IMG/VR virus record: IMGVR_UViG_3300028364_000013 | DNA: 64,000 nt | Reading direction: 5' to 3' (one strand) | Source of the DNA: a virus | Lineage: Duplodnaviria > Caudoviricetes | Part shown: piece by piece, positions 1 to 64,000 of the stretch | Numbering within the stretch: the first letter of the stretch is position 1 | How the letters are laid out: every line of letters begins with the position of its first letter | Notes under the pieces: generated by a model | The model's input: only the letters and a program-made list of their open reading frames with translations | What the model was told of the DNA's origin: nothing | Databases searched by the model: none | Translations under genes and position numbers: made by a program

Positions 1-119
1 AGTCGCATTCATCACAACCGAGATAGTGTGGGAATTCTGACAAATTAATTCGTTTATCCAATTCTTTTATTAGACCACCGACTTCGCTTGGTTTATATTC
101 TCCAGCAAGGTCTGATATA

Positions 120-3100
120 TCAATTGTCTTTTCCTTCTTCATCTTGTTCTAATTTGTATAGATAATCAAACTCCTTTGCCTTAAACTTTTCCTTAAGCTC
201 TTCGACTGTGAAAGTTTCCAATGTGCTTATGTTTGTAATCTTCACATTATCTTTCGCCTTATCATGTGAAATGAATCCTTTTATGTTTTCTATAATTTCT
301 CTCATGGCTTCTTCTTGTGTTTCATGTCCTACAAATAAATTACCTGTCAATGACTTGCAATGTTCTTCAAGTTCCTTCTGTGTCTTTTTAGCTATAGAAT
401 CTCCAGTGTACTTGTAATAAGTAAAGTTTTCTATGAGTATGACTTGCTCTACAATGTAGTATGTCTTGTATGCATTATCATTAAGACTCCATCTATCATA
501 CTTGTGGATTAGGAACTCCAGCGTCCTAACGTGCTCCTGGCTTTTTATCATGAATAAAAATCCAATCAAGAATGTTAGAGTTGGGATAATAGACAAAAGG
601 AACAATGCTACCATATCTTTGAGTGGCATGCTCCAGAATCCTGTGTTGATGGATGCGACAATCATGAATGTGCTCCACGAAATTAATAGAATTATCCAGA
701 CTGTTGTACAGACGATTTCACGAGCATCCCTCTTTCTTGTTTCTCCTGGGAGAATATAACCTTTTCCTACTTTTGTTTCCATAATTATTTGTTTCTACAA
801 AGCCCTGTACAATTGCATTGTCTAACATTATCTCCATAGCAGAAATCTTTTCCTACTACTTCAACTGCAGTTACTCTGTCTATGTCAATTTTAGCTTGTT
901 GTCCTTTTTTGAATATGTCTATAACAACTTCGGACCACATGTTTCTTTCAATCCTTTCAGCTTCACCAACAAAGGTTCCATCTAAGTCAATAAACTTCAC
1001 TCTAACCCATGTCAATAGTCTTCTAAAATTAGAATCCCTCTTGTAGGCTGTTTCGTAATTATAGCTTTGATTGGTAGAGATAACTTTTCCTGTAGTAACA
1101 TCAACAAGATAAGGCACCTCAACAAGTTGTCCTTCTTTTATTTCCATTATTCGAATTCTTGGTCAATTATTTTTTGAATGAAGGCTGGTTTGGCAACTTT
1201 TATTAGCATCCACCCACATGTCTCAGCGTTTTCTATTCTACGCAAATAATCATTTACACATCTTTCTCTTGCGTTGCACTCTGTAATGTACTTAGATAGT
1301 TTGTTGGTATAATTCTCCAGTACTCCATTGAACTTTAACTCTGGATACTTAATCATAAGTGCGCTTATGTTTTCCACATCACTTGGATTCATGTTCTTGA
1401 ACATTTCCTTTTCGTAATCTGGGTACAGCTTGGTCAAGGAGTCGGTTATCTCATCCTTATATTCACTCATCTCTTTCTTAATGGACTTAACATCTCTTAG
1501 GTTCTCTTTGATTTCGTTGAAGTGTCTGTTTATCTCATTTCTAAACTCCATGTTACGAAATGCTGATATGATAAGAGTAACGGTGCTTGCTATTAGTCCT
1601 ATGACTCCTACAGTAATTGCAGCGTTCCACCAATTGCCAGCAGGCAAGAAAGTACCAGTAGTAAATCCTACTGCGGATATGAATGCGAATAATAGTATTG
1701 TGTAGATAAAATTCATTGTGTAGTTTTTTAGTTATGCGTTATACGTTCTAAATTTAGAAATGTTCTATTTAATCCATTCCAATTATAATCTTATGGTTCT
1801 TCATAAGGAATTCTTTTGCTTTCTTCGGGTCTTTTACTTTATCTCCAAGGAGTTTAATTACTTGTGTAATGATTCTCTCGCCTCTATCCTCCATCTTTCT
1901 AAATTTATGGTTAAGAAGCGTTTCACCGAAATCAAGCACTCTCTTGGGAACTTGTTCCTCTGGGAGTCTATTACTTTCTGCTCCAGCTGATTGCTTCAAG
2001 TAAAGTCTCAGGCACATATCTAATTTATTGTCGGTAAGGAACTCATATCTATTATCTTCAGTGTCTATTGAATACTTCTTCATCTTCCTAAGGAAGTCAC
2101 TTGAGTGGTTTCCGTGTCCATCGTATGCCATTCCAGTTGCAACAGCTTTAAGTGGTTCACGAGAGTAGTGGGACAATCTGTATATTACAAATATCTCATC
2201 ACCAATTCTATATATGTAACTTGCCTTATGCTTTCTCATTATTTACTAAATTGTTCAGTGTCAAAAATTTTATACCTAAAAGGCCTTCGGCTTGCCAAAA
2301 TGATTAAAATTTCTATGGTTCAATTTTTAGAGGATTTCTTTAAAAAGTTTTCCTCAATATTTTTTTTGTTTGCGTGTTCTAACATCTGCTCATTCAAAAA
2401 CCATTCATCAATAAATTCAGCCACTCTTTTTCTTAATTCTTTTATCTTCAACTCTTTATCATCATCTTCAAGGTTAGAAGCTATTCTTGGATATACATCA
2501 TATAGATTAAAAAGAACAAGGTTTGCATCAAAACCATCTTTATCTAAATCACCCATAAAACGATACCAATCAAAACTAATTCCAATAGACATATCGGTTT
2601 CAATCATAACAACATTGCCATCAGAAGAATTAACAATTTCTTCAATCTCTTCTTGTGTAAGTTTTTCTTCTTTATAATGCAACCTACTCAACAGATAATC
2701 AATAGTATGCTTAATGCTATTATTAAGGTCAATATTTACGTCTTCTATTCCTGCAAGTTCATTAATCATTCTTTCATATAAAAAGACTTTGAAGTCATTT
2801 ATAAACAAATCAATTATAAATTCTTTTTCCCTTCTACTGTGGTACATATTTTATAGTTTAATTTTTTATTATTTATTTACCGTTTTATTATACGTTTCTA
2901 AACTTAGAATGTTCTATTTTTCCCCCGCTTATTTATGGAATAGTGTTTAAAACTTTTGAGAATTCAGCTATTGGTGAATCGTCTAATTAATCAACAGTTG
3001 TGTGGTTTTTCTTATTTCTCCTGGCTATTAGCCAGTCTGTTAATTTTTCTATCATACGTCAAATCCTTCAATCTTCAGCTTATCGTAAGCAATCTTTACA

Positions 3101-3979
3101 AGTTGTTCATGAGAGAACAATTTGCTCATGCTATCGTAGCTTGTTCCTGTAAGCAATTCGAAAGACTCTTCCTTAAGATTTGTCTTTTGCTGTTCTGTTA
3201 AAGTTTCATACCAAGTCATTGACTCAGTGCCTTCAAGAGCGTCATCCACAGGGCTCATTGCTCCTAATGATAACGAAAGTGCTGTTAATATTTTCATGTT
3301 ATTTTTTTTTAAAAACGGTTATTTGTTTTTAAGTTAATTAATTTTCAAAATAATTATCACACATACCACAGTGCCACATATCATTACACATATATTCAGT
3401 GTATGTACTGCCACAATCACACATAACTCCAGGAATAGTTGGTTCGCCAGAAATCATATAATCTTTAACTTCAACTTCAGATTTTCCTATTTCTCCTGGA
3501 ACTAATCTTCCATCTTGCTGCACGCTGTACGATTGATACGGTTCGAGTTTCTGAATGTCTGTGTTTAGATTAACTAAAAAATCAAAATACTTCTCTGCAT
3601 CTTTTCTTAGCATTTCATCAGATTTATCCCATTTTTTAATCACTGCATCAATTGAATAATTGTATTGTTCATATATTTCATCATGATATGTTCTATCAGG
3701 AGCTATATGTCCAATTTTTTTGAATTCAATTTTCATTACATCAGGTGTATTAAAATTTAAAATATCTTTTCCATAAGATTCATCTACAGCATCAACAATT
3801 TTTTCAATAAAATCGTCTTCATCACTATATAATTTTTCACCTTCTTCAGAATCAAAAAATTCATCCCTTTCATCTTCATTAGTAAAAGCATTTCTTATCT
3901 TTTCTCTTTTTATGTTTAATAAAACAGCGTTTTTAAAAAGAGAAAAGATATAATCATTAAATTTAAGTTTTGAGTTCAT
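120..3979 (-). other. Tandem array of hypothetical phage CDSs (120-782, 785-1147, 1147-1716, 1769-2239, 2320-2847, 3052-3297, 3338-3979)
   Basis: Co-oriented, abutting or stop/start-overlapping ORFs, some preceded by the recurrent promoter; no family recognised. 120-782 and 1147-1716 have N-terminal hydrophobic segments. Confidence 0.8.
1739..1767 (-). promoter_or_regulatory. Recurrent phage promoter TAGAACA-N15-CGTATAA. Further copies: 2888-2916, 6107-6135, 7874-7902, 8762-8790, 12210-12238, 14201-14229, 14974-15002, 23272-23300, 23899-23927, 27033-27061, 30257-30285, 37239-37267, 41649-41677, 43269-43297, 43946-43974, 45873-45901, 49877-49905, 53696-53724, 59108-59136
   Basis: Same two boxes (with minor variants) and an invariant 15-nt spacer, always upstream of a minus-strand start codon. 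Confidence 0.85.
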
Positions 3980-3981
3980 TT

Positions 3982-5259
3982 TTAGTTATTAAGTTCAACA
4001 ATGTAAGCAATCGTGCATCTCTTTGATTCATAGACAATAATCTCATCATTATACAAAGAGCTTCCAGCGTGTGCGAAAGTACAATCGTAATCACCTTTGC
4101 TATCAAGTTTGCTTTGACAAAGACTTGAGTCTGATGAAGTTACATCATATTGTCTTCCTATGTGTACATCAAACAAAGCCAAGTATCCTTTATTGTCATT
4201 TCCTCTTGCCCAGTAAGAGCCAGAAAGAGATGAATATCCAATAGACTTCTGTGCTTTGTTGGAAAAGTAAATACCATCACCAAACATTGACCCTGTGTGT
4301 TGAACACCAGATGGACGAATAAGAAGTCCAGTCTGAATAATGTTAAACCAGTTCTCATTTCTTGAACCGTGCCACAATAGCAATCTATTTTTTAAATTGG
4401 CATTGGCATAGTGTGCATCAAACTTTGCTTGAGTTGATTTATTTACACACTTGAACAGTCTGCTTAATTGATTTGCGTTATTTCCAAGCAATTTCTTTAC
4501 AAGAGCAATTGCTTTTGGGTCTTTCTCTTCTGTAACTTCAAGCCCCATCTTATCAAGAAGGTCTGGCGCTGCTTTGACTTCATCCTCTTCTTCCTCATCT
4601 TCATCAGATGCGTTTTGAGTAATCATTGCCACCTGACCAGCCATTGTATCAAGAATAGACTGCTCATTGGCAATGAAGTCTTTCATTTCTTCAATGGTGT
4701 AATCATCTTCATTTAGCAAGAAGTCTTTAACGTTGCTCATCTTTCTTGGGATGGTAGCATAAAGTTCCAATAATTTTTCATTTATTGGCTCTATCTTATT
4801 TGCCTTGGTAGAATTGTTTCTCACAATTACTGCGGCAGCATCAATGATTGCTTGTGCGTTGTCAACCTGCTTCTGTGTTACATCTTCTTGTGTAATCTTA
4901 TAGTTGGCACCAATGGACTTGTTTGCGTATGCCATAAGGTCATCAAACAATGCTTGCACCTCTGCTTCAGAGATATTTACAATTCCAGTAGATTTTTGTG
5001 CTTGCTTAATTACAGCTTCATCAGTCTTGTCTACATAACCTTTTCGAGCTGAAGTCTTTTGGTTATATGTAGCATTCCACTTAGATGAAGATTTAACATC
5101 AACAGCCATTTTTGTACCAATCCTTCCATAGGTACATCTAATTGTTCCATTGGATTGCTCTTCCATTATGTAGACTTTGTTGGACTGACTTGTCTTTCCG
5201 TTGTCTACACTAACATGTATTAGTTTGGCATATCTCAGCCCGTCCTCTTTTGTTATCAT
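3982..5259 (-). CDS. Poly(ADP-ribose) polymerase-like protein (WGR + regulatory + catalytic domains)
   Basis: WGR-like TYGRIG; catalytic LLWHGSR, GSMFGDGIYF, AQKSIGY and YNDEIIVY (H-Y-E triad). Confidence 0.9.
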   Translation of the reverse strand: MITKEDGLRYAKLIHVSVDNGKTSQSNKVYIMEEQSNGTIRCTYGRIGTKMAVDVKSSSKWNATYNQKTSARKGYVDKTDEAVIKQAQKSTGIVNISEAEVQALFDDLMAYANKSIGANYKITQEDVTQKQVDNAQAIIDAAAVIVRNNSTKANKIEPINEKLLELYATIPRKMSNVKDFLLNEDDYTIEEMKDFIANEQSILDTMAGQVAMITQNASDEDEEEEDEVKAAPDLLDKMGLEVTEEKDPKAIALVKKLLGNNANQLSRLFKCVNKSTQAKFDAHYANANLKNRLLLWHGSRNENWFNIIQTGLLIRPSGVQHTGSMFGDGIYFSNKAQKSIGYSSLSGSYWARGNDNKGYLALFDVHIGRQYDVTSSDSSLCQSKLDSKGDYDCTFAHAGSSLYNDEIIVYESKRCTIAYIVELNN

Positions 5260-5268
5260 TTGTGTGGT

Positions 5269-6087
5269 TTATATCAATTCTTTTTCTTTTAAGTAATCGT
5301 AAAGACAAGGTAAGTTCAATAAATATTGATTATGATATGTTGAACCTCCGTAGTAATCTCCTTCTCTAAATTCACGAACACTAACGCAATTGTTGGCAAT
5401 GTTCTTATATTGCAAGAATGATATTGATGGTGCTACTTTTTCAAGAAGCTCATCAAGTTCTGTCATTGAGTCTGGCGCTTTACTTGGAGACACAGAACCA
5501 GAATTGCCCCAGCAATCCTGCCAAGTTCCTCCAAGGCTCCATGAATCACCCTTAACAACCCCTTCTTCATTTGCATAAAGCTGATGCTCATCAGAAAACA
5601 TTTTCCATTCTGGCTTTCTCTGAACATTATAAGTTTTTTTGCTAAACTTTATCTTCTTATATTTTTCAATATCTTTGACCTCCATTATTTCATTAATAGA
5701 ATCAATTTTAGCATTCTCTATGGTGATTGCAGAGTCTTCATCTCTTCTGTGCGTGTCGTTCCAGATGCAAGCTTCTACGTTTGGATTCCAATAGTGAATT
5801 ATTACGTGTGATGGAAGCCTGTTTCTATCACAAGCAATTTCAAGAACCTTTTCAACATCTTTTCTTGTAAGAAATAACCCATCAAGAAAAGTATGTCTAT
5901 CAAACAAGCTGCTTCTATCTTTAATAAGCTCTTCCATGTTTTTATATCTTCCTCCTCTTGCTCCATGCAAATATTGGTCGCACTCAATTAAGTTGGCGAG
6001 TCTACCCATTTCCTTGTGAAGTATTTTGAATGCGGATGTCTTTCCGCTTCCTGGAAGTCCGACTGATATGTGTAATTCTCTATGCAT
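5269..6087 (-). CDS. P-loop kinase (AAA_33/PNK-like) with unknown C-terminal domain
   Basis: N-terminal VGLPGSGKT Walker A motif. Confidence 0.65.
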   Translation of the reverse strand: MHRELHISVGLPGSGKTSAFKILHKEMGRLANLIECDQYLHGARGGRYKNMEELIKDRSSLFDRHTFLDGLFLTRKDVEKVLEIACDRNRLPSHVIIHYWNPNVEACIWNDTHRRDEDSAITIENAKIDSINEIMEVKDIEKYKKIKFSKKTYNVQRKPEWKMFSDEHQLYANEEGVVKGDSWSLGGTWQDCWGNSGSVSPSKAPDSMTELDELLEKVAPSISFLQYKNIANNCVSVREFREGDYYGGSTYHNQYLLNLPCLYDYLKEKELI

Positions 6088-6279
6088 TAACGCTGTTGTT
6101 TGAAAGTTATACGAAAAAAAAAGAGGAATGTTCTAAAAACTTCCTCTTTTATTATATCTTGTAAAAACAACCAAGTGGCTTACATGGCCAGTACCAGTTG
6201 CATGGTAGCAACCTAACACATGGAGAGTATCGACCTCCCTTTAACCAAAATCAGCCTACTTGGTATATCTTTAAGCTTC

Positions 6280-6627
6280 TTATTTCTTAAAAGAGCTTGC
6301 TACAGCAAAGAAGTATTCTTCTTTTTCTCTTTCAATATCTTCCAGTTCATCAAAACTACAAAGTCTTGGATTGGTTTTGTTTCTGGTAGAATAATCAGGC
6401 CCATATTCCCAACCATCTTTTCTCTTTCCAATTACAAAATTGTAGTGAGCTTCTTGTGGGCTTCTTACAATTCCTTTTACGATTTTCTCTACTGAGTCAG
6501 CAACAATTGCATGATGCTCTGGAGACTTATCTTCCCAAGGAATTACTTGCATTCCATTGTTTTTGCAAAGTACGTTATGCACCTCGTGGCACGTCTTTGC
6601 AATTTGTAACTTTTTCTTGTTTTTCAT
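6280..6627 (-). CDS. RyR-domain protein
   Basis: IAKTCHEVH, SPQEAH, GWEYGP, KTNPRLCSFDEL pattern typical of phage RyR-domain proteins. Confidence 0.7.
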   Translation of the reverse strand: MKNKKKLQIAKTCHEVHNVLCKNNGMQVIPWEDKSPEHHAIVADSVEKIVKGIVRSPQEAHYNFVIGKRKDGWEYGPDYSTRNKTNPRLCSFDELEDIEREKEEYFFAVASSFKK

Positions 6628-6994
6628 ATTCTTTTTTTATGATTTTTAATACACAAATATACGACAAATTTGTCAAAAATTCAATACTATTTTTTCTCTT
6701 TTTTCTGACAATATCTGTTGAAGCTTCCAAAGTCTTCGCTGATGATTTCGCACATCTTTACCTTGCTGATGTTATCAGTTTTCACACCTATGGAGTGAAG
6801 GAATTCTTTTATGACTTCAGTTCGTTCGCCTTTTGTCTTGAATCCTTTTTTAACCAAGTAGTTATTAACTCCGTTGCTTGGGTTTGACATCCCATTTCTT
6901 GAACTGTTACCCTCCATTGTTCTTGGATAACCGACTCCTGGTCCAATATATTCTCCTGTCTGTTCGTCAAGGATTCCATCAAGAATCATGTCTG

Positions 6995-7307
6995 CTATAT
7001 CTCCCATCTTGTAAATTTTATTGTTGTAACTTCATCTTCAAATGTTATTTCTGGATAGAATCTCTTCATCTGCTCCCACATGTCGTGATGGTCTTTTAAA
7101 TCCATCGTTCTGAAGGTCTCCTATGTATACGTTTGCCAACCTGCAGTAATGCACATTGATTACGTTTACAATCTCTTGTCTATTTTCTTCAACGCTCTCC
7201 AGCTTCAAGTCGCCCAACTGAATGTCTCTTCGACCTTTTCTTATGGTTGTTTGCTTCCCAGTTTCAAGGGCATCAAATATGTCTTCTGCTAATTTTAAAG
7301 TCTGCAT
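6995..7307 (-). pseudogene. ASCH-domain protein with a 1-nt frameshift (probably an assembly error)
   Basis: GKQTTIRKG motif. Removing one base of the run at 7094-7097 restores the C-terminus DGFKDHHDMWEQMKRFYPEITFEDEVTTIKF. Confidence 0.7.
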
Positions 7308-8196
7308 TGTAATTATTTTAAATACCTAAAGTTGCAATATTTAGGAGAATTTCTATAATTGCCAGAGGAAACATCATCATAGCCAAGACCATGAGAAATG
7401 GTGTTGTAATTTCAAGTGTCTTTTTCCTACCATCCTGGCAAGACTTGCATACACCATCTTGCCAATACATAGTTGATGACTCGTTTCCACAAGATTGGCA
7501 CACATCTTTATCTGGACCTCCAAATGAATTTCCGAAATGTTTTAATTCGTTCATTATTTTGAAGTGTCTATTAATTCAGCTCCTTCTGGAAGTCTAAACT
7601 TAACGTGACTAAATCCAGAAAATCCATTAAGGTCTTTCTTTACAAAGTGAGTCCACCAGCAAATAAAAGAAGCTACATCTTGGCTGTATTGGTCAAGAGA
7701 AAATTTATTTGCATTACCATAAGGGATGACCTCAATGCCACTTGATAGGTCAATGCAAGATTTGAAGGTGAAAGCATTGCAACCATGCTCAAGGGGTTTC
7801 TTTCTATCCTCTGGAGTTAGCATGCCTTCTTTATTTATAATGTTTATTTTATTGATGTTCATCATAGCTTTTGTTATACGTTATAAATTTAAAAATGTTC
7901 TATTTACCAATCGAGCATATCTTTAATTTGCCGCTGCCTCTCCTCTCGTTTTGGATGTTTATATGCAATCTCTTTGCATTTTGGACATTTCATATCCCAA
8001 GTAGAAGAATCAATATCTCTCATGTAAACAAACTCTTCATTACCACAATGTTCACAACTTAAATCATCTGGATATGTAATCACACCTCCAAAAGAAATGT
8101 TTGGACATCCAGTTGTAGAGCTTTCTCTTTTAATTGAAGCGGGAAAAATTATTGCGACTATTATGAGTATGAAAAGTATTTCCATTTACTGTTCTT

Positions 8197-8547
8197 TTAT
8201 TTTTTATTGTTTCTTTCTTCTCGGTCAATTTCAGCTTGCTCTTCATAGGCTTGCTCCATTTCCCAAGCATCTGTGTAACAAATATACCAAGAAGGCTCGA
8301 ATCCTTTAGGGATAGCTTCTTCCCCACATTCGTTTGCCATCATTGTCAAGAATCCAGCACAAGTCTGAGACTCTTGTCCAGCATAAGTATCTCCTTCATC
8401 ATCATGTTCAAGAGTCTTGTGGCAAGTAAATTCATTGTATGGGTTTTGAGTTAACCTGGCAAGTTCTGCACCACGCTCTGGGTGTAGAAATGGTTTAATA
8501 TCACTTCTGTATGGACAATGCTTGCAGGGTTTTTTACAGTAACTCAT
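8197..8547 (-). CDS. Cys-rich phage protein (DUF6283-like)
   Basis: PCKHCPYR...FTCHKT...CAGFL pattern. Confidence 0.5.
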   Translation of the reverse strand: MSYCKKPCKHCPYRSDIKPFLHPERGAELARLTQNPYNEFTCHKTLEHDDEGDTYAGQESQTCAGFLTMMANECGEEAIPKGFEPSWYICYTDAWEMEQAYEEQAEIDREERNNKK

Positions 8548-10435
8548 TATTCTCCTCTTAATAGTTTGAAATTAGTTGGTTCAACTCCAATAACTTTTTG
8601 AAGTGTATGAAGCTCTGACTCCATTGAAGTTTGAATCAATGCTAGAGGAGCATTTGAAAATACAACAGCGGTTTTTCCAGACATTCTTGAGTCTGCTAAA
8701 ATCTCATCAATTCTTTTTTGGATTTCTTTTTCGTTCATAACTAAAGTATTGGTTCGATTAGTTATACGCAAAAAGATTAGAAATGTTTCAATTACCACTC
8801 ACTATAACCAGACATTCTTTTATACACAACGCAATCATCGAAAACCCAAAAACCTATAGGTTCGTTGTATTGGTCTTCATCATCGTATATAATTGACTTA
8901 TCATCTCCATGATGAGTGATTTGGTAAAAAATCATTTCTCTACCATGCTCATCAGATTCTAGTTTTGTATAGTGCCAATTGTTTTTATTTATTTTTGAAG
9001 AAAGGGAGTCAGCCATATAAATGGTTTCTATACCAGTTATCTCTCTAAGGTGGTTTGCTATCTTTTCATTTGATTCACCCCAATGCTTACCTATGTGTTC
9101 ATTATCAAACAAACAAACTGGATGGGTGAACTCATTTTTATGTTCTCTCTCAGCACGTTCCATGAACTTTTGCATCATGTCACCATTACATATAAAGAAA
9201 AGTCTTTCAAATGGGACAGAGCACTTCATAGGCTCTATTGTTGAATCTGGTTCTATTATATAGATATTCTCATCTTCACTCTCAAGAGATTGTTCTAATT
9301 CTTTTTTCTTAAATCTTCTGGAAATCTTTTTGAAGAGTTCATACTCGGCTGGTTTTGTTCTGTAATAAGAAAATCTTTGAACATCACTAACAAACTGCGA
9401 AGGGGTTTCTCTATTGATTCTCCTTAAGGTGTTGTATTTGTATTTATCTTTATTCCAACCAATGAATTCTGACTTAATTAAGATATGTTTACCGACTATA
9501 TTCATAACATCTCTTGATGTGAATTTATCTTCGTTCATCTTCTAATATTTTGTTACAAATACTTTCGATTACCTCAACATCTATTTCAGTCACACCAACT
9601 ATGTTGGAATTATTATCCCTTTTAATCTGAGTGTGTATTTGCAGTATAGCATGCTTCATCTCCTTATTTATCCTAATGAGTTCAAAGACCGCTTTAGCTG
9701 TTCCAGTGCTTGAGAACTGGAATTCTTTCTCCAGGTGCTCAATGAATTGAGTTATTGTAAATTTATTCCAATCTACAACTGGAGCTGGTTCATGGTAAAT
9801 TACCACTTCCATTTCTCCTATGTCATTTTTCTTTAGCTTCGGTATTTCTTTGAAGTACCCTCTATTAGAATGCATTGATGGGTGTGGTTCTACATAAATG
9901 CTATCCATCTCAATATCAACATAACCAACATCTGCATTCTCATAACAATAGTATCGAACAAATTTCTCTGGAATTGCTGGAATTCCTATCTTAATTAACT
10001 CTGGACATGTTGTTGCCACTACTACCTTTTGCTTATGCGCATATTGAGCGCCTCCAGAAGAGCGTGGTTTATTTAAGAAGTCATCTATATACCACTCATC
10101 AACTCCTTCCTTAACCTCTCTATCTTCAACAAAGCATAGATTTTGTCGCACATCACCCATATCTGGCATTGCACTATAGTACTGGTAAAAGTGAGTTACC
10201 TCATCTGTTGTTCTAAATACCAGAGGACCGAATCCTCCAGTATTAATACTCATTGGTATGAGTGATTTTATGTTTGTCATTTGTATACGAAATATAGTGT
10301 TACTCCAATTGCAATTGCTACAATTACAATGGCAAGGAATATACATCCTCCTTTACTTTTGCTATCAGCTGCGGCTCCAAGTAAGTCTGCGCCAGTTTCG
10401 ATAACTACTTCAACAATTTCTTCCATTTCTATATA

Positions 10436-10978
10436 TTAATCTGGCTTTGCGCCAAGTGCTTTTATTGCTTCTTCGTACTTACCTTCTGCAGCAAGACCAT
10501 ACTTGGCTGGAGTATTTACGTAATGTGGTCCTTGTTGAATGAAGAAGTCCCAATCATCATCAATGATGCAGTAACCTTCAATCTCACAATTATCTCTACC
10601 TTCTTGATTGTATGGCGCTGTCCAGTAGCTTGTTGGGTAGTACCAACCTTTGCTGCGAAGCCACTTGTTAACATCAACTCCACGAACTCTTTCGCTATCA
10701 TATCCTGTGATGTCGAATATTTCTCCTGGAAGCTCTCTGCCTTTCCAAAATTTCTTAAACCACTCAAGCCCTTCAGCTCTCCATGTAGATGAGACTACAA
10801 TCTTTGCTCCAGTAGCTTCAATGATTCTTCTTAACACTTCCACTGCCTCTGGACAAAACTGCTCCTTGTCATCCTTGCTATTTCTCATAAGCTTTGGATT
10901 CTCCCAGTTGTTGCTCCAAAACTTAAGACCATGTTCAGTGTTTAGAACACCATCTATATCAAGGAAGATTATATACAT
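10436..10978 (-). CDS. HAD phosphatase domain (Swiss-army-knife RNA-repair type)
   Basis: FLDIDGVLN, IVVSSTWR and CIIDDD motifs. Confidence 0.85.
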   Translation of the reverse strand: MYIIFLDIDGVLNTEHGLKFWSNNWENPKLMRNSKDDKEQFCPEAVEVLRRIIEATGAKIVVSSTWRAEGLEWFKKFWKGRELPGEIFDITGYDSERVRGVDVNKWLRSKGWYYPTSYWTAPYNQEGRDNCEIEGYCIIDDDWDFFIQQGPHYVNTPAKYGLAAEGKYEEAIKALGAKPD

Positions 10979-13618
10979 TAATATCTTTTTTCTATTTCGA
11001 TTGACATTAGCTTAATCCAAGTTTTTCTAACCTCAGTCTGCTCTTTCTTTTTAAGAAATTCTACTGTATTGATTAAGTGGATTCCAGACATCTTAGATAA
11101 TAATATATCTCCATCAAATTGAGTAGGCCACTTTAGTGAACCCATCATATAAGATTTATCCATATTCTCAACAGCCTCTCTCTCGAAATGTCTGTGAGCT
11201 TCCATTTCAACCTCTTGCTCCATAGCAAGGTCCATATAGTAGTCTGCCATGTCACCCATTATACTAAGCTTCTTTTATTTTTGGCAAGAGCTGAGATTAA
11301 TTGAACTGCTTTAATTTCGGATAATTCACGCTCAAAAGCTTTATCATCAGCAATCTCAGCTGCTTCAAGTTCAGCAAATTCTCTTTCAATTGAAGTCATA
11401 CCAGACTTCAACTTTTCTGCAATTGCTAAATTAACTTTCTTTTTAGACTTTTTGTTATCAAGCTTTAACTTGCTAACTCCAGTCTTGTCTGCAACTTTTT
11501 TGATTACATCACCTGGCGCTCTGTGAGCAAAGTTCATTACTTTGTCAACTCCTTGTACAAACTTTGTATTAAATACAGCTGTAGCTACTTTTCTAATTCC
11601 TAATCGTTTCATATTATGTTGTTTTTAAATAAATTCAATTGCATTTTTACTAACCCACCTCATTATGTCATCATCAGACATTTTTTCAGAATAACCAGGA
11701 TATTTGTCTGTAACATTATAAGCTTCGTATTCTTTAATCCAAGCTCCAGATTCATTATATATATCTCCAAAATCAATCGTCTGTTCAACTCTAATTACAA
11801 ACTGCTTTGTAAATAAAAACAAAGTTCTATCAGATTCAGGACCATACATGGAGTCATCAATTAAGAATAAATCATTCTCATTAAAAATATCTTCCATTGA
11901 CGAATCAATGCCTATTCCATTTTCATATAGTCCATTGACTAATTTATATAAGTCTCTTCCTGGCAGCATTTACTTATCGTATTTAGATATGTTCTCTTGA
12001 ACGATTACAATATCAGAAGACTCGATTTCATAACGAACTTCCCACATATCATCTGGTGTAACATTTGGAGTCTTTCCATATGTTTCTTTGCAACACCCCT
12101 TAAGAGTGCTCCAAGAAGATGAAACAGCTTTAATTTTTCTTGTGTCTGGTAAACCGTCTCCTCCTGGGTTCGGGTCTATTTCTACTAGTTGTAATTGTGT
12201 CATATCTTTTTATACGTAATTAATTTAATTTTGTTTCATTTTTATAGGACTTCCATTTTTATCACACTCTAAAATAAAAGGACCAAGTGTTCCATTTGCA
12301 TATTGATGTTTATCACAATAAGTGCATTTATATTCCCAAATACCAGGAACAACACCTTCAGCCCCAGACTCTTTGTTTATATATGAATCAGAATGACTAA
12401 GCTCATTTCCGCAGTCACAGAAATACAAAGACCTCCAAGGCCCATCAACATTTTCAATCCTGTCTCCAATTTTAAACCCTGAATCTTTAATCCAAGTTCC
12501 ATTTATCTTGTAGTATAAATTATTTGAAAAAATTTCTCTATACCACTTATGTTGCCTAAGGTAATTTAACATTATACTTCTTCTTTTGGAAATTCTGAAT
12601 TCATTTTAAATCTATCCCAATCTTTGATGTCTTCGCAAATGATATTTTGAATCTCTGGGTATTGCTTAAATAGATTTGTGCCTCTTGATAACATTCTAAT
12701 AGATTCCTTCTTAATAATGGCTTGTTGGTATCTACTCCAATCCATTTCACCTTCATAGATTTGCTTACCACATTCATCAATAGGTTTTCCAGAGTACCAT
12801 CCACCATCAACGCCTTCTCTAATTTTAATAACACCACGACACCAAGTCATTGTGTATTCTTTTCCGTTGGGAAGAAGATAAGTACCATCTCTATAGTTTG
12901 GCTCTTTGTCGATTCCTTTTGCAGAAGTTCCAACACAACTCATACTTTGAAGGTCTGGTTGGTAGTCGTAAAGAATCTCATTAAGTAAAATGTCAACCAC
13001 CTCTTGGTCTGTGAGTTCTCTTAGCTCATAATCATAAGCTTGGTAGTGGTCACTGTTCATAACTGTACCAGCATATAAGCAGTCTTCCCAGAATTTGAAA
13101 CTTTCTATTGACGAGCGTACATTATTTGTGTAGTGCATGTGTCCATAAAGTCTGTCTTTATTTCCATTTTTATCTTGACTTCTATAGTAGTCTTCAATAA
13201 TATCAAAAACTATATTTTTACCTTTCAGTACACCAAAGCCAATAAGTTCATCAGATGTGTATTCTTCTTCGTTTCCTTCAACATCCTTTACTGTACATTT
13301 ACTTTCGTAATTACCAGGATTAGAAACTTTAACTAATACATCTTTTTTAATATTTCCTTTTGCGACTCTCGTCTTGAACTCTGTTCCGTAATTTAAACTT
13401 ATCATATATTAAGTGTTTGATACTATTTTGAAATTATTCTCGACAAAAGTATTACATTCGCTCTCATCTTTACTGTTGTAGTGGATTACACCACCTTTCC
13501 AGTTATATGGCTCAGCATATATACCAGCAAATGCATTTCTATTCAAATGCTTTATATCTCGAACTAGACGTTCTATGGTATAAAGCTTTTTATTCTCTAT
13601 GTTTCTGTAGATATTCAT

Positions 13619-14194
13619 CTATTTCCACTGATTATAATCGTCAATACAACATTTCTTAAGTTTCTTATCACTACCACAAGGACACTTGTCATTTCTGCTA
13701 AGGTCTGTTATATATGGTAATTCAGATACAAGCTTTATAACTTCTTCGACACCATTGATGTGATTAAGTTCATGCTGCCAAACTTGTGCTTGAAAGCCTG
13801 TGTGAGTTTCTTTGTGAAGTTCTCCGTCTGGAGTATAGAATTCTACATCTACGTGATAATATCTATCAGCAACCACAGTCATCCCTGGAACACCTTTCCA
13901 AGTTAAGCACCCTTCAAACTTCACAAGCTTGATTCCGTAGTACTTTGTAATCTTTGGGTCAATAGCTATAACTGTATCATTTGTGCCAGATGTTTTAACA
14001 GCAACCATTCTTAGATTAAATCTTTCACCATCTAGGCTGCATTGATTAGCTGCAAGTCCAACACCATCTCTTCTTGAGATAGCATACTCCTTGAAGGTTT
14101 CAATTTCTTCCTTGTGCTCTTCTATAAATTTAGAAACATCCTTAATCTCTGGTGTGATTGGTGTTTGCTCGTCAATTATTACATCAAATTCCAT
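13619..14194 (-). CDS. def: Peptide deformylase with C-terminal SEC-C motif
   Basis: GVGLAANQ, EGCLT and QHELNH motifs; RNDKCPCGSDKKLKKCC. Confidence 0.95.
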   Translation of the reverse strand: MEFDVIIDEQTPITPEIKDVSKFIEEHKEEIETFKEYAISRRDGVGLAANQCSLDGERFNLRMVAVKTSGTNDTVIAIDPKITKYYGIKLVKFEGCLTWKGVPGMTVVADRYYHVDVEFYTPDGELHKETHTGFQAQVWQHELNHINGVEEVIKLVSELPYITDLSRNDKCPCGSDKKLKKCCIDDYNQWK

Positions 14195-14542
14195 AACTCT
14201 TTATACGATATAAATAGAGAAATGTTCTATTAATCTACATAATAATCAACACAAGCTTTTCTTGCCTTGACAACACACTCTTGATATTCTTCTTCAGTGA
14301 TACCATAGTTATCAGCTCCACCATCATTCAATAGGTCGTGAAGCCCCATCATAGGAATCTCTCTATCAGATAATTCGTACACGTTTCTTACATGCCCATG
14401 GAAATGTCCATCAAATTCTTTATACTCTTCAAGAGCTTTGTCGATGTCTCCACCATGCTTCTGTACAAGCAACTTGCAAACTGAGTTTACGAAATCACTT
14501 CTTTCATCCAAGCTATCTCCTGGTGCGTCAAAATTAAACATA

Positions 14543-14962
14543 TTATTTTCGTCTTACGTTTCCACTGATTGTGTTAACATCACCTTCGACATCTCCACAT
14601 TTTACATTTCCAGATGAAGTCTGAATGCTTCCGCTTACATCTCCTTCAACCTCTACATCTCCAGAAGAACATTGAATTCCTGCAAGAACGTTACCAGCAA
14701 CCTCTACATCTCCAGAAGAAGTTGATAGGTCTGTAACATCTCCAGACACAGTTATTGTATTGCAACCAGGTGCTTTAAGTTTTTCTACATTTCCTTCTAT
14801 TGAAATATTAATTTCCTTTGCATCTCCAGTATCTTGTTTCTTACCATTGATGAATACCTCACCGTTTATGATAGAGACAGAACCCACTCCGCTGGTGGTA
14901 ATTGTCTTACCATTTATAGTTACTTTATTCATTCCGATATTTTTAAAAAGTTTTTTAAACAT
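14543..14962 (-). CDS. Beta-helix repeat protein (DUF4097/adhesin-like)
   Basis: Tandem SSGDVEVxG / TSSGNV repeats. Confidence 0.6.
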   Translation of the reverse strand: MFKKLFKNIGMNKVTINGKTITTSGVGSVSIINGEVFINGKKQDTGDAKEINISIEGNVEKLKAPGCNTITVSGDVTDLSTSSGDVEVAGNVLAGIQCSSGDVEVEGDVSGSIQTSSGNVKCGDVEGDVNTISGNVRRK

Positions 14963-15031
14963 AATTCAATTAATTATACGAAAATTATCCCTTTTTGTTT
15001 CATATTTATTAATAAACCTAATATAATTAAC

Positions 15032-16012
15032 ATGAAAAAAGGAGATAAAGGCGCAAAAGTAAAAGAGTTACAAGCGTTACTAAAAGGAAAAGGCTTCTAC
15101 AGCGGAGCTATTGATGGGGACTTCGGACCAAACACTGATAAGTGGGTTAAGAAATTTCAAGCAAGCAAAGGGCTTGTGGCTGATGGTATTGTAGGAAAGA
15201 GAACTTACAGACACCTTCTTGAAGGAGTTGACACAGACAGAACTGGATTTGATGAGAATGCAACTGACACAGACAACAAAGTCGAAATGCTTGGTTCTTA
15301 TGAGACTAAGGAAGGCCTTGTGATTGACAAAGCATACCTTGATACTGATGAGTACGTTAGAGACTATGGAAAAGTAGAGCCAGTTAACCTAATGATTCAC
15401 CACACAGCTGGATGGAACAACCCATATAGCACAGTTAAGAGTTGGAACAAAGATAAAAGAGGTCGTGTTGCAACTCAATATGTAATAGGTGGAACATCAA
15501 TCAAAAAAGGAAAATACGGAGATGACAAGTACAATGGTGTTGTTGTTGAATGTTTTCCAGATAATTATCTTGGATGGCATACAGGTAAAGTAGGTAACTT
15601 TAAAAAGGTATCTAAACTTTCTGCAGGTATTGAAATATGTAATTTCGGTTATGCTGAAAAAAAAGGAGACAAGTATTACAACTATGTAAACGTTGAGGTT
15701 CCTGCAGAGATGGTTTGTGACTTAGGTTATGAATTCAGAGGTCACCAGTACTGGCACAAGTACACTGATGAGCAAATTGAATCACTTAGACTTCTTATCC
15801 TGCACGTCAAAGATATTTATCCAAAGATTAACCTTGAGAACGGTCTTCCAAGATTACTTAAAGAAGGTGTACATCCAAAGGATGCATTTGAGTACAATGA
15901 AAATTGTAACTATGGTCGTGAGCTTGGTGTATGGACACACACAAACATTAGAAAAGACAAATTTGATTGTGCGCCCCAGCCCAAGCTCATAGAAATGCTT
16001 AAATCTTTATAA
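15032..16012 (+). CDS. N-acetylmuramoyl-L-alanine amidase with PG-binding domain (endolysin-like)
   Basis: N-terminal IDGDFGPNT..VKKFQ...GLVADGIVG; MIHHTAG, SAGIEICNFG and HTNIRKDKFD motifs. True start MKKGDKG at 15032. Confidence 0.9.
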   Translation: MKKGDKGAKVKELQALLKGKGFYSGAIDGDFGPNTDKWVKKFQASKGLVADGIVGKRTYRHLLEGVDTDRTGFDENATDTDNKVEMLGSYETKEGLVIDKAYLDTDEYVRDYGKVEPVNLMIHHTAGWNNPYSTVKSWNKDKRGRVATQYVIGGTSIKKGKYGDDKYNGVVVECFPDNYLGWHTGKVGNFKKVSKLSAGIEICNFGYAEKKGDKYYNYVNVEVPAEMVCDLGYEFRGHQYWHKYTDEQIESLRLLILHVKDIYPKINLENGLPRLLKEGVHPKDAFEYNENCNYGRELGVWTHTNIRKDKFDCAPQPKLIEMLKSL

Positions 16013-16734
16013 TGGGGGTCATATACAAAATATCAAATATAATAGATGACAGAGTTTATATTGGTAGTTCTGTCAACTATTCCAGGAGACATAAGGAACA
16101 TCTCAATGACCTAAATAAAGGTAAGCACCACAATGTACACCTTCAAAGGTTTTATAATAAATATGGGCACAAGTCTTTGGTGTTTGATATTATAGAAGAA
16201 TGCGATGATAAAATTATTCTTGAACGTGAACAAAAATTCTTAGATTCAGAACTACACTTATTCAATATAAGTTCAGACGCATCTGCCCCTATGACTGGAA
16301 GGAGTCATTCAAACAAGACAAGGAAACATTTTTCTAATATTAGAGTGGGTGAGGGAAATCCTATGTTTGGCAAAAAGAGAGCAAAACATGTTGTTGAAGC
16401 CATGCAAGAAAACAGATGGGCAAATGGTATGAAGAAAAAAGAAAGAGTCCTCAGAAGAATTAATAGAAAACTAAGAAAAGAAGTTATAATAGAAAAAGAC
16501 AATAAGTCAATAAGATGTCTAAGCACAGCTCATGCATCCAACATAATTGGAGTTGCCAGTACAACCGTTGCAGATGCAATAAGAAGTGGGCGATTAAAAA
16601 GTAAAGGTTGGAACATTATTGTGTGTAATGACAAAAAGTATAGCGAAGAATTTGTTTTAAAGCATATTGAACTTTTTGATGGCATTTCTTTCTATCCTAA
16701 ACCTGAGTTAGTGGAGATGTTAAAGAATTTGTAA
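16012..16734 (+). CDS. GIY-YIG homing endonuclease with NUMOD3-like motifs; C-terminus is a second copy of the amidase tail
   Basis: VIYKISN...RVYIGSS..YSRR; GRSHSNKTR and GEGNPMFGK motifs. Confidence 0.85.
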   Translation: MGVIYKISNIIDDRVYIGSSVNYSRRHKEHLNDLNKGKHHNVHLQRFYNKYGHKSLVFDIIEECDDKIILEREQKFLDSELHLFNISSDASAPMTGRSHSNKTRKHFSNIRVGEGNPMFGKKRAKHVVEAMQENRWANGMKKKERVLRRINRKLRKEVIIEKDNKSIRCLSTAHASNIIGVASTTVADAIRSGRLKSKGWNIIVCNDKKYSEEFVLKHIELFDGISFYPKPELVEMLKNL

Positions 16735-16747
16735 TCTATTTATAAAC

Positions 16748-16999
16748 ATGGAAGATTCTAAACTTAGAAAGATTGTAAGAGAGGTGCTCAAAGAAGAAAT
16801 TGGGCCTGAAATGAGATACGTTGCTACAATGGAATTCTACGTTTGGGCTCACAGTGACTCTGAAGCTCTTGCTCAAGCAAAAGCACAAGCTACTGACTTA
16901 GAGATGAAACATGATAATCGAGCTGCAATCACTGGCATGGTTAAGCAACCACAAGGTGAACTTGGAAATACTCCAGTTGATTTAAACGAAACAAAATAA
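16748..16999 (+). CDS. Hypothetical protein
   Basis: Preceded by TATTTATAA and followed by a terminator. Confidence 0.7.
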   Translation: MEDSKLRKIVREVLKEEIGPEMRYVATMEFYVWAHSDSEALAQAKAQATDLEMKHDNRAAITGMVKQPQGELGNTPVDLNETK

Positions 17000-17003
17000 A
17001 AAG

Positions 17004-17035
17004 AAAAGCCTGCTAAAATTTAGCAGGCTTTTTTT
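17004..17035. terminator. Bidirectional intrinsic terminator
   Basis: AAGCCTGCTAAA/TTTAGCAGGCTT stem flanked by A and T runs between convergent units. Confidence 0.85.
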
Positions 17036-17052
17036 ATAAACAAAAGTAATGC

Positions 17053-17133
17053 TGGCGTGTTCCGCCCGTAGCGTGGTATGGTAAGTTTTAGGCACTTACA
17101 GTTATGGCACTTGTCCATTAGCCAGTGGAACAC
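17053..17133 (-). ncRNA. tRNA-like cloverleaf with encoded 3' G-CCA and degenerate T-arm
   Basis: GTGTTCC/GGAACAC acceptor-like stem; TGGC/GCCA arm; GTAAGT/ACTTAC arm with loop GCCTAAA. Confidence 0.45.
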
Positions 17134-18330
17134 TTTAGTCACAAACCAACATACTTTATATTTCAGTTATTCCTAACTTCTTTTTCATTCTTTCGTTCTC
17201 CACAATCAATCTGTTGATGTCAACTGTGTGAAACTCTAAATAACCATGACCAAATCTACAAATCATATCAACAATTTCGTCATCTGTTTTTAATTGGTAT
17301 CCACCATCTTGTTCGTCTTCTGAATCTTGAAGCTCTTGCCTAATTGTCTTCATTACCAATCTATTTCAAATGAGTCAAAATTTTCACTCACCATCTGCTT
17401 GCAACAATTCATAAAAATTGGGTCAGCTTCAAGGTCGGCAATATATTTTTCCTCTTCCTCTTTACTTTCGAAATAATCTTTTCCTTTTGAAAACGCATAA
17501 GCTTCAAAATCCTCATAATCAAGAAAACTAACGCACCCACGCATGCTGCCAAGGTCCAATTTTTCATCACAATAAGTCCTCGCTGCACCATCAGCAATAA
17601 AATCAAGCTGCCTGGCCTTTCCACTATTTGCCCAAATTATAAACTTATCTCTGAAGTTATCAGCAGAATCCATTAACTCTTTATTTAACCCATCAAGTTC
17701 TTTTTGTCTTGTATTGATTTCGGCCTCTAAGACCTTAACTCTTTCTAATTTCTCTTCTCTTTCCATTATAAACAATATTTTCTTTCTAAACCTTGCGCAT
17801 CCACATACTCTCTAACAGCAGTTTCAACATGACTGGAAATCCAAATCACATCTGTATCTCTTCCTCTGGCAAACTTATCAACAATCTCTTTCTTGGTATA
17901 TTTCTGAGCCTTCTTAAGGTCTGTAACATACCCACTACTATTAAGCCCCCACCAAAGCACAGCATTTCCAACATAGTTTCTTCTATCTTGAACGTAGTAC
18001 ATTTCATCATTTGGAAGAGCTTCAATTTTCTCAATTCTTTTTCGTGCCTCTAATTCATCTTCCATTTTCCATCTCTCAACTTCCTCTCCTTCAAAGTAAA
18101 CAATGTCAGAATATTTAGCTCTCTTGGTTCTCATATCAGTAAACAACAACTCTCTACCAAGAGAGCCTGAGTCCAAGTCATATAGACCATGAGTCTTAGC
18201 TTCACCAACCGTCTTAGCATGAACAACTGGTTGATTATCAATCACATATTCATCATGACTATAATCGTTATAAAGCATGCCTTCATGATATACTTTATAA
18301 GCTTTTGTTATTAAGCTTCCATTTTTAATT

Positions 18331-18900
18331 TCAGTCATTATTTCTCTTATTAAAACATTTTCTACACAAAGGAATATACTCTTTCTTTTCTCCAAGCATT
18401 ACAACTTCTTCGCTTTCTCCAAGTCTATATGAGAAATTAGATAGGCCAGAACAGTCCATACAAATAGCCTTAACCTTTGTTACAAACTCTGCAACAGAAA
18501 GAAGACCAGCCATCGGACCGAAAGGTTGTCCAGAGTAATCCATGTCAAGCCCAGCCACAATCACCCTCTTTCCAGAGTTAGCAAGATGAGTACAAACATC
18601 AACAATGTCATCATCAAAAAATTGCACCTCATCTACTCCGATTACATCATAATCTTCTGCAAGTACAAGTATCTCATGTGATGCGTTTACCACAATCGAA
18701 CCGACTTCGTTCCTGGAGTGACTTACAACTTTGGTATCGCTGTATCTATTGTCAACTTTCGGCTTGAACACTCTGTATGGTTGTCCAGCTATTCTTACTC
18801 TATTAATTCTTCTTATTAGCTCTTCTGTCTTACCAGAGAACATTGAGCCACATACAACTTCTATGTAACCATTATTGTCATTCGATTCTAAAAACATCAA
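18331..18900 (-). CDS. tdk: Thymidine kinase (type II)
   Basis: CGSMFSGKTEEL, VDEVQFF, GLDMDY and CMDC...PLCRKC motifs. Confidence 0.97.
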   Translation of the reverse strand: MMFLESNDNNGYIEVVCGSMFSGKTEELIRRINRVRIAGQPYRVFKPKVDNRYSDTKVVSHSRNEVGSIVVNASHEILVLAEDYDVIGVDEVQFFDDDIVDVCTHLANSGKRVIVAGLDMDYSGQPFGPMAGLLSVAEFVTKVKAICMDCSGLSNFSYRLGESEEVVMLGEKKEYIPLCRKCFNKRNND

Positions 18901-20196
18901 TTATCAATTTCTTTTAGTCTACTCAGATAAGAATCTGGACCAGTATCTCCACTCATATACCACTCAAGCTCCTTAGCTCTCTTAGCACATCTTCTCAAAT
19001 CCTCTACAAGACTATTTACCTCTTTTATTATTATCCCCTTTTGCTCCTCTGTAGCATCCTCAAGTCTATCTTTCTCAATCATCGGTCTTTTTCTGTCAAA
19101 ACCTGCGATAGGAGCAGACCAATCTTCATCCATATACTTTCCATCGTTAACGAATTCTCTTTCTATGTCATATGCAAGCTCTTCAACTCTAAAATGCTTA
19201 TAATCGTAATGTCCTCCACTCATATTTTCTATTTTTAATTAATCCCACCAAGATTCGATGTGAATCTCAATTATTTTGAATAATAACTCTCTTGCTTTAT
19301 CATGCCTGAGTTGACCCATAGTTCTCGATACAAGACTTCTATCTGTATGGTCTACGTTGTATCTGTGTTGATTTTTCTTGATGTAATCAATAGCTCTATT
19401 GTGCCAGATTGGATACTTTTCAAAATACCCATCAAGATTATCTTCAAGTGTGTCTATGTGTATTTCAGATGTATCTGTGCCTTTAATCGGCTCAAATCTC
19501 ATCTCTGTTTTTTGATAGTCGAAATATTCTATATCATATGAATTATCTCCTGTTAATTTATCAATAAGGTCAACGCAAGTTTGCATCCAGAAAACATCAT
19601 ACTTATAATTAACACTTCTTTCGTGCTTATCAATGTATTTTAAAGTATTTTCTAACTTAAACTTTAAAGCAGTGTATATGAATCTATAATCCCAGTCTCT
19701 ATCATTCCAAGCAATCTTTCTCCACTTCAAAAGCGATGGCACTCCTGCTTTAACATTATACCAAATTTTTCCTATCCATGTGTATTTATACCACCTGAAC
19801 CATCTATAGCTTAAAGATGGCTTCCATTTTTTAAATTTCTCAACTTTATCTTCTGATATGTTTAACTTCTTTGCTTTCATAATCTAAAATGGTTATCCTT
19901 AGCAAAGTTTAAAAAATATTGCTTAAGGTTTTTAACTGCAATTTCATAGTCTGGCTTATCGAAGTCTGCGCCAAACCTTTGGTGGTTAGCTTCCTCTTCT
20001 TCTATTTGCTTAATGCCTATGAACAAATCTCTAACAAGCTCTGTTAGCTTATCTTCGAAACTAAACTGCTTTGATTGTGTTGTCTCAATAACTTGACCCT
20101 CCAATTCTCTGCAGTAATCAATCAACTCTTTAACCTCCACGTCTTCCATTAGATTGGGGTTGTTTTTAAATATTTGATTTATTGATTTCATCTATG

Positions 20197-20228
20197 CAAA
20201 TTTAGGCCAAAAAACATTTATAAACAAA
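20197..20228 (-). promoter_or_regulatory. Bacteroidetes housekeeping-sigma-type promoter (TTTG-N20-TAAATTTG); similar -7 boxes near 6655, 35158, 50248 and 63788
   Basis: Matches the established Bacteroidetes -33/-7 consensus (TTTG / TAnnTTTG) directly upstream of 20191. Confidence 0.7.
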
Positions 20229-20256
20229 AAAACTTAACGATTATGTTAAGTTTTTT
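20226..20256. terminator. Intrinsic terminator-like hairpin
   Basis: AAAAAAACTTAAC/GTTAAGTTTTTT inverted repeat. Confidence 0.6.
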
Positions 20257-20595
20257 AAATTTTCTTCTAAAGATTTTATCTTATCTAAAATGTCATGCCT
20301 CTTGTACCCTGGCTTGTTTGGATGTTCTATGTGCTCCTTCAGAATTTCAATCTGGCCTTGGATGAGTCTCTTTTTATTCTGTGACTCAATTGTTACCAGC
20401 ATTTATTTTACCACTGGACTGCTCTCTTTTGCTGTTTTGGCTTGACGAAACATTATCTCTTTGATTTTATCAGAACCACGTTCTTCATAAATCATAACAG
20501 AATCAGGAAGTCCAAAAATAGCTCCCATCTTATTTCTCAGCTTCGCCTCAATGGTTTCATTGTGACATGCCCAGTTTTCTTCTGTCTCTTCCATG

Positions 20596-20919
20596 TTACC
20601 AACTTTCTTCAACATAAATACCAGCCCACTGCTTATCTTCAGAAATATCAATCCTTACTGGATGGCCTATTCCTGATTTTAACCTATCTCTAAGCGCATC
20701 TATGTGTCTTCCAGCTTTGCCAATAAGAAGCCCAGGTCTCTCAAGAGTTATAGTTAAAACATGCTCTTCTTTACCAAGCTTCAAAGAAACATCAGTAATT
20801 AAAAGTGCATGTCTTGTTGTTCCAAGTTCTTCAAAGTGCCAAGCCATTGACCACTTTATTTTCTTCAATATTTCATCTTTCTCTTTGGCAATTGCCAAAC
20901 CTTCTAAAACTTCAATCAT
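20596..20919 (-). CDS. KH-domain protein resembling the ribosomal protein uS3 type-II KH domain
   Basis: ITLERPGLLIGKAGRHIDALR...PVRIDISE. Confidence 0.7.
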   Translation of the reverse strand: MIEVLEGLAIAKEKDEILKKIKWSMAWHFEELGTTRHALLITDVSLKLGKEEHVLTITLERPGLLIGKAGRHIDALRDRLKSGIGHPVRIDISEDKQWAGIYVEESW

Positions 20920-23900
20920 CTTATTTGTTTTTGTGGCGTTTTAATTTCAATCCAACCCTCTCCAGTATAACTTCCTGGAGCTTCAAGTCCAAGCTTCATT
21001 GTTACAAAAGTAAAGTCTCCATAAGTTTCTTTTACATTTTCAAATGTAATATCCTCTTCTTTAAGTGAATATTCACAAAAATCAGAATCCCACATAGATT
21101 CTATGAAACCTTTCATGATTTCTTTGTTTGCTTCTTCATCAGAAAAGTCAACATATCCAACTCTAAACCTAATTGTATGAGGAAGATACTTTTCTGCAAG
21201 CATGTATCCGTATTTTAGCTGAGCAATTCCACTCATCCTTGCAGGCTTTATAGGCATCTTGTTCTATTCTTAACCTTTCTACAGGCTTCATGCCTGGCTT
21301 CATTTTTGAGTATTTTTCTTCACTCACTTTTGAATGCCACAGGTCAGAAAGCCTCCTTTTCTCTTGAGCTTCACCCCAAGTTACTTGAATTACATTTCTG
21401 GTCCAAGCATTGTGGCTAAGACTCGGCATCTTTGTGTGCATGATGTACTCAGCCAAAAACTCTCCAAGACTATGTAAGTGTGTGTTTTTCATCAATTAAA
21501 ATAATTTAGTGTTCTTAAAATGATAAATTCTTTGGTGATTATACTTTGCAACTTCAGAGTCAAGAACATAATCTTCCTTAACAATTGTTTTAAGCTCCGC
21601 AGTGCTCTTATGTAAGTAGTTTCTTACAACTCTTGCAAATCTATTGTTAGACTCGTCAATCTCGTCCTGAGTAGCCTTAACGTTAAACATATCTGCTTCG
21701 TCCATCTCAGAAATAAACATACCAGTAGAAAACCCAGAAAGCTTGTACTTCTTCACAAACTTGTCAGCATTACACCAGATGTAAACATTTTCCTCTTTCT
21801 CTCTTAGCAAATATACCAGAGTAGAATCAATAATAGGAGTGATGTGCATTGGATAACCATTGCTGTACTTAACAAATCCCATTCCATGCTCAGTACCATG
21901 ACCAAGCATAATAATCCTATCAGCTTCCTTCATAAGAATCTTCAACTTGCTCTTACCAATTGGTTGGCGAATGACAGTTGCATTTATGTCACGATAAATC
22001 GTGCTCAGCATTTCTGTCGTTGGGTCGGCAGGATGTATTACTAATATGTTCTTATGATTGTTCATTATGATATATGTTCAAAAAATTCTATTCCACTTAT
22101 AATGTATCCATCTCCATGGTCACTACTTTTATTGTTGTAATGCTGTTCAATTTTTTTTTCTGCATCATCTTCTGTTGCAGCCTCAACAGTATGATTTCTA
22201 ACTCCTTTTTTAACTTCATGGTCCATATATGGATGGAAGTCGTAATGTACTTTAGCTATGAATAACATAATCTTATAATTTAGCTGCCATCTCAAGCAGT
22301 TGTGTTTTCATGTATGATTTAATATTGCCTCCAACTTTTTCAAGAGACCCAGTAAGTTTGTTAATCATCATATCAACATCCCCATCAGTATCAAGCTTCT
22401 CGGCTAAGCTCAACAAAGAAACACTCTCTGTAACAAGAAATGGCTTAAGAAGTGAATCAATAGCCTTTTTAATGTCTTCAACATTTCTCTTGCATTTAAC
22501 AGAAACCCAGCTCCATTCACCTGTCCACAAGTTAACAGAAACTTCTTCAGCATTTCCATCATCTCCAAAACCTGCTTCAAGGCCCCAGAGAGTCATTTGA
22601 ATATCTGTTGAGCGATACCCATAGATATTCTTTTTGTTTAATGTATATACATCACTAAGCCCTTGTTTGCTAATTCCAATTGAATCCAGGTAATCATGGA
22701 TAATAAGCTCCTCAGTTAAACCTTGTCTGTATGTGGGAACGAAATACTCTGCAGCATAAGAAAGATTTGCAACGTGTTGCTCAATCTGAGATTCTAACAC
22801 CTGCATATCATTTGTTGGCTTGAAGCCTTCTACAAAGTAATAACCACCTGTAGTGTGCTTTTTGATATGCCAGATATATTTATCTACCATCCTCATTCCA
22901 CGCTCGGTCTTAGACCAAAGTTGAATGTGGTTATCGTGCTTGTAAACTTTGTATTTCTCTTTTAAATCCTTTAGTCTCATATAGCTTTATAAAATATATT
23001 CAATCTCACTAACTTCATCATACCCTTTTGGTACATCAGTTCTATCTTTAAGTGACACTTCAACAAAAGTAATACCCTTAACTCTCTGTCCACCATACTT
23101 GTGAACATGAATCTCATCATCTTTGATGTGAGGGAAATCTTTCTTAAGAGTTTCAACCATCTCATTGATGTGAGAAAGATTTGAACTATAATGATTAGCG
23201 TGGATTTGAGCCTTTGCTAATTGCACCCCATTCGAGGGTTTGAATAATTTTGTAATTTCTGCCATAGTTTCTTATACGAAAAAAAACCCCAGATGTTCTA
23301 TCTGAGGTTTAGTTTTTTTATTTAGTGCTTTTGAAGTCGAATTCAAGAAATCGTTTTGGCAATCTTTTTAGCAATAGACCATCAAGTTTTCTGTTGTATG
23401 CATCTTCAGGATATACTTTGAATCTGTAGTCTCTCGGTCTCTTTCTCCTCGCATTAGTATCAGGAGATGAAATCCAGAAATCACACTTAAATGTTTTTAT
23501 GATAGTTCTGTAGGTTCCAGTTGGCCTTCTGTAGTATGGAAACTTATCCATAGAATTGGTATGATACAAATTCATTACTGACCAGCACTTCCATCCTTTT
23601 TCCTTAATGTACTTTTCTATATCTCCATAAAACCCTTTTAATAAAAAGTTTCCTTTCGATGTATAAGTCCAAGCAAGGCACCACGCACCTCCAGACCAAT
23701 CTGGTTTTCCTGATGGAGTCACTTCAATGACTGGGAATTCATTTTCCATATTCTAATTTTATAAAAATAAAGGGCTTATGACTTGGCTTTGTGGGTGATT
23801 GAGCAATCTTATAGGCACCTCCGCCAAGTCATTAGGGTGATTGAGCATTTTGTAAGCACCTCAAGCCTTTATTATTTCAAATATAATACTTTTAATTGTT

Positions 23901-23924
23901 ATACGCAAAACTATTCCAAATGTT

Positions 23925-24587
23925 CTAACTCTTAAGCATTTTTTTAAACGCTGCCATAGAAGTGACAGAACCCTCTTTAAGCTTGTATTTACTCTCAAGA
24001 CCTCGACACAATACATCAAATTTCTTTTCAAGTGATGCATGCTTCTTTTCCAATTTCTCTAAATCTTCCTTAGCGTTGATGTAGCCCCACTGGTATTTTC
24101 CGAATAGCATTTTCTTAATGTCGAATTTTCTCTTGTGAAGAAGAGGTGCTTGCTTTATCACCTTTGTTGAATGTACACTATCTCCTACATATATGAGACC
24201 TGCGTACTCTGGAATCTCACTCACATCAATAAGGCCATGTGGACATGCAAAGAAGAACCTGTTCGGCATCTTTACTGTTTGTGGGTTTACTTCTTTCTCT
24301 GGAGACCTTCTAATCTGCTTCTTCCATCGCTTGCTGTATCTGTACTTAGCATCTTTGGTAACAGAGTCCTGCTTTCTGCCTTCAAACAATTTGTGCTTGA
24401 ACTTCAAGAAGTCAGCAGCATAGTCAGACTTAGAAATCTTAACTTCAACTTCGTAAATATATCCTGATTTAGCAACAGAAAAAAAATCTGATTCCCAATC
24501 ACTACCAAAAATATATCTATTATGAAAATGATGGTCGTGAGTGGAAAACAGATTTCCTATTATGTCTTGTATTTCTTTGGCGTTCAT
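23925..24587 (-). CDS. MmcB-like PD-(D/E)XK nuclease-fold protein
   Basis: ESDFF...YEVEVKISKSDY.ADF.K and FFFACPHGLI..EIPEYAGLI. Confidence 0.65.
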   Translation of the reverse strand: MNAKEIQDIIGNLFSTHDHHFHNRYIFGSDWESDFFSVAKSGYIYEVEVKISKSDYAADFLKFKHKLFEGRKQDSVTKDAKYRYSKRWKKQIRRSPEKEVNPQTVKMPNRFFFACPHGLIDVSEIPEYAGLIYVGDSVHSTKVIKQAPLLHKRKFDIKKMLFGKYQWGYINAKEDLEKLEKKHASLEKKFDVLCRGLESKYKLKEGSVTSMAAFKKMLKS

Positions 24588-24642
24588 TATAAAATATAAA
24601 AAACGAAAATTACAATCCCAAATCTGAAGCTATTTTTTAAAC

Positions 24643-24677
24643 AAAAAAAGGTTTTCTATATTTAGAAAACCTTTTTT
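24643..24677. terminator. Intrinsic terminator hairpin
   Basis: AAAAAAAGGTTTTCTA/TAGAAAACCTTTTTT inverted repeat. Confidence 0.7.
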
Positions 24678-24697
24678 GTCATTAAAGCATTTGGCTC

Positions 24698-27026
24698 TTA
24701 TGTTTTTGTTAGAAAGCTATATATTGGTTTAGTTTCATACTTATCTTCAAAATCCTTAGTAATGTGATTTAAGTAATTAGGTATTGTAGTTACTATAGGT
24801 TCACAATGAAATAATTTCTTTTTACTCTTACCTACAAGCTCAAACCATTTTTCTTTAAGTTGTCTAACCTCATATTTTTCTTCTTTAATCAAAATATTTG
24901 CATAATAAGGAGGTAAATTATCATAATGCTCTTTATACCCCGCTCTCAATAAACAATTTGAAAATTTAGAAATAGGCCCTATGACAATTATGCACTCGAA
25001 ACCTTCCAAGAACTTTTCAATCATTTCTAAAAGTTTTACTTTAGACATCATGGAACCTACTGGAACTAATAACGTTAATTCAGATGATTTATTTAATATG
25101 AAATTGTGTTCATCACAATGGTCCAATAACTCTTTGTATACTTTTTTTTTAAATATATCTTTTTTAGGATTATTATTCATAACTATTTTTAAATGTGATT
25201 TGTGTTTGTTGCCTTTCTCATATAGCCTTTCTTTTTGAATGGCTCAATGAAAATCATTTTTGTTTCCTTCAATCCTTTTCCGAATGGCTGCAGTCTAAAA
25301 TGTGCGCTTACATCGAATCCTTCTGTTCTTATTGATGTGACGTTCCAATTGCTATTAACAATGGTCACAGGAATGTCTGGAAACGTATTAATAAGCTTTC
25401 CAGTCTTAGTTGTCCCATGTTTTCTTCCTGGCTCAACTATTATCATTTCATTATCAGAGAAATAAAAGAAACAAAGAAGTTTATATATCTTTGATTCCAA
25501 TTCAGTTACCACTGGGTCGTCCCAGTTGCTACTAAATCTCATTTCTTTTTGATTGTAATGAAATAGGTGAAAATTAAGAACGTGTTCTCCATGCTTCTCT
25601 TCTGAAGGAGTTGCAACAACCCAACAGAAACACAAGTGTCCTTTGAATGCGCAAAATCTAATAAGTGTATTGTTTGAATAGATGAATGTCATCTTCTGCT
25701 CTGGCAGTTTATCAAATATTGTCCAATCAAAATGAATACCTTTTGGCTTCACTTTGAGCATGTCAACCTTATCTAAAATTGTATTGGTGATGTAGTAAGC
25801 ACGTTGGTCGTACTGAGAAATTGTGTGATTTAGAGTCTTCAGTTGAGAACCTTCTTCTTCATCAAGCTCTTCATTGTTTTCAATCTTTCTAATTGCTGAT
25901 GGCAAGTGTGACTTCATCATCTCATAGAGAAGACCTTCATCAGTTAAGAATCTATATGCTATGTGTTTTTTTAAAACCATTATTTTGCTTCTTCTGGTTC
26001 GCATTCTCTTGTGCAATTCTCATCAACAAGAAGTATTGCGGTCATTAAAAAATGCTCTCCATCTGTACCAGGAAGTTTTGTGTAACCTTCGTTAAGACAA
26101 ATAGCTTTTATGTCACTTGTATAAAAGTCATGTAATTCCATTTGGTCAAACACTTCTCCAATATCATTCTTAAGAAAAAATCTTGATGAAGACTTTACAA
26201 GGTAAGTGATGGTCTTGTACTTTTTAAGGCCTTTAACCAATTCATCTGATGTCTTGCCTCCAAACCCAAGAGAAACCCCTCTCGGAGACTCCAGTGCATC
26301 TGTTAGGTCATAAGGGTAGTAGCCAAATTCAGTACCAACTCCTTTATGCTCTTTCTTGACGATTTGAATCTCGGCTAATTTTTTCTTTATATCGTCATCG
26401 CTCACGCTTTTATAGCTGTAATACAATTTAGGTATTTTTTCATAAGTGTCGCCCCACGCCTTTTCTCTCTTAAGCTCTGCTTCAAGTCTTATCACATCCT
26501 TCTCAAGGTCGTGAATTTTCAATTCTTCGTCAGTCATTTCAGTGATACTCTTTTCCATAATTTATGCTTTAATTAACTCATATACTGTTAGTGGAACTAT
26601 AGCAATCATTGCTAACGTACCAATAAGCATGCACTCTAAAAATACTAAAAACTTCATCTTTATTTATTTTAAACTTAATTTTGAAACTACAGGTACAATC
26701 TCATGAAAATAATTCTCCTTTTCATAATAAAGTACTTCTATCTTTTTTCCTATTAACTTCTTAGCAAACTCTTGATTGAAATTTATTAAAATATCATCGT
26801 CATAATCAAATAAGATTGTGTCATCAACATAAATATCAACGCCATATCCAAATATCATATCAGAGTTGTGTTCTTTTACAGATGAGTCAATGTAGCCAAT
26901 ATAAAATGACCTGCTATCTCCTATGTCCTCAATAGCCACTTCAATGAAAGTAACTGTCTGAGTCTTAAAATCCTGACCATAAGCCAGAGAAGACAAGAGT
27001 AATAATATGATGGTTAATGTTCTCAC
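24698..27026 (-). other. Hypothetical CDSs (24698-25180, 25189-26016, 25980-26558, 26664-27026)
   Basis: Co-oriented ORFs; 26664-27026 has a signal-peptide-like N-terminus. Confidence 0.7.
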
Positions 27027-27058
27027 TCTTTCTTATACGCAACAAAAACAATAATGTT

Positions 27059-27423
27059 CTATTCCTCTTCGTAAGAATCTGATTTTTCATGATTATGAAG
27101 CATGCACATTGTCTGATAATTCTTAATGTGATTCTTTCCACCTTTAGATTTTGGTTTGATGTGGTCTATTGTAAGCATCATGAGGTCGCCTTCGTGGTCA
27201 TAAGCATAAAGGTCCAAGTGGATTCCTCCACCGTTATCCTCTCCAAGTCCAAAGTGATAACCAGATAACTCACATCCAGAGTCAACACACTCAACACCCA
27301 GCTCAAGCAATATAAGTGCTCTTCTTAGCTTTATCTTTCTATCAGTAATCTCTTCATCCAAAAAAACTCAACGTCTCCGTGAGCTTTAATATCATCTATT
27401 GGATAGGTCTTCAGATTTTTCAT
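27059..27423 (-). CDS. HNH endonuclease (likely start MKNLKTY near 27423; 1-nt homopolymer frameshift near 27360)
   Basis: LTIDHIKPKSKGGKN...NYQTMC..HN.EK. Confidence 0.8.
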
Positions 27424-27636
27424 CACCATCAAGGTTGTCAAAAATAGTTAAAACCGCTTTGTTTATGTTGTCAAAATTCATGTTAATTCATTTTAATTTT
27501 TAAATAATTTTCTCTGGCCTCTATCTTCTTTTTTAAGTACTCCTGATAGAGTTCTTCATTGAATCCTATTTTTGGACCATCCCAGTAGGATTTGTATTCT
27601 TCTAAAGTTTTATCTTTTTTAGGCATTTGTTTTACT

Positions 27637-27677
27637 AAAAAATGGAAGTGCCAATAAATATTATGACACTTCCATTT
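27637..27677 (-). terminator. Intrinsic terminator hairpin
   Basis: AAATGGAAGTG/CACTTCCATTT stem downstream of 27682. Confidence 0.65.
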
Positions 27678-27681
27678 ATTT

Positions 27682-28059
27682 TTATTTTTTTAGAGCCACT
27701 AACTCATCAATAGATAATTCTTTCATATCTGATTTTTGTTTTTCAAAAATCAAAGCATCTATCTCTTGATTATGAAGTTTTGTAGCTGCAGCATTTTTTT
27801 CAGCATCAAACTCTTGCTTTTTAGTAATATATATCTCTTTCAATACATCGAAAATAAGTTTTTGCTCTGAATCTACAGCCATATTTTCATCAAGAAATGA
27901 TAACTCATCATCATTTTCTTTTTTAAGTTTTTCCTTAACGTTTTTAACTATTATAGATAGTTTGTTAAGACTAAGGTCCCAAAGTTGTTCAACAGACAAA
28001 GGTCCTTGTGAAGTTTGTATTCTCAATTTTAATCGAGAAGCTTTCATGAAATTGTTCAT
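27682..28059 (-). CDS. Phage coiled-coil protein, partner of the 717-aa ORF
   Basis: ASRLKLR..T..G.LSVEQLWDL motif recalled from large-phage proteins; not searched. Confidence 0.6.
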   Translation of the reverse strand: MNNFMKASRLKLRIQTSQGPLSVEQLWDLSLNKLSIIVKNVKEKLKKENDDELSFLDENMAVDSEQKLIFDVLKEIYITKKQEFDAEKNAAATKLHNQEIDALIFEKQKSDMKELSIDELVALKK

Positions 28060-28078
28060 AATTTTTGTTTTTTTATTA

Positions 28079-30232
28079 TTAATTGAATTTTACTTTTATT
28101 GTTCTTTTAAATGTTCCATATAATTTTAAAATCAAATCATCTTTTACTGTGGCATTAAATCCAAGTCCACACAGTTGTTTTTCAGTAGGCTCAAGCATTG
28201 ATGTTAGACCAACTACCTCCATAACCTTTCTGTGGCCAACAAGCTCTGAGTTTAAATTTTCATTATGAAAACTCCTAAGTGAAACATCAGACCTACACCC
28301 ATCAATCATAAACATATAATGTTTATTTCCTGAATTATTATCACCCCAATGATTAGGGGAAAGACAAACAAGATTAACCTTATGAAATTGATTTGTGTCG
28401 ATGTTGAATATACTTTTACTTACAGTGTTTGATGAGGTGATTTCCATTTTTTCTGAAGTTTCAATTTTAAATTCACCATCTTTTAACTTAATTATACAAA
28501 CCTCTGCAGTATTTCCATTACTCCTGCTTTTATCAAATTTTAATGAAGTTATTTCACCACCATGCTCTATTTCAATAAAAAAATCAGCCTTAAATCTATT
28601 GCCACTATAATCAACGATATAAACTTTATATGAACCATTTTTCATTTTGTTTAAATCAGAATAAGTTATATTCTCAACTCTTTTTTCAGGTGTTTGATTT
28701 CCATCAACACCTTGAGCATCCAAGTCAAGCATTCCTGAAAAAGGAGATTCTTTTCTCACATTTCTATAACATATATCATATCCACCTGGTTCTTCTAAGT
28801 GCAAATCATAATCATTAGTAGTATCTGGAAAATGAAGTCTGACATTTAACACTCCATCAATATTTCCACCCCTACCTTTTACAGCTTCCTTAATTAGTGA
28901 TTTTCCAGCAAGATTTCCTCTAAATGTCCAAGAAAATGGATTACTCCACTTGAACATGTTTTTAGATTCCTTATCAACAGTTGTTAACGCTACAAAGTTT
29001 CCACCCATTCTATTTTCAACAAAAGCCTCAACAGAAGTACATGTTGGAAGTATGTCTGACATAAACTTTTCAATAGACACTTCTTCTATTCCATCAAACT
29101 GACTTCTCTTGTGTCTTGTTGGTTTTGATGGTATAACTGAATCAAATACAGAGGCGGTTTTTACCTCACCACTTCCAACATTTGAATGTAAAATCTCATT
29201 TACATTAATATCATCAATTGTAGCAAATCTCCTTTTAATAGAATTATCAGTATATCCTAATTCATAGAAATCTTTCATGGCCACCTTTTTCATAGACTCA
29301 GTTAATGGAGCTGTTGCTTTCATGAAGTTTGCTGGGTCAACACGCTTATTCCAAGTTCTACAAGCAGTGTTAAGCTCTACACCCTCTGCTAATTCTACGC
29401 AAAGAGTTCCTATTAGTTCGTTTCTAAATTTAGAGAAAGGAAGATTGTAAGAAGTTACCCAACACCAATTATCTTTTTGTTTACTGGATAATTTTTCATA
29501 TTCATTTTTGAATGGGATTATTTGCTCTATCTTATAAAGATGAGTTTTACCATCCAACAAAGAACCTTGGTTTATCAAATCTCTAACTAACTCAAGAGTG
29601 TCAATTGGAATTTCTTCAAGACCTCTCTTAAACACATCTTTTGATTGTCTGTAATCAGATAAAATAGTTGCTTGTGACTTTCCAGAAGAATCAACAAACT
29701 TTTTATTCAAAACACCATGAAAGTGGAAGAATTGATATGACTTACCTGGAGTTACAACTCCAAACTTTTCAGCCTCTTCTTTAGTATATGTTTTAAAGTT
29801 ACTCTCAAAACCAAGTTTATAAACTATTTGACTTTTATTTATTTTTTCATATGGCAAATCATTCAACTCATCAAAAGTTTCAAAAAACACATCTTTTATT
29901 GGCGCACTCTTTAATATTTTTGACATGTTCTCACAAGAACTACGATAAACATCATCTTCTTCTAAAACTAAGTCCCACATGGTAACTATTTTGTAAGATT
30001 CATCAATGGCTACAACATTACCATATCTTCTAATAAAAGATTTATCAAGATTACAATTGTTAGTCGAACTCTCTGGGTCTCTAAAAACAGGGTTGTCTCC
30101 TTTTTTAAAAGATGATATGTATAAATCCCATAACTTATTACCATCCACAGATGACCTAAATAATTTACCATTATTTTGAATATCTGAGAATCTCTCTTCT
30201 ATTTTTTTTGAAAATTCACTAAATTTTGACAT
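28079..30232 (-). CDS. 717-aa phage protein with C-terminal YfaP/DUF2135-like beta domain
   Basis: DYDLHLEEP...GMLDLDAQG...RVENITY pattern; has its own promoter at 30257-30285. Confidence 0.55.
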   Translation of the reverse strand: MSKFSEFSKKIEERFSDIQNNGKLFRSSVDGNKLWDLYISSFKKGDNPVFRDPESSTNNCNLDKSFIRRYGNVVAIDESYKIVTMWDLVLEEDDVYRSSCENMSKILKSAPIKDVFFETFDELNDLPYEKINKSQIVYKLGFESNFKTYTKEEAEKFGVVTPGKSYQFFHFHGVLNKKFVDSSGKSQATILSDYRQSKDVFKRGLEEIPIDTLELVRDLINQGSLLDGKTHLYKIEQIIPFKNEYEKLSSKQKDNWCWVTSYNLPFSKFRNELIGTLCVELAEGVELNTACRTWNKRVDPANFMKATAPLTESMKKVAMKDFYELGYTDNSIKRRFATIDDINVNEILHSNVGSGEVKTASVFDSVIPSKPTRHKRSQFDGIEEVSIEKFMSDILPTCTSVEAFVENRMGGNFVALTTVDKESKNMFKWSNPFSWTFRGNLAGKSLIKEAVKGRGGNIDGVLNVRLHFPDTTNDYDLHLEEPGGYDICYRNVRKESPFSGMLDLDAQGVDGNQTPEKRVENITYSDLNKMKNGSYKVYIVDYSGNRFKADFFIEIEHGGEITSLKFDKSRSNGNTAEVCIIKLKDGEFKIETSEKMEITSSNTVSKSIFNIDTNQFHKVNLVCLSPNHWGDNNSGNKHYMFMIDGCRSDVSLRSFHNENLNSELVGHRKVMEVVGLTSMLEPTEKQLCGLGFNATVKDDLILKLYGTFKRTIKVKFN

Positions 30233-30331
30233 GTTTTTAATATTAATTTTATTTACTTATACACAATTTATTATAAAATGTTCTAAATAGAACATTAATA
30301 TTTATTGTACTGGGTAATTTTTATGGAAGAG

Positions 30332-30466
30332 TCACTTTTTAAAATTTTTAGCAACGTAACTTGCCATATCATCCATTGTATTGTAATAAGGGATGTTATA
30401 TTTTTCAGCCTTGTGAATCATATATCTCATTTTATCAGCATTCTTTGGATGACCCAGAGCAATCTT
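30332..30466 (-). pseudogene. Orphan duplicate 3' end of the phosphoesterase-NDT gene
   Basis: Translates KIALGHPKNADKMRYMIHKAEKYNIPYYNTMDDMASYVAKNFKK*, versus KCVLSYPKNAEKMRYMHMMAEKRDIPIYHSMKEVAEYVAKKFK* in 31215-32219. Confidence 0.85.
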
Positions 30467-30589
30467 TCAAAGATACAATTTTATTATAAACAATCCAATT
30501 ATTTAGTTAACTTATTTTATTTGTCCTATTATTATACTCATTATTCTGATTCCAGAAATTATGACATTTAATTAGGTTTTCATTTTCAT

Positions 30590-30970
30590 TTTTACTAAGC
30601 CAATCTCTAAATTTTAGAATTCCCAAATAACAATCAAGTTCCAAAAAAATTATTACCACACTTTGTGAGGGGATACTTAGAAGGGGATGGATGTATCGGT
30701 GTATATAAAACCAAAAATATGATTTCTATCATAGGAACACAATATTTCTTATCTGGAATGAAAGAGTGTTTGGAATCCTATGAAATACCTGGAGTTTATT
30801 TGAATCAAAAAACTAAAAACACCTGGTCTCTAACCATATGGAGAAAAAGTAGTATTTTAATGTTCAAAAAACTGGTGTATGATAATTATTTGAATAATAA
30901 TTCAACTAACTCAGAATTAATACTCAATAGAAAGTATGAAAAACTATTGACCATTGAATCACTTAGATAG
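30590..30970 (+). pseudogene. Truncated LAGLIDADG homing endonuclease
   Basis: LEFPNNNQVPKKLLPHFVRGYLEGDGCI motif; N-terminus missing or frameshifted; ends LNRKYEK. Confidence 0.75.
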
Positions 30971-31214
30971 TTCAAATTGTTCTACACAATGGTCATAACA
31001 TAGCCATCCACCTCCAGTAAACCAAATTCTAAATATACCCATAAACCAATCTGTTTTTTAAAATTTGTTCTTTATGATTACTATTCCTTCTATCTTGTAA
31101 TTTCACTCCCACCAAATCTTCACCCCATTCAATTCCCCAACCATCATGTAATGCTTGTCCGCAATTAAACTTTTTACCAAATCCGTCATCAATATATTTA
31201 ACTATTCCCATAAA

Positions 31215-32219
31215 TCATTTAAACTTTTTTGCAACATATTCTGCAACTTCTTTCATAGAGTGGTAAATAGGTATATCTCTTTTTTCAGCCATCATATGCA
31301 TATATCTCATCTTTTCTGCGTTTTTCGGATAACTTAATACACACTTCCCGCTATTAGCCCAATATCCAAATTCTATATTGGTTGTGAAACCTGGCATTGA
31401 GTCCAATTTCCTTGGAACCCAGAACAAAATTAGGTCGGATGCATTTAAAGCTCTCTCCTCCCATACAACTTGAGTGTCATAATCATACCCATCTTCTGGG
31501 TTTTCTTTCTCTGGCATCAAAATATGACCTTCATAACCTGCTTCTCTAAGTTTCTTAACCATAAGAGGTCTCCAAGTCTTAACATCAAGCTCACGAGGTG
31601 TTGGTCCTGCTAAAAACACTTTATCTCCTAAAGGAGGAATCATATCTGTAGCATACACATCAGCACCCTCAATCAAGTTAAGGTTTGCTGGAAGTTCTCC
31701 AGCAAATACATGCTTGTCATAAAACTTTCTGATTGCGTTCATGCAAAATATTAACTCATCTTCTGACACTGGAAGGAAGTTCCAAGCATCACATCCAACA
31801 TTAACCATATTTCTTTGAACTTTCCACAATCCGTGGATATGTCCAACAATGTTAAATTTATTTGCTACAGCTTTTCCTGGATAATGGTTTAAGTGAACCA
31901 TTTCTCCGTTTTTAAGCTTAAGGTCTGCGTTTACAACTACAGTTGCAAATAGTTTATTAAGCTTTGCCATTGGCCTTGGGTCATCGTAATTTCCCATTAC
32001 CAGATGTATTTTTCCATTAAGCCTCTCTACAACATCAAGACCTTTGTTTGTTGTTGCAAAGTCTCCAAGATGAAACACTTCATCGTTTGGGCCAACTACA
32101 GAGTTCCACTTTTCAACAAGATAATCCTCTTGTTCCTGTACTGTTTTAAATGGTCTATAAAATAGATTAAATCTATCATCACCATAATGAGAATCACTAC
32201 TGAAGAATCTTTTTTTCAT
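31215..32219 (-). CDS. Calcineurin-like metallophosphoesterase fused to a nucleoside 2-deoxyribosyltransferase-like domain
   Basis: SDSHYG, HLGDF, GNYD, LNHYP and GHIH motifs; C-terminal VFLAGPTP...WEERAL...FWVPR...TTNIEFG. Confidence 0.85.
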   Translation of the reverse strand: MKKRFFSSDSHYGDDRFNLFYRPFKTVQEQEDYLVEKWNSVVGPNDEVFHLGDFATTNKGLDVVERLNGKIHLVMGNYDDPRPMAKLNKLFATVVVNADLKLKNGEMVHLNHYPGKAVANKFNIVGHIHGLWKVQRNMVNVGCDAWNFLPVSEDELIFCMNAIRKFYDKHVFAGELPANLNLIEGADVYATDMIPPLGDKVFLAGPTPRELDVKTWRPLMVKKLREAGYEGHILMPEKENPEDGYDYDTQVVWEERALNASDLILFWVPRKLDSMPGFTTNIEFGYWANSGKCVLSYPKNAEKMRYMHMMAEKRDIPIYHSMKEVAEYVAKKFK

Positions 32220-32240
32220 AATATATGTTTTATTTTATTT

Positions 32241-35200
32241 TTAATCTTTCCAACTTCCTTCAGGCAAATCCATAAGCTGAAGATGTGTGTCTTCAAATCT
32301 AACATATTTATTTGGAGTTTCACCACTAATTAATTTTGGTTTAATTTCAACAACAATTATCCACCACATCCAAAAACAACGATTTACTTTTGGCATATAA
32401 TGTGACTTACAATTTACGTATTTGAAGTCTTTTCCATTTTCAACACTCCAGTAACAACTTTTAAAAGCTTCCCAATAAGGTTTTCTTCTAAATTTAGAAC
32501 CTTTTGGTTTTTTTGAAATTCGTATTGAAATATTTTCGTTATTTACTAAATTCATATCTAATTATTTTCTAAACCAATAAATATTACCATCAGACATAGC
32601 ATCGCCCCAATTGATGTAATCATCTCTCATTCCTTCATTAAAATCTTCTTTGTCCATATCATCCCAATCTGGGTCTGGAGCTGTATGATTAGTTTTTCTT
32701 CTTTCATACTCTTTCCACCACTCTTTTTTTGAAAACCCTGTTGTATAATCAGGAATAATTCCAATCTCCCAACCACAAGACTTAACATCAACAGTAGCAG
32801 GAAGTCCATACCAACAAATTTTTCTACCCTGTTCTGATTGTGGGTCAAGAAAATTATATACATGTTCACAAAGAACTACTTTAAGATACTCAGCTTTTGA
32901 CATTGCAAATGACATACCTCCATCTCCACCTGTTGTTCCAAAAGAGTATACAAGTATTCCATTGCACCACATTTCACAAGAAGTTCTTCCACTAAATCTA
33001 AGTTCATCCCATTTAACTTTAGAATTAGTTCTTTGCTTAAATCTAATATCCCAAGATAACCTTTCTATACTTGATGACCATGCTTTAAAATGCTCACTAT
33101 CTTCTGGCGGAATTAAATCAACTGGAAGTCTGTCAGAATAATATAACCACCAATTTTTTGGCTCTCCATTGTAACCTTGATGTTCTCTTCCTTCTATGCT
33201 ATAAACATCATACTCTTTATCATGTATTAATACATGAAAAATTTTTCTTGGTGTTCCTATGTTACTTTCTGATTCCATTTTTATTTCAATTTAATTTCCA
33301 AACTTTCTTTAAACCTAACAAGTAATTCTCCTACTAATAAATCATAATCATTATTTGGTTCAGCTGGAACATTTCGGGAAGGTATTTTTCCTTTTATGTA
33401 CATATTGTCAGTAGCTGTATCTACAGCTTCGATTAACTCTTCATCAGTTAATGTGCATTTTCTAAATGATACTATCGAATTCATATTTTTATTTTTTAAA
33501 ACTTCCAAAATTTACTATCATTTTTTCCAATGATTTACTTATCTCTTTTTTTGATTTACACAAATGTTCAATCATCTCATAAGGACTTCCGCCTCTTGAA
33601 ATTGATTCGAATATCGTTCTGAATTCTGCATCGAACATGAACTCTTTAATAAAATCTGGTGTAAATTCTTTTTCTAAATCCTCCTTACTTATTCTTTTAT
33701 GGTTTTTATTAAAAGAATCCTTCCAACTAAATCTACAATCAGTATCTCTACAAATCCACTCCACATCAACTGGGTCATGTGATTTATCAAAATTGTTACA
33801 CTTAGGACATGTTTCTGCTGTGATATTTGGTTTGGTATTTTTTTCTAATAAGATACCATCAATAGAAAGCCAGTCTTTTTGACAAACATTATGAATTCCA
33901 CCAGAATAATCACCTTCTAACTCTACTTGGTTTTTTCTAATCCCAACCACCTTCATCATTTCTCTACCTTGATATAAATCAGTGTGATATACTTTTTGCC
34001 CTAATTCTAATTTCATTTTTATAAATTTATAAATCATTCATTTCTATGAATAATTCTATTTTTCTTCTAACCAATCTTGATGCTCCTGGTCTCCATGTTT
34101 TATTTCTTGAAATAATTCACGCATAAGTTTTGCACAATCTTTCACTGGTACATTAAGTTCTCCAGCCCATTCAATGTGGTCAGATTCCCTTGTCCCATTT
34201 TGCACCTCTTCATCAAATTTGTTTGCAACGAAAGTAGTATTCAATTTAGTGTTTAGTAAAATTGTTTTTCCTGATATTACTTTATTCATAATTATTTATT
34301 TTTCTATCCCCATACTATCAATGTGAGCAGTCGCAATATCTCCAGATTTTTTCACAGATGCTTCATGACTATTTGAATATGCATAAGCAATATCGTCAAT
34401 TTCAACATGCATTTTTTCAAATAATTCAATAAATTTTTTTAAATTATCATGTCTTTCTGGGTCACGAGAACCACAACCCAATGGTCTAATTGGCCCAACT
34501 AATTTAGTAATTACTTCGTAAATTTGTTCTGTCTCCATTTTGTTTTTTTTTAAACTTTAAACAATTACATTCTTCTTTTTTGGTTTTAACAAAAGGAATT
34601 CCTTGAGAAGTAAACTCAACTTCAAAAAATCTCCATCCAGATACCGTTCTAATCCACATAATCAGTTTATATTAAAAGTGATTCTATATTCATTTTGTGT
34701 CTATTTAAACTCTATCTCAATTACTCTTGTGTTCTTCTAAATTCCAACAGCCTTATCTTCCTTGCCTTCTTTTCTTAGCTTTTCAATTAAGTCAAGCCTA
34801 AGCTTTTCAGTATCTTCTACAGAAAGTTCTCCATGAAAATTTGTTGTTGGGAAAGCATTGTATCCAAGTTCATCACAAGGTTCAATTATTCCGACTGGCT
34901 CATCGCAGGTGCTGCAAATTGACCATATAAATACCTTTCTCATCTCCAAGCATTAAAGAAGTTAAGAGTAAGTTCTCCTACAGAACATACATCCGCATCT
35001 GATTCCTCAAAGTCATCCAACTCTTCATTATAAGCGCCCAAGTGATTTTCAAGGTCTTCCTCAAACTTATCAAGCCTGGCAGCCTTTCTTTCTAATTCGT
35101 CAAGTACTTTTGAATCAATTTCTACTTTTACCATTTTTGTCTTTTTTAATTTCAAGACAAATATAAGCAAAATTATTTCAAATCTTTAAGTTTCTTTGTA

Positions 35201-36593
35201 AAATCTTTTGACACTTTATCAGACTTAACGTTTTCATCAATTCTTTTCTGGCGAATAACATAAGCACCATAAGCTTTTTCTCCTTCAGCAAGAATTTGTT
35301 TCTTCACAGCATTTAAGTCATGAGAATAAATAACCTTAGTTTCATGTCTATCGAATTCATCAATAGCATTTTCGACTGCTGAAGAAAAAGTTCCTTTTCT
35401 CCAAACACTTCGTACATAATGCTTTTGGTCAAGAGAACTGTCTAATACATAAAACCTGTCTTCACTTGGTTTTCCTTTGGCTTCTTCGTTCTTCCATTGA
35501 GGACCTACTACAACCATATACTCAAGACCTCTTGATTCAAGGAATTGTTCTAAATTTTGAATTTTCATAATTGTTCATTTAATAAAAAGAAGAATGTCCA
35601 CAAGCGGTGCTCTCCTGATTGAATTTCTACTGTGAACTCCTGGTTGTTGTCGCTATAGCTTCCAAGAATCCATTCATCCTTAAAACCTTCACAATAGTGG
35701 TGTGAATAGTCTTCCTTTCCTTCTTTATGCAATAGGCTCAAAGGGAAAATTAATGGCTTTTTAGACCATACAGAAACCTTCCAGTCGTGAAAGTTGCAAC
35801 GAGTTATTATTGTCGTTCCATCCTTAAGAACAGTCTTGTATACTGGTAACTTAGCAGACTTTGAGGTGTGTTCTGATACAGCTTCAACAGATTCTACTTT
35901 ATCATAGAAAATGCCTGTGCCCATCAAGTCACGAAAGAATACAAATTGATTTGACATGGCTTTCTTGTAAATCATGTTATCTGGAGTGTTCTCCTCGTTT
36001 CTATTGTACCAAGCCTGAATTGGTGCTCAATATGTTTTTTGTTGCCAATCTGGCAATATTGATATATCTACTGCTTCCATAATTTTATTTTTACATGCTT
36101 GCATAAATTTGAAATCCATCTCCATCATCTGAGATTTCTACTCCATAAGATATAGCTTTTTTAACATCTTCTTCTGTAAAATCCTGGAATATTTCCATAC
36201 CACTTCCTATATACATCACATCATGTTCTCCATGAAAGAAATTTCTCTCACCTTTATTCTCTGGCTTGAGTTTATCATATAAAAACATGATAGCACAAAT
36301 CTGTCTGGCCTCGTACTGAGGTTCAATCAATGGGTCTCCATATGAATGTTCTTCTTCAAACCTTTCAAACCACTCTTCTAATTGTTCTTCGTTTTCCATA
36401 ATTATCCTTTTGATGGCGTGTTAATAACCATTATTTCTACTTTCATTTCAAGAGATAGCTCTGCTTCACAATCTCCACAAATCTCCAACGTTCCATTGTA
36501 TGGTTCCTCACACAAGCTTTCTAATTCACCTGCAAGGTCATGTCCACAATTGGGACACTGAATATTCATTGTACTATAAGTTCCTATTTCCAT
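32241..36593 (-). other. Array of hypothetical CDSs (32241-32555, 32562-33278, 33281-33508, 33489-34037, 34056-34289, 34296-34538, 34737-34949, 34940-35170, 35173-35568, 35565-35975, 36091-36399, 36402-36593)
   Basis: Co-oriented abutting ORFs. Confidence 0.75.
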
Positions 36594-36770
36594 TATGCTA
36601 ACATTTTTTTAAGTTCATCAAGTGTAATAACTTCCTTTCCAAGGCCTTTTGCTTTAACAACCTTGCTGCTTCCAGAGCTTGGGTCTTTACACACAAGGTG
36701 AGTAATCTTTGCGCTTACTCCAGAAGCAATAGTTCCACCTTTATCAACAATGATGGTTTTGAGGTTTTTA
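36593..36770 (-). pseudogene. BRCT-domain remnant (C-terminus of an NAD-dependent DNA ligase)
   Basis: LKTIIVDKGGTIASGVSAKITHLVCKDPSSGSSKVVKAKGLGKEVITLDEL; the first strand of the BRCT domain is missing. Confidence 0.85.
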
Positions 36771-37232
36771 ATTATTTTTAAATTTTCTATATAAACGTGC
36801 AACATTTCCACTTGTGTGGCATCCAATTTTACCTTTGTATGTTGGCACCCCAATTTTATTCAACTCTTTCGTTATTTGCTCGTAATTCAAACCCTTTTGT
36901 TTTAATTCATCAATTATTTTAAATATCTGTAAATTTTTCTCATCTGTCAAGGAGTCAATTCTCTTTTTTTGAGCACCTTTAACCCTATGTTCGTATTTAA
37001 GGTTCTCAGGCTTACCAAGTACAACCCCTCTCTCTTTCGCTCTTTTTAACCCCTCTATTGTCAATCTTCTATGCTCTGGCCTGTTCTTTAAACCATGAAC
37101 TTTACAATGACATTTTACACAAAGAGGTATTGTTTTATTTCCACCTCTTGATTTAGGTATAACATGATGATTTTCTTCTGCTGGCTCATCACATTCAAAA
37201 CAAATATCAGTATCTATTACAATTTTCGCCAT
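36768..37232 (-). CDS. HNH endonuclease fused to resolvase/recombinase-type DNA-binding region
   Basis: CFEC...NHHVIPKSRGG..TIPLCVKCHCKVH; TIEGLKRAKERGVVLGKP. Confidence 0.8.
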   Translation of the reverse strand: MAKIVIDTDICFECDEPAEENHHVIPKSRGGNKTIPLCVKCHCKVHGLKNRPEHRRLTIEGLKRAKERGVVLGKPENLKYEHRVKGAQKKRIDSLTDEKNLQIFKIIDELKQKGLNYEQITKELNKIGVPTYKGKIGCHTSGNVARLYRKFKNN

Positions 37233-37329
37233 TAATTATTATACGAATTTAAACCAATAATGTTTCATAAAAGTATGATAAAAATATAATTTTTACTTTT
37301 TATTTACTATTTATAAGAAACAAATAAAT

Positions 37330-37482
37330 ATGGGAAGACCAAAATTAAAAGAAAAAGAAAAGAAAGCAAGACTTGGGATTACAATTTCTAAAGAATTAAA
37401 TAAACTTCTTGGTATAGAGACACCTAATAAGTCTGGGTTTATAGAGAACTTAATTCAAAAATATTTCGATGAAAAAAAATAA
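37330..37482 (+). CDS. Small ribbon-helix-helix-like protein (50 aa, below ORF-track cutoff)
   Basis: MGRPKLKEKEKKARLGITISKELNKLL...KSGFIENLI; overlaps the start of 37469; TATTTATAA upstream. Confidence 0.65.
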   Translation: MGRPKLKEKEKKARLGITISKELNKLLGIETPNKSGFIENLIQKYFDEKK

Positions 37483-38443
37483 TATAGTAAACCACATCAG
37501 CTATAACAAATTGCTTCAGGAATTTCACCCAAAAAAAAACAATGATGTTAAATTATTGGATTTTAGTCATGGAAGTCATAAAAAAGTCTGGTGGAAGTGT
37601 AGCGCTTCTTATGACCACGAGTGGGAAGCTACAATAAACCACAGAGCTCAAGGACGTGGGTGTCCATTTTGTAGCGGTAAGAAAGTTGCTGAATCAAACG
37701 CTTTGTCAACAACTCATCCAGAAATAGCAAAAGAGTGGCATCCAACAAAAAACACCTTGACACCAGACGATATAACTTTTGGTAGTGAAAAAAATATTTG
37801 GTGGAAATGCGATATTGCTGACGACCATGAATGGGAGACAACAGTTAAACATAGGTCAAGTGGAAATGGTTGCCCTTGTTGTTCTGGTTATAAAGTTGTA
37901 AACTCTAACTCTCTTACCACACAACACTCAGAATTATCAAAAGAATGGCATCCAACAAAAAATGGAGTAATAACTCCAAATGATGTATCTGGTGGTCATC
38001 GCAAAGTATGGTGGATATGTTCGCAAGATGGTAACCATCAATGGAAGGCTTCTATAAAAGATAGAATAAGAGGTAGGAGATGCCCTCATTGTCATTATCC
38101 TAAAAGCAAAGGTCACCTAAAAATAGAAAAAATACTTATTGATAATAATATTAATTTTGAAACAGAGAAAAAGTTTGATGATTGTGTGTTCAAAAGAATG
38201 CTTAGATTTGATATTTATTTACCAACCTTAAATGCTTTAGTTGAATATGATGGAAGACAACATACCAATGCAGTTGATATATTTGGAGGTAAAAAAGAAT
38301 TGGTTAAAACCCAGAAAAGAGATAAAATAAAAGATGAATATGCTAAAAATAACAATATTCATCTTTTAAGAATTTCTCACAAAGAATTCAAAAATATTGA
38401 GTCAATTGTGTTAGATTATTTGAAGGTAATTACAAACTCTTAA
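37469..38443 (+). CDS. Tandem zinc-ribbon repeats plus C-terminal PD-(D/E)XK/DUF559-like endonuclease
   Basis: Three WWKC...HEW...GCPxC repeats; LRFDIY..VEYDGRQH...KRDKIKDEYA. Confidence 0.85.
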   Translation: MKKNNIVNHISYNKLLQEFHPKKNNDVKLLDFSHGSHKKVWWKCSASYDHEWEATINHRAQGRGCPFCSGKKVAESNALSTTHPEIAKEWHPTKNTLTPDDITFGSEKNIWWKCDIADDHEWETTVKHRSSGNGCPCCSGYKVVNSNSLTTQHSELSKEWHPTKNGVITPNDVSGGHRKVWWICSQDGNHQWKASIKDRIRGRRCPHCHYPKSKGHLKIEKILIDNNINFETEKKFDDCVFKRMLRFDIYLPTLNALVEYDGRQHTNAVDIFGGKKELVKTQKRDKIKDEYAKNNNIHLLRISHKEFKNIESIVLDYLKVITNS

Positions 38444-39848
38444 CAGATTCCTCAATGATTTTTGCAGTTTCAAGTGAATCAAACTCTGTTTTGTCTTCTC
38501 TGATTTCAACAACAGATGGGTGCATTGTTGACCAATTACCATCCCTATCTTGAGATAATCCTTTACAGTTTATCTCAACAATTTTTCCCATTAATTTATC
38601 TTGATTATCAGTTACATACTGCATCATCTTTTCATCCATATTTGATGGGTTTGTTTTCAAAAATCCACAAGAACTTTCTAAACTTAGAGTAGAAATCCAT
38701 TTTTCATTTTTTGTTCCTGGAGTTCCCATTTGAAAGCCCACAATTTTAAGGTCAATGTTCATATCAAGCTTCATTTTCACTTGCCAATTAGGCTTCCCAT
38801 CTTTCCATGCCCCTTTATAATCCTTCAATATTGTACCCTCAAGACCTCTCTCAAGCGCTTCAATGAAATGCTCCATTGATTCCTTAACAGTTGTAACTTC
38901 TTTTGTCTCAACAAGCTCTATTCGAGTTGGTTGTTTATTAACAAGAATAGATTTCAATTCTTCAAAACGCTCTTTATAAGGTCTCTTTGAATTTTTATTG
39001 TAATACTCATCAACTGTGATAACATCCCAACATGTATAAACTACAGAGTCTAAAGCTTCTTGAAATGTTAAATCATCTTTTCCAAAATCAGACTTATGCT
39101 TCTTCAAAAATGCATCAATCTTTTTTTGAGTTTCAATAAGACCACGTTCATCTTCTTTAAGTTGAATGTCAACAAGAGACGAAACAATTCCATTGGCTGT
39201 TCTTCTAACTGGAACGCCTATAACTGTAAGTTCTCCATTTAATACAATTTCATCTCCAATATCAGATAACTCTTTAATAAACCTTGCATCTTTAAGTCCA
39301 TTTGGCTCTCCAGCTCTACTTACAAACTCCACTTCTCCGTCACGAACAATTGCGTTTGCATAGCGACCATCCATCTTAATTTGACTCAAGGCCACACCCT
39401 TTTTAATAATAGTCTCAACAAGTTTTTTATCATAAGACTTAGCTCCCATATAAGGAGTTTTTTCAACAAGGCCATCAATTACCTTGTTTACATTGGTTCT
39501 TCCCATTCCAATTTTTAAATCCTTTTCAATAATTCGAATAACAACATATTGGTCTTCAATATTTATTGAGCTTAGTATATGTTGAAGGTGATTTGTTGCT
39601 ACTCCTCCAGTGAATTCTCTTGATGATAATCTTGATAATTCATCAACAGCCCATCCAAGCCCTTTGTCTTCTCCAATGTATTGAAATTCTGGGATTTGTT
39701 TTATGTAGAATTTAACTCTCTTTGACATTGCTTGATATAGTACATCTTTCAATAACTCATTATCTGAGTATTTTTTAAGAATTTCAATTTTAGCATTTGT
39801 TCCTGGCTCTGCAGAAATCTCATCAAGTATTGATTTTATTGTTGTCAT
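38430..39848 (-). CDS. ATP-dependent DNA ligase (T4 gp30-like)
   Basis: QIKMDGRY (KxDG), LNGEL, CWDVI, GLEGTILK and VKMK motifs, plus C-terminal OB domain. Confidence 0.93.
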   Translation of the reverse strand: MTTIKSILDEISAEPGTNAKIEILKKYSDNELLKDVLYQAMSKRVKFYIKQIPEFQYIGEDKGLGWAVDELSRLSSREFTGGVATNHLQHILSSINIEDQYVVIRIIEKDLKIGMGRTNVNKVIDGLVEKTPYMGAKSYDKKLVETIIKKGVALSQIKMDGRYANAIVRDGEVEFVSRAGEPNGLKDARFIKELSDIGDEIVLNGELTVIGVPVRRTANGIVSSLVDIQLKEDERGLIETQKKIDAFLKKHKSDFGKDDLTFQEALDSVVYTCWDVITVDEYYNKNSKRPYKERFEELKSILVNKQPTRIELVETKEVTTVKESMEHFIEALERGLEGTILKDYKGAWKDGKPNWQVKMKLDMNIDLKIVGFQMGTPGTKNEKWISTLSLESSCGFLKTNPSNMDEKMMQYVTDNQDKLMGKIVEINCKGLSQDRDGNWSTMHPSVVEIREDKTEFDSLETAKIIEESVKSL

Positions 39849-39859
39849 AATTTTTGTTT

Positions 39860-39916
39860 TTAAGCTTCGTTAGCTTCTCTAATTTTAGAAACCAGTTCAT
39901 TTGTTGCTGTACTCAT
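39860..39916 (-). pseudogene. N-terminal stump of an NAD-dependent DNA ligase
   Basis: MSTATNELVSKIREANEA*; the stop falls at the Tyr expected in the LigA helix-1 motif (L..KI.EAN.AY). Confidence 0.7.
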
Positions 39917-39925
39917 AATTTTTAT

Positions 39926-42900
39926 TTAATGTCTGGCAGCAATGCACTGCCCAGTTGGTTTAATATCTAATTCTCCTTTATAGTTTGTGAACTCCACCAT
40001 AATTCTTCCATATTGGTCAGCAAATCCACTAACGCAACCACCCATGCTACTTGGCATATTTGAATATAATTTTAGCCTGAGCCTTTTGCTTACTATTGAT
40101 TTTCTAATCTTTTTTCTAAAGCTTCCTTTTGGTTTTTTCATTTATGCTCTTTTAAAACTTTTTAACGCTTTTTTGATTTCACTTGGAGTTGATTCCATAG
40201 ACATTCTCCAATAATCCATTCTTGGATTCATAATATTGTTATCAAATCCAACATTAAATAACCCATTAACGAAAGACATAACTTCGTCCTTTGGAATCTT
40301 TGTTCCAGTTACTTCCATGTCAGAAAAATAAGAATGCTTAACCTTTCCAGTCATGCCATCGAAACAAAATTCTGCAAGACCTTTGATTTCTTGAAATTCG
40401 TCTCTTGTAAGTTGGTATTGCTTTCCAGTGTAATCACCAGAATACATTTGACAATCTACAATTGTTCCTTCTGGAGCGTTAATTACTTTAAAGTCATTTT
40501 CATTGTAATACTTTTTATGAATCGCAACCTCAAGTGTATAATATCCATCACTCTTTATTTCTGGAAGAACTCCAAACTCCTTTGAATCTATTCGTGTTGT
40601 ACTTTCTCTTAGCTCAATCCAAATACTGTGGTGAAGAGAGTTGTATTCTCTATCGCCATCTTCAATATTTGAATCAATCTCTTCCTTGGCTTTGTCAGAA
40701 GTTTTGTTATCAATTACAATATATCCTGTTGGCATCTTGAAGTCTCTACTAACAACACAACTTTGGTCTTTAATAGAAAATTCTCCACCAATCCACGAGA
40801 AGTAATTTGAACTCCCGTTCATAAAATCTCCAATACTATCTCCAACTCTCTTAAGTTTTTTTATTGCATTAACAGCTTCTTGACTCATTCCGAGCCTTTC
40901 TGTTTCATGAAGAGTACATCCAATACTCCCACCTCCTGCTGGTGAAAAATCTTGGTCAAAATCTGAAGCTTCAAGTGTGTCAACAATAATATTGCCTTTG
41001 TATTCAGTAACAAGAACTTTTAGACCACTTACATTCTTTGGTCCATTATTCAATAAATCTGTAAGGTTTTGGATGTCACTCTCAAATAACTCCACTTGAC
41101 CTTCTGACCAAGAAAGGTCTTTCTTAGCTCCAGACTCTTTATAAAACTCAATTGTTTTTTTCTCATCATCAAGTTTCTTTTGAGTATAATCAATTGTTCC
41201 TTTGATGCTCTCTGGCGAATTTCTATCTCTCATGTCCATAAAATTTATTATAACCCCAATATGTATATGCCCTTTGAACTATATCTTGTAGCAAAGGGTT
41301 TTCTCTTAATTCGTATTCTGAATCTGTGTGAAGCGGAAGCAAATGTCTTGAAATATCTGCAACATCCTGAATTTGCTGTATGTGCTTATTGTACTTGTGT
41401 TCATCAAAAAGCAGTTCGCCTTCATCTCCTTTGATATTATTTATAACATCTTTCTCCCAATCATCAAAAGCACGAATGGCCTGTTCAAATTTATCAAAAA
41501 TCAATTTATCAAGAATGTTTTGGCTATTTTCATTAACCATTTGCTTCAACAGCCAGTATGGTTGTACTTCGAGATTTAGCCCCATTGTAAACAACTTGAG
41601 CTTGTGCTCTGGTCTACTATATTCTAATTTCTTTTCTTCCATAATAGGTTATACGAAATAATTTAAACTATGTTCTATATCTCATAGAAATTTATAGAAT
41701 ACATGTCTTCAATGTTTCTTGAATAGTTGTGCTCAGACATATAATCCAATAGAGATTGATAGTCTTTTCCAAACATTTTCTCAAATGTAAAGTTTTTAGA
41801 ATCATTACTCAAGAAGTCTTCCACTTTGAAATAACCTGGAAGCACAAGTCTTGAAACCATGTATGTTCTAATTTTAGTAGAACCATTCCAGTCATTAGCA
41901 AGCCAATCTTTTTTGTCAATCTCAGTTTTGCCACTGGAGTCTGCTTTTAGATATGGAGCAAGAACTTTTCTGTACCCATCATCCACCACATAAACAACAG
42001 CAAAGTATTCAACAAACTCATGTTCATTTTCCCAACTTTCAAGTTTTTTGTTTATTTTTCTCCACCCTAACTGGCCATTAAGTTTAGATAGTCCAGAGTC
42101 AACTTCTCTCTTGTAGCTCCACATCTCTTTATTGATTGAATCAATCTTGTTTTTAGACTCTGACTTGTATGAAATTAAATCTTCTCTAAGAGATTCAACC
42201 ATAGCTTCTAACTTATCTCTTTTGAAGAGGTTTGGAAATAATGTTTTTAAAAATCTTTTCATTTTATATTCAATTTAATCTAACAAAGATTCAATCTCAG
42301 ATAATGTAAATTTATCAGCAGCCCTCTTGAACGCTTCCATTTTATATACATCCATAAGTGTCTTAGGGATATAACCCATACTCATCTCATTCTCTACCTC
42401 TTCAAACTCTACAGTTAAATCAGCAACAGAATCTTCAAGACAGCTCACTTCATCCTGCAGCTCTTTTATTTCATCGTTCTTGTCTTCGCAAGAACTACAT
42501 TCTCCATTTAGGATTTCAAACAAAAAATCAGAATTATCCTCTAATACATTTAGAAGGTCTTCGTTGGTCTTGCAGTCATCAATTTCTTTAACGAAATCAG
42601 CTCCAGTTTTCATCACCTCCAAAGCAAATGCTTTTAGAGTCTGCTTGAATACTTTGTTTATTTCTTTGTTTTTCATATGTCGTACTTTTGTTTGTATTCC
42701 AGATACTTAATGTGTTTATTTGTCTCCATCCACCACTTGTTCCAAACGGAGTTTCTCTTTTTATAATAATGAATATTAAAATATTTGTCAGAAAATACTG
42801 GACCAAGATTATCCATAATCATAATTGAAAGCGATATTATAGTCACAAATGTTATAACAAAAAACGAAACCCCTAATGACACGTTTCCCAGAGCAACTAA

Positions 42901-43913
42901 TACTAAAGAAATTGATAAAAATGGAGATAGAATTAGTGATAAATAAATAAAGTTTGATGTCATACTTTTCCACCAAAAACCTTCTGGCTTTACTGGTGTA
43001 AGTTCTCTAATTTCTTCTTTTGACTTAATTTTAATTTTTAACTTAATGACTTCACATCTCCTGCACTCAACATAACTCTCATCTTCATCAAAAGTATAAG
43101 CCATTCTACCTTCCAGTTTTGGGTGAGGTATGACTCCAGAAATTGTATTTACTTTAAGTCCACTCTTGAAAGGTTTTAACTTATACTTCCCAATGTTTTT
43201 ATCATCGAGAGGTCTCTTCTTGCACTTTTTTCCTATATTCGCCTCAAATTGTTCTACATCCATAGTGGTTATACGATTATTATTATAAAATGTTCTTTAC
43301 TTTCTTTCATTTCTTTCATTCTGCTTGATGCCAAAGTAAGTTCCAAAAGAACCACCAAGCAAAAACAATATAACTGGCACAACATCTCCACTCAACACAG
43401 ACTTTATTCCTATTGAGAAAGAGATTAGCGTAAGTATTCCGACCCCGTTGCCAGTAAGTATGGCTGCTAACTTCTTTTTCTCAGCAGTATAAATCACATT
43501 TAATGTCCTAAGATATATGAACATAAACTGTGATAAAAACACAATTATAGCAGACCAGTATGGGTCATTTAATATGTCTTGAATTAATTCTTTCATTAAA
43601 ATTTGTAACACGAAGGAGGGTTCAATCCTTCTAAATGATTCTTATATTCAGCCATACAATCTCTATGTGCTGATTCTAAATTGTTCTTTAAATCTCTTAA
43701 AAATGACTTATACCATTCTTTATCTTCATCACTGCGAGTCCAGCTTCTTCCATTCTTAAAAAAATCCTGTAGCGCATCTTTAAGTTCTTTTGCACCCTTC
43801 TCATAAAAACCAACTCTGCACTTATACCAATTAGTATAAGAAAGACAGGTTCCTTCTTCAGATGTTATGTCTGGATACCTTTCTCTAATATCTTTAAACT
43901 CTTCGTCTGTCAT
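39926..43913 (-). other. Hypothetical CDSs (39926-40141, 40142-41239, 41223-41642, 41675-42262, 42275-42676, 42673-43263, 43596-43913)
   Basis: Co-oriented abutting ORFs. Confidence 0.75.
43297..43611 (-). CDS. Small membrane protein (DUF5698/DUF2179 N-terminal-like)
   Basis: Three hydrophobic segments; FIYLRTLNV and GGSFGTYFG. Confidence 0.55.
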   Translation of the reverse strand: MLQILMKELIQDILNDPYWSAIIVFLSQFMFIYLRTLNVIYTAEKKKLAAILTGNGVGILTLISFSIGIKSVLSGDVVPVILFLLGGSFGTYFGIKQNERNERK

Positions 43914-43993
43914 TTGTAACTTTTTAAAATACTATCGTTATATAGTTGTACGCAAAGTTAGAGCAAATGTTCTAATAAAAAAAATATAAAAAA

Positions 43994-44022
43994 TAGAACA
44001 TTTTTAATTTGTGTGCGTATAA
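43994..44022 (+). promoter_or_regulatory. Recurrent phage promoter in plus orientation, back-to-back with the copy at 43946-43974
   Basis: TAGAACA-N15-CGTATAA upstream of plus-strand ORF 44053. Confidence 0.85.
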
Positions 44023-44052
44023 CAAGTTAGAACCAATTTAAAAAGAATAGAT

Positions 44053-44967
44053 ATGAACAAGCCAACAACATATAAAGAAGTTCCATTTATAATTCAAGAT
44101 GGACTTATGTTTAGAGATGAAGTTCTTAACTCATTCCTTTCAGCGGATGGTGGAATTCCTTTGTCAACAATGATTGCATTAGCAGGAACTTCAGGAGCAG
44201 GTAAAACTACTCTTTGTAAGAAACTTCAAAAAGAACTTTCTCCAGACCTATTCTCTACATTCTTCTCTTTAGAGACAAGCAAAAATTCAGTTGCTCGTCA
44301 AACTAAGAGAGTTGAGACTGGAGACAACGCATTGGTTTGTGATGATAAAGATTTTCCAACATGGTCTTCATTTATGAAGTATTTATATGAAGACAAGCCA
44401 ACGATTGCATTCATTGACTCTCTTCAACATGCTGCAAAGCTTCTTTCTAAGGAGAATGGAAAATATAAGTATGATAATTATGCTCAGATTGTAGAAGACC
44501 TTTATACATGGAAAGAAGAGTGCAACACTATTGTTGTAATGATTGTTCAATTAAATGGACAAGGTAAGGTTGAAGGTCCAGAAGCTACAGTTTTTGATGT
44601 AGATGTTCCTTTAAAACTTATTGCTAACCCAAAAACTAAAGAGCGTCACTTAGAGGCTTCTAAAAATAGAAACGGTGGAACAGTTGGTAGCATTTATTAT
44701 GAATTTGTTTCTGATGATAGAATTATTCAATTCTTTGATGAAGACGAATATAAAATTGCTAAAGAAGGAGTTTCTCTTCCAGAGATGGTAACTGATACTG
44801 CATTTCAATTTGCTTCAGCATTCAAAAACCATGAAAACTACAAGTCTTTCAAAAAAGACTTCAACAAAGAAGTAAAAAAGATTTACAACGACAACAATGA
44901 TGATGCTGTAATTTGTACACAGATTGTTATGGTAATGACAAAGTTGTCTAAAGAATACTTTTCATAA
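44053..44967 (+). CDS. RadA/Sms-like RecA-fold ATPase
   Basis: LAGTSGAGKTT, FSLET, FIDSLQ and SKNRNGG (KNRFG-like) motifs. Confidence 0.75.
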   Translation: MNKPTTYKEVPFIIQDGLMFRDEVLNSFLSADGGIPLSTMIALAGTSGAGKTTLCKKLQKELSPDLFSTFFSLETSKNSVARQTKRVETGDNALVCDDKDFPTWSSFMKYLYEDKPTIAFIDSLQHAAKLLSKENGKYKYDNYAQIVEDLYTWKEECNTIVVMIVQLNGQGKVEGPEATVFDVDVPLKLIANPKTKERHLEASKNRNGGTVGSIYYEFVSDDRIIQFFDEDEYKIAKEGVSLPEMVTDTAFQFASAFKNHENYKSFKKDFNKEVKKIYNDNNDDAVICTQIVMVMTKLSKEYFS

Positions 44968-45000
44968 ATATTACATTCTTTTATGGTGGTTCTAAAAAGA

Positions 45001-45033
45001 AAAAAGGGACTCTGAATTAACAGAGTCCCTTTT
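45001..45033. terminator. Bidirectional intrinsic terminator
   Basis: AAAAGGGACTCTG/CAGAGTCCCTTTT between convergent genes. Confidence 0.85.
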
Positions 45034-45043
45034 GTATTTAATA

Positions 45044-45870
45044 TCACCTATCTTTAAACATCAATGCCATATTAATTATAGCAGCAACTATTCCTCCAAT
45101 CAGAGGGGCTAAAAACATCCAATTTACTGGGTCTTGATTCACAAAGTAATCTATCCCTTCAACTATTCCCCAGATTGCTCCAGCGCCATACGCCAGTGCA
45201 GCAAGCATGTGTACAATAAATTTACCAACCATGTCTTATTTTTTGTATTCGAAATCAATTTGGGTTTCACCAAATATTACTTTCTTTATGTTAAACAATT
45301 TTTTTCTCTCCTTCAATGCTGGTTTTACATAAGTGTCATCAATGAACTTAACAAGCTTCTTTGCTTTTGCTTTGCTCTTAAATTGCCAGCTTGCACACTC
45401 TCTAAAGTGCTCTCCACATTCACCCTTCATATCTCCTCCAGCTTTCTTAAAAGCTTTCTCAATCTTTTCTGCAAGAGCATAGTTGTCTGGTAAGAAACAT
45501 GCTCCTGGAATTAACTCTTTCCCTTCTGATTCTTCGTGCATGAAGTTCTCAAGGTCGATTGACACACTGTATGTTTTGTACTCTGGGCATTTCTCAAGAC
45601 TCCCCCAGTATCTCGGAGACTTCTTTTTCATAATTAATAAACATTTGAATTGTGTCAGAGATGCCTCCAATAACATGGTCAATGTGTTCTTTAAGATTCA
45701 CAAGTTCACCGATGTTAATGCTTGTTTTTTGTTTCTGATTTGTCCTTAAATGACATCATGAAATTATCAAGGTTGACAATCTCCATTCCTATTTTTTTGG
45801 TTGGAACCATTCTTCCTTCCTCAATTTCTCTTTTGACAGCTCTTACGTGTCCTTCTGTTCTATTCATAAC
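45044..45870 (-). other. Small hypothetical CDSs (45044-45232 membrane, 45236-45682, about 45713-45868)
   Basis: Co-oriented ORFs downstream of promoter 45873-45901. Confidence 0.65.
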
Positions 45871-45899
45871 AATTATACGTTAATTAAAATTAAATGTTC

Positions 45900-46134
45900 T
45901 TATAAAATTTGATGAAAATGATTTATTACAATAAAAGCCAGCGTAACACTTGATACAAATGCGTCAAGTTTTATAACTATTAAACTTTTTAGTCGTGCTG
46001 TTTTTACAAAACCTTCTTCTATAGAATCCTGTAGAGAATCCAAATGCCAGGAGACATAAAAACATAATCCACTGACCAGCAAATAAAACTCCTACGATAG
46101 CCCAGAAAAAATATGCTATTCCCATAAATATGAA
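45900..46134 (-). pseudogene. C-terminal half of a membrane-protein gene split by the cassette array
   Basis: FIFMGIAYFFWAIVGVLFAGQWIMFLCLL...IVINHFHQIL begins immediately after the terminal TAAC of the array. Confidence 0.6.
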
Positions 46135-46219
46135 GTTAGGGTGCATTAGTCCACTTTTAAGGCAGGGTGTGCGTATTGCATTAATTTTAAAAGCCCTGTC
46201 AATCACTCTACCCATATCA

Positions 46220-46489
46220 TCATTTTTCACCTTCATTAAAGTGAAACACACCCTTTAATTCCATATCCGAGTTTTCACTTCTTTGAGTCCCTATCGCTAT
46301 GTGCATCCAGTCACACTTATTAGAATCTATTGCACATAATACACCTACTTTATAAATGTAACTTGTTCGGTTATCTAACCATGCATCAGAAAGTGCGTCT
46401 TCGTTAACGTCTTCGCTATAATCCCAACTAGTCCATTCATCATTAAACTCGGATATTGCTTTTAGTTTTTCTTTAAGGTAATTTTCCAT
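46220..46489 (-). CDS. Cassette C hypothetical protein
   Basis: Starts just downstream of the attC-like site ending at 46502. Confidence 0.7.
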   Translation of the reverse strand: MENYLKEKLKAISEFNDEWTSWDYSEDVNEDALSDAWLDNRTSYIYKVGVLCAIDSNKCDWMHIAIGTQRSENSDMELKGVFHFNEGEK

Positions 46490-46501
46490 AATTAAAATAA
46501 C

Positions 46502-46635
46502 GCACCCTAAAAATGTATAAAAATAATAGCTATTAGGTGCTGTTTATAAGGCTATTACTTGTTAATTAAATTTATTCCTATCAGATAGCTAACGCATATT
46601 TACACGCTACTATTATTATACTAAACGTTATGTGC
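46502..46635 (-). repeat. attC-like site
   Basis: GCACATAAC...TTTAGGGTGC with paired arms GTATAATAATAGTAGC/GCTATTATTTTTATAC. Confidence 0.75.
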
Positions 46636-46639
46636 AAGG

Positions 46640-46930
46640 CTAACTTACTGCTTCCAAAAGACGATTTTTAATCCATTCAACATTTGGAACACCATTGCCA
46701 TTTAATACTTCAAGAACTTCGTTTATGGCTTCTTTCATTTTTGGTGCAGAAATAATAAGTTTAGCGTCTTCCATTCTTATTTCATCTGTATATCCATTGT
46801 GGTCGCCATAATCTTCTTGCATTACTTCAAGTCGTGGATAATGTCCATTTTTTTCTGCATTTGGTAAATCTGCTTCTATAAAAAACATTGATTCACTTAC
46901 AACTCTTACTCTCCAATTTTCTGTATTCAT
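46640..46930 (-). CDS. Cassette B hypothetical protein
   Basis: Stop codon lies 4 nt before the next attC-like site; contains DAKLIISAP. Confidence 0.8.
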   Translation of the reverse strand: MNTENWRVRVVSESMFFIEADLPNAEKNGHYPRLEVMQEDYGDHNGYTDEIRMEDAKLIISAPKMKEAINEVLEVLNGNGVPNVEWIKNRLLEAVS

Positions 46931-46969
46931 TTCGTTTTTAAATTAAATTTAGTGCTGATAAACCGCCCA

Positions 46970-47105
46970 GCACATAACAGCGTGCATAATAAATTGGCAA
47001 TTCAGTGGTTAAATGAACCTTAGTTTTTCTAATCGAGTTCTGTGGCAGTAGGAAGTTTTCGTTTTCAAAATCGCCAACTTCTCATACACGCAAAACGTTA
47101 GCAAA
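46970..47105 (-). repeat. attC-like site
   Basis: TTTGCTAAC...GTTATGTGC with arms GCGTGTATGAGAAGTTGGC/GCCAATTTATTATGCACGC. Confidence 0.8.
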
Positions 47106-47113
47106 CATTTGGG

Positions 47114-47362
47114 CTACTGCTTAATTTCATCTTTCAGTTGCTCAAATCTTTCTGTTGTTACTATTATTTTTCTTGGTGTATTTTCAATTGCTCTCTCAAG
47201 TGATTGGAATAGTTCTTTTTTGCTTTTACATAAATGCTCTATTGCTTCATAAGGCGTTAATCCTCTCGCCATAGATTCAAAGATGCTTCTAAACTCTGCA
47301 TCAAATTGAAACTCTTCAAAGAACTCTTCCGTAAACTGTGATTTTAATTCAAATTGGTTCAT
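47114..47362 (-). CDS. Cassette A hypothetical protein (paralog of the C-terminal domain of 33489-34037)
   Basis: FDAEFRSIFESMARGLTPYEAIEHLCKSKKEL. Confidence 0.8.
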   Translation of the reverse strand: MNQFELKSQFTEEFFEEFQFDAEFRSIFESMARGLTPYEAIEHLCKSKKELFQSLERAIENTPRKIIVTTERFEQLKDEIKQ

Positions 47363-47373
47363 AATAAAAACGA

Positions 47374-47471
47374 TTTGCTAACACAACCTATACACCATAA
47401 AGCAATATAGTATTGTGCTAAGATTAAACATTGTGCTATGCTTTACGGTGCATAGCCAAACCGTTAGCAGC
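47374..47471 (-). repeat. attC-like site
   Basis: GCTGCTAAC...GTTAGCAAA with arms CTATGCACCGTAAAGCA/TGCTTTATGGTGTATAG. Confidence 0.8.
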
Positions 47472-47694
47472 AATACTACTTTAGTTTTTCCAAAGAAGCT
47501 TTCTTTAGTGCCTATTTTAAAATCAACTCTCTCTTCTTCTGTCATTTCTCTTTCTTTATCACACATCAAACATCTCATTTTTGAAAATTCAGTCGGCCAC
47601 CTAAAGTTTATAATTTTCGTTCCTCAAATTCCAATCCTTAGCCTTAACGTTATAGGTAAGGCTGAACATCCGACATTGCAGATTAAAAATTCAA

Positions 47695-47839
47695 GCTCTA
47701 TTTTCTTTTCACCGTTTTCGCTCTCTTTATTTAAACCCTCAAGAAGCCTGAGTCTATATAAGTATTTTTTTGGATTTTGTAAAATACCCAATTCGAATAA
47801 GAAAAATAAAGTACCTAATATGTAAAATAAATTTATCAT
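47695..47839 (-). pseudogene. N-terminal half of the split membrane-protein gene
   Basis: MINLFYILGTLFFLFELGILQNPKKYL..., then reads into attC-like sequence (ICNVGCSALPIT). Confidence 0.55.
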
Positions 47840-47857
47840 GTTTTATAATTTTTATGT

Positions 47858-49858
47858 TTAACAACCATCGTTTAAGCTAATTAAATAATCTCCACCCTTT
47901 CTGTCTATGGAGCATCCTTCAACGTGAGTGAAATCATCAACACCACACTCTGGGCAAACAGTAAAAGAAGGCTTAGCGTAATTGTTTAAATACCCAGAAA
48001 GACCTCCTCTAAGAACTCTATCCATTGAATTCATTACAATAAAGTCAATTTCTTGTAACTCTGTTACTGAAGTTTTTGACACCACACCTTTCAATCTTTC
48101 ATACGTGCTATTACACGTTTCTACAAATAGAGAATCAGAATATTCCTTTAGGTTTTCAAGAGAATTTTGAATTGAACTCATGAGGCTGTCATTTGACACC
48201 ACAAATTCTGGAGCCTCTGATGTTGGAGTAACATATTTTTCTTCTACGAAAAAACTATGAAGATACTCAACTCTATCGCCATCAGACATTATAACCATAG
48301 CCATTAAGTGCTTTTGATAATCTTCTGGCCATACAACTTTGGCAAACTCAGGATTTAAAATTATATCCCAAGTAGAACCAATCTCAACTCCATCTGGAAG
48401 GTGCCACTTACCATTTACCATAGTAATTCCGCCTATTATCTTAGGGTTATTAATTGACATATAACCACCCTTGAAACCTTGGATTATTATGTTCTTTACT
48501 GTATGCAAATCTTCCATTATACTTTGAATTTATCTCTTTGTTCTAATTCTTCTTGCTCGATTACACTAACGCAATCTGCGCAAACAAAGATAGACTTTTC
48601 TATTGTCTTATCCAAAACTTTTACATATACTTTTCTAAATATGCCATTATAGTGTGGACACCTGTTTGGATGATACTTTTGAAACCTCCAGGTTGGTGGC
48701 CTTAACTTTAGCTTGTGATTCTCAACAAGAGGCTTATCCAGAGCTTCTCTTCTAATTTTGTTCATTAAAATCCTGGACACAAAAAGGAAGGCTAATGTTA
48801 AAAAACATAGCCCTCCAATAATTAGCAATATTAAAATGCCAACATCCATTAAAACAATTCCTTAAGAAGAGTCTTTCTATTTTTAAGGTCAGACTTGTGA
48901 CCAGAAAGAGCTTTCTTTGCCTTTTCAAGTTTGTAATCCGCATCATCAACATCTTTTAAGCTAAAAGGCATGCTAAACTTTGATGCCTCATATTCTTCTT
49001 CAGCTATCTCCACATCAGCTTCTGCTTTAACAATAACTCCTTCAAGTTTTGCAATTTGAACTCCCAATTCAGACTTTCCTGATTTTCCGTTTCTTTTAAT
49101 CTCCTTTTCTTTGTTACCAAGTTCTTCAAGTCTATTTTTTACTCCTTCTTCGTATTTCATAATTTATGATTTATTTGTTTTTATTTTCTAATAAGTAATT
49201 CTGATGAATATATTTTTCTTCTTTCTGGTTCTGTATCTTCTACTTTTTTTCTTACGATTAATTCGTCATCTTCCATAATTTTAATCGACATCGCTCCATA
49301 TCTCATAGCATCAACGTCAGATTCAAAAATGAAATCAGCCCTATCTCTATATTCATTGCCAATAATTTCAACACTTTTTTGTAAAGATTTTGCATCTACT
49401 ACAATAAAGTATTTATAATCATATGTATATGGAGCGTCAGTTGTAAAAGAAACTCTTTCGTCTTCACCAATATTATCAACAACGTATGTTTCTCCAAATT
49501 TACACCCTAAATATCTCCCTTCAGCTACGCATAATAGCGTATCTCCACTTTTTGGTTTTCTAAAAATAGAATGCTCATCTGATGGTCTTTTGGCTTTATT
49601 ATAATAATTATTTATTTCTTGATTAGATACTTTATAACCTTCAACTTTATCTTTTTGGTTAACTTCAGATATAAAACCATTTGATATAAATATGCACCCC
49701 CCATCTTTATTGTATCCAATTAAAAGTTTAACTCCATATTCAGGATGATTAGACTCTTCAATACAAGAAAAAGGCTGATATGGAAATTCATTATCTTCCC
49801 ACTTAGCAATACTTTCTTTGTAGTTTAACCTATCTGATTTTGGATAATGTAACTTCAT
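47858..49858 (-). other. Hypothetical CDSs (47858-48517, 48517-48849, 48849-49160, 49181-49858)
   Basis: Co-oriented ORFs downstream of promoter 49877-49905. Confidence 0.75.
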
Positions 49859-49904
49859 GCCTTTATGTTTATTAAGTTATACGATAATAAATTAAAAATG
49901 TTCT

Positions 49905-49938
49905 AAAAAAAAAGCAGTAAGTTAATTCTTACTGCTTT
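49905..49938 (-). terminator. Intrinsic terminator closing the RNA-gene cluster
   Basis: AAAGCAGTAAG/CTTACTGCTTT stem followed by a T run on the minus strand. Confidence 0.8.
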
Positions 49939-49939
49939 A

Positions 49940-50145
49940 TTCACTTACCCTAAGCTCGTGCTATCACAAGGTGGGCTCCACTAATCCTGGCGAATCAACT
50001 TCACAGCCTACACGTATCCTCTTAAACCTTCAATCAGGCAAGTATAGATACAATAACGGGTGCATCCCCGACCACTGCAGCAGTCACGCTACTTCATCCA
50101 TGTGTGGCACATTGGGAGGAGACTAATCCTCACACGTTTCATTTA
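49940..50145 (-). ncRNA. Unassigned structured RNA candidate
   Basis: Non-coding, visibly GC-richer than its flanks, with multiple hairpins. Confidence 0.45.
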
Positions 50146-50169
50146 ATATTGTGGAGAGGTAGGATTTCA

Positions 50170-51511
50170 TAATGTTTTTTGTCTGCGGAAACCCAATCAT
50201 CACGAAGTGTGGTTGGGATGAGCAGGCCTCTTTTTGTTAGTATACGACAAATATACAAAAAAATTTAATTAATTTCAAGTTTTCTTTTTTTTTATATATT
50301 TATAATAAAAATTGAGAGAAGTGATAACTTACTGCACAGAACTTATTCCAACAAACCCAGATGACATGAGCTTAATCATGAGCATCATGGAGGAATTTCG
50401 CTCTGTCGTTAATGAAGCAAGTCAAATTCAGTTCTCTAATCTTAAGGATTTAAGCGCACTCAAGGCATTGCATAACACTTTTTATCACCCAACAAGAGAA
50501 TCTCACCCTAATTTCCCTTCTCAAATGGTCATTCGTGCCGAGATGGAGTGCCTTGCATCATATAAAGCAATCAAATCCAACAAGCACAAAATATCGAGGC
50601 CATTCGAGAAACATAATCTCTCGATGAGACTTGACAAGAGACTTTATTCTCACGTCAAGGGCGAGCCAACGAAGATAAAGATAACAACCAAAGAAAAGAA
50701 GAAAGAATTCTCAATTGTCCTTTATCCGAAGCTTGAGGAATTAATGAGCAAGCATCAATTTGTTGACCCACTTATATTTGTTCGTGATGGCAAACTAATG
50801 ATTGCGCTGACTTTTGACAATGCAATTGAGCCTGTCAAGTCCACTCTTTGTCTTGGGGTTGACCTTGGCATCCGAAGGGTTGCTGCGCTTTCTGATGGCA
50901 GACTCATCATCGACAAAAAGTTTAACAAAGAAAAGAGAGAACTTCGATATAAGAAGAGGTGTCTCCAGTCCAAGGGAACCAAGAGCTCAAGAAAGCACTT
51001 AAAAAAGCTAAGGAGAAAAGAAAGAGACAAGAACAAGAATCAAACACATCTTGTTGCCAATGAAATCCTCAAGACAAGTGCAAATGTGATTGCGCTGGAG
51101 AACCTAAAGGGAATAAAGGCAAAGAAATATAAAACACAAAATAAAAATGGAGTGAGTCAAGTTCCGTTCTTCGAATTAAGAAGAGTTTTGACTTATAAGG
51201 CCGAGAACATGGGAAAACATGTTTGTTTGGTTTCGCCAGCATATACCAGTCAAATCGACTCTGTTTCAGGAATCCGAGAGGGTGAACGAAGAGGAGTTAG
51301 ATTTTATGCAAAGTCAGGCTTGGTATATGATGCAGACATTAATGCTGCAGTTAACATCGCTCGAAGGAGCAAACACCCCATCTCGCAAGGAAGCTTGCTT
51401 GACGGGCAGGGCGTTGTCAATCGCCCAATCGCATGTCAGCCCAAGACGACCATCACGGTCTGATTGGCATTGCAAGCCCATTCATCGCCTTGGCGTGGAT
51501 GGGTAATTGAC
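50170..51511 (+). mobile_element. Non-autonomous IS200/IS605-family (TnpB-only) element
   Basis: Left subterminal hairpin CCCAATCA...TGGTTGGG; right hairpin CCCATTCA...TGGATGGG followed by TAATTGAC; no tnpA. Confidence 0.8.
50312..51463 (+). CDS. tnpB: TnpB RNA-guided endonuclease
   Basis: RuvC motifs GVDLG, IALENL and DADINAAVNI; TTG start. Confidence 0.92.
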   Translation: MREVITYCTELIPTNPDDMSLIMSIMEEFRSVVNEASQIQFSNLKDLSALKALHNTFYHPTRESHPNFPSQMVIRAEMECLASYKAIKSNKHKISRPFEKHNLSMRLDKRLYSHVKGEPTKIKITTKEKKKEFSIVLYPKLEELMSKHQFVDPLIFVRDGKLMIALTFDNAIEPVKSTLCLGVDLGIRRVAALSDGRLIIDKKFNKEKRELRYKKRCLQSKGTKSSRKHLKKLRRKERDKNKNQTHLVANEILKTSANVIALENLKGIKAKKYKTQNKNGVSQVPFFELRRVLTYKAENMGKHVCLVSPAYTSQIDSVSGIREGERRGVRFYAKSGLVYDADINAAVNIARRSKHPISQGSLLDGQGVVNRPIACQPKTTITV

Positions 51512-51626
51512 ACCTACATTCTACTAAGGTACTTAAGTGCTCTTTTCCCTTTTCAACTCGTGGCTTTACAGGCCATGGTGTCTATGAATATTGCACCACC
51601 CTCCCGACATTTGACTGTCGTTGCTC

Positions 51627-52577
51627 TTAAATATCGTTCATCTGCTCTTCGATAATCTTACGAACATCTTCAGCAGTTGGTTTCTTATAAATTGGCCAAG
51701 AACACATTGAGCAGCTACAAACTTTCCCTGTGTGTCTCATCCAGATTCCAGATTCTCCAGACTGGACTTCTTTCCAGTAATCAGCCCAACAAAGATTATC
51801 ATTGTTTATACTATAAGACCAGCTCCAGTCATAATAATTTCTGGCTCTTCTCTTTAGATGAACCTCTTTTTTGTACCTACGGTACGCTCTTTTCATGTTT
51901 TTCATTTCTTACATTGTTATAGCTTGGTGTGCTTGAGTTGAGCACCAAGCTCATTACCTGTAAGAAATCTCTATTACTTTTTTCATTTTTATATTTTTTC
52001 AGCAAAACACAATACGTTTTCCTTATCTTTTCTTGATTTGTCTCCTTTTTCGTTGTCGAATCTAAAACCATTTCTGCTACTATACCACCAATCGACAATA
52101 GTATTAGATTTGTAGGCTTTGCTAAAAATAACACATTTGCCCTGCCACTTATCTTCTACATATTCCCAAAATTCTACTGGAGAAACAAGTTTATACATTT
52201 CACCACTATACTTAATAACAGAATCTTCACCATCCTTGTCAGACTTAACAGCATCAAAAAACACTTGACGCTCCTTGTAGAACACCTTCTTTTCTTTAAA
52301 TGTCTTATCTTTCCAACTCATATTATTTTATCTTGTCCTCTACGTATTTGCTTTGTTCTTCTTCAGATAGGTCAGAAAAAAACTGAACCGCTATTGCCTT
52401 ACCTTCAAGGATAAGTTTAGCCATTTTCTTTCTATCAGCTTTGGTTGTATATTCTTTATCATAATTTAAAGGTTTAGCTATTTGATAGCCTCTCAACATT
52501 TCGCCTTTAACATCAATTGTAAATTCACATTGATTTTCTGTTAAATCACCAATGTCATCAATTAAAATCGCCTTCAT
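51627..52577 (-). other. Hypothetical CDSs (51627-51905, 51989-52321, 52323-52577)
   Basis: Co-oriented ORFs between the tRNA genes. Confidence 0.7.
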
Positions 52578-52599
52578 AATACTTTTATTTTAAAAATTG

Positions 52600-52673
52600 T
52601 GACCCGTCCAGGATTCGAACCTGGGACCGCAAGTTTAGAAAACTTGTGCTCTATCCAACTGAGCTAACGGGCC
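52600..52673 (-). tRNA. tRNA-Arg(UCU)
   Basis: Canonical cloverleaf: GGCCCGT/ACGGGTC, D-arm GCTC/GAGC with A20, anticodon loop TTTCTAA, TTCGAAT T-loop; CCA not encoded. Confidence 0.95.
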
Positions 52674-52940
52674 GTCAAAATGACAATAAGATTGTTGGGT
52701 TTCCTATCTACGACTTCCACGTAGTTACAACGTACCACCCCTGTTTCCTAATGTCACTTTTTCCTTACTATCAGTTTTTCGGTCACAGAGCAAAAGCATG
52801 TCTTAAGTTACTTTTACTCCCCCTCAGTCTTATGTAAGTTAGACTGATATTTTAAATGTCAAAAAAGACAAGAAGTGTATGGCATAACATAAATAAAAAT
52901 AGGCTTCCTCAACTCCTATTAATACACTTCTTATCTATCG

Positions 52941-53013
52941 TGAATGTAACAAGAGTCGAACTTGCAACACTCCCCAACGGTTGTCGGGGCGCTTACCAAT
53001 AAGCTTTACACCC
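52941..53013 (-). tRNA. tRNA-like gene with non-canonical anticodon loop (unassignable)
   Basis: Acceptor GGGTGTA/TACATTC, D-arm GCTT/AAGC, T-arm GCAAG-TTCGACT-CTTGT; anticodon stem CCCCG/TGGGG with 8-nt loop ACAACCGT. Confidence 0.65.
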
Positions 53014-53133
53014 AGGTCCCAGTTTATCGTACTGGGGAACCAACATTAGACTGCAGACCTTAGTGTTGACAACGGGCAAGATTTAATTGAGTTCTCATTT
53101 GTGCTGCTATCCTGCCAGAAACGCACACGCTTT

Positions 53134-53688
53134 TTACATATTCGAAGCCCTTAATTGTTCTTCGTGAGTTTCTTTATTATTTTCTGCTATTAAAGTTGCA
53201 AGTTTCTTAGATTTTGCTTCGCATATGTCTACAAAAAAATCTTCATTGCTATCCCATGCTTCACCCTTAACTTTATTCATTATCAAATGAATTGATGCAT
53301 GTCTAAATATTGGATAAAATATTTCCCAATCAATATTGGCAATTTTCTCAACCTGCCACTTAATCCACTCTTCTTTCAAAAGTTCTTCATAAATAGTTTC
53401 CTCCTTGTTGGCCATATGTTTTCTAACAGCTCTTGCTCTAATTATCTCTCTTTCTTGTGAAGACATTTGCTTTTCCACTTCAAGGTCAATGTTAACTAAA
53501 TCACAACCTTCAAGTTCAAATTTCATCCTGCACCCACAATATTCATCATAAGTGTATTGGTCATCAACAAAATTGCTTAACAAAATATTAAGCAAACCCA
53601 TTTCTTTCTTAACAGACGCAGAGTGGTCAATGAAGTTTGTTTCAAGGTTGTTTTTAATATCTTCTTTTAAGTTTTCTATATCTGACAT
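53134..53688 (-). CDS. Hypothetical protein
   Basis: ORF preceded by promoter 53696-53724. Confidence 0.75.
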   Translation of the reverse strand: MSDIENLKEDIKNNLETNFIDHSASVKKEMGLLNILLSNFVDDQYTYDEYCGCRMKFELEGCDLVNIDLEVEKQMSSQEREIIRARAVRKHMANKEETIYEELLKEEWIKWQVEKIANIDWEIFYPIFRHASIHLIMNKVKGEAWDSNEDFFVDICEAKSKKLATLIAENNKETHEEQLRASNM

Positions 53689-53721
53689 ACTAATGTTATA
53701 CGTTTATTTTTTACTAATGTT

Positions 53722-54375
53722 CTACTCTTGCAAGCTTTTTATAGCCTTAAGTATTTTTTTGTTTGCAGAACTAATTTGACACTTAAGGTTTGGAAAGTTA
53801 TTATTGCTTATTATCATATCAGCATGACTGCATCTAACTTCTTCGGAAACCTGATTATTCATCCTATCAATTACATCTTGTCTTGTACAATTGTCACGAG
53901 CCATAACTCTTTCAATTCTAACAGAATCTTCAGCTGTCACTACAACGATATAATCAAATTTATGATGAATATCAAGTTCTATTGCAATTGCAGCTTCCTC
54001 AATCACATATTCTGAATCTTTTAATATAGTTTCCTGGACCTCACACCAGTCTTCAAAAGCTTCTCCAACAGCTGGATGAACAATTTCATTTAGTATATCC
54101 AACTTATCTTTATCATTAAATACAATACTGGCAAGCTTCTTTCTATCTAATTCCTCTTTAACAGAAACTTTCTTTTTGTCATACTTCTTAACGTATATAT
54201 CATCTCCAAAGTACTTTTTGACATTCATCATTATAAACGGATTTGTATCCATCAAACTTCTGGCTGCCTCATCAGAATAGAACACTGGCACTCCAAGTTC
54301 TTCAAACAATTTGCAGGCCGTTGTTTTTCCTGACCCAATAGAACCCGTAACTAACACTCTAAACAATTTACTCAT
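53722..54375 (-). CDS. coaE: Dephospho-CoA kinase
   Basis: VTGSIGSGKTT, LDRKKLASIVFND, LNEIVHPAV, EAAIAIE and RIERVMARD motifs; true start MSKLF at 54375. Confidence 0.93.
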   Translation of the reverse strand: MSKLFRVLVTGSIGSGKTTACKLFEELGVPVFYSDEAARSLMDTNPFIMMNVKKYFGDDIYVKKYDKKKVSVKEELDRKKLASIVFNDKDKLDILNEIVHPAVGEAFEDWCEVQETILKDSEYVIEEAAIAIELDIHHKFDYIVVVTAEDSVRIERVMARDNCTRQDVIDRMNNQVSEEVRCSHADMIISNNNFPNLKCQISSANKKILKAIKSLQE

Positions 54376-55102
54376 ATTTATACTTCCATTTAAAACCACA
54401 AGATGTTTTATTAACATCTCTACAACACTTGCTAATAGCTGCATAGGTCACTCCCATGAAATCAGCCGCTTCTTTACATCCAACAAATTCGTTAATAACT
54501 TTTTCATTTGAATTTATCTGTTGAACTATTTTTGAGGATTTTTTTCCTCCAATTTTATAGCCTTTTTTACCTTTATTCCAAGATTCATCACCTTTTTTAA
54601 GTCTACTTTTTTTACCATTCTCTAAAAAAATCTCAATATTACCTGGCAATTTTCCCCCTCTTGTTTCAGACATTTTTTCCTTAGTCTTATTACTATGCTT
54701 TTTTCCTAAGTTACATTGCCTTAAATGTTCTTTAGCTTCTTCGCTCATACTCTTTCCTTTGTTCCAAGAAACATTGCCTTTTTTAAAAGAAGTTTTATTT
54801 GCAAACGTACAGCCATCTCCGCCATTAGTGTTGTTTGTCAATTTAAAACCCCATGTTTTAAATTGACAAATCCAATAAGACTCCCAAAATGACCAATCTT
54901 CAACAAGAACTTCATCTATAACTTCTAAAATTGGTTTTTTATTTTCATTTAATAATTTATTAATCCAATTAACTTTATGTGTTTTCTTTTTACTCTTAGA
55001 GCAATGTTTATAATATCTTCTCTTTGGGTTATTTGATTTACCAACATATCTAACAAAGTTTGTGTCTGGGTCAATTAAAACGTAAATAAATGTTGTATTC
55101 AT
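54368..55102 (-). CDS. GIY-YIG homing endonuclease with NUMOD3/NUMOD1 motifs
   Basis: FIYVL...RYVGKS..PKRR; WNKGK and GKKHS motifs; C-terminal SCGFKWKY. Confidence 0.85.
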   Translation of the reverse strand: MNTTFIYVLIDPDTNFVRYVGKSNNPKRRYYKHCSKSKKKTHKVNWINKLLNENKKPILEVIDEVLVEDWSFWESYWICQFKTWGFKLTNNTNGGDGCTFANKTSFKKGNVSWNKGKSMSEEAKEHLRQCNLGKKHSNKTKEKMSETRGGKLPGNIEIFLENGKKSRLKKGDESWNKGKKGYKIGGKKSSKIVQQINSNEKVINEFVGCKEAADFMGVTYAAISKCCRDVNKTSCGFKWKYKYE

Positions 55103-55137
55103 GATAGTGTTTTATCATAAATACACAGAAATTTATT

Positions 55138-55185
55138 TTACTCCAGCCCACTTCCAATTCCTCCAGTTACAAGTACTTTATACAT
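55138..55185 (-). pseudogene. Orphan original 5' end of coaE
   Basis: MYKVLVTGGIGSGLE*, versus MSKLFRVLVTGSIGSGKTT of the intact coaE. Confidence 0.85.
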
Positions 55186-55194
55186 AATCAATAT

Positions 55195-56766
55195 TTAAAA
55201 TGGAAAATCATTTACTTCAGCTAAATCCCTTGCTTCCTCTACTCTTTTTCCTTGAACTAAATCTTCAAGTATTGCAGCTCCTTTTTGGATTATTTCTCTC
55301 TTTGTTTCTTTCATACCTTCAACTTCATGAGTTCTAAATCTTATTGGGCTTTTTTCCAAAGGAAGAATGTCATATCTCTCACACATTAACTCAAGGCTTT
55401 TCTTTATTGCTTCAGGAGCATCATAGTTAAATTTCCCCTTAAGTTGCGCAATTTTGAATTCGTACTCAGAAGGGTCATCAACATTTTTTGCTTTCTCTTC
55501 TGCAACTTGCTCTTCTTTAGTCATAAACCATTTTGGAAGAGCTTCTTCATCCTCTTCTTTTTTCTTTTTGGTTGCATTAATTTGAAGCGTGTATCTTTCG
55601 TCATTAAACAAAAGACTGTAAATAGCGCAGTATCCTGTGTTTATGTTACTCTTGTAACCATGAACACAATGATGAAGCATTTCGCTTTCGTGGTCCAGTC
55701 TACGAGCTGTTTTTATCTTCTCAACTTCCATCTCTGGAGTAGATTTAATGTTTGGATATATTTTAGCAACCTTTAACTTACCACCACCCTCTTTCTTCTT
55801 TAAAATATCTCTACTTATTTTATCGTGTTTTTTCTTAATGGTAACGTAAGAGCTCATATTCAAATTTATCTCTTCCCCTTCTTCTTCAGCCATGTTGAAG
55901 TAATCAATCAAAATGGTTCTCTCACATCTATTGTCCTTGCATAGAAAATAATAATACAGCAACAACTTACTCTCTTCTCCATTAGTAAGAAGGTGCTTGA
56001 TTTGACTGCTATTTTCTTTTATGAAATTGGTAATTGAGTGAATTTTATTTGGATTAATTAACCTATAAAGCTTAATTACTTGATTTACAGACATAAATTT
56101 AAACAAAACTTTAGCTGGCATCAAACCACATTCAAAATTTACAGCTTCAGAAATAGAACTGGCTTTTCTTGAGTTTTTATTTTGAATTGATATGGTTTCA
56201 ACTTCTTTTAAATTTTCAACCCAACCTTGTCCACCAAGCATTGTGCTCATCAAAACTCTTACTTCATTTTCTTTTATAAATGAATTAATTACAAATGAAT
56301 GCCAATTTTTAAGAGACAGCCATCTCTTACCACCAATGAGGACATAGTTTTTGGTATTTACTTTAAATGCTATTTGTTTTTTTGCAATAACCAAAATTCT
56401 ATCTATCTTAGAATTGTGAGGAGCTCTAATGCTTGTGTCGTGGTCATACATCTCCAATGAATCATAAGTTTTTGAATACCTTAAAACTCTATTGTCATGA
56501 GAGCCATATACAAACCCTTTGTGATTTGACCTTGGGATTAGCTTGTTTATTTTTTCATCTTTTACATCAGGAACAAGCATGCAAGGCAAAGTGCCATGTT
56601 TAATTACATAATCTTTGATGCACTTAAACTCTTCTCTGGATACAGTGTCTCCATTATAAAAATAACTCTCTCTAACCCAGTAGATAAAGTGTTCAGTTTC
56701 AAAGTGAGAATTTGGTTTAAAATTCTTTAAAATTTCATCAATTATTTTTTGCTTTTCCTTTGTCAT
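55195..56766 (-). CDS. PcfJ-domain protein
   Basis: LIDYFNM...HD; LDHESEMLHHCVHGY...IYSL...YTLQI...QLKGKFN. Confidence 0.7.
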   Translation of the reverse strand: MTKEKQKIIDEILKNFKPNSHFETEHFIYWVRESYFYNGDTVSREEFKCIKDYVIKHGTLPCMLVPDVKDEKINKLIPRSNHKGFVYGSHDNRVLRYSKTYDSLEMYDHDTSIRAPHNSKIDRILVIAKKQIAFKVNTKNYVLIGGKRWLSLKNWHSFVINSFIKENEVRVLMSTMLGGQGWVENLKEVETISIQNKNSRKASSISEAVNFECGLMPAKVLFKFMSVNQVIKLYRLINPNKIHSITNFIKENSSQIKHLLTNGEESKLLLYYYFLCKDNRCERTILIDYFNMAEEEGEEINLNMSSYVTIKKKHDKISRDILKKKEGGGKLKVAKIYPNIKSTPEMEVEKIKTARRLDHESEMLHHCVHGYKSNINTGYCAIYSLLFNDERYTLQINATKKKKEEDEEALPKWFMTKEEQVAEEKAKNVDDPSEYEFKIAQLKGKFNYDAPEAIKKSLELMCERYDILPLEKSPIRFRTHEVEGMKETKREIIQKGAAILEDLVQGKRVEEARDLAEVNDFPF

Positions 56767-59511
56767 ACGTAAGTTCTTCCTGGTTTATCAATTGAGTCTT
56801 TAAGGTTTTTCTCATTATTAGTCTGAGTTTTCTTAAGAACCTTTCTATACTCATTCTCTATCATTTTGAATCTTTCGTTCATTCTGTTGATATAAACAAT
56901 GGCAGCATATTTATTGAGTTCATCAATAGTTTTCTGCTTTAAAATCCACATGCAATATCTGGTAACATTATAAATCTGATGGATGGTCTTGAAATCCTCT
57001 GGAGATTTATTCACATAACTCCCCTTAGCAAAAACAAGCTTTCTTTTAGAATTAACATTAAAATAGTCGCAATGATATATGTCTACACCTTCTAAATCTT
57101 GTATCATGTTAATCAGTTTTGTTCCCGTCTCGCTTGTCAATTAATTTTTTAAGCTTTGCAGCTTTCTCGTAATCCTCAGAATCATGAGCCTCTTGTAGCT
57201 GCTCTTCAAGATAAATTTTAGAACCTTCTGACAATGCAATTATCACATTATCAACCTCATCTTGACTGCTTATTCCAGTTGGCTCTGCTTTAGGGTATAG
57301 AACATCCCAGAAAGTAATATTATCATCTTCCTGCAGGTTCTCATCAATCATCGCATCAATTTCTCCAGTTACAGTTTCCCAATTTTTAGTATTCTCTTCC
57401 ATGGTGCCTTCTTCAATCCACTTCTCCATCTGCTCATTTTGCTTTACCAAATCTTTTCTTTGAGCATCTCTTTCTTCTGGCTTACCATAGAAACTTATTT
57501 CACGCAAAATAGATGAAATTACTTGATAGGATGTTACTGGCTTGTAACTCGCTTTAATTATAGCATCCAATTCGTCTTCATAAGTTTTTGAATTGTGGAC
57601 TTCAAATGAATTGTCTATGAATAGTAAATTGTTCTTTATTTCTCCCAGAGAAGAAAAAGCAATAGAAATTCCATATTCTTCCTTATCAATATCTTTATTG
57701 ATTCTTCCAAATGCATCAAAAGAAAGGTAATCTATAAAATCAACATCACCATTGTATTCATATACATCACAAATCCAGGAAAGCCTAAGTCTGTATTCTT
57801 GATTTTCAAAAACAACATCAATATCCCTCTCATAGTCACTTATGAAATCTTCAATAACATTACCTCTAAGCTCAGATGCGAAAAGTATGTTAAAAAAATC
57901 TTTGTGAAATATAATCAAATCAAACAGTCTGCCGAAAGTTAAATCCTCTCCAAGCTCAATATCCTCCCCAAGACTAAATAGTACATCATCAACACCAATC
58001 TCTTTGACTGTATCTGAATCTGGCTTAGTACTTTTTAATGTAAATGGGGAACGATAGATTTTATCTTTAGTTATCGTTATCATTTATTTGTCTTTAAACT
58101 TATCTCTTAATTTCTGAAGTGCGTCAAGGTCACCAAGTGTGCTCTTTTTTGAACCAGTGGACTGGTACGACTTCGGCTTTGATTTTCTTTTCTTAACCGC
58201 AATTCCAGGATGGAAAGGGTTCTTTGTCATCTGGTTAAGCAACCAGATAATATCTTTATCTCCAGCGAGATATTTATTCATTACCCAACCTACAAAGGCA
58301 AGATAAGATTCTTGAGACATATAAGTCTTGGTGTTTTTTCCCTGAAGCGCCAGCGTCTTTCCGTTAAGAAGTTGACTCATAGGTGTTGGGCTTGCAAAAA
58401 ACCCTCTTTCAGCATCAAAAGACCTTAAGAAGTCATCAAGATTCATTTTGAAGGAGTCTGTGTTGTTTGCTGCAATTACAGCTTCAACAGTCATCAGTTT
58501 GTCATGTGTGAATACGCAATGAACTCTTGGCTTTTTCTTTCCAACTTCTTTAGCTGGCTCAGACTGAGCTACTCCTACGCTTTTAAATGGTAGATATGAC
58601 CTAATTAGATGTGAAAAGAAAGCTTTGTTCTTTTGCTTTCCGCTTTCGTCTTTAAGATTATACATCTGTTCAATCTTGTCAACTATGTTTGTCTTTTTCT
58701 CTTCCATTTTTATTTTAAATTATAATAAGTAAAGCAACGAACTGGAGCAACAAACTTACAAAAATTATTGCACCCATCAAAGAAATTTTTCTTAAAAAAT
58801 AACCACCTACTCCATTTTTTTCAACCAAAACTTGAATGTCGCTACCGAAAATACCTCTATCAATTAGGATGTAACTAAATAGAGATAATAAAACAACAAT
58901 CACCATTGAAGGTGGTTGGTAATCAATTTCATTCAATAAACTTGGGTCTTCTTTGAACCCTTCTGGAAGTTGAGAAAAAATAGTAAAAACAGAATCAAAT
59001 TCTGAACCTTGTCGGTAGATTCTCCCTTTAAGTTGTGTGTATTCAGAATCAGTCCAAGGAAGTGTGATGCAAATCATTTTATTTTTTTGTTCTTTTGCCA
59101 TCTGTACTTATACGAAATAAAAATTAAAATGTTTTAAAAAGGAAGGTCTTCTTGTAAAATAAATGAAATTTTACCTTCAGTTTCTTTTTCCTCCAGCTCA
59201 TAATAACTCCTTCCTGTTGAGAAGCTTTTGAACACTTTGTACCATGCAGATTCTTTTACATTCAAATAAGGCCAGTTTTTGTTACTCTTGCACCAAAACA
59301 TTGCAGTATTAACAAAATCTCTAAAAGAAAGAACGTGAAGTTTTTCTCCAAGAGCATTTTCAAAAACTACAGCTTCATCGGTCTCACAAATATATAAATA
59401 CGCAGAACCTTCATACAGCCCTTCAATAGTATAAACACCAGGCTTTGACTCTTTGATTTGAATTCCTGCCTCGTTACATTCTGCAGCTATTTTTTCTAAA
59501 ATTACATCCAT
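56763..59511 (-). other. Hypothetical CDSs (56763-57140, 57109-58083, 58084-58707, 58715-59101, 59134-59511)
   Basis: Co-oriented ORFs. Confidence 0.75.
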
Positions 59512-60194
59512 TAGTCTCTATTAAATATGAAGTCATCGACTCCTTGATTTGCGAAGTAAAGATAGTGCCTTTCTTCCAAACCTAAAAATTTTATTACCTT
59601 AAATTCAAAATCAATTTCATAACTGTCTATCACATAACCTTCTCCTTCAAGCTTACTTCGATGATATTCAACGTATTGCTTAAATTTATCAGCAGAAACA
59701 ATTGCGTGTATTTTTCCTCCACCACACCCTATTTTATAGAATGTCCATAAATTTGATTCTCCATCCTCTTTGTAGAATTCAACTTCTATACCACGCTCCT
59801 TATACATCTCCATGGCAATTTTTTGACCTTCACCATATCTTGGATGGTCCCAATCTGGCTCTGGAGCAACAACTCTCTTAAATCCTTTTGTCGTAATCTC
59901 ACCTGCGCAAATAGAACAGGTAAAGAACGTGCAGTAAAGCGTCATCCCTTTAAGCGGTATGTCAGCTTCAAGAATACAATTTCTTTCTGCGTGAATCGTC
60001 CAATGATGTTTCTCTGGCGATTCATGTCTGCAAGCAATATCATCATTCACTCCTCTTGGAAAACCGTTGAAGCCTACGCTTACAATTTTCTTTTCATCAT
60101 CAACAATTACAGCGCCAACGCCAGTTCCTTTATCTTTTGACCAGGTGGCTGCCATCTTGGCCAGGTCCATAAAACGCTTGTCCCACTTATTCAT
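59511..60194 (-). CDS. dCMP deaminase with C-terminal extension
   Basis: SKD...VGAVIV...GFNG, HAERN and TCSICA zinc motifs. Confidence 0.9.
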   Translation of the reverse strand: MNKWDKRFMDLAKMAATWSKDKGTGVGAVIVDDEKKIVSVGFNGFPRGVNDDIACRHESPEKHHWTIHAERNCILEADIPLKGMTLYCTFFTCSICAGEITTKGFKRVVAPEPDWDHPRYGEGQKIAMEMYKERGIEVEFYKEDGESNLWTFYKIGCGGGKIHAIVSADKFKQYVEYHRSKLEGEGYVIDSYEIDFEFKVIKFLGLEERHYLYFANQGVDDFIFNRD

Positions 60195-60289
60195 ACTAAA
60201 TTTTTTTCAATTTATCTACATCGTAAGAAACATCTATAATGGCATTTATAATACCAGGCATTTCAAATTCATTTTCACATTTTTCACAA

Positions 60290-60546
60290 TAAAAGTACAA
60301 AGCCTTTCTTTTTCATCATCAAGAGACCAAGATTGGGTTTTTATAGCAGACATGTTAGATAAATTGGATATTAAATATAAAATTAGAACTCTAACAGATG
60401 ATAGAGGAGAGTCATCTCAAGTTAATTTTTTCAACAAATATGACATCATTAAATTCTTTAAATATATCAATAAAACAAATGATTATGATAAAATTGGTTT
60501 AAAAAGAAAATATGATAAATTTATACTTTTAAATCAATATGTTTAA
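60290..60546 (+). pseudogene. C-terminal fragment of a LAGLIDADG-type endonuclease
   Basis: SFSSSRDQDWVFIADMLDKLDIKY...IIKFFKYI...IGLKRKYDKF; no N-terminus. Confidence 0.55.
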
Positions 60547-60552
60547 TTTCTT

Positions 60553-61476
60553 TTATGATTTAATAATATCATTATCTCTCTTTTCCAAAAACTTATGATT
60601 ATTAATGTGTTCTTCTCGCTCTTTTAATACAGCTCCAACATCCATATTCATAACTTTGTCTATAACTTCTCCAGGAACTCTAAATTCCTCAAATTCACCA
60701 TCTTTTTTAACAAGTACAACAACTGCTCCAAAAAAGTTTATGTTTTCATATTTAGTCCCCTCCAGCATTTTTAAAAGCAATTTTCCATAAAGAGGTAGTT
60801 GAACATAATAATGCCCAAGTGCTGTATCCCAATGATTTTCAAAAGGAGGTAACATTAACTTAGTCCACCTTCTAACTTCAAAATTTTCAGGTTTATTAGA
60901 TTTCCAATCTGTAATTACAATTCCGATGTTCCCATCCTTATCAATCATAAGCCAAACTTTATCTGGCTGACCAGTGTATCCAAACTCAGCACTACCAAGA
61001 ACCATCTCAGTATCAAGAAGAACTGCTCCTCTCTCATGCATAAGGTCAAGAAAATCTCTTCCAGATTGAATCATTGCATCCCCATCGCTTATTTGGTCTT
61101 CGTCACATTCAAATATTGGAAGTCTGACTTCTTTGTAGCTCCCGTATTGGTCAACAAGCTCTTGCTCCAGTATGAAATGGACTCTTGAGCCCTTATTGGT
61201 TGCGTAGCTTCCTTTTTCAGACCACTCGGTAAGCAATTCTTTCTCTTTCTGCTTATCTTCGCCACATTGTTTAAATGTCCCAGTCTTGGTGGAATCGAAT
61301 ACATGATAAAAAGACTTAAGTACAGTTGATACTGATGGAAACTTAGTTGTTATATCTCCTTTTAAATCTTTGATATAATAAGTATGCGTATCTTCAACAA
61401 AGGTCAAGGACATTTCCTTTTGCTTCTTGTCGATAACATCTCTTATCTCTTTTGCTATTTCTTTTAAATCTACCAT
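60553..61476 (-). CDS. PD-(D/E)XK (Cas4-like) exonuclease
   Basis: SVSTVL, GSRVH, TEMVL...TGQPD...ITDWKSN and YYVQLPLY. Confidence 0.8.
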   Translation of the reverse strand: MVDLKEIAKEIRDVIDKKQKEMSLTFVEDTHTYYIKDLKGDITTKFPSVSTVLKSFYHVFDSTKTGTFKQCGEDKQKEKELLTEWSEKGSYATNKGSRVHFILEQELVDQYGSYKEVRLPIFECDEDQISDGDAMIQSGRDFLDLMHERGAVLLDTEMVLGSAEFGYTGQPDKVWLMIDKDGNIGIVITDWKSNKPENFEVRRWTKLMLPPFENHWDTALGHYYVQLPLYGKLLLKMLEGTKYENINFFGAVVVLVKKDGEFEEFRVPGEVIDKVMNMDVGAVLKEREEHINNHKFLEKRDNDIIKS

Positions 61477-61859
61477 TATAATGTTTCGTCAAGTTCACCC
61501 CAACCTACCATAATAGTTATAGGCTTTGCTTGATTTTTTGATGTAAGTTTATATTCTTTTGTGCTATGATTAACCTCCATTACTTTGAATAGCATTGCAG
61601 TATCTGTCACTCTATGACTAATCTCTTCTCCTGGGCCATATTCTGGTGCCAACACTTCAACTTTTTGTGGAGTTAGTATTGGCTCTTTTAATTTTCCTTC
61701 AATATTATCAAGCTTTCTTTCGATTTCTTCCATATAATATTCAGCATCAATTTTCCCCTTATTGATGTCATCTATTTTATCATAGATTTTGTTGTAAATT
61801 TCTCTTTCAGTTTCAAGAATAAACTTCTCTCTTTCTGATAATTTAGATAGTGTTTCCAT
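61476..61859 (-). CDS. Hypothetical protein
   Basis: Abuts neighbours with TAATG/ATGA overlaps. Confidence 0.7.
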   Translation of the reverse strand: METLSKLSEREKFILETEREIYNKIYDKIDDINKGKIDAEYYMEEIERKLDNIEGKLKEPILTPQKVEVLAPEYGPGEEISHRVTDTAMLFKVMEVNHSTKEYKLTSKNQAKPITIMVGWGELDETL

Positions 61860-62617
61860 TATTGTATTATTTTTTTTACTTTTTCTAATTTTTCTTCACC
61901 TATAAGCTTGTTCATAACACTCCAGAATAACTTATCATTTTTTGCAAGACTATCTGATAACCTGAATATAGGAGCGCTCGATTGGATTCCTTTTAAAGGA
62001 ATGTCGTAAGCATATTGAAGCATAAACTTTTTACTAATCAAAACTGCTTCTGGACTTTCGTTAAGAAGAGTATCGTAATCTTCAGACTCTTCAACAAGAG
62101 CAAGAGCGCTTGGATAAAAATCTTTTAAAAGAGATTTATAAAGACTATCTCCAATTGCTGTTGTAGCTTTACCAAACCCTTTTGTTAGAGCTTCAATTCT
62201 CGCTGCTCTATTAATCACTGTTCCAACGTAAGTGTTCAAGTAACCCTTTCCTACTTTCCAAACACTACCAGAGTCAGCTCCAATTCCAAAAGAAACGTGA
62301 GTACCTGGATTGTCGTTCACAAACTTTTCACACAACGTATTTAAAGCCTTGTGTGCAGCCAATATATAAGCGTATCCCTTTTGGTCGTGGTCATCCTTGT
62401 CTAAGAAAATAGCCAATATACCATCTCCAATAGAATGCATCCACACTTTATCAGATATAGTCGTTGCCAGAGAATTTAGAGTGAAGTAATACTTCTCTAT
62501 AAACACCAGAAACTTCTCATCATCTGCATGTTGAAAATCCTTAAACGTCTTCGAGAAGTTTCTAAGGTCTGTAATCACAGACGTAGCATGTCTCTTATTT
62601 TTCTCTAAATCACTCAT
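61859..62617 (-). CDS. Class III nucleotidyl (adenylate/guanylate-type) cyclase
   Basis: ITDLRNFS, IGDGILAIF, GIGADSG and VGTVINRAARIE motifs. Confidence 0.88.
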   Translation of the reverse strand: MSDLEKNKRHATSVITDLRNFSKTFKDFQHADDEKFLVFIEKYYFTLNSLATTISDKVWMHSIGDGILAIFLDKDDHDQKGYAYILAAHKALNTLCEKFVNDNPGTHVSFGIGADSGSVWKVGKGYLNTYVGTVINRAARIEALTKGFGKATTAIGDSLYKSLLKDFYPSALALVEESEDYDTLLNESPEAVLISKKFMLQYAYDIPLKGIQSSAPIFRLSDSLAKNDKLFWSVMNKLIGEEKLEKVKKIIQ

Positions 62618-63184
62618 CCTATGTGTCCATCAAACTGTTTATATTCTTCAAGAGTAAGTTGTTGCCAACTAATTACCTCATAGTGCTCACGGCTCTTGTA
62701 TCCTTTATTTTCTATGTATTTTCCATACTTTTCATTGCAATCCATCTGCCACTGCAAAGGGTGTATATCTGTTAAGCATTGATTGTTGCCATCTATGCAT
62801 CCAGTAGAAACCCACCCTTCAGTTACTCCTGCGTTTCTCCATCCGTATTTTTTACAGTTGTAATATACGAAATAGTATTTAGGTTCCTTGTTCATCACTC
62901 ATTTTTTTAACAATCATTTCTACCTTTTCCTTTTTATCTATAATGTGATTGCACTCCTTGATTACTGCAAGATAGTCTTTGTACATATCCAAAAACATCT
63001 CAACATTTTCATTCACCATATCTCCAGATAATCTGTACTTAAGTTCGTCCTCGGTGTCCTCATATGATATTCTAATATCAGTCATGACATCAACCAGAGC
63101 AACAACTCTCTCTTCAATAGTCATTGTATTGAATATGCTCGCAACACCGCTTGGGTTGTTTCTTATTGAGTAGATATACTTCAT
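62614..63184 (-). other. Hypothetical CDSs (62614-62898, 62879-63184)
   Basis: Co-oriented ORFs. Confidence 0.7.
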
Positions 63185-63789
63185 TCTTCAAGTGCTTTTT
63201 TAATATCTTCTAAAAAATCATACAATTCTTTATCAGCATGCATGCCAACATCAATTTTATGATTAAGCTCTTCTGAAAGCTTAAACCTCTCAACGCTTAT
63301 CGCATAATGCTCGAATAAACCATTAAAGTATTCCTGTCGATACTCACCATCATTTTCATGTATTGTTCTAATAAGCTCTCCATCTTGGTCGAAGAATGCG
63401 TCACAATAAGGAACGCTTACAATAAACATTTTTTTATTAGCCATTTTCTTTACTTTTTTTCTTTTATGCTTACCTCCAACCACTTCAACGACAACTCCAT
63501 AAACAGCTTTTGTCCATCCATTTACATACCCTTGATTGTTTGAAATCTGACAACCACGCTTATCATCTTTTGCAGTAACAAGGTGAGTGTACCAATTTCC
63601 TTTAACTTTGCAGTATGCAATATCTCCAACCTGAACGCTATCGCATGTAGCAGGAGCAAGCATATGTTCTTGGCCAGACTTAATAAGAGGAACCATAGAG
63701 TTACCTTTCTCGCTCGTCAAGAAAGATTCTCCACTTTGTAGTCGTTCTAATTTGTAATTTCTTGCCATTGTTTTTATCTCTCGATGCAA
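63181..63789 (-). CDS. S24/S26 peptidase-like domain; probably two genes joined by an indel near 63454-63460
   Basis: GNSMVPLIKSG...GDI...HLV motif; a second start MANKK at 63444. Confidence 0.55.
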   Translation of the reverse strand: MHREIKTMARNYKLERLQSGESFLTSEKGNSMVPLIKSGQEHMLAPATCDSVQVGDIAYCKVKGNWYTHLVTAKDDKRGCQISNNQGYVNGWTKAVYGVVVEVVGGKHKRKKVKKMANKKMFIVSVPYCDAFFDQDGELIRTIHENDGEYRQEYFNGLFEHYAISVERFKLSEELNHKIDVGMHADKELYDFLEDIKKALEE

Positions 63790-63870
63790 ATGTATAGCAA
63801 ATATTTCAATTAAAAAAATTTTGTTCTTATGATTTATTTAGACTATATTTACACACAGATAATTGACAAC

Positions 63871-64000
63871 ATGAACGACAGCAAGAAAGAGAAAGTAACA
63901 GGAATTATAGATAAGATAATTTTTCACAATCAAGATAATGGATACTATATACTAAGCGTATCTCTTCCAAATGATGAAGATGTAACCATTACAGCAAGCC
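63871..64000 (+). CDS. RecD2-like helicase, N-terminal fragment (runs off the window)
   Basis: VTGIIDKIIFHNQDNGYYILSV resembles the RecD2 N-terminus. Confidence 0.6.
   Translation, partial: MNDSKKEKVTGIIDKIIFHNQDNGYYILSVSLPNDEDVTITAS

Follow-up and report, generated by a model that had tools for sequence, protein, structure and literature searches.

An ATP-dependent DNA ligase and putative homing nuclease genes between the two apparent ends of a ligA gene in a large lake phage

In a large lake phage, about 3.1 kb of DNA holding an ATP-dependent DNA ligase and selfish nuclease genes has very probably overwritten the middle of a resident gene for an NAD-dependent DNA ligase, ligA. The locus lies in a 64,000-nucleotide stretch (the window) of G000, a 168.6-kb record that is ~72% complete. 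The initial annotation of the window had proposed that ligA was displaced at this one locus by a non-orthologous ATP ligase. The open reading frames, the ligA stump, the BRCT fragment and the nuclease genes are all at the coordinates it gave (Table 1), and the displacement is now strongly supported by the homology of the stump and by synteny in relatives.

Table 1. Features of the ligase locus and its conserved flanks, in window coordinates
Feature	Position	Strand	Description
Downstream flank, 131 aa	35173..35568	-	gene directly after intact ligA in L002, L003 and L010 (70-73% identity)
3′ remnant of ligA	36593..36769	-	last 58 codons plus stop (36595-36593); C-terminal two thirds of BRCT
HNH-type nuclease, 154 aa	36768..37232	-	invertase/resolvase-like HTH tail; CxxC...HH...CxxCH motif
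AT-rich spacer	37233..37329	.	between the divergent small-protein/nuclease pair and the HNH gene
Basic protein, 50 aa	37330..37482	+	overlaps start of nuclease gene; RHH-like by eye
Zinc-finger protein, 324 aa	37469..38443	+	putative free-standing homing endonuclease; three DUF4379 treble-clef zinc fingers, E 2.7e-58
T4-type ATP-dependent DNA ligase, 472 aa	38430..39848	-	intact; PF01068, E 1.2e-16
Leader, 11 nt	39849..39859	-	AT-rich; between stump stop and ligase ATG; identical in L012
5′ stump of ligA	39860..39916	-	18 codons plus TAA; residues 1-19 of relatives' LigA
Upstream flank, 139 aa	41223..41642	-	precedes the ligase slot in ligA-type and ATP-type relatives

The two ends of ligA

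The short ORF upstream of the ATP ligase reads MSTATNELVSKIREANEA from its ATG at 39916 to a TAA at 39862-39860. LigA proteins of relatives begin with M..ATTNDLVSKIREANEAY, in agreement with this stump. Over the first 19 residues of those proteins identity reaches 84% to P0010, a LigA that covers the NCBIfam LigA model from end to end (E 8e-57), and a tblastn search of a small set of relatives' loci returned the stump at E 1.4e-5. Homology to ligA stops after GAAGCTTA, and nucleotide alignment places the 5′ breakpoint between GAAGCTTA and the A that follows. The earlier reading that TAA stands where a Tyr codon is expected was borne out, as the last Ala is followed by TAC or TAT in four of four relatives examined and by TAA here. 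The ATP-ligase ATG begins 11 nt past this stop, and the intervening leader arrived with the ATP ligase and is the left edge of the inserted segment. L012, which comes from a different sample and has a ligase 92% identical to the window's, carries the same stump, and its 5′ junction is letter-identical. L226 has a decayed copy of the stump that matches at 33 of 42 nt, a score reached in none of 2000 shuffles. This copy contains an internal TAG, and of its ten differences from the window (nine substitutions and one 1-nt gap) nine run from G/C to A/T.

At the other end, the remnant matches the Pfam BRCT profile (E 2.7e-8) over positions 22-77 of 78 only, and is therefore N-truncated. It shares 65-78% identity with the C-terminal ends of full-length metagenomic LigA proteins of 613-624 aa, the same proteins whose N-termini agree with the stump, and E values lay between 5e-18 and 3e-12 when 5.8 billion proteins were searched. 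There are no frameshifts or internal stops. The remnant has no ATG, and its sole in-frame start is a TTG at 36853, within the HNH gene. Compared with intact ligA genes its dN/dS is 0.19-0.41, with differences concentrated at third codon positions, which could reflect a recent origin or selection still acting. Nucleotide alignment puts the 3′ breakpoint at the stop codon of the HNH gene; this stop lies exactly where ligA homology picks up again and so marks the right edge of the inserted segment. The 3′ junction is known from a single genotype, since L012 ends short of it.

Both pieces align with LigA termini, and on these alignments the 18-codon ORF (39916-39860) and the 58-codon BRCT fragment (36769-36596) are confirmed as the two ends of one ligA. 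The whole of G000 contains one ATP ligase, one BRCT match and no LigA adenylation domain, making the ATP ligase the sole DNA ligase gene found on this partial record. The complete genome may still hold another, intact ligA at a different place, because G000 is only ~72% complete and the exact remnant protein is also found on contigs of up to 364 kb.

The ligase slot in relatives

The ATP ligase aligns end to end with the T4 gp30 ligase (PDB 6DT1, residues 4-460, E 4e-35), with the lysine of its KxDG motif (SQIKMDG) placed on that of the T4 enzyme. It also matches PHROG 114 (E 1e-102), and G000 has no second PF01068 match. In relatives, the same slot holds its closest homologs (69-92% identity). 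The initial annotation had named the ORFs of 71 and 63 aa at 39926-40141 and 36402-36593 as the flanks by which to find this slot; these are not the conserved ones. Conservation instead falls on homologs of 41223-41642, with or without 40142-41239, on the upstream side and of 35173-35568 on the downstream side. Between such flanks a full ligA was looked for and is present: L002/L003, L010 and L011 have an intact ligA downstream of the 41223-41642 homolog, and in L006-L009 the ligA slot is marked by a homolog of the ATPase at 44053-44967, further upstream. Identity of the flanking proteins is 45-76%. The nearest IMG/VR matches of the relatives' LigA family (27-33% identity) are mostly giant-virus bins.

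In other relatives the slot is filled by the ATP ligase. L013, L157, L158 and L226 have no nuclease genes in the available adjoining DNA (the L226 contig ends within the ligase), and L161 has the 3′ part of a 91%-identical ligase with unrelated genes after it instead of nucleases. L157 is a scarless ORF-for-ORF swap to the ATP ligase, with the switch at the ORF borders and flanks that are 93-95% identical to those of ligA in L006-L009; L157 (ATP type) and L008 (NAD type) come from one sample. The ATPase gene 4 kb upstream gives a tree with two well-supported clades (100/100), each a mix of ATP-type and NAD-type phages. With the ligase types thus scattered over the flanking-gene tree, the slot appears to be a recurrently exchanged two-allele locus.

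We propose that an ancestor would have carried a NAD-dependent ligA of ~615 aa here, as several relatives still do, and that recombination with breakpoints inside ligA would have deleted codons ~20-555. The replacing segment, now 3,090 bp, would extend from 11 nt upstream of the ATP-ligase ORF to the HNH stop codon. Sequence similarity suggests that the ligase most likely came from a related phage already carrying an ATP ligase in the equivalent slot, and NAD-type and ATP-type alleles may have been swapped repeatedly among relatives by recombination in the conserved flanks. We infer that the window's lineage went from ligA to the ATP ligase, because only ligA remains in pieces. One event or several would fit the present data.

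Nuclease genes within the scar and routes to the replacement

The 324-aa protein has a C-terminal nuclease domain that is called "Vsr-type" in Staphylococcus phage annotations, and it matches PHROG 559, 9084 and 7140, families annotated as homing, intron-encoded or HNH endonucleases. Its gene is 67% identical at the nucleotide level to HNH/VSR/group I intron endonuclease genes of Staphylococcus phages, has two paralogs elsewhere in G000, and overlaps the 3′ end of the ligase by 14 nt with its own 3′ end. A GIY-YIG endonuclease stands at this position in L012. The 50-aa protein is 88% identical in L012 even though the downstream nuclease differs; profile and PDB searches gave no support for the RHH identity suggested by eye. 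The spacer falls in an 89%-identical block (window 37466-37108, L012 5706-6064). Profile matches of the 154-aa HNH protein are weak (HNH_5, E 0.003; PHROG HNH, 1.8e-4; PHROG DNA invertase, 5e-5; the PHROG families being 1271 and 125; NF058586, E 5e-5), and its L012 homolog has the first ~42 codons in common and is divergent afterwards. A 42% homolog in L228 is free-standing, flanked by recombinase-like and RNase H-like genes. As there is no group I intron, the nuclease genes of the window are free-standing as well.

It is quite possible, at a little short of even, that ordinary mosaic recombination produced this arrangement. A chance illegitimate exchange between related phages would have replaced most of ligA, and the nucleases would be later squatters, inserted afterwards in dispensable DNA with the new ligase on one side and the dead BRCT fragment on the other. 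The nuclease-free ATP-type relatives and the scarless L157 fit this course, the interspersed ligase type is what repeated homologous allele exchange is expected to give, and two genomes with the same 5′ junction differ in nuclease content. In addition, the set of small variable genes near the slot changes with every relative, a sign of a generally fluid region. However, later insertion would be expected to leave some ligA sequence or spacer, and none separates the ligase stop from the nuclease module or the HNH stop from the remnant. Breakpoints within an essential gene are also more easily explained by a break made there.

Such a break is central to the reading that the initial annotation favored, which we hold only tentatively: intronless homing with a non-homologous rescue gene, where a cut in ligA started or spread the swap. 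A free-standing nuclease would cut the ligA of co-infecting ligA-type phages, and the break would be resected and repaired from the cassette-bearing genome, with the ligA ends and neighboring genes as homology, thereby copying in the ATP ligase and the nuclease genes. Lacking a ligA target, the cassette genome would be immune, and it would remain viable with the essential function provided by the ATP ligase; co-infection is possible since both alleles occur in one sample. Three genes of nuclease families, annotated as homing or intron endonucleases and free of any group I intron, lie wholly within the scar, edge to edge with the ligase (the 14-nt overlap) and with the remnant (the HNH stop). 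The nuclease slot turns over, with a zinc-finger protein in the window and GIY-YIG in L012, and the HNH tail has been swapped; turnover of a slot and domain swapping are typical of mobile endonuclease genes. There is also precedent for the mechanism, as intronless homing is established for SegF, SegG and MobE of T4 (PMC2988022) and, with gene-end replacement, for the WHO elements of yeast (PMC7282813).

Against a nuclease-driven swap, no cleavage site can be inferred from the window. The ATP-type relatives that have no adjoining nucleases imply either exchange without a resident nuclease or rapid loss of the nucleases, and together with the scarless L157 they mean that the present distribution does not require nucleases; the unrelated genes after the L161 ligase point the same way. 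The 5′ junction is older than the present nuclease content, since it is common to L012 and L226 while that content differs. The nucleases may have arrived later, at an intergenic site where they are tolerated, and the nearest HNH relative found elsewhere (L228) does not adjoin a ligase. As to what might favor an ATP ligase, a role for NAD+ depletion is plausible speculation; a PARP gene is present in G000, and none was found in G001, a 63%-complete relative of the ATP-ligase type.

Most probably the start of 18 codons and the BRCT tail of 58 are leftovers, untranslated or functionless. It is improbable that they are working parts rather than dead remains, with the short ORF loading ribosomes for the ATP ligase through the old ligA expression signals and the BRCT piece expressed, through the TTG at 36853 or by coupling, as a small protein still able to dock on a replication partner. 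The stump does keep its ATG and an open frame in the window and L012, with its stop 11 nt before the ligase ATG. The BRCT core (GG.IASGVSAKITHLVCKDP) is unchanged, without stop or frameshift and with dN/dS below 1, and the remnant stop shares bases with the following gene's ATG (TAATG), an arrangement like that of coupled operons. However, the stump is decaying in L226, with its internal stop and AT-biased changes, the remnant has neither an ATG nor the first third of the BRCT fold, and the low dN/dS may be inherited from before the replacement. A search of proteins of 35-114 aa gave no homolog from another lineage that consists of a BRCT domain alone.

Shared sequence can lead metagenome assemblers to build chimeras, and both allele types co-occur in the same habitats; a chimera of ligA-type and ATP-type populations is nevertheless so improbable that we reject it, because contigs from two other runs bridge the 5′ junction (X3, 39264-40153) and the 3′ junction (X4, 36723-36928) with 0 differences each, a separate assembly, possibly of the source run, covers the whole stretch with 0 differences, the 5′ junction recurs in L012 and the 3′ junction in ENA contig L229 (which repeats the order HNH end, BRCT remnant, 63-aa ORF), and a chimera would not yield a stop exactly at the join with a conserved 11-nt leader.

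Comparison with known systems

In large DNA viruses, an ancestral NAD ligase of inferred phage origin was displaced by ATP ligases at different times (PMC2806865). The same two enzyme families and the same NAD-to-ATP direction would apply to the window. Yutin and Koonin (2009) inferred displacement in viruses of eukaryotes from phyletic patterns and trees and described no physical trace at a locus (PMC2806865), whereas here both gene ends are in place, intact alleles occupy the relatives' slot, and the breakpoints are readable to within a few bases.

T4 likewise has free-standing GIY-YIG, HNH or similar nuclease genes beside essential DNA-metabolism genes, present or absent among relatives, and break repair there carries along flanking DNA (PMC2988022). 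The DNA co-converted in T4 is a homologous allele of the same gene (PMC2988022); in the window the cargo is an unrelated enzyme of the same function, and homing is putative. The nuclease-bearing WHO elements of Torulaspora and Lachancea (Coughlan et al. 2020) home into an essential gene, part of which is replaced at each integration with fragments stranded alongside, as in the window (PMC7282813). A WHO element carries with it a homologous 3′ end of FBA1, its own target gene, that resists cutting (PMC7282813), whereas here almost the whole gene is gone and a non-homologous ligase supplies the function; the organisms and nuclease families differ too. A nuclease inside an essential replication gene is also seen with mobE in nrdA of Aeromonas phage Aeh1 and mobA in T4 gene 60/39, where both halves are still encoded and reassemble into a working enzyme (PMC2988022). 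In the window, by contrast, the LigA catalytic body is lost and 18 + 58 codons are left.

The ATP-dependent ligase of Cellulophaga phage phi4:1 (Lightbulbvirus) is of the same family as the window's, with 52-53% amino acid identity and 68% nucleotide identity over 430 nt. However, the window shows no synteny with the phi4:1 ligase locus, which gives no hint of a displaced ligA. In phi4:1, a PARP-like gene lies two genes from the ligase.

Two ends of ligA around an ATP ligase gene

The window comes from the IMG/VR virus record G000 (168,582 b), estimated to be ~72% complete, and most genes of the region are carried on the minus strand. The features of the ligase locus are collected in the table.

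Features of the ligase locus, in window coordinates
Feature	Coordinates	Strand	Remarks
71-aa ORF	40141-39926	-	first of the series as transcribed, immediately before the stump
18-codon ORF MSTATNELVSKIREANEA, stop TAA	39916-39860	-	ligA 5′ stump
AT-rich leader, 11 nt	between stump stop and ligase start	-	
ATP-dependent DNA ligase, 472 aa	39848-38430	-	
Basic protein, 50 aa	37330-37482	+	overlaps the start of the 324-aa nuclease gene
Putative zinc-finger nuclease, 324 aa	37469-38443	+	14-nt overlap of its 3′ end with the ligase 3′ end
AT-rich spacer, 97 nt	between the 50-aa protein gene and the HNH gene		
HNH-type protein, 154 aa	37232-36768	-	
BRCT remnant, 58 codons, ends TAA	36769-36593	-	begins at the HNH stop codon, in a different frame
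Zinc-ribbon ORF, 63 aa	downstream of the remnant		ATG overlaps the remnant stop

The initial annotation had read the stump and the BRCT piece as the termini of an NAD-dependent DNA ligase (LigA), and both do align with the LigA ends of relatives. A 65-residue BRCT stretch compared with longer proteins gave 13 matches, nine of which are full-length or near-full-length NAD-dependent ligases (584-624 aa; 65-78% identity, E 5e-18 to 2e-10), while the tenth, P0013, is a more distant LigA fragment of 542 aa. Against the Pfam BRCT profile (E 2.7e-8), the remnant covers positions 22-77 of 78 only, and is thus a partial, C-terminal BRCT domain. At the other terminus, residues 1-19 of the LigA proteins P0007-P0010, the domain Ia helix (..EAN.AY..), align with the stump at up to 84% identity. 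The N-termini of P0010 (MNTATTNDLVSKIREANEAYRTG) and P0008 (MDIATTNDLVSKIREANEAYRIG) match it, so that the stump equals the first 19 residues of LigA minus one; P0010 itself aligns with the NCBIfam LigA model over its whole length (E 8e-57).

Nucleotide homology between the stump and four ligA genes extends to GAAGC(N)TA. The four relatives then have C or T, which completes a Tyr codon, and AGA, where the window has AAAACAAAAATT and then ATG; a TAA therefore stands at the position of the tyrosine codon, as had been proposed. On the 3′ side, alignment to ligA picks up again at LigA residue ~556, only a few bases from the stop of the HNH gene. With breakpoints at both ends, LigA residues ~20-555 are missing, and 3,090 bp (39859-36770) occupy their place. 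A six-frame search of the 168.6-kb record for the LigA adenylation domain (PF01653), which holds the catalytic lysine, found none, and control genomes responded to the same search, so the remnants are not a functional LigA. The record has one ATP ligase match and one BRCT match.

The ligase between the two remnants matches the nucleotidyltransferase domain PF01068 above the curated cut-off (E 1.2e-16), and PHROG 114 spans its residues 1-469. With T4 ligase (6DT1), the alignment pairs residues 4-460 with residues 22-495 (E 4e-35), placing SQIKMDG against the AQLKADG lysine motif of the 6DT1 chain and the KxDG lysine in register. The architecture is full-length, comprising N-terminal DNA-binding, adenylation and OB domains, and the predicted activity is ATP-dependent nick sealing. 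The host is probably a saline-lake bacterium of the Bacteroidota, a phylum suggested by the likeness of this ligase to that of a Cellulophaga phage. A salt-lake contig from sequencing run X7 (record 20) matches the ligase at ~93% over 518 nt (window 38644-39161); its differences crowd at 38680-38774 and its sequence is unlike the window's from 38644 on, which suggests a recombination breakpoint inside a relative's ligase gene.

The BRCT remnant is free of stops and frameshifts; it has no ATG of its own, and the initial third of the BRCT fold is missing. It differs from intact genes mostly at the third codon position (e.g. 13/7/24 by codon position against the ligA of L010), with dN/dS of 0.19-0.41 as compared to 0.13-0.32 among the intact genes. 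This pattern fits a fairly recent loss of function, such that most of the divergence would date from the functional period, and the remnant may retain some residual function. As for the stump, contig L226 has it in decayed form, whereas the window and contig L012 keep it intact. We are confident that stump and remnant are both relics. Apart from the window's product and a fragment from a contig of 503 nt, proteins of 35-114 aa included no BRCT-only remnant of another lineage.

The scar and the intact gene among relatives

The 5′ scar recurs in L012, a 6.6-kb contig from a different sample with a 92% identical ATP ligase. Upstream of the ligase it carries MDTATNDLVSKIRKANEA, a stop, and a leader and junction identical to the letter. 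Downstream, it keeps the 50-aa protein (88%), the spacer and the first ~42 HNH codons (89% nt identity); a GIY-YIG gene sits in the position of the zinc-finger nuclease, the HNH tail differs, and the contig ends before the BRCT position. In L226, a 42-nt stretch directly upstream of the start of an 85% identical ligase matches the 3′ part of the stump plus leader at 33 of 42 positions, a score reached by none of 2000 shuffles. This stretch has an in-frame TAG, and nine of its 10 differences from the window's stump (9 substitutions and one 1-nt gap) run from G/C to A/T, as expected of neutral decay in an AT-rich genome. Since the scar is present in the window, L012 and L226, the junction arose before these lineages diverged. 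In three further contigs (L013, L157 and L158), any stump-like sequence ahead of the ligase scored no better than shuffled controls, and IMG/VR searches with degenerate DNA patterns matching the BRCT core or the junction gave nothing new beyond L012. L226 and L161 both come from sample Ga0114946 and are maybe the two ends of one phage's ATP-ligase gene; in such a phage, the ligase would be preceded by a decayed stump and immediately followed by unrelated genes, with neither nucleases nor a BRCT remnant.

Logan contigs support the assembly: that of a possible source run spans the whole stretch with 0 differences, one from another run bridges the 5′ junction (39264-40153), and the 3′ junction, seen in this genotype only, is crossed by one from a third run (36723-36928). 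None of the runs listed as carrying the sequence is an RNA run. An ENA contig, L229, has the same order of HNH end, remnant and 63-aa ORF. The exact 70-aa remnant product, P0014 (window 36596-36808), is found on seven contigs, three of them of 0.2-1 Mb and the longest of 364,053 b. Given this contig, the 168.6-kb record covers only part of a genome that is probably longer than 360 kb, so a second ligA may lie elsewhere in the full genome.

Intact ligA orthologs occupy the window's genomic position on the contigs encoding the LigA proteins P0010, P0007, P0003 and P0008 (L002/L003, L006-L009, L010 and L011), which have their gene order in common with the window. Upstream, they share an opposite-strand ATPase (homolog of 44053-44967) and homologs of 43596-43913, 43297-43611, 42673-43263, 42275-42676 and 41223-41642. 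L002/L003 additionally have a homolog of 40142-41239 (76% identity) before ligA; in L002/L003 and L010, a homolog of 35173-35568 directly follows it (70-73% identity), and a deoxyribosyltransferase (homolog of 31215-32219) lies farther downstream in the relatives. The displacement in place claimed in the initial annotation is thus borne out, as relatives hold a full ligA in the slot and the stranded pieces align with its termini: in this lineage, ligA was replaced at its own locus by an ATP ligase. The small ORFs that touch the scars (39926-40141 and 36402-36593) had been taken for conserved flanks, and here the relatives disagree, as neither flanks their ligA. The 71-aa ORF has a 75% homolog at L010:6980-7189, 2.8 kb downstream of the intact ligA, which indicates that small genes have moved around the slot; the 63-aa ORF has no homolog in the relatives' ligA loci.

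Neither the 365-aa flank protein nor LigA P0010, used singly to scan IMG/VR, retrieved any relatives, and the BRCT fragment had no tblastn match among cultured phages. An IMG/VR scan with a LigA alignment, a biased sample because it used two short motifs only, returned only distant LigA genes of 27-33% identity, mostly from giant-virus bins (L078-L156), and was uninformative on synteny. The giant-virus matches bear on a published idea, that the NAD ligases of giant viruses came from phages.

The slot also holds an ATP ligase in other relatives. It lies downstream of the 41223-41642 homolog in L013 (141 kb, 81% identical), L158 (92 kb, 69%) and L226, with no nuclease genes in the available sequence adjoining the ligase and no stump or BRCT remnant detectable in L013 or L158. 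L157 has a 75% identical ATP ligase, likewise with no nuclease next to it, and in L161 unrelated genes lie downstream of the ligase. On either side of the L157 ligase, 116 nt and 251 nt match the sequence bordering intact ligA in L006-L009 at 95% and 93% identity. Alignment of L157 (1-1804) with L006 (9896-12110), and with L007-L009, places the switch at the ORF borders, a scarless exchange of ORF for ORF, and L157 and L008 come from one metagenome sample. In a tree built from few taxa for the ATPase gene that lies 4 kb upstream, both fully supported clades mix ATP and NAD types: (L013-ATP,(window-ATP, L006-NAD)) and (L158-ATP,(L002-NAD, L011-NAD)). Together with L157, this mixing indicates that the ATP allele is old in the phage group and passes from one backbone to another, with homologous recombination in the conserved flanks as the presumed route. 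A separate event is recorded by the window's scarred allele, whose breakpoints lie inside ligA.

Nuclease genes and the cause of the replacement

The 324-aa protein contains three DUF4379 treble-clef fingers and falls in PHROG 559, 9084 and 7140, annotated as homing, intron-encoded or HNH endonucleases. The 154-aa protein has a CxxC..HH..CxxCH motif and weak profile matches only; its one relative found is a 42% homolog in an unrelated phage, where the ligase is not adjacent. The GIY-YIG endonuclease of L012 scores above the cut-off of TIGR01453 (91.6 bits). The label of ribbon-helix-helix (RHH) protein earlier attached to the 50-aa protein found no support in Pfam, PHROGs, NCBIfam or PDB sequence searches. 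The C-terminal domain of the nuclease gave only spurious repeat-protein matches among PDB sequences, and single-sequence AlphaFold yielded poor models for this domain (mean pLDDT 47) and the HNH protein (40). An Rfam search of 35500-41000 at E up to 1 gave no intron match; a group I intron or other RNA family was rejected, the single match being at chance level (E 0.65). The nuclease ORFs are separate genes outside any intron or intein, and PADLOC found no meaningful match to a defence system. Two paralogs of the 324-aa nuclease (31-35% identity) lie outside the window at G000:C1:37576-38352 and G000:C1:119917-120660.

Nuclease presence and type are polymorphic among relatives, and the window and L012 carry different types. 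Between window 37330-38443 and L012:4921-5842, the 50-aa protein is 88% identical, and the nuclease gene it overlaps is zinc-finger/Vsr-type in one and GIY-YIG in the other. The neighbouring HNH gene has its DNA-binding tail swapped past ~codon 42. This looks like a fixed module of small protein plus promoter with exchangeable nucleases.

Cassettes of homing endonuclease genes (HEGs) are known to overwrite a gene and strand a stump of it; in the known cases, they carry a copy homologous to the target. WHO elements bring a homologous, cut-resistant end of the target gene, whereas the window's cassette contains no ligA-like sequence and its cargo is a non-homologous ligase. What the locus shares with WHO elements is the presence of stranded target-gene fragments, the stump and the BRCT remnant, beside the cassette.

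As to the cause, ordinary illegitimate recombination with the nucleases as later arrivals strikes us as plausible, at slightly less than even odds. Replacement driven by the nucleases, as first proposed, we hold to be possible but doubtful. The nuclease genes lie wholly within the scar, packed edge to edge, the HNH stop coincides with the right breakpoint, and the genes turn over like mobile genes and are free-standing, with no intron; the mechanism is also established elsewhere, in intronless homing with marker exclusion (PMC2988022) and in WHO elements (PMC7282813). However, relatives carry HEG-free, scarless ATP alleles, and the junction is older than the present nuclease content. The remaining weight includes a mixture of both routes. 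We also considered a fuller scenario and think it unlikely: a selfish nuclease cassette would spread among related jumbo phages by cutting the essential ligA, with an uncuttable ATP ligase as rescue, so that each homing event flips the cofactor from NAD+ to ATP, while NAD+-depleting host defences or the phage PARP would favour each type under different conditions and keep both alleles in the population.

Ligase displacement and cofactor choice

Non-orthologous gene displacement is a textbook idea that is nearly always inferred from gene presence by genome. For giant viruses of eukaryotes, phyletic patterns and trees led to the inference that ATP ligases displaced an ancestral NAD ligase derived from phages (PMC2806865). 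Here displacement can be read from the DNA, with both ends kept, breakpoints placed to a few bases, intact alleles at the site, and the scarless version present in a near-identical background. In the literature searched, an incomplete set, we found no description of a phage in which an ATP ligase had taken over the locus of ligA. What is new is that a ligase cofactor switch has left a physical trace at a single locus, that a non-homologous analog has taken the place of an essential gene whose two ends persist, and that the slot is dimorphic at the population level; this core is well supported. The NAD or ATP dependence of a phage replication enzyme can therefore switch through a single local exchange, and does so repeatedly inside one phage group. 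The locus offers testable cases for two propositions, that free-standing homing endonucleases may move functional analogs as well as alleles, and that NAD+-depleting defences may shape the cofactor choice of viral ligases. Natural pairs of ligA and ATP alleles on the same backbone, such as L157 and L006, are suited to experiments.

That an ATP ligase may be favoured under NAD+ depletion is conjectural. A survey of jumbo phages linked NAD-dependent ligases with phage NAD+ synthesis genes, ligase switching being outside its scope (PMC11662467). No NAMPT-type gene was found in G000, and no PARP in G001, the only ATP-type relative searched. The window itself encodes a 425-aa PARP-like ORF (3982-5259, minus strand) with a PF00644 catalytic domain (E 1.4e-24). 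In Cellulophaga phage phi4:1, a PARP-like gene lies two genes from the ATP ligase.

Follow-up and report, generated by a model that had tools for sequence, protein, structure and literature searches.

The window analysed here, a stretch of 64,000 nucleotides, belongs to an IMG/VR virus record (IMGVR_UViG_3300028364_000013; Duplodnaviria, Caudoviricetes) of 168.6 kb that is estimated to be 72% complete. A 364-kb contig on record carries a protein of the window's array locus, in keeping with the jumbo phage proposed in an earlier note on this DNA. On the minus strand, between positions 46135 and 47652, the window holds four single-ORF units in the order D, A, B, C, parted by three imperfect palindromes of 81-119 nt. 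In form these palindromes are attC-type sites, their outer boxes being AAC/GTT and their inner boxes also paired, but their spacer geometry (5 v 1) differs from that of attC. Our analysis confirms the integron-like array with matching cassette ends that the earlier note had described, and all of its sites were recovered at the same positions.

All features of the array lie on the minus strand, which is the coding strand on which the cassette ends are read. Cassette A (366 nt, 47098-47463) consists of site 1 (47383-47463), GTTAGCAAA, a leader, ORF A (47362-47114, 82 aa) and TTTGCTAA. Cassette B (470 nt, 46628-47097) consists of site 2 (46979-47097), GTTATGTGC, the leader GGGCGGTTTATCAGCACTAAATTTAATTT, ORF B (46930-46640, 96 aa) and GCACATAA, and cassette C (492 nt, 46136-46627) of site 3 (46512-46627), TTTAGGGTGC, ORF C (46489-46220, 89 aa) and GCACCCTAA. 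The ends of each cassette are complementary to each other over 9-13 nt around GTTA/TAAC cores: GTTAGCAAA (47382-47374) with TTTGCTAAC (47105-47097) in A, GTTATGTGC (46978-46970) with GCACATAAC (46635-46627) in B, and TTTAGGGTGCGTTA (46511-46498) with TAATGCACCCTAAC (46148-46135) in C, where 12 of 13 positions are complementary (inverted repeat I7). Beyond the fixed GTTA/TAAC, five variable bases pair perfectly in each of the three units, a match for which we estimate a chance of about (1/4)^5 per unit. The complementarity claimed earlier therefore stands, except that cassette C, said to begin with GTTA, reads TTTA. The stops of ORFs A and B, placed 4-8 nt ahead of the next site, are indeed found 8 nt (A) and 4 nt (B) before the end box. 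Since the terminal repeats differ between units and match within a unit, indicating cassette exchange and not target duplication, we rejected a MITE or transposon reading.

Cassette D (47464-47649) comprises a 5' half-site, TAAC|GTTAA-GGCTAAGGATTGG, a leader running from GGATT to TAAACTTTA, an ORF from 47578 and the end GTAGTATTGCTGCTAA. Its half-site lies at 47640-47663, so that the half site suspected near 47600-47655 is present and proves to be the start of a fourth cassette, 5' half-site plus leader. Its ORF lacks its own stop and reads through to 47378, and the two ends of the unit are not complementary. Half-site and leader resemble a main-array unit, ...GCATATAAC|GCTAGGGGTATGGAGCGGATT...ACTAAACTTTA, and the 3' end agrees with the consensus of the family, ATTGCnnATAAC, as well as with the recurrent GTAGYATTG; we dropped the idea that ORF D is a backbone gene because all three elements match the cassette family. 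At the other edge, the array terminates in the end box GCACCCTAAC (46135-46144), with the flank TTCATATTTATGG straight after it and no palindrome between them. The larger array of this phage, described below, terminates beside its recombinase gene in the same manner. The cassette polarity of the earlier note is not supported, because arrays that close in xxxxTAAC directly at the flank place each palindrome upstream of its own ORF, with exchange in TAAC on the coding strand.

The array is flanked by two small resident ORFs on the same strand. A 71-aa ORF with one predicted membrane helix (47624-47839) has a 3' part ending in CCTATAAC, the left junction, whose core TAAC occupies 47649-47652; by analogy with junctions in relatives, the array starts within or just after this core. 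On the other side, a 53-aa ORF with two predicted membrane helices (45964-46125) has its own ATG 7 nt past the junction (46134-46128 lying between). The earlier note regarded these as the halves of one membrane-protein gene split by the block. When ...CCTATAACG is joined to TTCATATTT..., a single open frame of 119 aa does result, with one hydrophobic stretch in its N part and two in its C part as judged by eye. The join is in frame only with a left cut behind TAACG and a right cut behind TAAC, so that the two cores would have to be cut at positions differing by one base, and a join in frame by chance is expected in 1 of 3 cases. Cuts at equivalent positions instead give ...LPITSYLWE*, a stop after 5 codons that overlaps the ATG of the separate 53-aa ORF (ATGGGAATAG), an overlap typical of coupled genes. 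Neither resident ORF matches Pfam or PHROGs, and a search of 5.8 billion proteins with the N part recovered that protein alone, with no homologue, fused or otherwise. The predicted empty allele reads CCTATAACTTCATATTT if two genes are assumed and CCTATAACGTTCATATTT if one was split, with the predicted empty-site junction CCTATAA|CTTCATATTT. Exact searches of viral contigs with three predicted junctions and both flanks returned nothing, the junction pattern is absent from JGI metagenome contigs, and no lake-metagenome contig runs across the empty site. We consider an interrupted 119-aa gene unlikely, and favour a position of the array between two small overlapping genes.

The three sites differ in how well they fold. 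Site 1, with a 5' spacer of GGTTT, has a stem of 17-19 pairs (15 Watson-Crick (WC) and 2 G:T); site 2, with a 5' spacer of GTTTT and a 3' spacer of T, has one of 24 pairs (18 WC, 5 G:T and 1 mismatch); and site 3, with a 5' spacer of GTTTA, has one of 16 pairs (14 WC, 1 G:T and 1 mismatch). Compared with shuffles, the folding energy of the whole site is better only for site 1 (z -2.7) and not for sites 2 and 3 (z -1.3 and +1.4), the weak values of the latter two being due to their long loops. A covariance model built from the sites of other phages only matched site 2 on the minus strand (25.7 bits, E 3.6e-4) and weakly matched part of site 3 (14 bits, E 0.5); it missed site 1. Our first hairpin scans gave 57 and 48 matches against 37-45 in shuffles, a background near the signal, and a loose 5' motif was no commoner than in shuffles, so that only stricter criteria and clustering make hairpin and end-box scans informative. 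Across 107 distinct stems we counted 1725 WC pairs, with 248 G:T on the coding strand against 51 A:C (p = 3e-32). This bias favours the coding strand as the one that folds; it also fits selection on mRNA, because the ORFs lie on the same strand. The most frequent spacers in 107 sites are 5 nt on the 5' side, after AAC, and 1 nt on the 3' side, before GTT, which bears out the asymmetric spacer and the departure from the proteobacterial consensus reported before. At 125 junctions between two perfect cassettes, neighbouring boxes match at 2.84 of 6 bases while the own ends of a cassette match at 6 of 6 by selection. Since adjacent boxes match so poorly, each box has its pairing partner on the far side of the ORF, which is also the arrangement in cassettes of integrons.

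Outside the window, at 23.9-30.9 kb of the genome and 27 kb from the window array, lies a main array or platform of about 16 units like the window cassettes. Genome-wide, exact 9-mer pairs of the form GTTAnnnnn/nnnnnTAAC number 10 in 6.2 kb of the main array plus 2 in the window array, against a background of roughly 0.1 per kb elsewhere. The main array ends at the junction xxxxTAAC|GACTATATATAAACACC, 53 nt before the gene of a 267-aa tyrosine recombinase on the same strand, the nearest such gene to the three sites of the window. For the recombinase acting in trans that the earlier note inferred, the phage itself thus encodes a candidate, which stands where a larger array of the same sites ends, at a distance of 27 kb, and is Xer-type, not IntI-like. 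All catalytic residues are present, as read by eye (GLRVSE, KGRKDR, HTLRHS, GHSSSKTTEIYTH). Alignment to VchIntIA (2a3v) pairs residues 18-172 with 17-174 and 210-261 with 260-311, leaving 37 residues opposite 85 in IntI; the enzyme lacks the insert near patch III (intI_Cterm), about 35 residues long or more, that is specific to IntI. TIGR02249 is matched in two pieces with 152.6 bits, against a cut-off of 265. The best sequence match is XerA (4a8e), which aligns end to end without such a gap (E 1e-34), and we regard the enzyme as a simple two-domain recombinase close to XerA/C/D that falls under every curated cut-off and is therefore no equivalog. The notion of an in-frame split of an RNase gene by the main platform was also dropped, since relatives already have its RNB and S1 portions as two adjacent ORFs.

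The recombinase is encoded on at least 107 other viral (IMG/VR) contigs at 59-82% identity, and a cassette array is conserved next to it. Upstream of the gene, exact 9-nt complementary end pairs have a density of 0.67 per kb, versus 0.15 per kb downstream (271 v 63, in loci that were not de-duplicated). Nearly every recombinase locus listed has xxxxTAAC|TAT(T/A)ATATATA ahead of the gene, and the conserved junction TAAC|TATTATATATA lies 34-110 nt before the recombinase ATG; the end of the last cassette is often found 34-74 nt before that ATG. The cellular relatives are almost all from Bacteroidota, as the Bacteroidetes link of the earlier note would have it, and bacterial loci with such arrays also encode the short enzyme. 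These data bear on whether the window carries a classical CALIN, that is, ordinary attC cassettes from a bacterial integron on which a host IntI acts in trans. CALINs are on record in phages, one of which is a Polaribacter phage (PMC9892861), Bacteroidota do have canonical integrons (10.1101/2022.02.06.479319), and the sites have AAC/GTT cores. The same sites nevertheless fill the array beside the phage's own insert-less recombinase and recur on more than 100 viral contigs, their spacers are asymmetric (5:1), the ORFs are inverted relative to site polarity, and the bacterial loci carry the short enzyme too. A host IntI acting on imported attC cassettes is thus highly improbable.

Comparison of related phages points to movement of whole cassettes. 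Near-identical phages differ by entire cassettes, and the breaks fall within the TAAC core. One 916-nt cassette, present in copies of 100% identity, lies beside the recombinase gene in two loci, L026 and L027 (TAAC|TATTTTATATAAAC, no palindrome), and in L015 2.4 kb upstream of that gene, followed by a palindrome; the L015/L026 comparison is weakened by the fact that repeat-rich arrays in metagenome assemblies may be chimeric. An unrelated 46-kb phage with NinG (L175) carries cassette A singly and with preserved ends, and in other metagenome contigs the context of cassette A switches exactly at 47096/47097. A 93%-identical copy of cassette C (run X6) shows a context switch at 46135. In lake metagenome contigs the depth of cassettes is far above that of the flanks; no circle junctions were seen in assembled metagenome contigs. 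Runs X1 and X2 from the source lake samples contain 92% of the sequence words, and no RNA run is among those listed. In the 635-kb phage LR745206.1, a cassette leader that precedes a different ORF shares about 90% identity with the leader of cassette B; this phage also provides the sole match among GenBank phages, of 76 nt. Cassette proteins A-D had no tblastn match in 80 recombinase loci, and a synteny search with the flanking 219-aa and 304-aa proteins gave no usable relatives in viral contigs or five related records. The family of the cassette A protein comprises at least 120 clusters, whose JGI label 'HicB family' was not reproduced by Pfam. ORF B matches phrog_1273, of unknown function (E 6e-5), and Pfam and PHROGs gave nothing firm for cassettes A, C and D or the flanking ORFs.

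A conserved leader (GCGGATT...ACTAAAYTT...ATG) follows each site and is common to cassettes with different ORFs. This could indicate that the hairpins are regulatory elements (terminator, processing or promoter modules) like T4-type PeSLs, with genes shuffled by homologous recombination and the recombinase serving another purpose, such as integration or dimer resolution. The G:T bias on the transcribed-sense strand agrees with such a role, and PeSLs yield mini-circles without a dedicated recombinase (PMC2839356). Homologous exchange in conserved motifs, however, would not create cassette-specific covarying end boxes, nor does it account for breaks fixed in TAAC or for a conserved junction that ties arrays to the recombinase gene in dozens of loci. 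A consensus scan, which does not cover Bacteroidota promoters, found 2 sigma-70 promoter-like sites versus 9.2 expected and 0 sites resembling intrinsic terminators, and no Rfam family matches the sites. Purely regulatory hairpins are, in our judgement, improbable.

We conclude that the window array is probably an off-platform ('satellite') cluster of four cassettes belonging to a phage-encoded, integron-like system of site-specific gene capture. The distance of 27 kb to the recombinase, the missing IntI insert of that enzyme, the half-site and non-complementary ends of cassette D, the poor folding of site 3 and the failure of the covariance model on site 1 count against this reading. A cassette unit on the coding strand runs C, 5-nt spacer, imperfect palindrome, spacer of about 1 nt, GTTAyyyyy, leader, ORF and y'y'y'y'y'TAA. 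This strand, presumably single-stranded as substrate, would fold into a hairpin whose TAAC/GTTA stem is separated by an asymmetric internal loop from a long stem, and the 267-aa enzyme is the candidate catalyst of strand exchange within the 5' TAAC. Cassettes may then exit as circles in which the two ends are perfectly paired, with predicted circle junctions such as TTTGCTAA|C-GGTTTGG. For re-entry they would mostly use the junction next to the recombinase gene, and now and then a secondary TAAC, the proposed origin of the window array. With less assurance, we lean towards a broader proposal: a widespread capture system that parallels integrons would be common to phages of Bacteroidota, many of which are giant, and to some chromosomes of this phylum, with an Xer-type recombinase devoid of the IntI insert and with the folding strand as the one on which cassettes are read. 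Phages would use it to store and reorder accessory genes (DNA methyltransferases, small proteins of unknown function) and to seed satellite arrays. Our literature search found no paper describing such a system.

The literature regards the IntI insert, and with it the IntI-specific domain, as essential for attC recombination (PMC4889954; PMC8138268). A large natural family that follows integron logic but has no such insert would show either that this chemistry is older and simpler than assumed or that it has two origins. Phages, including giant ones, would gain their own means to acquire and reorder genes, probably used against host defences, and the system, if true, would be for viruses what the defence-gene 'biobanks' of integrons are for bacteria. 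Some genes exist as matched pairs, resident in one form and a cassette in the other, which bears on how cassettes are made. The system is directly testable, as it involves a single small enzyme and DNA sites of short length.

Among known systems, the enzyme shares the two-domain 'simple' recombinase type of archaeal XerA (PDB 4a8e) and XerC/D. Xer enzymes act in dimer resolution at a single dif site and are not known to serve cassette arrays. They can act on folded single strands, and the CTX phage genome, in folded single-stranded form, is also integrated by XerCD. Integrons, especially sedentary chromosomal ones with uniform attC, and CALINs share with the phage system arrays of single-ORF cassettes, AAC...GTT imperfect palindromes, complementary ends in each cassette, one strand favoured for folding and off-platform clusters. 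As in classical integrons, there is a similar arrangement of the recombinase gene, a junction beside it at the attI position, presumably with the same function, and site polarity. The term integron, defined by IntegronFinder as IntI plus an attC array, does not apply to a 267-aa Xer-type enzyme lacking the IntI-specific insert, for which reason we speak of an integron-like system. In integrons the ORFs lie on the top strand, directed away from attI under Pc, whereas the phage ORFs lie co-directionally on the folding strand and point towards the recombinase. The phage system differs further in its spacers (5 nt v 1 nt), TAAC|TATTATATATA junction, conserved leader and very large phage carriers. 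The phage CALINs of Qi et al. 2023 (PMC9892861) are clusters of attC-like sites in virulent phages with no integrase close by, and some include DNA methyltransferase cassettes; they were called with the canonical attC model, mostly have 2-4 sites and have no associated phage recombinase, in contrast to the present phage with its full platform and to its family, found on more than 100 viral contigs. T4-type PeSL cassettes (PMC2839356, PMC4122927) are likewise small orphan phage genes flanked by a stem-loop and an expression signal and shuffled between related phages. PeSLs combine sigma-70 promoters with terminators and are exchanged homologously at variable points without a dedicated recombinase, whereas the present system has covarying ends, a fixed core and a linked recombinase.

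Four cassettes, D, A, B and C, are interposed between two resident ORFs at window 45900-47900, where gene direction is that of the minus strand. A 71-aa ORF (47839-47624), whose 3' region ends CCTATAAC, is followed by unit D (GTTAAGGCTAAGGATTGG..., leader, ORF from 47578, end GTAGTATTGCTGCTAAC), palindrome 1, cassette A (GTTAGCAAA, an 82-aa ORF, TTTGCTAAC), palindrome 2, cassette B (GTTATGTGC, a 96-aa ORF, GCACATAAC), palindrome 3 and cassette C (TTTAGGGTGC, an 89-aa ORF, GCACCCTAAC). Right after C, without a palindrome, comes a 53-aa ORF (TTCATATTT-ATG). The coordinates that an earlier note had assigned to sites and cassettes proved correct, and, as it had claimed, each of A, B and C has complementary ends (9 bases exact, 9 exact and 12 of 13, respectively). 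Stems of the three sites comprise 15-18 Watson-Crick pairs each, with few non-standard positions, mostly G:T on the minus strand; under strict criteria these are the sole clear sites within the window. Whole-site folding energy was better than that of shuffles at site 1 only, Rfam gave no match, and terminators were absent from a consensus scan. Cassette D, with unpaired ends and a half-site, may be old or inactive.

The window corresponds to the minus strand of an IMG/VR virus record (168,582 bp, estimated completeness 72%) at bases 40602-104601; a 364-kb contig on record also carries a protein of this locus. A single tyrosine recombinase is encoded in the record (267 aa, genome 30130-30933), 27 kb from the block. 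The same strand carries, immediately upstream of it, about 16 similarly built units, 10 of which have perfect 9-nt complementary TAAC-type ends. The last unit of this main array ends GCCACATAAC and is followed, without a palindrome, by GACTATATATAAACACC, the recombinase ATG lying 53 nt on. A third, small cluster at 128.4-128.95 kb on the other strand (128431-128945; segment L003) contains one 339-nt unit (GTTAGCGTT...AACGCTAAC) flanked by two palindromes starting TAAC/GAAC-GTTTT-GTGTATG. On either side of the platform of array and recombinase (G000, this genome, 23843-30933; segments L002:3844-10934 and L001) are an RNB-domain ORF (E 1e-110; genome 22624-23742; L002:2625-3743) and an S1-domain ORF (E 3e-10; 30933-31310; L001:1962-2339). 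Since RNB and S1 are neighbouring ORFs with only two stop codons between them in one relative (L043), and their matches lie ~20 nt apart, by match positions only, in two others (L070, L071), the genome position of the platform is not fixed.

Pfam assigns Phage_int_SAM_4 and Phage_integrase domains to the recombinase. The NCBIfam ranking, in which all scores fall below the respective cut-offs, is led by XerA_Arch (169.5 bits), followed by TIGR02249, integron integrase (152.6 bits, in two pieces), XerD and XerC. Among solved structures, Pyrococcus XerA (4a8e) aligned end to end (E 1e-34), and VchIntIA (2a3v) in two pieces, with 37 residues in place of IntI's 85. The enzyme therefore lacks the IntI-specific insert, by which Cury et al. 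define IntI.

At least 107 viral contigs, of lengths up to 362 kb, encode the recombinase at 59-82% identity. Exact complementary end pairs number 0.67 per kb upstream versus 0.15 per kb downstream of it (loci not de-duplicated), and in nearly all loci inspected the array terminates in xxxxTAAC|TAT(T/A)ATATATA shortly before the recombinase ATG. Across 125 non-redundant junctions, the own ends of each cassette agree fully, against 2.84 of 6 bases for the boxes around one palindrome; the consensus is ATTGCnnATAAC|G(G/T)TT ... T-GTTATnnGC. Of the base pairs in 107 distinct stems, 1725 are standard, 248 are G:T (coding strand) and 51 are A:C (p = 3e-32). AAC is followed by a 5-nt spacer, and the spacer preceding GTT is mostly 1 nt long. 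Ten sites from other phages were used to build a covariance model, which matched site 2 of the window (25.7 bits, E 3.6e-4) and five main-array sites, all on the coding strand, and missed site 1. At window 44012-44037 (minus strand), ATTGGTTCTAAC-TT-GTTATACGC resembles a palindrome-less junction (covariance-model match 14.3 bits, E 0.4), and in metagenome contigs depth is raised at 43913-43989, where loose ends and odd joints also occur; these are possibly another relic site or repeat.

An array of the same kind is present in LR745206.1, a 635-kb uncultured phage (L086:2800-4700), where one cassette leader is ~90% identical to that of B with a different ORF after it. The translation of one cassette there, read by eye, is a Dam-like DNA methyltransferase. 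Many cassettes of the main array and of three relatives (L009, L019, L041) have in common a 5' leader (GCGGATT ... GAAACACTAAACTTTA ... ATG) and a 3' trailer (AATCGAAGCAC-nnnn-GTAGYATTG-nnnn-TAAC), which look partly complementary, so that the outer stem may exceed 9 bp.

Three loci from three samples (L015, L026, L027), 97% identical around the recombinase gene, carry a 100% identical 916-nt cassette (GTTATACAC...GTGTATAAC). In L026 and L027 it is the last unit, ending TAAC|TATTTTATATAAACAGG; its copy in L015 is found 2.4 kb farther upstream, with a palindrome, TAAC|GTCCGATG..., after it. Because the same cassette has no palindrome at the array end and has one inside the array, the palindrome is part of the next cassette. 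On cassette polarity the earlier note was wrong. Judged from sequence, exchange would fall somewhere within the shared TAAC, which is as closely as it can be placed, and the site adjoining the recombinase gene would be the one that takes in cassettes.

That the block splits one membrane-protein gene, as previously suggested, is unlikely. The single 119-aa frame requires cuts one base apart; equivalent cuts in both TAAC cores would give the joined sequence CCTATAACTTCATATTT, in which the 71-aa ORF would close with ...LPITSYLWE* and overlap the start codon of the 53-aa ORF. The 71-aa part has no homologue except itself, and searches for an empty allele, or for a second allele of either flank, found none, leaving the split gene unsupported. 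The right flank bears only a loose likeness to the junction consensus, and we therefore read the block as an insertion at a secondary site.

In lake and salt-lake metagenome contigs, which as contigs show presence and not excision, depth over 46308-47711 is far above that of the flanks (e.g. 379 vs 0-3 in run X6). Context switches at 47096/47097 and 46135, and also just upstream of the A and C ATGs, where site and leader are kept and the ORF differs. Relatives of protein A, 65-96% identical to it, fall into at least 120 clusters. One is resident, without sites, in a 207-kb phage, with homology from the ATG to ~10 nt past the stop; another, in a 46-kb phage with NinG, is a lone cassette with an ORF of 94% identity (TTATTAAC|C, short hairpin, GTTAGCAAA, ORF, TTTGATAAC|AAATG). 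A 182-aa gene in the window (33489-34037, minus strand), whose C-terminal domain is 63% identical to A, is a resident relative of the cassette gene. On another contig (L178:480-1000), a relative of 91% identity sits inside a site's loop; unlike that of the arrays, the layout there runs from end box and 5' arm through leader and ORF to 3' arm and start box.

Protein B matches phrog_1273, of unknown function, and A, C and D have no match in Pfam or PHROGs. Among the products of the main array are an MT-A70 methyltransferase (E 2e-28), an RHH protein and one with a weak SAM-methyltransferase match; many small ORFs there have no family. Our guess is that the cassettes counter host defences.

Cellular relatives of the recombinase (38-58% identity) are almost all from Bacteroidota. 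Most are without an array, and end pairs number 0.20 per kb upstream and 0.41 per kb downstream. A Bacteroidales MAG contig (L102) has 9 cassettes and the junction TAAC|TAnTATAT, found also in two further array-bearing MAG contigs (L120, L088). Arrays with covarying ends lie upstream of a short recombinase in a complete Maribacter chromosome (L130) and downstream of the short enzyme in Gaetbulibacter (L163) and Aquimarina (L157) contigs, the latter two with sites xxxxCAAC|A..GTGTATAA.

No account of such a system was found in literature, subscription journals aside, that links integrons to jumbo (huge) phages, to Bacteroidota, to Xer enzymes or to 'integron-like' elements. Qi et al., who applied IntegronFinder to 10,705 phage genomes, found 17 CALINs and, in temperate phages, three complete integrons of host origin (PMC9892861). 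The earlier proposal of an integron-like cassette system was largely right as to the kind of element, polarity and split gene apart; we regard it as a novel integron-like variant rather than an integron proper. Along the folding strand, cassettes come first, then the junction and the recombinase gene in sense. A classical integron has this arrangement on its bottom strand, where cleavage is at AA|C; here, however, the ORFs sit on that strand. The nearest phage analogue is the PeSL cassettes of T4-type phages, which differ in operating via homologous recombination.

Follow-up and report, generated by a model that had tools for sequence, protein, structure and literature searches.

A TnpB-only IS200/IS605-family element within a tRNA-like gene of a giant lake phage, and uninterrupted alleles in related phages that match its predicted guide

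TnpB-only forms of IS200/IS605 elements make up the IS1341 group, while the IStrons, such as CdISt1, join a group I intron to a TnpB module of the IS200/IS605 type. TAMs of studied elements are TTGAT for ISDra2 and TTAC for IS608. A zinc finger in the TNB domain is typical of the TnpB family without strictly defining it. Under the rule that applies to TnpB of IS200/IS605 elements, the sequence to the right of the element acts as the guide and the motif to its left as the TAM (reviewed in PMC13565253). TnpB-guided homing at empty sites has been described for sister chromosomes and plasmids (PMC13565253); as a gene drive, or non-restorative homing, it is experimental for plasmids and is termed 'theoretical' for co-infecting phages in a 2026 review (PMC13565253). 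A comparable situation in large phages is that of T4 SegB and other free-standing homing endonucleases situated among clustered phage tRNA genes (PMC2330249, as cited in PMC13565253).

Here, we describe an element of this family from a giant lake phage. The window, a stretch of 64,000 nt, is the minus strand of positions 40602-104601 in a 168,582-bp IMG/VR record with an estimated completeness of 72%. Within it, the element sits in a minus-strand, cloverleaf-like RNA gene of 116 nt, which it splits into parts of 94 nt and 22 nt that lie 1.3 kb apart (Table 1). As in ISDra2/IS608-type TnpB-omegaRNA (OMEGA) systems, it encodes a RuvC TnpB with OrfB_IS605 and TNB domains. It further resembles IS200/IS605 OMEGA elements in having a subterminal hairpin at either end but lacking inverted repeats, in being inserted 3' of a 5-nt motif without duplication, and in carrying a structured RNA that runs over the tnpB 3' end to the right end, with the right flank in the place of the guide and the left motif in that of the TAM (PMC13565253). 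It differs from them in that TnpA is absent, in belonging to a clade without zinc-finger cysteines, in being carried by a giant lake phage and in sitting in a structured RNA gene. That a TnpB-only element lies in the loop of a cloverleaf-like gene had been proposed from the sequence-only reading, and this is borne out by the Pfam match, by the flanks forming a GTAGG/CCTAC hairpin and by intact alleles that the flanks tile.

Table 1. Positions of the element, its predicted functional parts and the two parts of the interrupted RNA gene, in coordinates of the window.
Feature	Position	Strand	Basis or remark
Element, IS200/IS605 family, TnpB only (IS1341-like)	50171-51511	+	1341 bp; filled versus empty alleles
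TAM / transposition target motif TTTCAT (core TTCAT)	50165-50170	+	Abuts the element on its left; complementary to the T-like loop
Left-end subterminal imperfect hairpin CCCAATCATCAC..GTGGTTGGG	50192-50217	+	ssDNA fold
tnpB	50312-51463	+	383 aa from TTG 50312; Pfam, PDB matches, clade alignment, dN/dS
omegaRNA-like scaffold region	51312-51511	+	Interval used for folding; overlaps the tnpB 3' end; ends at the right end ...TAATTGAC
Right-end hairpin	about 51476-51504	+	Inside the omegaRNA-like region; ssDNA fold
Predicted guide ACCTACATTCTACTAAGG	51512-51529	+	Right-flank sequence that would continue the omegaRNA; runs antisense to the tRNA-like gene
tRNA-like gene, 5' part (positions 1-94)	51512-51605	-	R1 match; tiles intact alleles
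tRNA-like gene, 3' part (positions 95-116)	50149-50170	-	Collinear with L032/L034/L043; resumes exactly where the 5' part stops

The boundaries of the element could be read from relatives that lack it. Using a pattern search in JGI metagenomes together with homologs of neighbouring genes, we found the empty allele that had been postulated for relatives on six metagenome contigs of related phages, in four distinct sequences (L032 = L035, L034, L043 = L044, and the more distant L018). Taken on the minus strand, pieces 51605-51512 and 50170-50149 of the window tile these intact alleles base for base, with neither loss nor duplication; on the plus strand, the empty site reads GGATTTCAT joined to ACCTAC. 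Filled and empty alleles thus differ by exactly the element, which lacks terminal inverted repeats and is not accompanied by a target duplication, and a single nucleotide is undecidable, with an A on both sides allowing 50172-51512 as an alternative boundary. The junction put forward earlier (50170-51511) therefore came near but is shifted by 1 nt, to 50171-51511 or 50172-51512, by the intact alleles. The T-arm expected of the empty site does form, save for its loop: the 7-nt loop TTGAAAT of the earlier account has to be given up, as the intact alleles show 8 nt, TATGAAAT. This loop length also accounts for a joined-allele pattern with a 7-nt loop yielding 0 matches in the JGI metagenomes; in IMG/VR, a T-arm pattern with a 7-nt loop matched only unrelated tRNAs and tRNA-like genes, and a search for the intact T-arm gave 0 matches. 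A search in IMG/VR for related loci with two neighbouring proteins returned no relatives, blastn of both flanks against GenBank phages gave no match, and megablast of 10 kb produced a 76-nt match only. An identical neighbouring protein is present also on a 364-kb contig.

Filled junctions are identical in independent samples (L016, and an X5 contig spanning 51443-51692). Contigs of four lake or salt-lake runs contained no joint skipping the element, with some parts uncovered and contigs being blind to rare empty alleles. The tRNA-like halves in the window carry only one private substitution, which indicates that the insertion is recent or that its ends are maintained. In other lake samples, contigs diverge to the left of 50165/50166 into at least four contexts, which locates the left boundary at this point as well.

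Seven related elements from IMG/VR (L025-L031), with 56-88% protein identity, measure 1261-1351 bp between the same end motifs; as a transposon, the element is of an ordinary type within a very common family. Eight independent left ends of this family are preceded by TCAT. In the related elements it takes the form TTTCAT, ATTCAT or CTCAT, and their right ends close with TTGAC; a sister element that survives elsewhere in the genome as a solo left end follows the same TCAT rule. The sequence-only reading had let the TAM end in ...TTTCA, whereas empty sites and the eight TCAT insertions give TTTCAT/TTCAT. To our knowledge, TTCAT is not among the TAMs of the elements studied so far. Each end of the element, 141 nt before the ORF and 48 nt after it, folds as ssDNA into an imperfect hairpin of the same design; that of the left end recurs, with its apical bases changed, in L025, L027 and the solo copy in L002. 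Other copies conserve the AT-rich stretch that reaches from the left-end hairpin to 50311, a probable site of the tnpB promoter. Both the element and tnpB are single-copy in the 168.6-kb genome, and no empty sites orthologous to the L025-L031 insertions were found there. The Y1 (HUH) transposase family PF01797 gave no match in the 168.6-kb record, itself an estimated 72% complete, and gave matches in control genomes; we therefore regard the element as non-autonomous (IS1341-like).

The encoded protein exceeds the Pfam cut-offs for OrfB_IS605 (PF01385, 31.4 bits) and Cas12f1-like TNB (PF07282, 49.5 bits) and matches solved TnpB and Cas12f structures in the PDB. Homologs suggest a start at GTG 50321, which is likelier than TTG 50312. 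Its RuvC D/E/D triad is intact (GVDLG, ALENLK, YDADINAA), conserved in all eight elements and aligned with that of the Cas12f/TnpB structures. The TNB zinc finger (CxxC...CxxC), by contrast, is absent, all four cysteines being replaced (TSQIDSVSG ... RFYAKSG) in this TnpB and in its seven relatives. Because the cysteines are missing throughout the clade, activity cannot be assumed from ISDra2. The loss could be taken to mean that the nuclease is catalytically or structurally dead and the element a decaying relic, and the solo left end of the sister element does show that such elements decay in this genome. We consider this very improbable. The cysteine-less state is common to eight elements of 56-88% identity that are all full length with D/E/D, and this clade-wide conservation argues for a variant TNB rather than decay. 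tnpB is under purifying selection (dN/dS of 0.21 against L025 and 0.085 against L026), the RNA scaffold covaries, and the single private substitution in the tRNA-like halves likewise speaks against a relic. Judged from the retained triad, the dN/dS values and the compensatory changes in the scaffold, TnpB is likely active.

The scaffold in question showed no Rfam family match in the omegaRNA-like region, and its consensus fold was computed from the last 200 nt of eight elements (RNAalifold). Of its 39 pairs, 20 display compensatory changes, some of them inside the coding region. Read into this RNA, the right flank would supply a guide that matches the empty alleles, beside TTTCAT, at 17 of 18 positions in L032, L034, L035 and L018 and at 16 of 18 in L043 and L044; the L032-type empty site consists of TTTCAT followed by ACCTACATTCTACTAAGC. 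The single mismatch in the former group falls on position 18 and is a compensatory change of the extra arm of the RNA gene. In the phage's own genome, the full target is preceded by TTGAC instead of a TAM, and the only other 12-nt match is also without one.

Building upon these features, we propose the following course of events. The RNA gene would have been inactivated by the insertion and be dispensable, several relatives being without it. TnpB, together with an omegaRNA whose last 16-18 nt correspond to the right flank, would recognise TTCAT plus that sequence, a combination offered only by uninterrupted alleles, whereas the phage's own copy would be safe with TAM and target separated by the element. 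An empty site could be cut when a relative with an intact allele co-infects the cell, or once a transposase acting in trans has excised the element, and repair by recombination from a filled genome would then copy the element in, amounting to transposon homing of the restorative or non-restorative kind. Overall, we hold it to be somewhat probable that TnpB and its omegaRNA cut empty alleles in this manner, in co-infecting relatives or following excision, with repair copying the element in. The match of the guide to empty alleles (17 of 18 beside the TAM) makes homing into co-infecting relatives plausible. Such a process would resemble non-restorative homing between plasmids, in that TnpB would cut a co-resident empty site that is repaired from the filled copy with no TnpA taking part; it differs in being known here from a natural pair of filled and empty alleles alone. 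It would also share traits with T4 SegB: a selfish nuclease gene in a tRNA/small-RNA region of a large phage that is expected to act on co-infecting relatives without it. The nuclease here, however, is RNA-guided, tells its target by the absence of the element and lies inside the RNA gene, not beside it.

The homing proposed by the sequence-only reading thus finds its sequence prerequisites in place (element, triad, scaffold, and a TAM next to a 17 of 18 match), but a same-site copy in a diverged phage did not emerge: searching IMG/VR for the right end plus flank returned three chance matches in a coding gene and no diverged phage with the insertion. Accordingly scoped, the sequences compared hold no apparent footprint of past homing at the site. 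The missing second lineage in IMG/VR fits the main rival account, namely an ordinary IS insertion into a dispensable RNA gene, in which TnpB at most performs restorative homing on sister genomes after a TnpA from the host or a phage has excised the element, and with no meaningful spread through cutting of other phages' alleles. In line with that account, the genome contains 939 TTCAT sites, so that the motif is not special to the RNA gene; other copies of the family sit in unrelated, mostly coding or intergenic contexts; and relatives without the RNA gene show that its loss is tolerated. We nevertheless rate it as unlikely, if deserving of serious attention. Neither the element nor the record carries a transposase, yet tnpB is under purifying selection, as would be expected if TnpB aids persistence or spread, and TAM plus target sites are present in related phages from similar habitats. 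The position in a 'T-loop' is most simply explained by the occurrence of TTCAT there, in a gene whose loss is tolerated, and dedicated targeting of tRNAs is not needed. For TnpB homing between phages, the locus supplies the natural ingredients of a direct test: a transposase-less element with exact boundaries, the TAM TTCAT, a defined guide and several natural uninterrupted alleles, including one with guide mismatches.

We next turn to the interrupted gene itself. Its 5' part comprises the acceptor-like strand GGGAGGG, a D-like arm, an anticodon-like hairpin, a 42-nt extra arm, GTAGG and the first loop base; its 3' part comprises the loop bases ATGAAAT, the T-like strand CCTAC, the acceptor-like strand CTCTCCA and the tail CAA. 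A covariance model built from the intact alleles (R1) matches the window at 51493-51605 (minus strand) with 119 bits and an E value of 2e-26; on alleles that adjoin a protein 46-90% identical to the one in the window, it scores 98-152 bits. Four of five allele types agree throughout their first 55 nt. These scores across alleles and the conserved sequence indicate that the RNA is a gene. When intact, it directly follows the stop codon region of a 92-aa gene and is followed by a terminator in L032, L034, L043 and L018.

The consensus fold has five arms. An acceptor-like stem of 6 bp plus a G.A pair is followed by a D-like arm of 5-6 bp, whose loop AAUAUUCAUA has no GG. The anticodon-like loop CUGUAAA (with U33, purine 37 and GUA) on its 4-bp UGGC/GCCA stem is invariant in all alleles. 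The extra arm is closed by AAGG/CCUU or AAGC/GCUU, one compensatory change apart. The 5-bp T-like stem GUAGG/CCUAC carries the 8-nt loop UAUGAAAU, inside which the insertion lies and whose complement contains the TAM. In L043, two pairs of the T-like stem are broken; in L018, a different 5' end weakens the acceptor-like stem. Covariation within the cloverleaf amounts to one compensatory pair, with 115 of 500 shuffles scoring as high, among alleles too alike for covariation to confirm the fold. A cloverleaf matcher tuned post hoc to the candidate's own quality picked out only three true tRNAs and one other site when run over the 168.6-kb genome on both strands; simulated sequence gave 0.8 hits per Mb. 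This rarity argues that the cloverleaf shape is not a chance product.

An earlier assignment of the gene as tRNA-Tyr-like holds for the CUGUAAA loop and the cloverleaf-like fold, but even the intact alleles pass neither ARAGORN nor Rfam: L032, L034 and L035 gave no default ARAGORN call and no match to RF00005 at E<=1. Default ARAGORN likewise called no tRNA in 144 joined sequences that combined junctions at 50164-50175 with junctions at 51506-51517. Under relaxed settings, a tRNA-Tyr(gta) with a 34-nt 'intron' appears; it requires an 84% threshold, at which about 0.7 calls per kb arise in this genome, and we discarded it. A tmRNA, considered since the relative L017 encodes SmpB, was also dismissed, with no ARAGORN call in the window, L017 or the intact alleles and no Rfam match. 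In L032 and L034, the T-like arm stands directly before the terminator. The gene shares with canonical class II tRNA-Tyr the CUGUAAA loop on a 4-5 bp stem, a U at position 8, an acceptor-like stem of 6-7 bp abutting a 5-bp T-like stem, and a genomic slot that holds true tRNA genes in relatives. It departs from it in length (116 nt compared to about 75-90 nt), in the 42-nt extra arm, in the lack of an encoded CCA and in the G1.A mismatch, as well as in an 8-nt T-like loop without C56, where tRNAs have the 7-nt loop with T54-Psi55-C56, and in a D-loop without the GG that forms G18G19 in tRNAs. By these comparisons, we class the target as a tRNA-like RNA gene and not a tRNA-Tyr gene, with a resemblance that is real but limited. 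The locus thereby reveals a conserved, unclassified tRNA-shaped RNA in giant lake phages.

Removal of the element at the RNA level, which the sequence-only reading had allowed for, is unlikely, given that no group I intron or ribozyme was found and that the element is antisense to the RNA gene. An IStron, too, is a TnpB/omegaRNA element inside a gene, one whose excision from the RNA could leave that gene functional; here, in contrast, there is no Intron_gpI match (at the gathering score or at E<=1), the left end comprises only 141 nt, and the element lies on the plus strand while the gene lies on the minus strand.

The allele shared by L043 and L044 bears on what TnpB might be kept for. Its mismatches to the guide, at positions 5 and 13, both break the T-like stem, as might be expected of a variant that has escaped cleavage. 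One could thus picture a domesticated weapon, in which TnpB is retained mainly to destroy relatives with intact alleles (exclusion) and the element is copied as a by-product. We lend this scarcely any weight: that two of three private substitutions fall within the 18-nt target would happen by chance with a probability of about 0.065 and concerns one allele only, and exclusion and homing are indistinguishable at the level of sequence. As the same figure is not significant, we did not adopt the escape reading of L043. A 6-bp pairing of the D-like with the T-like loop is not established either, L018 differing in the D-like loop while having the same T-like loop. Taken together in their boldest form, these ideas would describe a TnpB-only gene drive between co-infecting giant phages, with L043-like alleles as escape variants that trade stem pairing for guide mismatches, and with an undescribed 116-nt five-armed tRNA mimic as the target, its D-like loop (UUCAUA) pairing with its T-like loop (UAUGAA). 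This combination strikes us as rather improbable.

The place occupied by the RNA gene, a slot between the 92-aa gene and a 225-aa gene, varies among relatives. It holds only the tRNA-like gene in L032, L034, L035, L043 and L018, and only a 200-nt GC-rich RNA, which follows the tRNA-like gene in the window phage, in L017 and L021-L023. L020 has a true tRNA-Arg in the slot, and L036 and L039 have a terminator only. This variable content marks the RNA gene as accessory, consistent with a lineage that survives its breakage. In the window itself, the only Rfam match (at the gathering score, and at E<=1 for 49500-53500) is a tRNA-Arg at 52600-52673.

Between the 3′ end of the split tRNA-like gene and the terminator, we found a GC-rich RNA that is conserved in relatives, where its start coincides with the stop codon of the preceding gene. 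Compensatory changes occur in 7 of its predicted pairs, and comparison with Rfam returned no match. Relatives have one or the other, this RNA or the tRNA-like gene, and this phage alone has both.

Coordinates of the RNA genes, element remnants and associated features
Feature	Location	Strand	Remark
GC-rich RNA, ~200 nt	window 49925-50142	-	
GC-rich RNA in relatives	L017:7720-7935; L021:4282-4500; L022; L023		
Segment upstream of tRNA-like gene, 30 nt	window 51606-51635	-	includes hairpin GACAGTCAAATGTC
L043-type allele of tRNA-like gene	L043:1792-1907; L044		
T-arm-like hairpin GAATGTAGG-TATCTTTCAG-CCTACA	G000:C1:114250-114285		outside window
Uncalled tRNA-like genes, ~110 nt	L008:~300-440; L010; L013:~6880-7000		other large-phage contigs
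SmpB gene	L017:1660-2115		tmRNA partner protein
Solo left end of sister element	G000:C1:18779-18901 (= L002:1490-1625)		outside window
AT-rich stretch upstream of tnpB	window 50240-50311; L002:1560-1636; L025:~1420-1500		

On the other side of the tRNA-like gene, the hairpin-containing segment directly upstream is almost unchanged in L032, L034, L043 and L042 and replaced in L018, and may serve the RNA gene as a promoter or processing element. The allele shared by L043 and L044 shows three private substitutions. Two fall within the sequence predicted to be targeted by TnpB, at guide positions 5 and 13, and two of the three disrupt pairs of the T-like stem. The allele may represent an escape variant, or just a copy in decay. 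Elsewhere in the phage genome, a hairpin has 14 nt (TAGAATGTAGGTAT) in common with the T-like arm of the tRNA-like gene and matches 12 nt of the predicted guide target, with no TTCAT next to it; it may be the relic of a second copy or have arisen by chance (about 0.02).

In the uncalled tRNA-like genes of other large phages, the T arm reads GTAGGTTGAAATCCTAC, the acceptor stem has 7 bp and CCA is encoded, but ~85 nt separate the acceptor strand from the T arm; they yielded neither an ARAGORN call nor a match to R1, the covariance model built from intact alleles. We additionally found SmpB in L017, a close relative of this phage (neighbouring protein 90% identical); our searches detected no SmpB in the phage genome (G000), and no tmRNA there or on the L017 contig.

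The solo left end, which comes from a sister element, follows TTTCAT and is identical, up to the T-run, to the left end of the related element on L025. Downstream, an 85-aa ORF takes the place of tnpB, and G000 contains no matching right end. The AT-rich stretch upstream of tnpB, with the motif CAAATATA..AAA.AAATTTAA, is kept between elements and recurs ahead of the unrelated 85-aa ORF that follows the solo left end, which suggests that this stretch acts as a portable promoter. A 165-aa ORF takes its final codons from the solo left end.
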